14,949 bases of DNA from a virus (IMGVR_UViG_3300022751_000001:1-14949); one strand, 5' to 3'; shown: positions 1 through 14,949, numbered from the stretch's first letter. Program-made: numbers and translations. Notes: generated from the letters alone by a model not told the origin.

Positions 1-953
1 GCTTCCCATCGAGCTTCTCGAGCTTGACGTTCTGCTTTTTCCTCTTCTGTTTCGATGTATTCGCTAGTGCGAGTGGTAGTGACCGTTTCGATCCATGTAC
101 CGTTCTCAGCTTTTTCGCGAGTAGTTTCTTCAACAGTTTCGGCTTCTGCTTCAGGAGTTTCTTCTTCAGCTTCGGCTACTTCTTCAGCAACTTCTTCTTC
201 AGCTTCAACTTCTTCGGCATCTTTTACGGCTTCGATTTCTTCAGCAACGACTTCAGTATCTTCTTCAGGTACTTCAACCACTTCTGGGACTTCGACAACC
301 TTTGTGTCTGCTTCTTCGACTTCTGCAGGGGCTTCGTTGACTTTAACGTCAATGAACTCTTCAGTAGCTTCAGAAATTTTTGTTTCTTTTGCCATGTTTT
401 CCTCTTTAGGTGCGATTACTAATTTTTCCTCTAGTCCGTCGACTTTGAGACCCTCAGCTTTCGCTTTTTCTAAGGAATTGTGGACTGTTTCGTTAAACGA
501 GTTAACGTGTGCGTTATAGTTGTTAGGAGTAACTACTTGACTCAACCCGCAAAGCTCAGCGTTATTGTAGATGCCAGTATCAGGATCAAGGCGACCGAGA
601 GTTTCAATACTAAAGCTGTTTGAGAAACCACCAACCAATAGGTCGTACGCGACTTTCGCGTATGCGTTTTCTTTAACTGCATAAATAATCTTCTCAACAG
701 TAACTTTGTTGCCAGATTTCTTAACACCAACAGTTTTACCGATAAGGCTTCGCAATGTGTCATCGTGATCGGCAGTAAGCTGGTTACCGTAATCTTCGAG
801 GCTCATTGATTCGATGTCGTATCGTGTGCCGTTGCGTTGCGTAGAATCGTCAGTAATAGTTAGACCGTTCGGGAATGATACAACGCCATCTCCCTCATCC
901 GTGAAACCACCTAGGTCGGCAGTAACAACGTAACTATTTCTACTTTTTTCCAC
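1..953 (-). CDS. HK97-type prohead maturation protease with acidic scaffold-like C-terminal extension (3' partial, runs off window)
   Basis: Not in the ORF track. Manual translation from GTG at 953 (SD AAGGA) stays open to the window edge: MEKSRNSY...LTADHDD...GGFSNSFSIET...AELCGLSQVVTPNN. This matches the His, Ser and EL-x-x-LS-x-V-x-x-P-x-N motifs of HK97 gp4-like proteases, followed by an E/A/V-rich tract. It lies on the same strand as, and downstream of, the portal. Confidence 0.85.
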   Translation of the reverse strand, partial: MEKSRNSYVVTADLGGFTDEGDGVVSFPNGLTITDDSTQRNGTRYDIESMSLEDYGNQLTADHDDTLRSLIGKTVGVKKSGNKVTVEKIIYAVKENAYAKVAYDLLVGGFSNSFSIETLGRLDPDTGIYNNAELCGLSQVVTPNNYNAHVNSFNETVHNSLEKAKAEGLKVDGLEEKLVIAPKEENMAKETKISEATEEFIDVKVNEAPAEVEEADTKVVEVPEVVEVPEEDTEVVAEEIEAVKDAEEVEAEEEVAEEVAEAEEETPEAEAETVEETTREKAENGTWIETVTTTRTSEYIETEEEKAERQAREARWE

Positions 954-1062
954 GTTTCTATTCCTTTTTTGTTTTAAGGGACGTTTTTTGTGTAAAACTT
1001 TTGTTTGTTTCGTTCGAAGACCATTCGCAGTGTCTGTGCATGACCTCTATACGTTCTTCTTC

Positions 1063-1091
1063 TTGTATTATACATATTATTGTTTTATGAT
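1063..1091 (+). promoter_or_regulatory. sigma70-type promoter, leaderless
   Basis: TTGTAT(1063-1068)-17 bp-TATGAT(1086-1091); ATG at 1099 follows after a 7-nt gap and has no SD. Confidence 0.7.
1067..1076 (-). promoter_or_regulatory. putative -10 element for the protease gene (TATGTATAAT), no -35 consensus
   Basis: The identical 10-mer lies upstream of the portal gene (4669-4678). This copy is about 110 nt upstream of the GTG at 953. Confidence 0.45.
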
Positions 1092-1098
1092 AGTTTCA

Positions 1099-1272
1099 AT
1101 GAGTGAATTTGACCGACAAGCAGCTATCTTCGCAGAAAAAGTGACTAACCCCGATGAGGTGGTTACTGCTTGCAGTGTGATGAAAGCTGAGTTTGATGAT
1201 GGTGAAACCTACTATTTCTTAACCGATGACGACAAAATCATTAAGATCACCACTAGAGAAAGCGAAAGATGA
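1099..1272 (+). CDS. small hypothetical protein (57 aa)
   Basis: Track ORF 988-1272 re-started at ATG 1099 on the basis of the promoter; ATGA overlap with the next gene. Confidence 0.7.
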   Translation: MSEFDRQAAIFAEKVTNPDEVVTACSVMKAEFDDGETYYFLTDDDKIIKITTRESER

Positions 1273-1724
1273 CCCATTCTGAGCTAGAAAAAGTTATTAT
1301 AGAAGGTATCTTTACGCTTGGCAACCACATTCTCAACGCACCAGAGCGTTTACACATGCGAGTAGAGATGGTAGACGACAATAGGGTGATGTTAAGTCCT
1401 AACGTCTTACTATATATAGACAAGAACGGTATATATGAGAACTTCAAAGAGTCAAGGTATGAAATGCGACCTATCGCGTTCGCTACTTTAATGACACCCC
1501 TGTGCGATATAACTGTCAGTCAGGGTGAAGTTTACTCTATCAGCTTTAAACACGTTCACGACGCGGGGGTTTTCCCACAAGAGCTAGATATTGAAGAGAT
1601 TTTAGCAGAAGTTGACCGTACTGCTTTCTCAGATGAAGCATTTAACACCCCTCGGGTAGTACGATTGTCACGACAACGTATCGACCCACGCTTTGCACGC
1701 AAAAATATACGCGCTTTGATATAA
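1269..1724 (+). CDS. hypothetical protein (151 aa)
   Basis: Protein-like composition; ATGA-coupled to the upstream gene. Confidence 0.75.
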   Translation: MTHSELEKVIIEGIFTLGNHILNAPERLHMRVEMVDDNRVMLSPNVLLYIDKNGIYENFKESRYEMRPIAFATLMTPLCDITVSQGEVYSISFKHVHDAGVFPQELDIEEILAEVDRTAFSDEAFNTPRVVRLSRQRIDPRFARKNIRALI

Positions 1725-1759
1725 AACCTATTGCGTTTTCTGTATTTACGTTGTACTAT
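1723..1759 (+). promoter_or_regulatory. sigma70-type promoter with AAAACCTA upstream box, leaderless
   Basis: AAAACCTA-TTGCGT(1731-1736)-17 bp-TACTAT(1754-1759)-6 nt-ATG(1766). Confidence 0.75.
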
Positions 1760-1765
1760 ATGTAT

Positions 1766-1939
1766 ATGTATACCGAAGAAGACTATGCAACCGTTGAAGC
1801 TATGACCATTTTTGGTGGTTCGTTTGTCGTTGCACTCGCCCACGCGTGTCGACAAGCTGACGCAGTAAACCTAGCAAAGATTAAACAAACGTGGCCAGAA
1901 TACTGGGCTGAATACACAGAAATGAGTAAGAATTTATGA
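1766..1939 (+). CDS. small phage hypothetical protein (57 aa)
   Basis: MYTEEDY...FGGSFVVALAHACRQADAVNLAKIKQTWPEYW resembles a recurrent small phage protein pattern (GGSF..ALA.A...AD..N...I...WP.YW), recognised by eye only. Start chosen from the promoter geometry. Confidence 0.75.
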   Translation: MYTEEDYATVEAMTIFGGSFVVALAHACRQADAVNLAKIKQTWPEYWAEYTEMSKNL

Positions 1940-2298
1940 ACGACAGCAGTTTATTCAGTAATAACTTTGGTAAGTGGTGCGAAGCACACGGTATTGAGCT
2001 AGGTGACCACAAAGACGGTAAGTTCGACGCTAAGGTAGACTTGAACGAGTTGAAAATCGCGATTATGCGCTTTGCTGATGAGCAAGCTGATAATGCGGTT
2101 GATACCGCGCAGAGCGACTTGCTATTCGACCTAGACGAGATTGAGAACAAACCTTGGCGCGTTTTCAGACAGCTTGGTGCGATTATGCCCGATTATAAGG
2201 ACAGTTACCTACGCTATGAGCATTTTTATATGCACGGTGGTGGTAACGATGTAATGAAGTTGATTGAAGACTTCGAGAAGGATCACCCACTAGTATGA
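1936..2298 (+). CDS. acidic hypothetical protein (120 aa)
   Basis: ATGA overlaps at both ends. Confidence 0.75.
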   Translation: MNDSSLFSNNFGKWCEAHGIELGDHKDGKFDAKVDLNELKIAIMRFADEQADNAVDTAQSDLLFDLDEIENKPWRVFRQLGAIMPDYKDSYLRYEHFYMHGGGNDVMKLIEDFEKDHPLV

Positions 2299-2525
2299 GT
2301 TTAGAATTTGACAAAGATGAAATTAAAATCACCGCTTTCATCAAAAGCACTGACAACGTATTCAACGAACACAATGTATTCGGTGTGGTTGACGCTCGTG
2401 CAAGTATCGCTGAACTAATGCTCGACGCTCGTATCGAGTCTGCGATGAAGTACGGTAAACTTGATTTTGAAGAAGCTGAAAAGCTAGTGCTCGCTGAGCT
2501 AGAAGAGTCTAAACGCGAGTTATGA
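2295..2525 (+). CDS. hypothetical protein (76 aa)
   Basis: ATGA overlaps at both ends. Confidence 0.7.
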   Translation: MSLEFDKDEIKITAFIKSTDNVFNEHNVFGVVDARASIAELMLDARIESAMKYGKLDFEEAEKLVLAELEESKREL

Positions 2526-2965
2526 TCTCGCAAAAGCAACGAGAAAAACTTCGCGAAGACCTTTTGAAGGTTAGGTATATTCACCCTAAGAAATGTCTCG
2601 AGAAGTGCGTCTGCGGTCGCGATGAGTTGCTATGGTCAATTGACGAGTACACCGAACTTGTTACCGCTGAACGCGTACGGTTCGCAGAGATAAAGGCTGA
2701 CAACTACGCGAAGATACTCCAACGTATGGGCGCGAACACGTGCGAAACCTGTAAAGACTTTATGGCAGAGGCAGATGAAGTCTACTGTGACGGGTGCGAT
2801 AATGTCATTCACCAGAAGTGTGCGGGTTACACCACTAAAGGTGGCTACTATGATGACGAGGGCACCGTTCTTTGTGTCGACTGCAAGAAGAAAGAAGACG
2901 CTAGAGAAAAAGAAGAGCCCATCGAAATGGACCCTTGGGGTAGCTACGACGAGTTACCGTTTTAG
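2522..2965 (+). CDS. Cys-rich zinc-finger protein (C4HC3, PHD-like) with acidic DELPF C-terminus
   Basis: CETC-x11-CDGC-x4-H-x2-C-x17-CVDC at 2741-2884; ends ...SYDELPF; the stop overlaps the portal stop. Confidence 0.75.
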   Translation: MISQKQREKLREDLLKVRYIHPKKCLEKCVCGRDELLWSIDEYTELVTAERVRFAEIKADNYAKILQRMGANTCETCKDFMAEADEVYCDGCDNVIHQKCAGYTTKGGYYDDEGTVLCVDCKKKEDAREKEEPIEMDPWGSYDELPF

Positions 2966-4635
2966 CTTTTAGCTACACCTATCTTTTGTTTTGCGTAACG
3001 CTTTGTTACTTCTTTTAGTGCGGCTTCAGTGTCGTCGAACAGCACAGTCAATAGTTTGACGTAACCGTTATCGAACTTACCGAAGATGTCGGTAGTACCA
3101 GACACTTTACCGTCTTTCGCTTCAATACCGTTTAGGGTAATGAGTGTAGTGTCAGCCTTGACCGCTGAGTTAATCATAGCGACAGGGTTGTCTTCTTGAG
3201 CAAACTCGATTTCAAGGTCGGGTAAGAACTGACGGATAGGGACTTTGTTGACTGCGATTTCTACGAGGTCATCATCAGCCAGCTCGTTGAGGTTGTAAGT
3301 TACCTCTTTGCTCCCGTTTTCTTCGATGTCTTCGTCGTCTCGGTTTGGTCCACCTTTGGTGTCGCCATCGTTGCCGTCGTCAGCTTTAGTCTGGTCAGGC
3401 ACACCAAGGTCAGTAACTTCGATTTCACCGCGAGCAAACTTTGAAGCCACGTCTGCAGCATAACCAGCGTCAGTAAGAGCTTTCATTACGTCGAACTCAG
3501 CTTGACGTACTTGAACTGCAGCCTTAGCAGCGTCTTGGTCAGATTCAAGTGGGTTATCTAGAGCCATTTCGTAGTGGGTCTTTTCCCACTCGTCTTTGTA
3601 GTGTGTACGGTAGTCGAGGTTCAATGCGTCGATGATAGTTTCGATCTGAGGCATAATCGCGTTTTCTGTGAAGTCGTCTTTTTGTGTACGAGAAACTTCG
3701 CGACCTGTACCAGATTCTTCCATGCCCATGAGTGTCTTAGACACACCACCGATAGCGAATAGGTTGTCGAGGTGAATCTTGTTGATGTCACCCAGAGCTG
3801 CCTTGTCGAGGTCTTGTTGCATGTCTACCCAGTCAACAGTACCGCTACCGTTACCGAAGATTGGTTCACCCTTGTTGTGGTTCTGAAGACGTGAAACGAA
3901 GTTCGCAAAGTCTTCTTCTTCTAGTTCGATTGAAGTAGAGATGATACCAGGAGTGTTAAGGTTACCCTGAATCGCCTGTCGAGCGTAATCAGATGCTTGC
4001 TTCATCGTGAATTGAGCATCACGAGCCGCGTCTGCCATTGAGAAGTGTCCGCCACTATTGAACGGGTCCATCAATGAAATAGGGATAATCATGTCTTTGT
4101 GAATGTCGCGGGTTTTACCGTTGCGAGATTCGATGTAGCCACCGAGTTCACCAGTTTCACTGTTAACTACCTTACGGATATTGTACGGGTTCAAAAGTGA
4201 GAACGATTGTACTGCCCCTAAGTGTCCGTCAGCGTATACGCGTCGAGCTGCGTATAGGTAGAAGACACCCTCAAGGTCGAGGTATGTTGAGATGTTGTAC
4301 CAGAACACTCGTTCAGAAAAGTTCTTTGATTCGCGGATAAGAGGAAGGTAAGGGTGAACTACCGCAGTCTTGTCGTGGTTCGCAGATTCGAGGACTTTCT
4401 TAGAAGCGTTGGTGTAAATGTTTCGCTTACCGATAACTGCTGTGCGGTTTGCACGTCGGGTAATAACAGCGTATCCGAAGTCGCTGTACATATCCTTATC
4501 TGTAATCGTAGTTGCAGACCAAGAAGGAGACATAGTTCTCCCGCCATTCCGAAGAAAGTCTGTCGATAAATTGTTCTTTGTCTTTGCTACGGCCGTTGCA
4601 TTGGCTCTTGAAAGACTATCAAGATTTTTATTCAC
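2962..4635 (-). CDS. phage portal protein (HK97-family-like), 557 aa
   Basis: Size, position upstream of the prohead protease, and portal-like segments (YLDLEGVFYLY, LLNPYNI, GNLNTPGII, LFAIGGVSKTLMG, F.E..IMPQIETIIDALN). GTG start with AGGT upstream. Confidence 0.9.
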   Translation of the reverse strand: MNKNLDSLSRANATAVAKTKNNLSTDFLRNGGRTMSPSWSATTITDKDMYSDFGYAVITRRANRTAVIGKRNIYTNASKKVLESANHDKTAVVHPYLPLIRESKNFSERVFWYNISTYLDLEGVFYLYAARRVYADGHLGAVQSFSLLNPYNIRKVVNSETGELGGYIESRNGKTRDIHKDMIIPISLMDPFNSGGHFSMADAARDAQFTMKQASDYARQAIQGNLNTPGIISTSIELEEEDFANFVSRLQNHNKGEPIFGNGSGTVDWVDMQQDLDKAALGDINKIHLDNLFAIGGVSKTLMGMEESGTGREVSRTQKDDFTENAIMPQIETIIDALNLDYRTHYKDEWEKTHYEMALDNPLESDQDAAKAAVQVRQAEFDVMKALTDAGYAADVASKFARGEIEVTDLGVPDQTKADDGNDGDTKGGPNRDDEDIEENGSKEVTYNLNELADDDLVEIAVNKVPIRQFLPDLEIEFAQEDNPVAMINSAVKADTTLITLNGIEAKDGKVSGTTDIFGKFDNGYVKLLTVLFDDTEAALKEVTKRYAKQKIGVAKS

Positions 4636-4668
4636 GCGTTGTTTTACCTAATTGTTTATTCTATTTTG

Positions 4669-4678
4669 ATTATACATA
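4669..4678 (-). promoter_or_regulatory. putative -10 element for the portal gene (TATGTATAAT), no -35 consensus
   Basis: 33 nt upstream of the portal GTG; same 10-mer as at 1067-1076; the -35 position reads GCCTGT. Confidence 0.5.
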
Positions 4679-4710
4679 CAAGTGAAATATCACAGGCTCG
4701 AGAGGGGTAA

Positions 4711-4836
4711 GAAAAACACCGCATGGTAGCGCGGTGCTTTCGATAAGGAGGGTGTATAAGTCGGTTCGTATCGCCCATGATGCCTTTGATACAAACCAAT
4801 AGGGGGTATAAAGTGTTATTTATCAGTTAACACAGC
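4711..4836 (-). ncRNA. candidate ~125-nt small RNA (or attenuated leader) with two C-rich unpaired tracts
   Basis: Bounded by a consensus promoter (4842-4870) and a terminator (4712-4740). Stems GTGTTA/TAACAC (4833-4813) and GGTTTGTATC/GATACGAACC (4797-4763); linkers UUUAUACCCCCUAUU and ACUUAUACACCCUCCUUAUC. No well-supported ORF inside. Confidence 0.65.
4712..4740 (-). terminator. intrinsic terminator
   Basis: Minus strand AAAG-CACCGC-gctaccat-GCGGTG-TTTTT: 6-bp GC-rich stem followed by 5 U. Confidence 0.65.
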
Positions 4837-4841
4837 TCACT

Positions 4842-4870
4842 ATTATAGGGGTGGGGTACACCGAAGTCAA
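4842..4870 (-). promoter_or_regulatory. near-consensus sigma70 promoter
   Basis: TTGACT(4870-4865)-17 bp-TATAAT(4847-4842). Confidence 0.8.
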
Positions 4871-4873
4871 CGA

Positions 4874-4902
4874 TTGCGACCTAGACGAGGCATCTGTATA
4901 GT
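4874..4902 (+). promoter_or_regulatory. sigma70-type promoter, leaderless, back-to-back with the minus-strand promoter
   Basis: TTGCGA(4874-4879)-17 bp-TATAGT(4897-4902)-6 nt-ATG(4909). Confidence 0.7.
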
Positions 4903-4908
4903 GAAAGT

Positions 4909-5169
4909 ATGAGCTATACAAAAAATGACGACGACTTCTACCTGACCGTAGGTCAGCTCCGACGCGTCCTAGAAAATCTCCCCGATAATACAAAGGTCTA
5001 CTACCAACGTATCGAAGACGCGTATTTCGAAAAGCACGGGTGGACGCCCGATCTCGTGGTGCCCGATGATTCAAAGCACATCTACCCAGACATACCCGAC
5101 AACGAGTACGTCCGAGCGTTCTGCGCGTTCGACTTTGAAGGTAGACTTTGCTTGACAGCGCACTACTAG
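4909..5169 (+). CDS. small phage hypothetical protein (86 aa)
   Basis: Has its own promoter and a downstream terminator; the LTVGQLRRVLENLPDNTKV N-terminal pattern is common in small phage proteins. Confidence 0.8.
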   Translation: MSYTKNDDDFYLTVGQLRRVLENLPDNTKVYYQRIEDAYFEKHGWTPDLVVPDDSKHIYPDIPDNEYVRAFCAFDFEGRLCLTAHY

Positions 5170-5186
5170 CGTAATAAAATAGTGAT

Positions 5187-5228
5187 GACCACCCTCTTAC
5201 TTTCCAGTTCAGGGGTGGTTTTTGTTTG
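5187..5228 (+). terminator. probable intrinsic terminator (large loop)
   Basis: GACCACCC(5187-5194)/GGGTGGTT(5213-5220) stem followed by TTTGTTTG. Confidence 0.5.
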
Positions 5229-5241
5229 TCCTAGAGTTGAC

Positions 5242-5278
5242 AAAACCTATTGTATTTTTACTAAAAGTGCAATATACT
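5242..5278 (+). promoter_or_regulatory. sigma70-type promoter with AAAACCTA box, leaderless
   Basis: AAAACCTA-TTGTAT(5250-5255)-17 bp-TATACT(5273-5278)-6 nt-ATG(5285). Confidence 0.8.
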
Positions 5279-5284
5279 TATTCT

Positions 5285-5536
5285 ATGAGCAAACCAGTGA
5301 AACAATACAACGCGGTCACGATGAAGAACGGTGTCACACGACAGGTTCCAACACAGTACCACAAACCAAGCGGTAAGAAGAAGACCGTCTCTATGACGTT
5401 ACCTATCGCTCTTACCAGTGTGGTAGAAAATCTCGCGAACATCGACTTTAACGATAATAAGAGTAACGCGTACGAAACGCTATTATTAGAAGCTCTAGAA
5501 AGCAGGGGTCTCAATGTACAGCAAATCAATGAATAG
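5285..5536 (+). CDS. ribbon-helix-helix (CopG/Arc-like) DNA-binding protein (83 aa)
   Basis: KKKTVSMTLPIALTSVVENLA...NKSNAYETLLLEALE fits the RHH strand-helix-helix pattern; re-started at ATG 5285. Confidence 0.65.
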   Translation: MSKPVKQYNAVTMKNGVTRQVPTQYHKPSGKKKTVSMTLPIALTSVVENLANIDFNDNKSNAYETLLLEALESRGLNVQQINE

Positions 5537-5978
5537 AGCAGCTGAGTGTCGCAAACTGATGCCAAAGCTGTTTAAGGTAGAGCACGAGCTTATCGGTAAT
5601 CAAATCAAACGTGATGTCGCTATCTTCAAAGACTTCGCGACAGGTGGGTACACGTACGAGTCACTCGGTCAGAAGTATAACAAGCTACGGGGTTCACGTA
5701 TCTCTCAGATCGTGAAGAAGGTTGAGTTTCAGATTAAGAACCCAAACCAACCAGACCCGCAAATCACCGACCAAACCTTATGGCGACGCAACCGAAACAT
5801 CTATGAGAAGTGGTGTACTGGTGAATACAGTATCTACGACCTATCTAAGAAGTACAACTTAACCGAAGCACGTATCAATCAAATCATCAGAGATGTCACC
5901 CGCAACGAAGAACTCCGACGCGCCAGAGAGGACTTTAATGAACCACTCATCAGCGAGATGGTGAAACGCGATGCGTAG
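5529..5978 (+). CDS. tandem helix-turn-helix protein (Mor/sigma region 4-like), putative transcription regulator
   Basis: Two repeats: RDVAIFKDFATGGYTYESLGQKYNKLRGSRISQIVKK and RNRNIYEKWCTGEYSIYDLSKKYNLTEARINQIIRD. Start at ATG 5529 overlaps the RHH stop. Confidence 0.75.
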   Translation: MNRAAECRKLMPKLFKVEHELIGNQIKRDVAIFKDFATGGYTYESLGQKYNKLRGSRISQIVKKVEFQIKNPNQPDPQITDQTLWRRNRNIYEKWCTGEYSIYDLSKKYNLTEARINQIIRDVTRNEELRRAREDFNEPLISEMVKRDA

Positions 5979-6126
5979 CATCCGATGCTTTTTTGGTCGG
6001 CACGATCTTGTACCGATAACCGAACCCGTTACCGTTCACGAGAACAAATGGGTCGGGTATGAAGAAGCAATCGTAATATGCTCGCGTTGCGGTCTACTCG
6101 CTAACGCACGAAAGGAGCTAATGTAA
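5971..6126 (+). CDS. small Cys/His protein, DUF1660-like (51 aa)
   Basis: Below the track cutoff. Manual translation: MRSIRCFFGRHDL...VICSRCGLLANARKELM. The C-x-x-G-x-H ... C-x-RCG pattern resembles DUF1660 prophage proteins; overlaps both neighbours. Confidence 0.6.
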   Translation: MRSIRCFFGRHDLVPITEPVTVHENKWVGYEEAIVICSRCGLLANARKELM

Positions 6127-6260
6127 TGAGTCAGAAACTATTCAACATACTGGTCATCTGGGTATTAGTACTTATGACAATCATCACGGTCGCATACGTG
6201 TATGTCTTAGTTGACACCACTAATCAGATACGCGACTATAACCGCGAGTACCGAGACTAA
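6126..6260 (+). CDS. small single-pass membrane protein (44 aa)
   Basis: Below the track cutoff. SD AAAGGAG at 6111-6117; MSQKLFNILVIWVLVLMTIITVAYVYVLVDTTNQIRDYNREYRD. Confidence 0.65.
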   Translation: MSQKLFNILVIWVLVLMTIITVAYVYVLVDTTNQIRDYNREYRD

Positions 6261-6262
6261 TA

Positions 6263-6547
6263 ATGAGCTACCGCGAACTCTATAATCAGAATGGGTACAA
6301 AGAGCTAATACCTCTCGTTCACAAGGCTATGGAGAACGGTAACTATAGCGATTATATGTCAAGCATACGCAACGTCGTTATGTTTCTCGAATACGCAAAG
6401 GGGTGGGACACCCTCGAAGTAATGAGCAAGCAGTGGGACCTGCACCCAAGCACCATATCAAAACTATGTTCTCGGCTTGCCGAGCGCACCCTCGAATACG
6501 AAGAACGAATACTAGCGGGTGACGAGAAGCTAAAGATACTGGTGTGA
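6263..6547 (+). CDS. HTH-containing protein, paralog of 6544-6873
   Basis: RNVVMFLEYAKGWDTLEVMSKQWDLHPSTISKLCSR; 16 of 31 residues identical to the next gene over the PLV...Y..G segment. Confidence 0.7.
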   Translation: MSYRELYNQNGYKELIPLVHKAMENGNYSDYMSSIRNVVMFLEYAKGWDTLEVMSKQWDLHPSTISKLCSRLAERTLEYEERILAGDEKLKILV

Positions 6548-6873
6548 TGACAACTGTATTTGACCAGTTCGTCTACCTCGGTGACCTGTCACCTGCTCGA
6601 CGCGATAGCGTCCAACGCTGCCGAGACGTCCAACCACTCGTCCGACTTGCCGAAGAGCGTGGGTATTACAAAGACTACGACTCGTGCAAACGCAACTTGG
6701 TCATATTTCACGCATATTGTACAGGTCAGATAGATTACGCACAAGCGGCAGTGGTCACCTCTCTCAGCAAATCTTCAATTGGTGTGATACTAAATAGGAT
6801 CATAATAAATACATTAGCTAAAGAAGGCGACATAATAATGCAACGCGCAAAGAAAGGTAGCATACTGGTATGA
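6544..6873 (+). CDS. HTH-containing protein, paralog of 6263-6547
   Basis: RNLVIFHAYCTGQIDYAQAAVVTSLSKSSIGVILNR; stop/start overlaps on both sides. Confidence 0.7.
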   Translation: MMTTVFDQFVYLGDLSPARRDSVQRCRDVQPLVRLAEERGYYKDYDSCKRNLVIFHAYCTGQIDYAQAAVVTSLSKSSIGVILNRIIINTLAKEGDIIMQRAKKGSILV

Positions 6874-7262
6874 GTTTCGCATCAAATCAATCTCCGATAC
6901 GCCTATCTGGTGTAACGCGGGGTAAAGTTGTGATCGGGGGTGGTATCAAGCGTGGTGGTTTCACGATGTACGGTGGCACCAAACGCAAGCGCAACAAGAT
7001 GGTACTCCCATCGCTGTACGAAAACTACAAGGTGGTGAAGACCTCCGATGCTCCTAGTTCCAAAAAAAATTCCGACTCGGCAGTGACGGTAGGTAGTAGT
7101 ATCGCTGGTTTCATGTTCTTATTGACGTTCGCTTTTCTAATTCTCACACTCGCGATAGGGTGGATCGTAGTACTCGTTGCGTTCGCAGCACCGTTCATAG
7201 TTATCGCGACGTTCTTAGGGCTTTTCGCAATACCGTTTGTCGCGCTCACACCGAAAAAATAG
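6870..7262 (+). CDS. membrane protein (basic Gly-rich N-terminus, long hydrophobic C-terminus, about 2 TM)
   Basis: About 50-residue hydrophobic stretch IAGFMFLLTF...FAIPFVALT; ATGA overlap with the upstream gene. Confidence 0.75.
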   Translation: MSFASNQSPIRLSGVTRGKVVIGGGIKRGGFTMYGGTKRKRNKMVLPSLYENYKVVKTSDAPSSKKNSDSAVTVGSSIAGFMFLLTFAFLILTLAIGWIVVLVAFAAPFIVIATFLGLFAIPFVALTPKK

Positions 7263-7300
7263 AAGAAAAAATTACGAGGGGGGTTGCTACGGCCTCACGT

Positions 7301-7340
7301 AAACAAAAAGATGAACGGGTTTTTGGCCCGTTCATCTCTT
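7301..7340. terminator. hairpin terminator between convergent genes (U-tract better on the minus strand)
   Basis: Perfect 11-bp stem AGATGAACGGG(7309-7319)/CCCGTTCATCT(7327-7337), with AAACAAAA on its left. Confidence 0.75.
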
Positions 7341-7351
7341 ATATATTGCTA

Positions 7352-7675
7352 TTACTTGCTTAGTGGGATAAAGTAGTACACGCTTTTTTTGCTATTTGTT
7401 AGCTCAAGAATGTTTTTTACCTTGTGGGCTAGTAACTCTTTACCGTAAACGATTTGCATAGTGGTTGTAACTACCTTGTCGCCCTCGGTGTAGCGTATCA
7501 CGTGTTGGCGGTTTACTTTTTTACCCGCTTCGTCCCGTACGCTAGACGCTTTACCCTCTACACTCTTTACAATTTGCTTGCGATAATCTTGGGCAACTTG
7601 TAGCTTGTGCTTAGGTACTGTAACTTTTGCTTTAGTTGTTTTTGCTTTTACTGTAGTTGCTTTGTTAGCGACCAT
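7352..7675 (-). CDS. lysine-rich basic hypothetical protein, copy A (107 aa)
   Basis: SD GAGGT, own promoter; 19 K + 4 R versus 8 D/E; 69/91 identical (ungapped) to 8162-8464. Confidence 0.85.
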   Translation of the reverse strand: MVANKATTVKAKTTKAKVTVPKHKLQVAQDYRKQIVKSVEGKASSVRDEAGKKVNRQHVIRYTEGDKVVTTTMQIVYGKELLAHKVKNILELTNSKKSVYYFIPLSK

Positions 7676-7738
7676 AATTTGTTTACCTCTAGCACTTATA
7701 ATGATTATGATAGTAGTCGTGCCGTCTCTACTGTTAAT

Positions 7739-7775
7739 AGTATACTACAGATGATGATAAAAGTCAATAGGTTTT
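7739..7775 (-). promoter_or_regulatory. sigma70-type promoter with AAAACCTA box
   Basis: AAAACCTA-TTGACT(7767-7762)-17 bp-TATACT(7744-7739). Confidence 0.8.
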
Positions 7776-7877
7776 ATCAATAATCTTTACGGATTTATGG
7801 AGATGGTAACTCCGTCCTCTATACTATGGATACTTTTGGCGACGCCAATATAGGCCTCTGTTCAGGCTGCAGGATAA

Positions 7878-7915
7878 TGTTTCACGTGAAATGGTTTTTG
7901 TTTTCACGTGAAATG
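7878..7915. promoter_or_regulatory. tandem parS-like palindromes
   Basis: TGTTTCACGTGAAATG (7878-7893, 14/16 to TGTTTCACGTGAAACA) and GTTTTCACGTGAAATG (7900-7915, 12/16). Both have the perfect 12-bp palindromic core TTTCACGTGAAA, 22 bp apart. Confidence 0.55.
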
Positions 7916-8010
7916 TTTTCGGTCCTAAGCCTGTGCCCCAACTTTTCATCGCCTTACCTAAGATTCATTCGTTAGCCTTAGCCGCCATGCGGGCGCCTCA
8001 CTAGGGCGGT

Positions 8011-8040
8011 AGCCTGTAGCGGATTACATTTGTCTGGCTT
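8011..8040 (+). repeat. 30-bp intergenic repeat, copy 1 (copy 2 at 8643-8672)
   Basis: AGCCTGTAGCGGATTACATTTGTCTGGCTT versus AGCCTGTGGCGATTTACATTTGTTCGCCTT, 24/30 identical. Confidence 0.7.
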
Positions 8041-8161
8041 AGCCCAGCAGCGGTGTGATCGCGTCCTGCAAATACAGGAGGGAATAGCTGTATGACTGCG
8101 CCAGATCCCCTGCCTGAGCTTGGAGTAGCGTGACCCACCAATCACGCTATCCTGTGCCTAA

Positions 8162-8464
8162 CTAAGCAACTGGTACGAAGTAATACACTGAGCCTTTGCG
8201 GTTCGTAAGCTCTAAGATGTCCTTGCTAGTGTGTGCAAGTAGTTCTTTCCCGTAGATAATCTGTAGGGTAGCTGTAACGACCTTGTCGCCTTCGAGGTAA
8301 GTGATAACGTGTTGACGGTTAATCTTCTTGCCTGCTTCGTCACGTAAGCTGGTAGCCTTACCTGTTACTGACTTGACGATGTTCTTGCGAAATGTTTTAG
8401 CCACTTCGAGTTTGTGGGCAGGTACAGTTACCTTCGCCTTCACTGGTGCTTTGGTTGCAGTCAT
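8162..8464 (-). CDS. lysine-rich basic hypothetical protein, copy B (100 aa)
   Basis: SD AAGGAG, own promoter; paralog of 7352-7675, with many third-codon-position differences. Confidence 0.85.
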   Translation of the reverse strand: MTATKAPVKAKVTVPAHKLEVAKTFRKNIVKSVTGKATSLRDEAGKKINRQHVITYLEGDKVVTATLQIIYGKELLAHTSKDILELTNRKGSVYYFVPVA

Positions 8465-8513
8465 AATATCTCCTTGTGATTATGATTATATGGGTATCTC
8501 TACCACTGTAAGT

Positions 8514-8550
8514 ATTATCTCATAGGCACAGATAAAATGCAATACCTTTT
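8514..8550 (-). promoter_or_regulatory. sigma70-type promoter (AAAAGGTA variant box)
   Basis: AAAAGGTA-TTGCAT(8542-8537)-17 bp-TGn extended GATAAT(8519-8514). Confidence 0.65.
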
Positions 8551-8642
8551 TGGCACACGAGGATTCCGCTGGATGCAGTCCGGATCGGCAGTATAGCCGT
8601 AGTATAGGGGAGTATGCCAGCTGGAGTGAGGCTTTGGCAAGC

Positions 8643-8672
8643 AGCCTGTGGCGATTTACATTTGTTCGCCTT
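8643..8672 (+). repeat. 30-bp intergenic repeat, copy 2
   Basis: See 8011-8040. Confidence 0.7.
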
Positions 8673-8886
8673 TGTTTCGTGGCTGTATAGTGCAGCAGCC
8701 TACCCGTGCTGGCGGAAGCCAGGTTTGTGTGGATTCTAGGAGCTCTGAGATTACGCGGTTCTGGGAGGCCTGTGTTCTATGGATACCTAAAACTTCAGTA
8801 TTCGGGTGAAATGCAGAAATCTGCTGGTTTTAATCCAGGTAGTACAGGATGCCTAAGTCTGGCTTCGGATGGTGTAGCTGCCAGGA

Positions 8887-8983
8887 GGTCGTTGGCAATC
8901 CAGAGCTTCAATTCACGGATTTGGGCTGGTCGTTGGCAAAAAACGCGTTCAATTCGGCAAAAACAAGCCATGATTGGCAAAAA
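8887..8983 (+). repeat. degenerate 41-bp tandem repeat with phased GGCAA(AAA) boxes
   Basis: GGTCGTTGGCAA at 8887 and 8928; TTCAATTC at 8907 and 8948; GGCAA at 8894, 8935, 8956 and 8976. Confidence 0.6.
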
Positions 8984-9289
8984 GGGGGCGGATTCCTTGT
9001 CCAAGGGTGTTCAGAAAAGTTGGAGATTGTGGCTTGCGTTCCGCCTTTTCCGTTGAGCGTGAGGGAGTTTGGCTATGGAGATGTTGTCTGGGAGTGGTTT
9101 GAGTGATAAAACACAATACTTTTTCCTTTTGGCTTTTGGCTCGCACTTTCTTTGGGTTCTTAGTATATAAGCCTTTGTACTCTCTATATAGCAATCAGAC
9201 ACAGGAGAAGGGTTATTGGCGAGATTTTTTTCGTTCAGGTGAGCCTTTGTACGTTGGAGTGTAAACGGTCTTCGTAGGCGTGCTCCCTG

Positions 9290-9318
9290 TTTACAATGTC
9301 GGTCCTATGGGTCATAAT
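9290..9318 (+). promoter_or_regulatory. sigma70-type promoter
   Basis: TTTACA(9290-9295)-17 bp-CATAAT(9313-9318); ATG at 9329 after a 10-nt gap; shares TGTTTACA with the 10178 promoter. Confidence 0.55.
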
Positions 9319-9328
9319 AGTAGGTAAG

Positions 9329-9514
9329 ATGGAGATACTTGAATACCCCCTAGAGGACTATGCAGTTACTAAAGAAGGCAAGGTGTGGTCGTTTAGGACA
9401 GAGCGTTGGTTATCGGAGTTTATGGTCAATGGGCGTAGGGCGGTTACTATGAGTGTTGCAGGCAAACGCTATACTAGGCTCGTTGATGTGCTTGTACGTT
9501 CTATACACGAATAG
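9329..9514 (+). CDS. NUMOD4-like protein, apparently lacking an HNH nuclease domain (61 aa)
   Basis: YAVTKEGKVWS...NGRRAVTMSVAGKRYTRLVDVLV parallels NUMOD4 (Y.VSN.GRV.S ... GY..V.L ... VHRLVA); the ORF stops where HNH would begin. Confidence 0.55.
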   Translation: MEILEYPLEDYAVTKEGKVWSFRTERWLSEFMVNGRRAVTMSVAGKRYTRLVDVLVRSIHE

Positions 9515-9548
9515 CACACAAAAGGGTTCTTTGCCGAGGTTTTTTCGC

Positions 9549-9986
9549 CTATGCGTAAATGTAAAGACCGTTGCGACTAAGTAACTCGCCTCGACTAAAC
9601 TCAAGCACCTTTGCGATGTCTGCGTCCGTGAGCATAGCTTGTTCAGCAGGTAGACCGAATGCCGCTGTATCCCTCATTCTCATACGACTGTATTGAAGAA
9701 TTAGCTTGTGATAGAGGGCGTGGTTGATACGGTGATACACTGTGACTTCCTTAATGTCATAGTAACGAAAGCGTACAGTCTGTCCTGTGCGTTTCACAAC
9801 TTGGTGAATGTAGATGTTTGCCGCTTTTTCTGCGTCAACGTGAGGTCCCGCTTTTACGAGTTCAAGAGCTTTGCGACCGCCCTTTTTTACACCCATATAA
9901 ACGCCTACTCGACTTGGTTTGTTCTTCTCTCCTGGTATGAAACTCATAGCAGTGTCGGTAACTTGTCCTAGGTAATTGGTTTTCAT
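9549..9986 (-). CDS. basic hypothetical protein (145 aa)
   Basis: SD-like AAGGGA 8 nt before the ATG; own promoter at 10047-10083. Confidence 0.8.
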   Translation of the reverse strand: MKTNYLGQVTDTAMSFIPGEKNKPSRVGVYMGVKKGGRKALELVKAGPHVDAEKAANIYIHQVVKRTGQTVRFRYYDIKEVTVYHRINHALYHKLILQYSRMRMRDTAAFGLPAEQAMLTDADIAKVLEFSRGELLSRNGLYIYA

Positions 9987-10046
9987 TGTAACAGTTCCCT
10001 TATGATGATAATTATTATACGTTTACTGTTGTTTGCGTATGCTACT

Positions 10047-10083
10047 ATTATACAATAAGGCTATGCAATATACAATAGGTTTT
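10047..10083 (-). promoter_or_regulatory. sigma70-type promoter with AAAACCTA box
   Basis: AAAACCTA-TTGTAT(10075-10070)-17 bp-TATAAT(10052-10047). Confidence 0.8.
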
Positions 10084-10177
10084 ATCTACTCTAGGAGAGC
10101 GTGGCTTAGGTTAATCCAAAGGCAGCAGCGGGGGTAGAAGCCGCGAAAAGTCGTAAGCCTGGTGTCTGATTTAGGTG

Positions 10178-10206
10178 TTTACAAGGTGCATAGCCTGTGG
10201 TATAAT
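10178..10206 (+). promoter_or_regulatory. strong sigma70-type promoter of the rightward operon
   Basis: TTTACA(10178-10183)-17 bp-TGn extended TATAAT(10201-10206). Confidence 0.8.
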
Positions 10207-10212
10207 ATAGAC

Positions 10213-10453
10213 AAGCGATAGCTGTAGAGTTCACTCGTAACTTGAGTGCTACAGGTCATTGCGGCAGTTGATAGTACTCCCTTTATGGGGGTTCTTTTAA
10301 TTGCAAGGCAAGAACAGATGTTGCCGAGGTTTTTCAGCCTGTCTCCAGCGAGTCGAGATTACGACGTGGGGCGGTGAAAACGTCCTCTGCGAAATACATT
10401 TGTTTTAGCCTGCCCCCAAATCATAATAATTATCATTCTTGAAAGGAGCGATA
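10213..10453 (+). ncRNA. candidate structured 5' leader or ncRNA (about 240 nt)
   Basis: No convincing ORF between the promoter and ATG 10454. Stems: CTGTAG/CTACAG with CACTC/GAGTG (10222-10254); ACTCCC/GGGGGT; GGCAA/TTGCC; GGGGCGG/CTGCCCC with AAAAC/GTTTT (10368-10416). Confidence 0.45.
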
Positions 10454-10678
10454 ATGGCAAACACACAACACGACAACGTTGGCGAAGTTCTAGTCCTCAA
10501 AGACTTTTCTACACCTGACGTTGCCTTTTCACTAAACGCAACCGTTGCCAGCGATGGCTCGGTTGTACTGTACGACTACAAGCGTACGGGCTCAAACCAC
10601 GATAGCAAAATCATTGTTATCACTGAGGACGAGTTCGACCAGTTAGCTTCGTACCTAGGCTATATCAAAGAGGTATAA
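10454..10678 (+). CDS. hypothetical protein (74 aa)
   Basis: SD AAAGGAG supports ATG 10454 rather than the track start at 10439. Confidence 0.8.
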   Translation: MANTQHDNVGEVLVLKDFSTPDVAFSLNATVASDGSVVLYDYKRTGSNHDSKIIVITEDEFDQLASYLGYIKEV

Positions 10679-10680
10679 CC

Positions 10681-11049
10681 ATGGCCGATTTTACACCAAA
10701 TAAGTTCGAGCCGATCAAAGGGCTTCACCGTATTGAAAAGGTGGACTACCGACGATGGGCAATCGACAAGAACCTACGTGTTCTAGGGCGACAAGATTAT
10801 GTTCTTGCAGACTTGGTGACGGCACTCAAAGACTACAAACAACCTTGGCGCGAGAATGCACGGCAGACGATGTCTTACCCTATGAAAATGGATAAGCATA
10901 TAAACGTGTATCTGCTCGACAACGGTATTGAAGCCTTTGTGTTGCTTGTTGACGATATGCAAGGCACAGCTTACAGTCGCAACCGATTTGAACAGACAGG
11001 AGAACAGCAGATAGTTGTTTTCTTAGTTTCGGAGGACGGTCGTGAATAA
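10681..11049 (+). CDS. hypothetical protein (122 aa)
   Basis: SD GAGGT; operon context. Confidence 0.8.
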   Translation: MADFTPNKFEPIKGLHRIEKVDYRRWAIDKNLRVLGRQDYVLADLVTALKDYKQPWRENARQTMSYPMKMDKHINVYLLDNGIEAFVLLVDDMQGTAYSRNRFEQTGEQQIVVFLVSEDGRE

Positions 11050-11521
11050 CAGTCTACGCCTAGAGCAAATGGTCAGCGAAATCACGAAGAAAGGGAATGT
11101 CCGAGCAACTTTGCAACGGCGAACCAGTTCAAACGTATTCGCTGAGGACAAGTTTATATACTCATACGGTCATCACTATATTCTAGGAACCCTTATTGGT
11201 AGTACCTGGCTGGTGAACACCGAACGGTATTCGACATCGACAGGACGACATCTTAGTTACTTGCGTTCAGCACTTAGCAAGAATGGCGTTACGAGCGATA
11301 AAATCATATACACGCCTATCGACACTAGCACATTAGAGCCTGCAGCGATTATTCGCAACGGTATTCGATTGCTGGAAACAGCTTCAATGGAAGTCGCAAG
11401 ACAACTTGAGAAGACTCGTAAAGGCAGTGGTAACAACCTGCGACTTATTCGTGAACTACAGGAGATCGAGCAATCGCAACGTCGCCTAGTGGTTCTAGGT
11501 GAGATGAGAGGAGGTCAGTAA
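11042..11521 (+). CDS. phage hypothetical protein (159 aa)
   Basis: SD GGAGG before GTG; IYSYGHHY...YSTSTGRH resembles a recurrent phage motif (YSYG.HF ... YS.TT.KH), recognised by eye. Confidence 0.8.
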   Translation: MNNSLRLEQMVSEITKKGNVRATLQRRTSSNVFAEDKFIYSYGHHYILGTLIGSTWLVNTERYSTSTGRHLSYLRSALSKNGVTSDKIIYTPIDTSTLEPAAIIRNGIRLLETASMEVARQLEKTRKGSGNNLRLIRELQEIEQSQRRLVVLGEMRGGQ

Positions 11522-12214
11522 ATGGCAAATCAATCAAGTGCAAGCGTTACAATCAACGCAAAGGCATCAATCGCTAAAGAGCTATTCGAGTATATCGAGG
11601 CCGTTCAATCTGATAGTGAATACAACATTATCAATGAGGACGCTTTGGTCGATATAGACTACAGCGATGACCCCGAGGCTTATGTAAGCGTTGGTGGTTG
11701 GGCCACTGGTCGTTGGTCGTATTCAAATAATCTTGAAAGCTATTTTGCGGGAAGGTTTACGAAAGAGAACTGGCGCGTTGGTGAAGGTAAAGCAGCCCAC
11801 CTTGCGTATGGTAAGTTAGTTTCGGCAATCAAACGTAAGCATGGCGACTTCGAGATTGAATACCAAGACGAAGAAGGCGGTGCAGGGTTTATTGACGTTG
11901 GTACTCTCTCGATTAACGAGGAGAATATAGACGACGATGTGCCCAGCATTGACAGCCAAGCTCAAGACTACACCATATCTAATATGATGGAAATCTTTGG
12001 GTATGACGAGTGGGAAGCAATCGACAATATGTATGGCGATGAAGTTTCTACCGCCTGGTCAGAATACAAGGACGCGAACGGTGCTATTGAAATAGCGGAC
12101 GACTTCGTGTCTGAGTACAGTTCAGATATTTACGACGGCAACTTTGACGCTACTGAAGTAGTCCTCGAAGAAAACCGTAAAGCAAAAGAGGGTGAGGCGA
12201 TCAAAACGCCTTAG
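11522..12214 (+). CDS. acidic hypothetical protein (230 aa); N-terminal half weakly DUF1281/YubB-like
   Basis: SD AGGAGGT. MANQSSASVTI...GRWS...EIEYQDEEGGAGF loosely recalls that family; the C-terminal half is very D/E-rich. Confidence 0.75.
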   Translation: MANQSSASVTINAKASIAKELFEYIEAVQSDSEYNIINEDALVDIDYSDDPEAYVSVGGWATGRWSYSNNLESYFAGRFTKENWRVGEGKAAHLAYGKLVSAIKRKHGDFEIEYQDEEGGAGFIDVGTLSINEENIDDDVPSIDSQAQDYTISNMMEIFGYDEWEAIDNMYGDEVSTAWSEYKDANGAIEIADDFVSEYSSDIYDGNFDATEVVLEENRKAKEGEAIKTP

Positions 12215-12268
12215 CCCAATAACATACGTTCAACTTTATTTTAATTCTCTTGAAAGGAGAAACACACT

Positions 12269-12535
12269 ATGAACAATTATTCAAACGGACAAAAAGTAAT
12301 CGTAATCGCACCAGAAGGCTACATCTTCGCAGGTATTCTTGCCGATGCTATGCTACCAGGGCACCTTCGTATCGAACAGTACAAGCAAATTGTTGGCTGG
12401 GATAGCGACAAGGGCGTTGGTGCAGTTGCAAACGGTACAGTTGAAGCCCAACTTACTGAAGGTTCAGAATGGATTGAGCTCCCTGAGTTCAGCTACCGAG
12501 TCGTCATTGACGCCACCAAAATGAAAGGTCTGTAA
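12269..12535 (+). CDS. hypothetical protein (88 aa)
   Basis: SD AAAGGAG. Confidence 0.8.
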   Translation: MNNYSNGQKVIVIAPEGYIFAGILADAMLPGHLRIEQYKQIVGWDSDKGVGAVANGTVEAQLTEGSEWIELPEFSYRVVIDATKMKGL

Positions 12536-12783
12536 TGTTCGGATACGCACAACACAAAGAACGAGTAGAGGAAATGACGTATATGCTTCCTCGGGTGCGA
12601 CTCGAAGGACCAGCTAAGACAATCATTGACAAAGGGCACTATTCGCGCCCAACTTATACCAAATCAGGTAAAGCTCCGTTCTCACAGAGTATCAACGATG
12701 CCTTTATTCGTAAGGGTTTGATGGAGATACGAGTTCGGCTCAACTTCGCAACCGATAAAGACTTTAAAGGAGTTAAATCATAA
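12535..12783 (+). CDS. hypothetical protein (82 aa)
   Basis: SD AAAGGT; TAATG overlaps at both ends. Confidence 0.75.
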   Translation: MFGYAQHKERVEEMTYMLPRVRLEGPAKTIIDKGHYSRPTYTKSGKAPFSQSINDAFIRKGLMEIRVRLNFATDKDFKGVKS

Positions 12784-13673
12784 TGAGCAAAACATCACTA
12801 ATTGAAAAGATGCTGGACCGTATCAAAGAGCAACCTCGTATCGCCTTAGCGATTGAGGGTCAAGCTGGTATGGGCAAGTCAGCAATCGTTGAGAGCTGGG
12901 CGACAGAGAATGATATTCCTGTCGTTAAGTTACTCGCAAGCACACTAAGCGAGGAAGACATCGCAGGTGTAATCGTAGCCGACCACGAAAGTCATACAGG
13001 TGAGTACTACTCCCTTGGCCTTCTTGACAAGGTTGTAAAAGAACGTACAGTATTGTTCCTAGATGAGCTTAACACCTCTGTAAAGGAAACAGCAGATGCT
13101 TTGCTGACACTTATTGAAAGTCGCCACCTGCCTGACGGTACAAAGCTACACCCTGAAACAATCATCGTAGCGGCAATGAACCCTGCGATTGCCTACGGTA
13201 ACTATGAACTATCTCCTGCAATGCGTAACCGTTTTGCTTGGGTACGTTGGACACAAGACGCTAAAGAATGGTGGACGAACTTTGGTGTTGACGTGCCTGA
13301 AGACGATGACGTTCGAGTTATGGTTGACAAGCTAATTAACGAGGACGGTTTGGTCTTTACAGACGACAAGGGCTTCACAGAAGAAACGAACGTGTTTACC
13401 ACGCCTCGATCTTTGACTCGGCTCTTGCAGTTCGCAACATCAGTGCAGGACGTTAAATTGTTCTCACCAAGTTTCATCGGTAAGGACGCAGTTGCACTTA
13501 TTGATGCCTACAAAGAAGTAGACGTTGATATTCGTGGTAATGCCTTCTTCAGTCGTGAAAAGGCTGAACCAAAAGCTAAATCAACAGGTGCTAAGGGCGC
13601 GACTGGTACTAACGGTATTCAGGTCAGTAGCCTACACGCACGACTAAGCAAACGTATCGAAGAACGGGAATAA
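12783..13673 (+). CDS. MoxR-like AAA+ ATPase (AAA_5 type)
   Basis: Walker A GQAGMGKS, Walker B VLFLDELN, sensor IVAAMNP, LSPAMRNRF arginine-finger motif, TPRS sensor-2; SD AAGGAG; adjacent to a vWA gene. Confidence 0.9.
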   Translation: MSKTSLIEKMLDRIKEQPRIALAIEGQAGMGKSAIVESWATENDIPVVKLLASTLSEEDIAGVIVADHESHTGEYYSLGLLDKVVKERTVLFLDELNTSVKETADALLTLIESRHLPDGTKLHPETIIVAAMNPAIAYGNYELSPAMRNRFAWVRWTQDAKEWWTNFGVDVPEDDDVRVMVDKLINEDGLVFTDDKGFTEETNVFTTPRSLTRLLQFATSVQDVKLFSPSFIGKDAVALIDAYKEVDVDIRGNAFFSREKAEPKAKSTGAKGATGTNGIQVSSLHARLSKRIEERE

Positions 13674-13674
13674 T

Positions 13675-14880
13675 ATGAAAATCTATGACGACCAGGACAA
13701 GCTAGACGCTCTCGTGAAATCCTTGAAGCGTCATGGCTATACTTCATACGGTGTTGCCCTACAGCAACTCGGTACTCGATGGACAGATGAAAAAGGTGTA
13801 ATCGGCTTCACGAACCCACAAGGTATCGTGATTAACGGCACTCTTAATATCAACGAGCAATCTTTGGTAGCCCGTCACGAAGTATTGCACACGCTTCTAC
13901 GGCACCTAGACGACAAAATCTGGGGTGACGGACGTGACGACCACGAAATTCGGAACATGGCTGGTGACTTAGAGTTATCCCACTACTACGATGAGGTTGA
14001 CAGCCGACACTTTAATATCGGTGGTCCTCTAGCAGGTGGTTTGAACGTGCAACGACGTGCCCACAACAAGTACTACGGCAAAGATGCCATCGAAATCTAT
14101 GACGACCTAATCAAGAACGGTAAGGCTAAAGGTCAACCGCTTGGTGATTGTATTCAGGGAGATGGCAAGGGTCAAAGTAGTGGGGCGAGCGCAGGAGACC
14201 TTGACGATAAGGGTAAGAAGCAGGATACATCTGTTCAGCCTAGTTCTCAGCCTCAAGGTATGAGCGATAAAGTCAAGAAGGAACTCTTGAAGAAGATTAA
14301 GCACGAGCGACAGGAACGATACGAGCAAGCAGACATTCAAAAAGGTTTGCGGGACGAGGTCGATATTGACGCTGAACTTGAGTTATTCTATTCCCTTAAC
14401 CGTTACTTTATCAAAGAGCAACAGTTGAGCCGAAACAAGAGCTACGCACGACCAAACAAGAAGTACCAAGGCGCTATCGTTAAGAAGGGCCGACGTAAGA
14501 CACGCAGCCCAGGCAAGACTTTAGTTGTTTATATTGACCGTTCGGGAAGTATGAGCGATGAAAAGACTGGTAAAGCCGAGCGTATTCTTGCAAACACAGT
14601 CAAACGGCTCAACCACGTTACCGTGATTACCAAATACTTTAGCGATGAAGTATCTATGAGCGGCAACATTGGTGGTGGTACTAACTATTCTGCCGTTATT
14701 GACGACATAATGATTAACAAGTACCGAGATGTGGCGATTGTAACCGACAACGACAACGACGGGCGAATGAATATCGCTGACGTTGACGCGGCATGGATCG
14801 TTTCAGTTGAGCCTGGCTATGGCACTCGTATCGCACACCGTTTCAATGCGACAATGCTCGTGGAAACGGAGATACGATAA
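13675..14880 (+). CDS. HEXXH putative metallopeptidase plus vWA domain protein (DUF2201-like)
   Basis: HEVLH in the N-terminal domain; low-complexity G/Q/S/K linker; C-terminal vWA with MIDAS DRSGS, GGTNY and IVTD. Confidence 0.85.
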   Translation: MKIYDDQDKLDALVKSLKRHGYTSYGVALQQLGTRWTDEKGVIGFTNPQGIVINGTLNINEQSLVARHEVLHTLLRHLDDKIWGDGRDDHEIRNMAGDLELSHYYDEVDSRHFNIGGPLAGGLNVQRRAHNKYYGKDAIEIYDDLIKNGKAKGQPLGDCIQGDGKGQSSGASAGDLDDKGKKQDTSVQPSSQPQGMSDKVKKELLKKIKHERQERYEQADIQKGLRDEVDIDAELELFYSLNRYFIKEQQLSRNKSYARPNKKYQGAIVKKGRRKTRSPGKTLVVYIDRSGSMSDEKTGKAERILANTVKRLNHVTVITKYFSDEVSMSGNIGGGTNYSAVIDDIMINKYRDVAIVTDNDNDGRMNIADVDAAWIVSVEPGYGTRIAHRFNATMLVETEIR

Positions 14881-14949
14881 TGGTGATACTCGATAGAAAA
14901 TGGAAGCACGACCTGTTTCAATTAGGGGCTTTTGTTTTAATAGCAACTA
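14880..14949 (+). CDS. start of next gene (3' partial)
   Basis: TAATG overlap with the vWA stop, SD GGAG; MVILDRKWKHDLFQLGAFVLIAT is open to the window end. Confidence 0.5.
   Translation, partial: MVILDRKWKHDLFQLGAFVLIAT

Follow-up and report, generated by a model that had tools for sequence, protein, structure and literature searches.

What does this phage keep in the 273-nt gap between its portal gene and a divergent plus-strand gene of 86 amino acids, and what could the product do? The stretch of DNA analysed here, which we call the window, makes up the first 14,949 nt of a phage record of 84,056 nt in IMG/VR; this record has direct terminal repeats of 127 nt, a G+C content of 46% and an estimated completeness of 100%. 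The sequencing runs that contain the stretch were DNA runs only, from leaf-litter and wastewater metagenomes. A first-pass annotation had placed in the gap a minus-strand RNA of about 125 nt, with C-rich tracts resembling the anti-Shine-Dalgarno (anti-SD) sequence of 16S rRNA. We found that the gap does hold the gene of a small RNA (sRNA), composed of a near-consensus promoter and then a folded RNA of ~125 nt on the minus strand. To our knowledge, phages of uncultured hosts have yielded few regulatory RNAs, and the phage sRNAs known so far are mostly from temperate phages of model bacteria.

In GenBank phages, neither blastn with the region nor tblastn with the portal protein gave a match, and the portal of the window had no relative in the prokaryote genomes, hence no lead to the host. 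The sRNA gene lies 4.7 kb from the genome end. The Mor-like protein (PF08765) is the only regulator found among the ten largest ORFs in the first 7.3 kb of the window, and Pfam returned nothing for four ORFs near the presumed lysis genes. The ATG of the divergent 86-aa gene stands 6 nt after its TATAGT -10 box, and this gene looks leaderless. A small ORF (MEILEYPLEDY...) at 9330-9514 of the plus strand has its ATG ~11 nt after a CATAAT box, and in several structural genes elsewhere the ATG comes immediately after UAGGUAUA or a TATAAT box.

Promoter and fold of the RNA

The promoter that the first-pass annotation had read on the minus strand is present (4870..4842, Table 1). It scores 11/12 and is among the four best sites of the window in a promoter scan, and the predicted start of the sRNA is near 4836. 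Folding of 4836..4706 with RNAfold gave the succession that had been drawn before: hairpin 1, linker 1, hairpin 2, linker 2 and a U-tailed terminator. The free energy of this fold is -33.7 kcal/mol, compared to -22.4 +/- 3.0 for 200 dinucleotide shuffles, none of which was as good (z -3.73). Hairpin 2 had been described with 10 bp; it is present, but has 12 bp in RNAfold, which adds two basal pairs, U-A and U-G. As had been noted, both linkers begin with UUAUAC. Linker 1 holds a C-rich motif that we call type A (UAUACCCCCUAU, 4810-4799) and has a mean P(unpaired) of 0.83, and linker 2 holds the type B motif with CCUCCUUA at 4751-4744. The terminator loop, with a P(unpaired) of 0.91, contains the third UACC of the RNA.

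Table 1. Coordinates of the sRNA gene and of the neighbouring features in the window.
Feature	Position	Strand	Details	Source
sRNA promoter	4842..4870	-	-35 TTGACT (4870-4865), 17-bp spacer, -10 TATAAT (4847-4842)	
Hairpin 1	4813..4833	-	6-bp stem GUGUUA/UAACAC (4833-4828 / 4818-4813), 9-nt loop	RNAfold
Linker 1	4800..4812	-	predicted unpaired, 13 nt: UUUAUACCCCCUA	
Hairpin 2	4761..4799	-	12-bp stem, 15-nt loop AAAGGCAUCAUGGGC (4787-4773)	RNAfold
Linker 2	4742..4760	-	predicted unpaired, 19 nt: CUUAUACACCCUCCUUAUC	
Intrinsic terminator	4712..4741	-	core stem 4737-4730 / 4723-4716, loop CUACCA (4729-4724), U5 4716-4712	
Further C-rich element	4701..4709	-	UACCCCUCU, just past the U tract, transcribed only on read-through	
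Promoter region of the portal gene	4658..4676	-	TGTATAAT (4676-4669) and TAGAAT (4663-4658)	
Portal protein gene	2962..4635	-	GTG start, downstream of the sRNA	PF04860, E 2e-17
Divergent neighbour	4874..5169	+	promoter TTGCGA-17-TATAGT and 86-aa gene (4909-5169)	
Mor-family activator gene	5514-5978			PF08765

A simple terminator scan did not list the terminator of the sRNA. It is supported by the fold and by conservation with compensatory changes. Rfam cmscan of 4400-5200 at E up to 10 returned only sub-threshold matches to GcvB and mir-509, and that to GcvB, of 17.7 bits compared to a gathering score of 42, lay mostly on the terminator. No Rfam match at the gathering score was found in the window or in four of the homologues described below (L027-L030), and ARAGORN found neither a tRNA nor a tmRNA.

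Homologues in related phages

Eight related phage contigs carry a unit of promoter, hairpins and terminator, and these homologous units sit upstream of portals with 71-96% identity. A search guided by the portal gave five IMG/VR contigs with portals 95-96% identical to that of the window (L002-L006), and a protein database route gave L027-L030, with portals 80, 79, 73 and 73% identical, respectively. Relatives match the portal of the window from residue 1. In L002-L006 and L027-L030, the portal gene is preceded by a long non-coding gap with a promoter, a structured RNA and a U-tailed terminator, and the sRNA has one copy per genome. A covariance model built from the close set of contigs matched L027 (E 6e-11), L028 (E ~0.02-0.08) and L030 (E 0.04-0.18). 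L029 and L030 could not be aligned over the full length, yet their units are of a similar kind. The promoter pattern GTTGACTT-N15-CTATAAT is invariant in the window, L002-L006, L027 and L028, and its spacer is unrelated between lineages.

The covariance model gave nothing on contigs with portals of ~40-60% identity (L036-L061), which have small membrane-protein ORFs at the position of the sRNA. In IMG/VR, the pattern GGCATCNTGGGC-N8-16-CTTATAC had 20 matches, which were real only in the five known contigs and were otherwise chance matches in coding DNA. In the JGI metagenomes, a pattern of the promoter and hairpin 1 had 70 matches, which were real only in four leaf-litter contigs already found; the others were unrelated promoters.

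A second C-rich RNA seems to be encoded on the opposite strand in some relatives. In L029 (2440-2560, -), L027 (2540-2660, -) and L028 (2253-2420, -), the intergenic region of the first unit also has, on the other strand, a predicted second unit that runs from a promoter to a terminator. In L029 the predicted unit would expose C-rich tracts in a hairpin loop (CCUCCAACUACCU) and in the terminator loop (GUACCCUAU); the unit of L028 has a C-rich terminator loop (CUUCCCUCCUUGG) and that of L027 has CAUGCCCACUCCAAG. Each of these second units is known from a single sequence, and the phage of the window is without one. In a more distant relative with a portal 46% identical (L140, NCBI assembly GCA_040384025.1), the portal gene is preceded by small ORFs, and these in turn by ~870 nt of non-coding DNA. 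Two promoter-to-terminator units lie in this DNA at 2150-2620 (+), together with the C-rich tract GCCCCCAGUAUCAAACCCCUCACCC and, ahead of a run of U8, a CUUAUACCCUGA box.

Structure under selection and coding potential

We counted base pairs in a model-fitted alignment of eight sequences; MAFFT by itself misaligned hairpin 2. The sample is small, with about five independent lineages and, besides these, two that are not alignable. Standard pairs occupied 92.3% of the pair cells, compared to 25-48% when the partners were slid by 1-3 columns. The search for covariation upstream of related portals, which had been proposed along with the annotation, revealed double changes at 11 of the 26 pairs, and none of 500 column shuffles reached the observed covariation score. 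The three stems contributed in different ways. Hairpin 2 has compensatory double changes at 8/12 pairs, and its arms are 25-28% identical among lineages. In the terminator, 97% of the cells are paired, with double changes from G-C to A-U at 3/8 pairs. Hairpin 1, whose 5' arm is 93% identical among lineages, varies only by one-sided changes to G-U or U-G pairs. Such wobble pairs form on one strand only, and the constraint is therefore on RNA rather than DNA. Independent minimum free energy folds of the window and L003 have the five-part architecture, and L005 has a close version of it; in L028 the elements come in the same order, with part of linker 2 paired. Judged from these substitutions, the predicted fold is an RNA-level structure under selection.

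The loop of hairpin 2 contains an ATG at 4778, which had been named beforehand as the possible gene that would speak against an RNA. Its frame is open for 41 codons. However, the ATG is not conserved: it is TTG in L003, the lineages differ by frameshifting indels of 1, 4 and 5 nt, and no SD precedes the ATG. The unit is thus non-coding as far as comparison of the frames can tell, since the reading frame is not conserved. It is extremely unlikely that a small protein is made from this frame, or that the RNA is a phi29-like packaging RNA bound to the neighbouring portal. The latter idea draws on the position of the RNA gene, adjoining the portal gene and near the genome end, but the RNA matches neither the pRNA model (RF00044) nor any other in Rfam, and an 84-kb genome with direct terminal repeats is not phi29-like. 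Complementarity between the loops of hairpin 2 and the terminator occurs in the window and L003, but not in L005. Conservation and covariation instead support the earlier proposal of a discrete, structured, non-coding unit with its own promoter and terminator.

Conserved C-rich motifs

The conserved parts of the RNA are the C-rich tracts, which are predicted to be unpaired in nearly all copies. Conserved besides these are the promoter hexamers, the 5' arm of hairpin 1 and the terminator stem. The core shared by the motifs across copies is UACCC. The AUACCC of linker 1 is invariant in 7 aligned homologues, and within the close clade CUUAUAC(A/C)CCCU of linker 2 and GGCAUC(A/U)UGGGC of the hairpin 2 loop are kept. 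The window lineage, L003, L005 and L028 each have one motif of type A (UACCCCCUAU) and one of type B (UACCCUCC); type A comes first in the window and L028, and type B in L003 and L005. L030 has type A and UACCCUUAU. In L029, a hairpin loop has CUCUACCCUAC, and CUUACCCAAAC precedes the terminator; in both L029 and L030 the UACCC is located in loops or linkers. In the window, L003 and L030, the terminator loop has a further UACC.

It had been suggested that folding be used to confirm the exposure of the linkers. The mean P(unpaired) of the motifs was mostly 0.64-0.98, with several at only 0.59-0.67. The exception was linker 2 of L027 (UACCAUUC), which had a value of 0.35 and was predicted to pair with the loop of hairpin 2. 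Two or three copies of the strict UACCC are present in each of L003, L005, L028, L029 and L030 (P 0.0015-0.039 against dinucleotide shuffles), and P is 0.0015 and 0.005 in the two homologues that are not alignable. The window (P 0.31) and L027 (P 0.16) have just one, which is unremarkable. A loose search for the motif in distant relatives gave no enrichment.

Because the two motif types swap positions between lineages, they fit interchangeable seeds in an RNA better than operators fixed to promoters. The opposite view would be that ATACCCCCTAT, an ATA-N5-TAT dyad, and its relatives are operators, for instance for a Mor-like protein, at the back-to-back early promoters and the portal promoter, and that the fold is secondary. 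The dyad flanks of type A speak for such a signal in DNA, as do several TACCCC elements: one within the sRNA promoter spacer (seen just in the window lineage), one ~40 bp before the -10 box of the portal gene, and one in the spacer of another promoter in the distant relative L041. However, the compensatory and G-U changes reflect selection on RNA pairing on one strand, and the promoters stay fixed while the motifs change order. Moreover, 3 of the 7 matches to a wider motif pattern in the whole 84-kb genome fall inside the sRNA element; no other promoter of the phage has it, and a TACCCC box common to the phage's promoters was sought and not found. We regard the operator view as very unlikely.

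Two sets of C-rich elements lie outside the terminated RNA. One is TACCCCACCCC, the TACCCC element of the promoter spacer at 4851-4858 (-). The other is the ACCCC(U) element after the U tract, which is also found in L003, L005, L028 and L030 and is absent from L027 and L029. The UACCCC elements at these two places are not accounted for by a model in which the motifs are seeds.

A further possibility is that the hairpins with their (C/U)UUAUACCC repeats are a decoy, which would titrate a protein that binds C-rich single strands, such as Rho or a KH/S1-type protein, and would pair with no mRNA. In its favour, the motif occurs 2-3 times, ~50 nt apart, each just 3' of a hairpin; the linkers are C-rich and G-poor like a rut site; and the AUA/UAU flanks of type A, although strictly conserved, have no matching target in the phage. 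Against it, a candidate binding protein was not identified, the motif lies in loops in L029 and L030 so that its position relative to the hairpins differs, and known RNAs with such a layout act by base pairing (PMC4132741, PMC2790875). We consider a protein decoy unlikely, and interchangeable seeds for RNA pairing are the reading that we prefer.

Separation from the portal gene

In the window and in 7 of the 8 homologues, the RNA immediately precedes the portal gene, in the same orientation. This arrangement, the Mor-family activator gene nearby and the third UACCCC element just beyond the terminator would suit a leader or insulator acting in cis. A strong early promoter would then point towards the late portal gene and be stopped at the terminator, an antiterminator of the lambda pR'-tR'/6S or put kind would be needed late, and the RNA would be a by-product or a cis signal of antitermination. 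The first-pass annotation had kept an attenuated leader of the lambda type as its alternative.

Several observations weaken it. The segment from TGTATAAT (4676-4669) to the GTG of the portal gene is invariant in six close contigs, and the box itself is also kept in L027-L030. A clade with portals of ~50% identity, which is without the RNA, has a TG-extended -10 before the portal gene. As the conserved promoter lies downstream of the sRNA terminator, the portal gene has a promoter of its own. In L028, a DUF6527 gene (PF20137, E 6e-9) at 2580-2930 (-) is inserted between the sRNA terminator and the portal promoter. This gene is on the opposite strand, converges on the sRNA terminator and was uncalled in the source annotation. 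The sRNA unit is thus a separable module. Furthermore, the upstream neighbour is divergent and no Q-like gene was found on that side; inspection by eye showed no upstream segment that could pair with the terminator's 5' arm, so that an antiterminator alternative is missing; and a plain terminator needs no conserved unpaired motifs between drifting stems. The cis-acting leader is therefore, in our estimation, improbable.

The portal leader deserves a remark of its own. TGTATAAT...TAGAAT...AAUUAGGUAAAACAACGC-GUG (4636-4680, -) is invariant in six contigs whose neighbouring sRNA has diverged strongly, and only a weak AGG or AGGU precedes the GTG start.

Candidate targets and the anti-SD question

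None of the phage targets considered for the sRNA is convincing. A duplex scan over the whole phage genome and a scan of its initiation regions found no site with extended complementarity. The best initiation regions were those at 29087 (AAAGGAGGUGUGUAUC, -23.7 kcal/mol), of the first gene of a plus-strand operon, and at 68488 (AUAGGGGAGGA, -19.7 kcal/mol). Both pair mainly via the SD, and both are conserved in two sister genomes without co-variation with the seeds. Where the motifs have perfect complements, these fall on strands that are not transcribed or within coding sequence on the sense strand. The only other ATACCCCCT of the window is within the sense strand of the small ORF at 9330-9514 (+), and so is not a target site. 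A G-rich leader at ~17.9 kb has a mere 6-bp match to the sRNA, and the portal leader UUAGGUAA, inspected by eye, pairs poorly with it. The AAGGAG leaders at 8464, 10454, 12269 and 12783, which had been named as targets, are present, but they are outside the best ten partners of linker 2 and the best six of linker 1.

The region around the site at 29087, which is outside the window, has a layout worth describing. At 29020-29110 (+) of the genome, two AGGUGUGUA(C/U) boxes, 29 nt apart, stand downstream of a strong promoter (TTGACA-17-TACGAT). The second box forms the AAAGGAGG SD of a 97-aa gene with a GTG start, and this is the best predicted partner of linker 2 in the phage.

The sRNA had originally been read as an anti-SD mimic that represses SD-led mRNAs generally and spares leaderless genes. 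In its strongest form, an abundant RNA would mask SDs of the GGAGG type globally and shift translation to the leaderless or weak-SD messages of the phage. About 1/3 of the phage genes have SDs of the AGGAG type and several look leaderless or have a weak SD, and sparing leaderless genes is therefore a coherent idea. CCUCCUUA would be exposed in linker 2, and the predicted pairing energies of linker 2 with the initiation regions correlate with those of a 16S tail (r 0.65). However, the invariant core is only UACCC. CCUCC is present in the window, L003, L005 and L028 and absent from L027, L029 and L030, so that a global repressor of this kind is unsupported. A duplex of 5-6 bp would presumably compete poorly with ribosomes and need a stoichiometric excess; pairing confined to the 6-nt SD would not, we expect, beat the ribosome's own. 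The phage's own SD-led genes would be hit too. We think that a global decoy has quite a low probability, and targets of a more particular kind appear to us the better assumption.

A bolder version of the same idea sees in the sRNA a device that reprograms translation. Abundant early RNAs with anti-SD-like tracts exposed would mask the strong GGAGG/GGGGG sites of host messages, and perhaps of early phage messages, and thereby free ribosomes for leaderless and weak-SD genes. This is a long shot in our view. If true, the sRNA would be an RNA counterpart of RegB of phage T4, which removes SDs by cleavage.

Proposed mode of action and known systems

We offer the mechanism of the sRNA as a hypothesis, for which the evidence is sequence. 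We infer its transcription, its action in trans, its pairing with ribosome-binding sites and its targets. Host RNA polymerase would start at the near-consensus promoter, which is of the sigma-70 type, and would stop at the intrinsic terminator. With such a promoter, the sRNA is probably expressed early in infection. The three hairpins would serve as a scaffold that keeps UAUACCCCCUAU and UACACCCUCCUUAU single-stranded, with the third UACC in the terminator loop. The C-rich motifs would then be redundant seeds for the G-rich ribosome-binding sites of particular host or phage mRNAs, of the AUAGGGGGUAU-like or GGAGGGU-like kind, and pairing of the seeds would block the initiation of translation in the way of the SprX/LhrC/RsaE class. 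Because the layout is like that of LhrC, the UCCC-motif sRNAs, 6C and SprX, we favour a trans-acting, seed-redundant translational repressor among the explanations considered. By analogy with these RNAs, there is perhaps an even chance that the sRNA is a stand-alone RNA acting in trans with redundant C-rich seeds on G-rich ribosome-binding sites.

The sRNA was defined from metagenomes alone, with covariation support and a clear motif open to mutation. The phage has both SD-led and leaderless genes, and the sRNA gene is located in its early/late control region. If the seeds of the sRNA act on ribosome-binding sites, it would be a simple system in which to study how a phage biases translation during infection. 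The set of homologues can serve as the seed alignment of a new RNA family.

Some resemblance to known phage RNAs lies in gene position. In lambda, the 6S RNA of pR'-tR' (with antitermination by Q), and in HK022 put, a strong promoter makes a short, structured, terminated RNA upstream of late structural genes. The locus described here differs in that the portal gene has a separate promoter, no Q-like gene is adjacent, the RNA can be separated from the portal gene, as in L028, and its unpaired motifs are conserved. The immunity RNAs c4 of P1/P7 and sar of P22 pair through short exposed segments around a ribosome-binding site (PMC12197685). They act on a defined site of their own phage, whereas no such complementary site was found in this phage.

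There is also a likeness to bacterial RNAs that use exposed C-rich tracts as seeds on G-rich ribosome-binding sites, such as RsaE/RoxS and other UCCC-motif sRNAs of Firmicutes (PMC2790875) and 6C of Actinobacteria (PMC6486639). However, those are families of host chromosomes with Rfam models and with UCCC or C6 loops rather than UACCC, and none of them matches here at E up to 10. In Listeria monocytogenes, LhrC1-5 have three CU-rich sites, in a hairpin loop, in the single strand between hairpins and in the terminator loop, all of which bind the SD region of lapB independently of Hfq (PMC4132741). The redundant layout of similar motifs, including a linker and the terminator loop, is common to LhrC and the sRNA, but LhrC is chromosomal, multicopy and stress-induced, whereas the sRNA has a single copy per phage genome, another core and no homology to it.

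SprX (RsaOR) of the converting phages of S. aureus is similar in being a stand-alone sRNA encoded by a phage with an unpaired C-rich element. This element (UCCC) keeps ribosomes from loading on spoVG by pairing with its SD and start region (PMC4005690). SprX differs in that it belongs to temperate phages with a known host and has validated targets, and the two RNAs have no similarity in sequence or in Rfam. Here, the motif is UACCC(C/U)CC, it lies in linkers, and the phage is an uncultured one of 84 kb with direct terminal repeats. The sRNA thus represents a new RNA family, with no counterpart in Rfam or in GenBank phages, but of a known functional kind, that of sRNAs with C-rich seeds, a class defined by function and not by homology.
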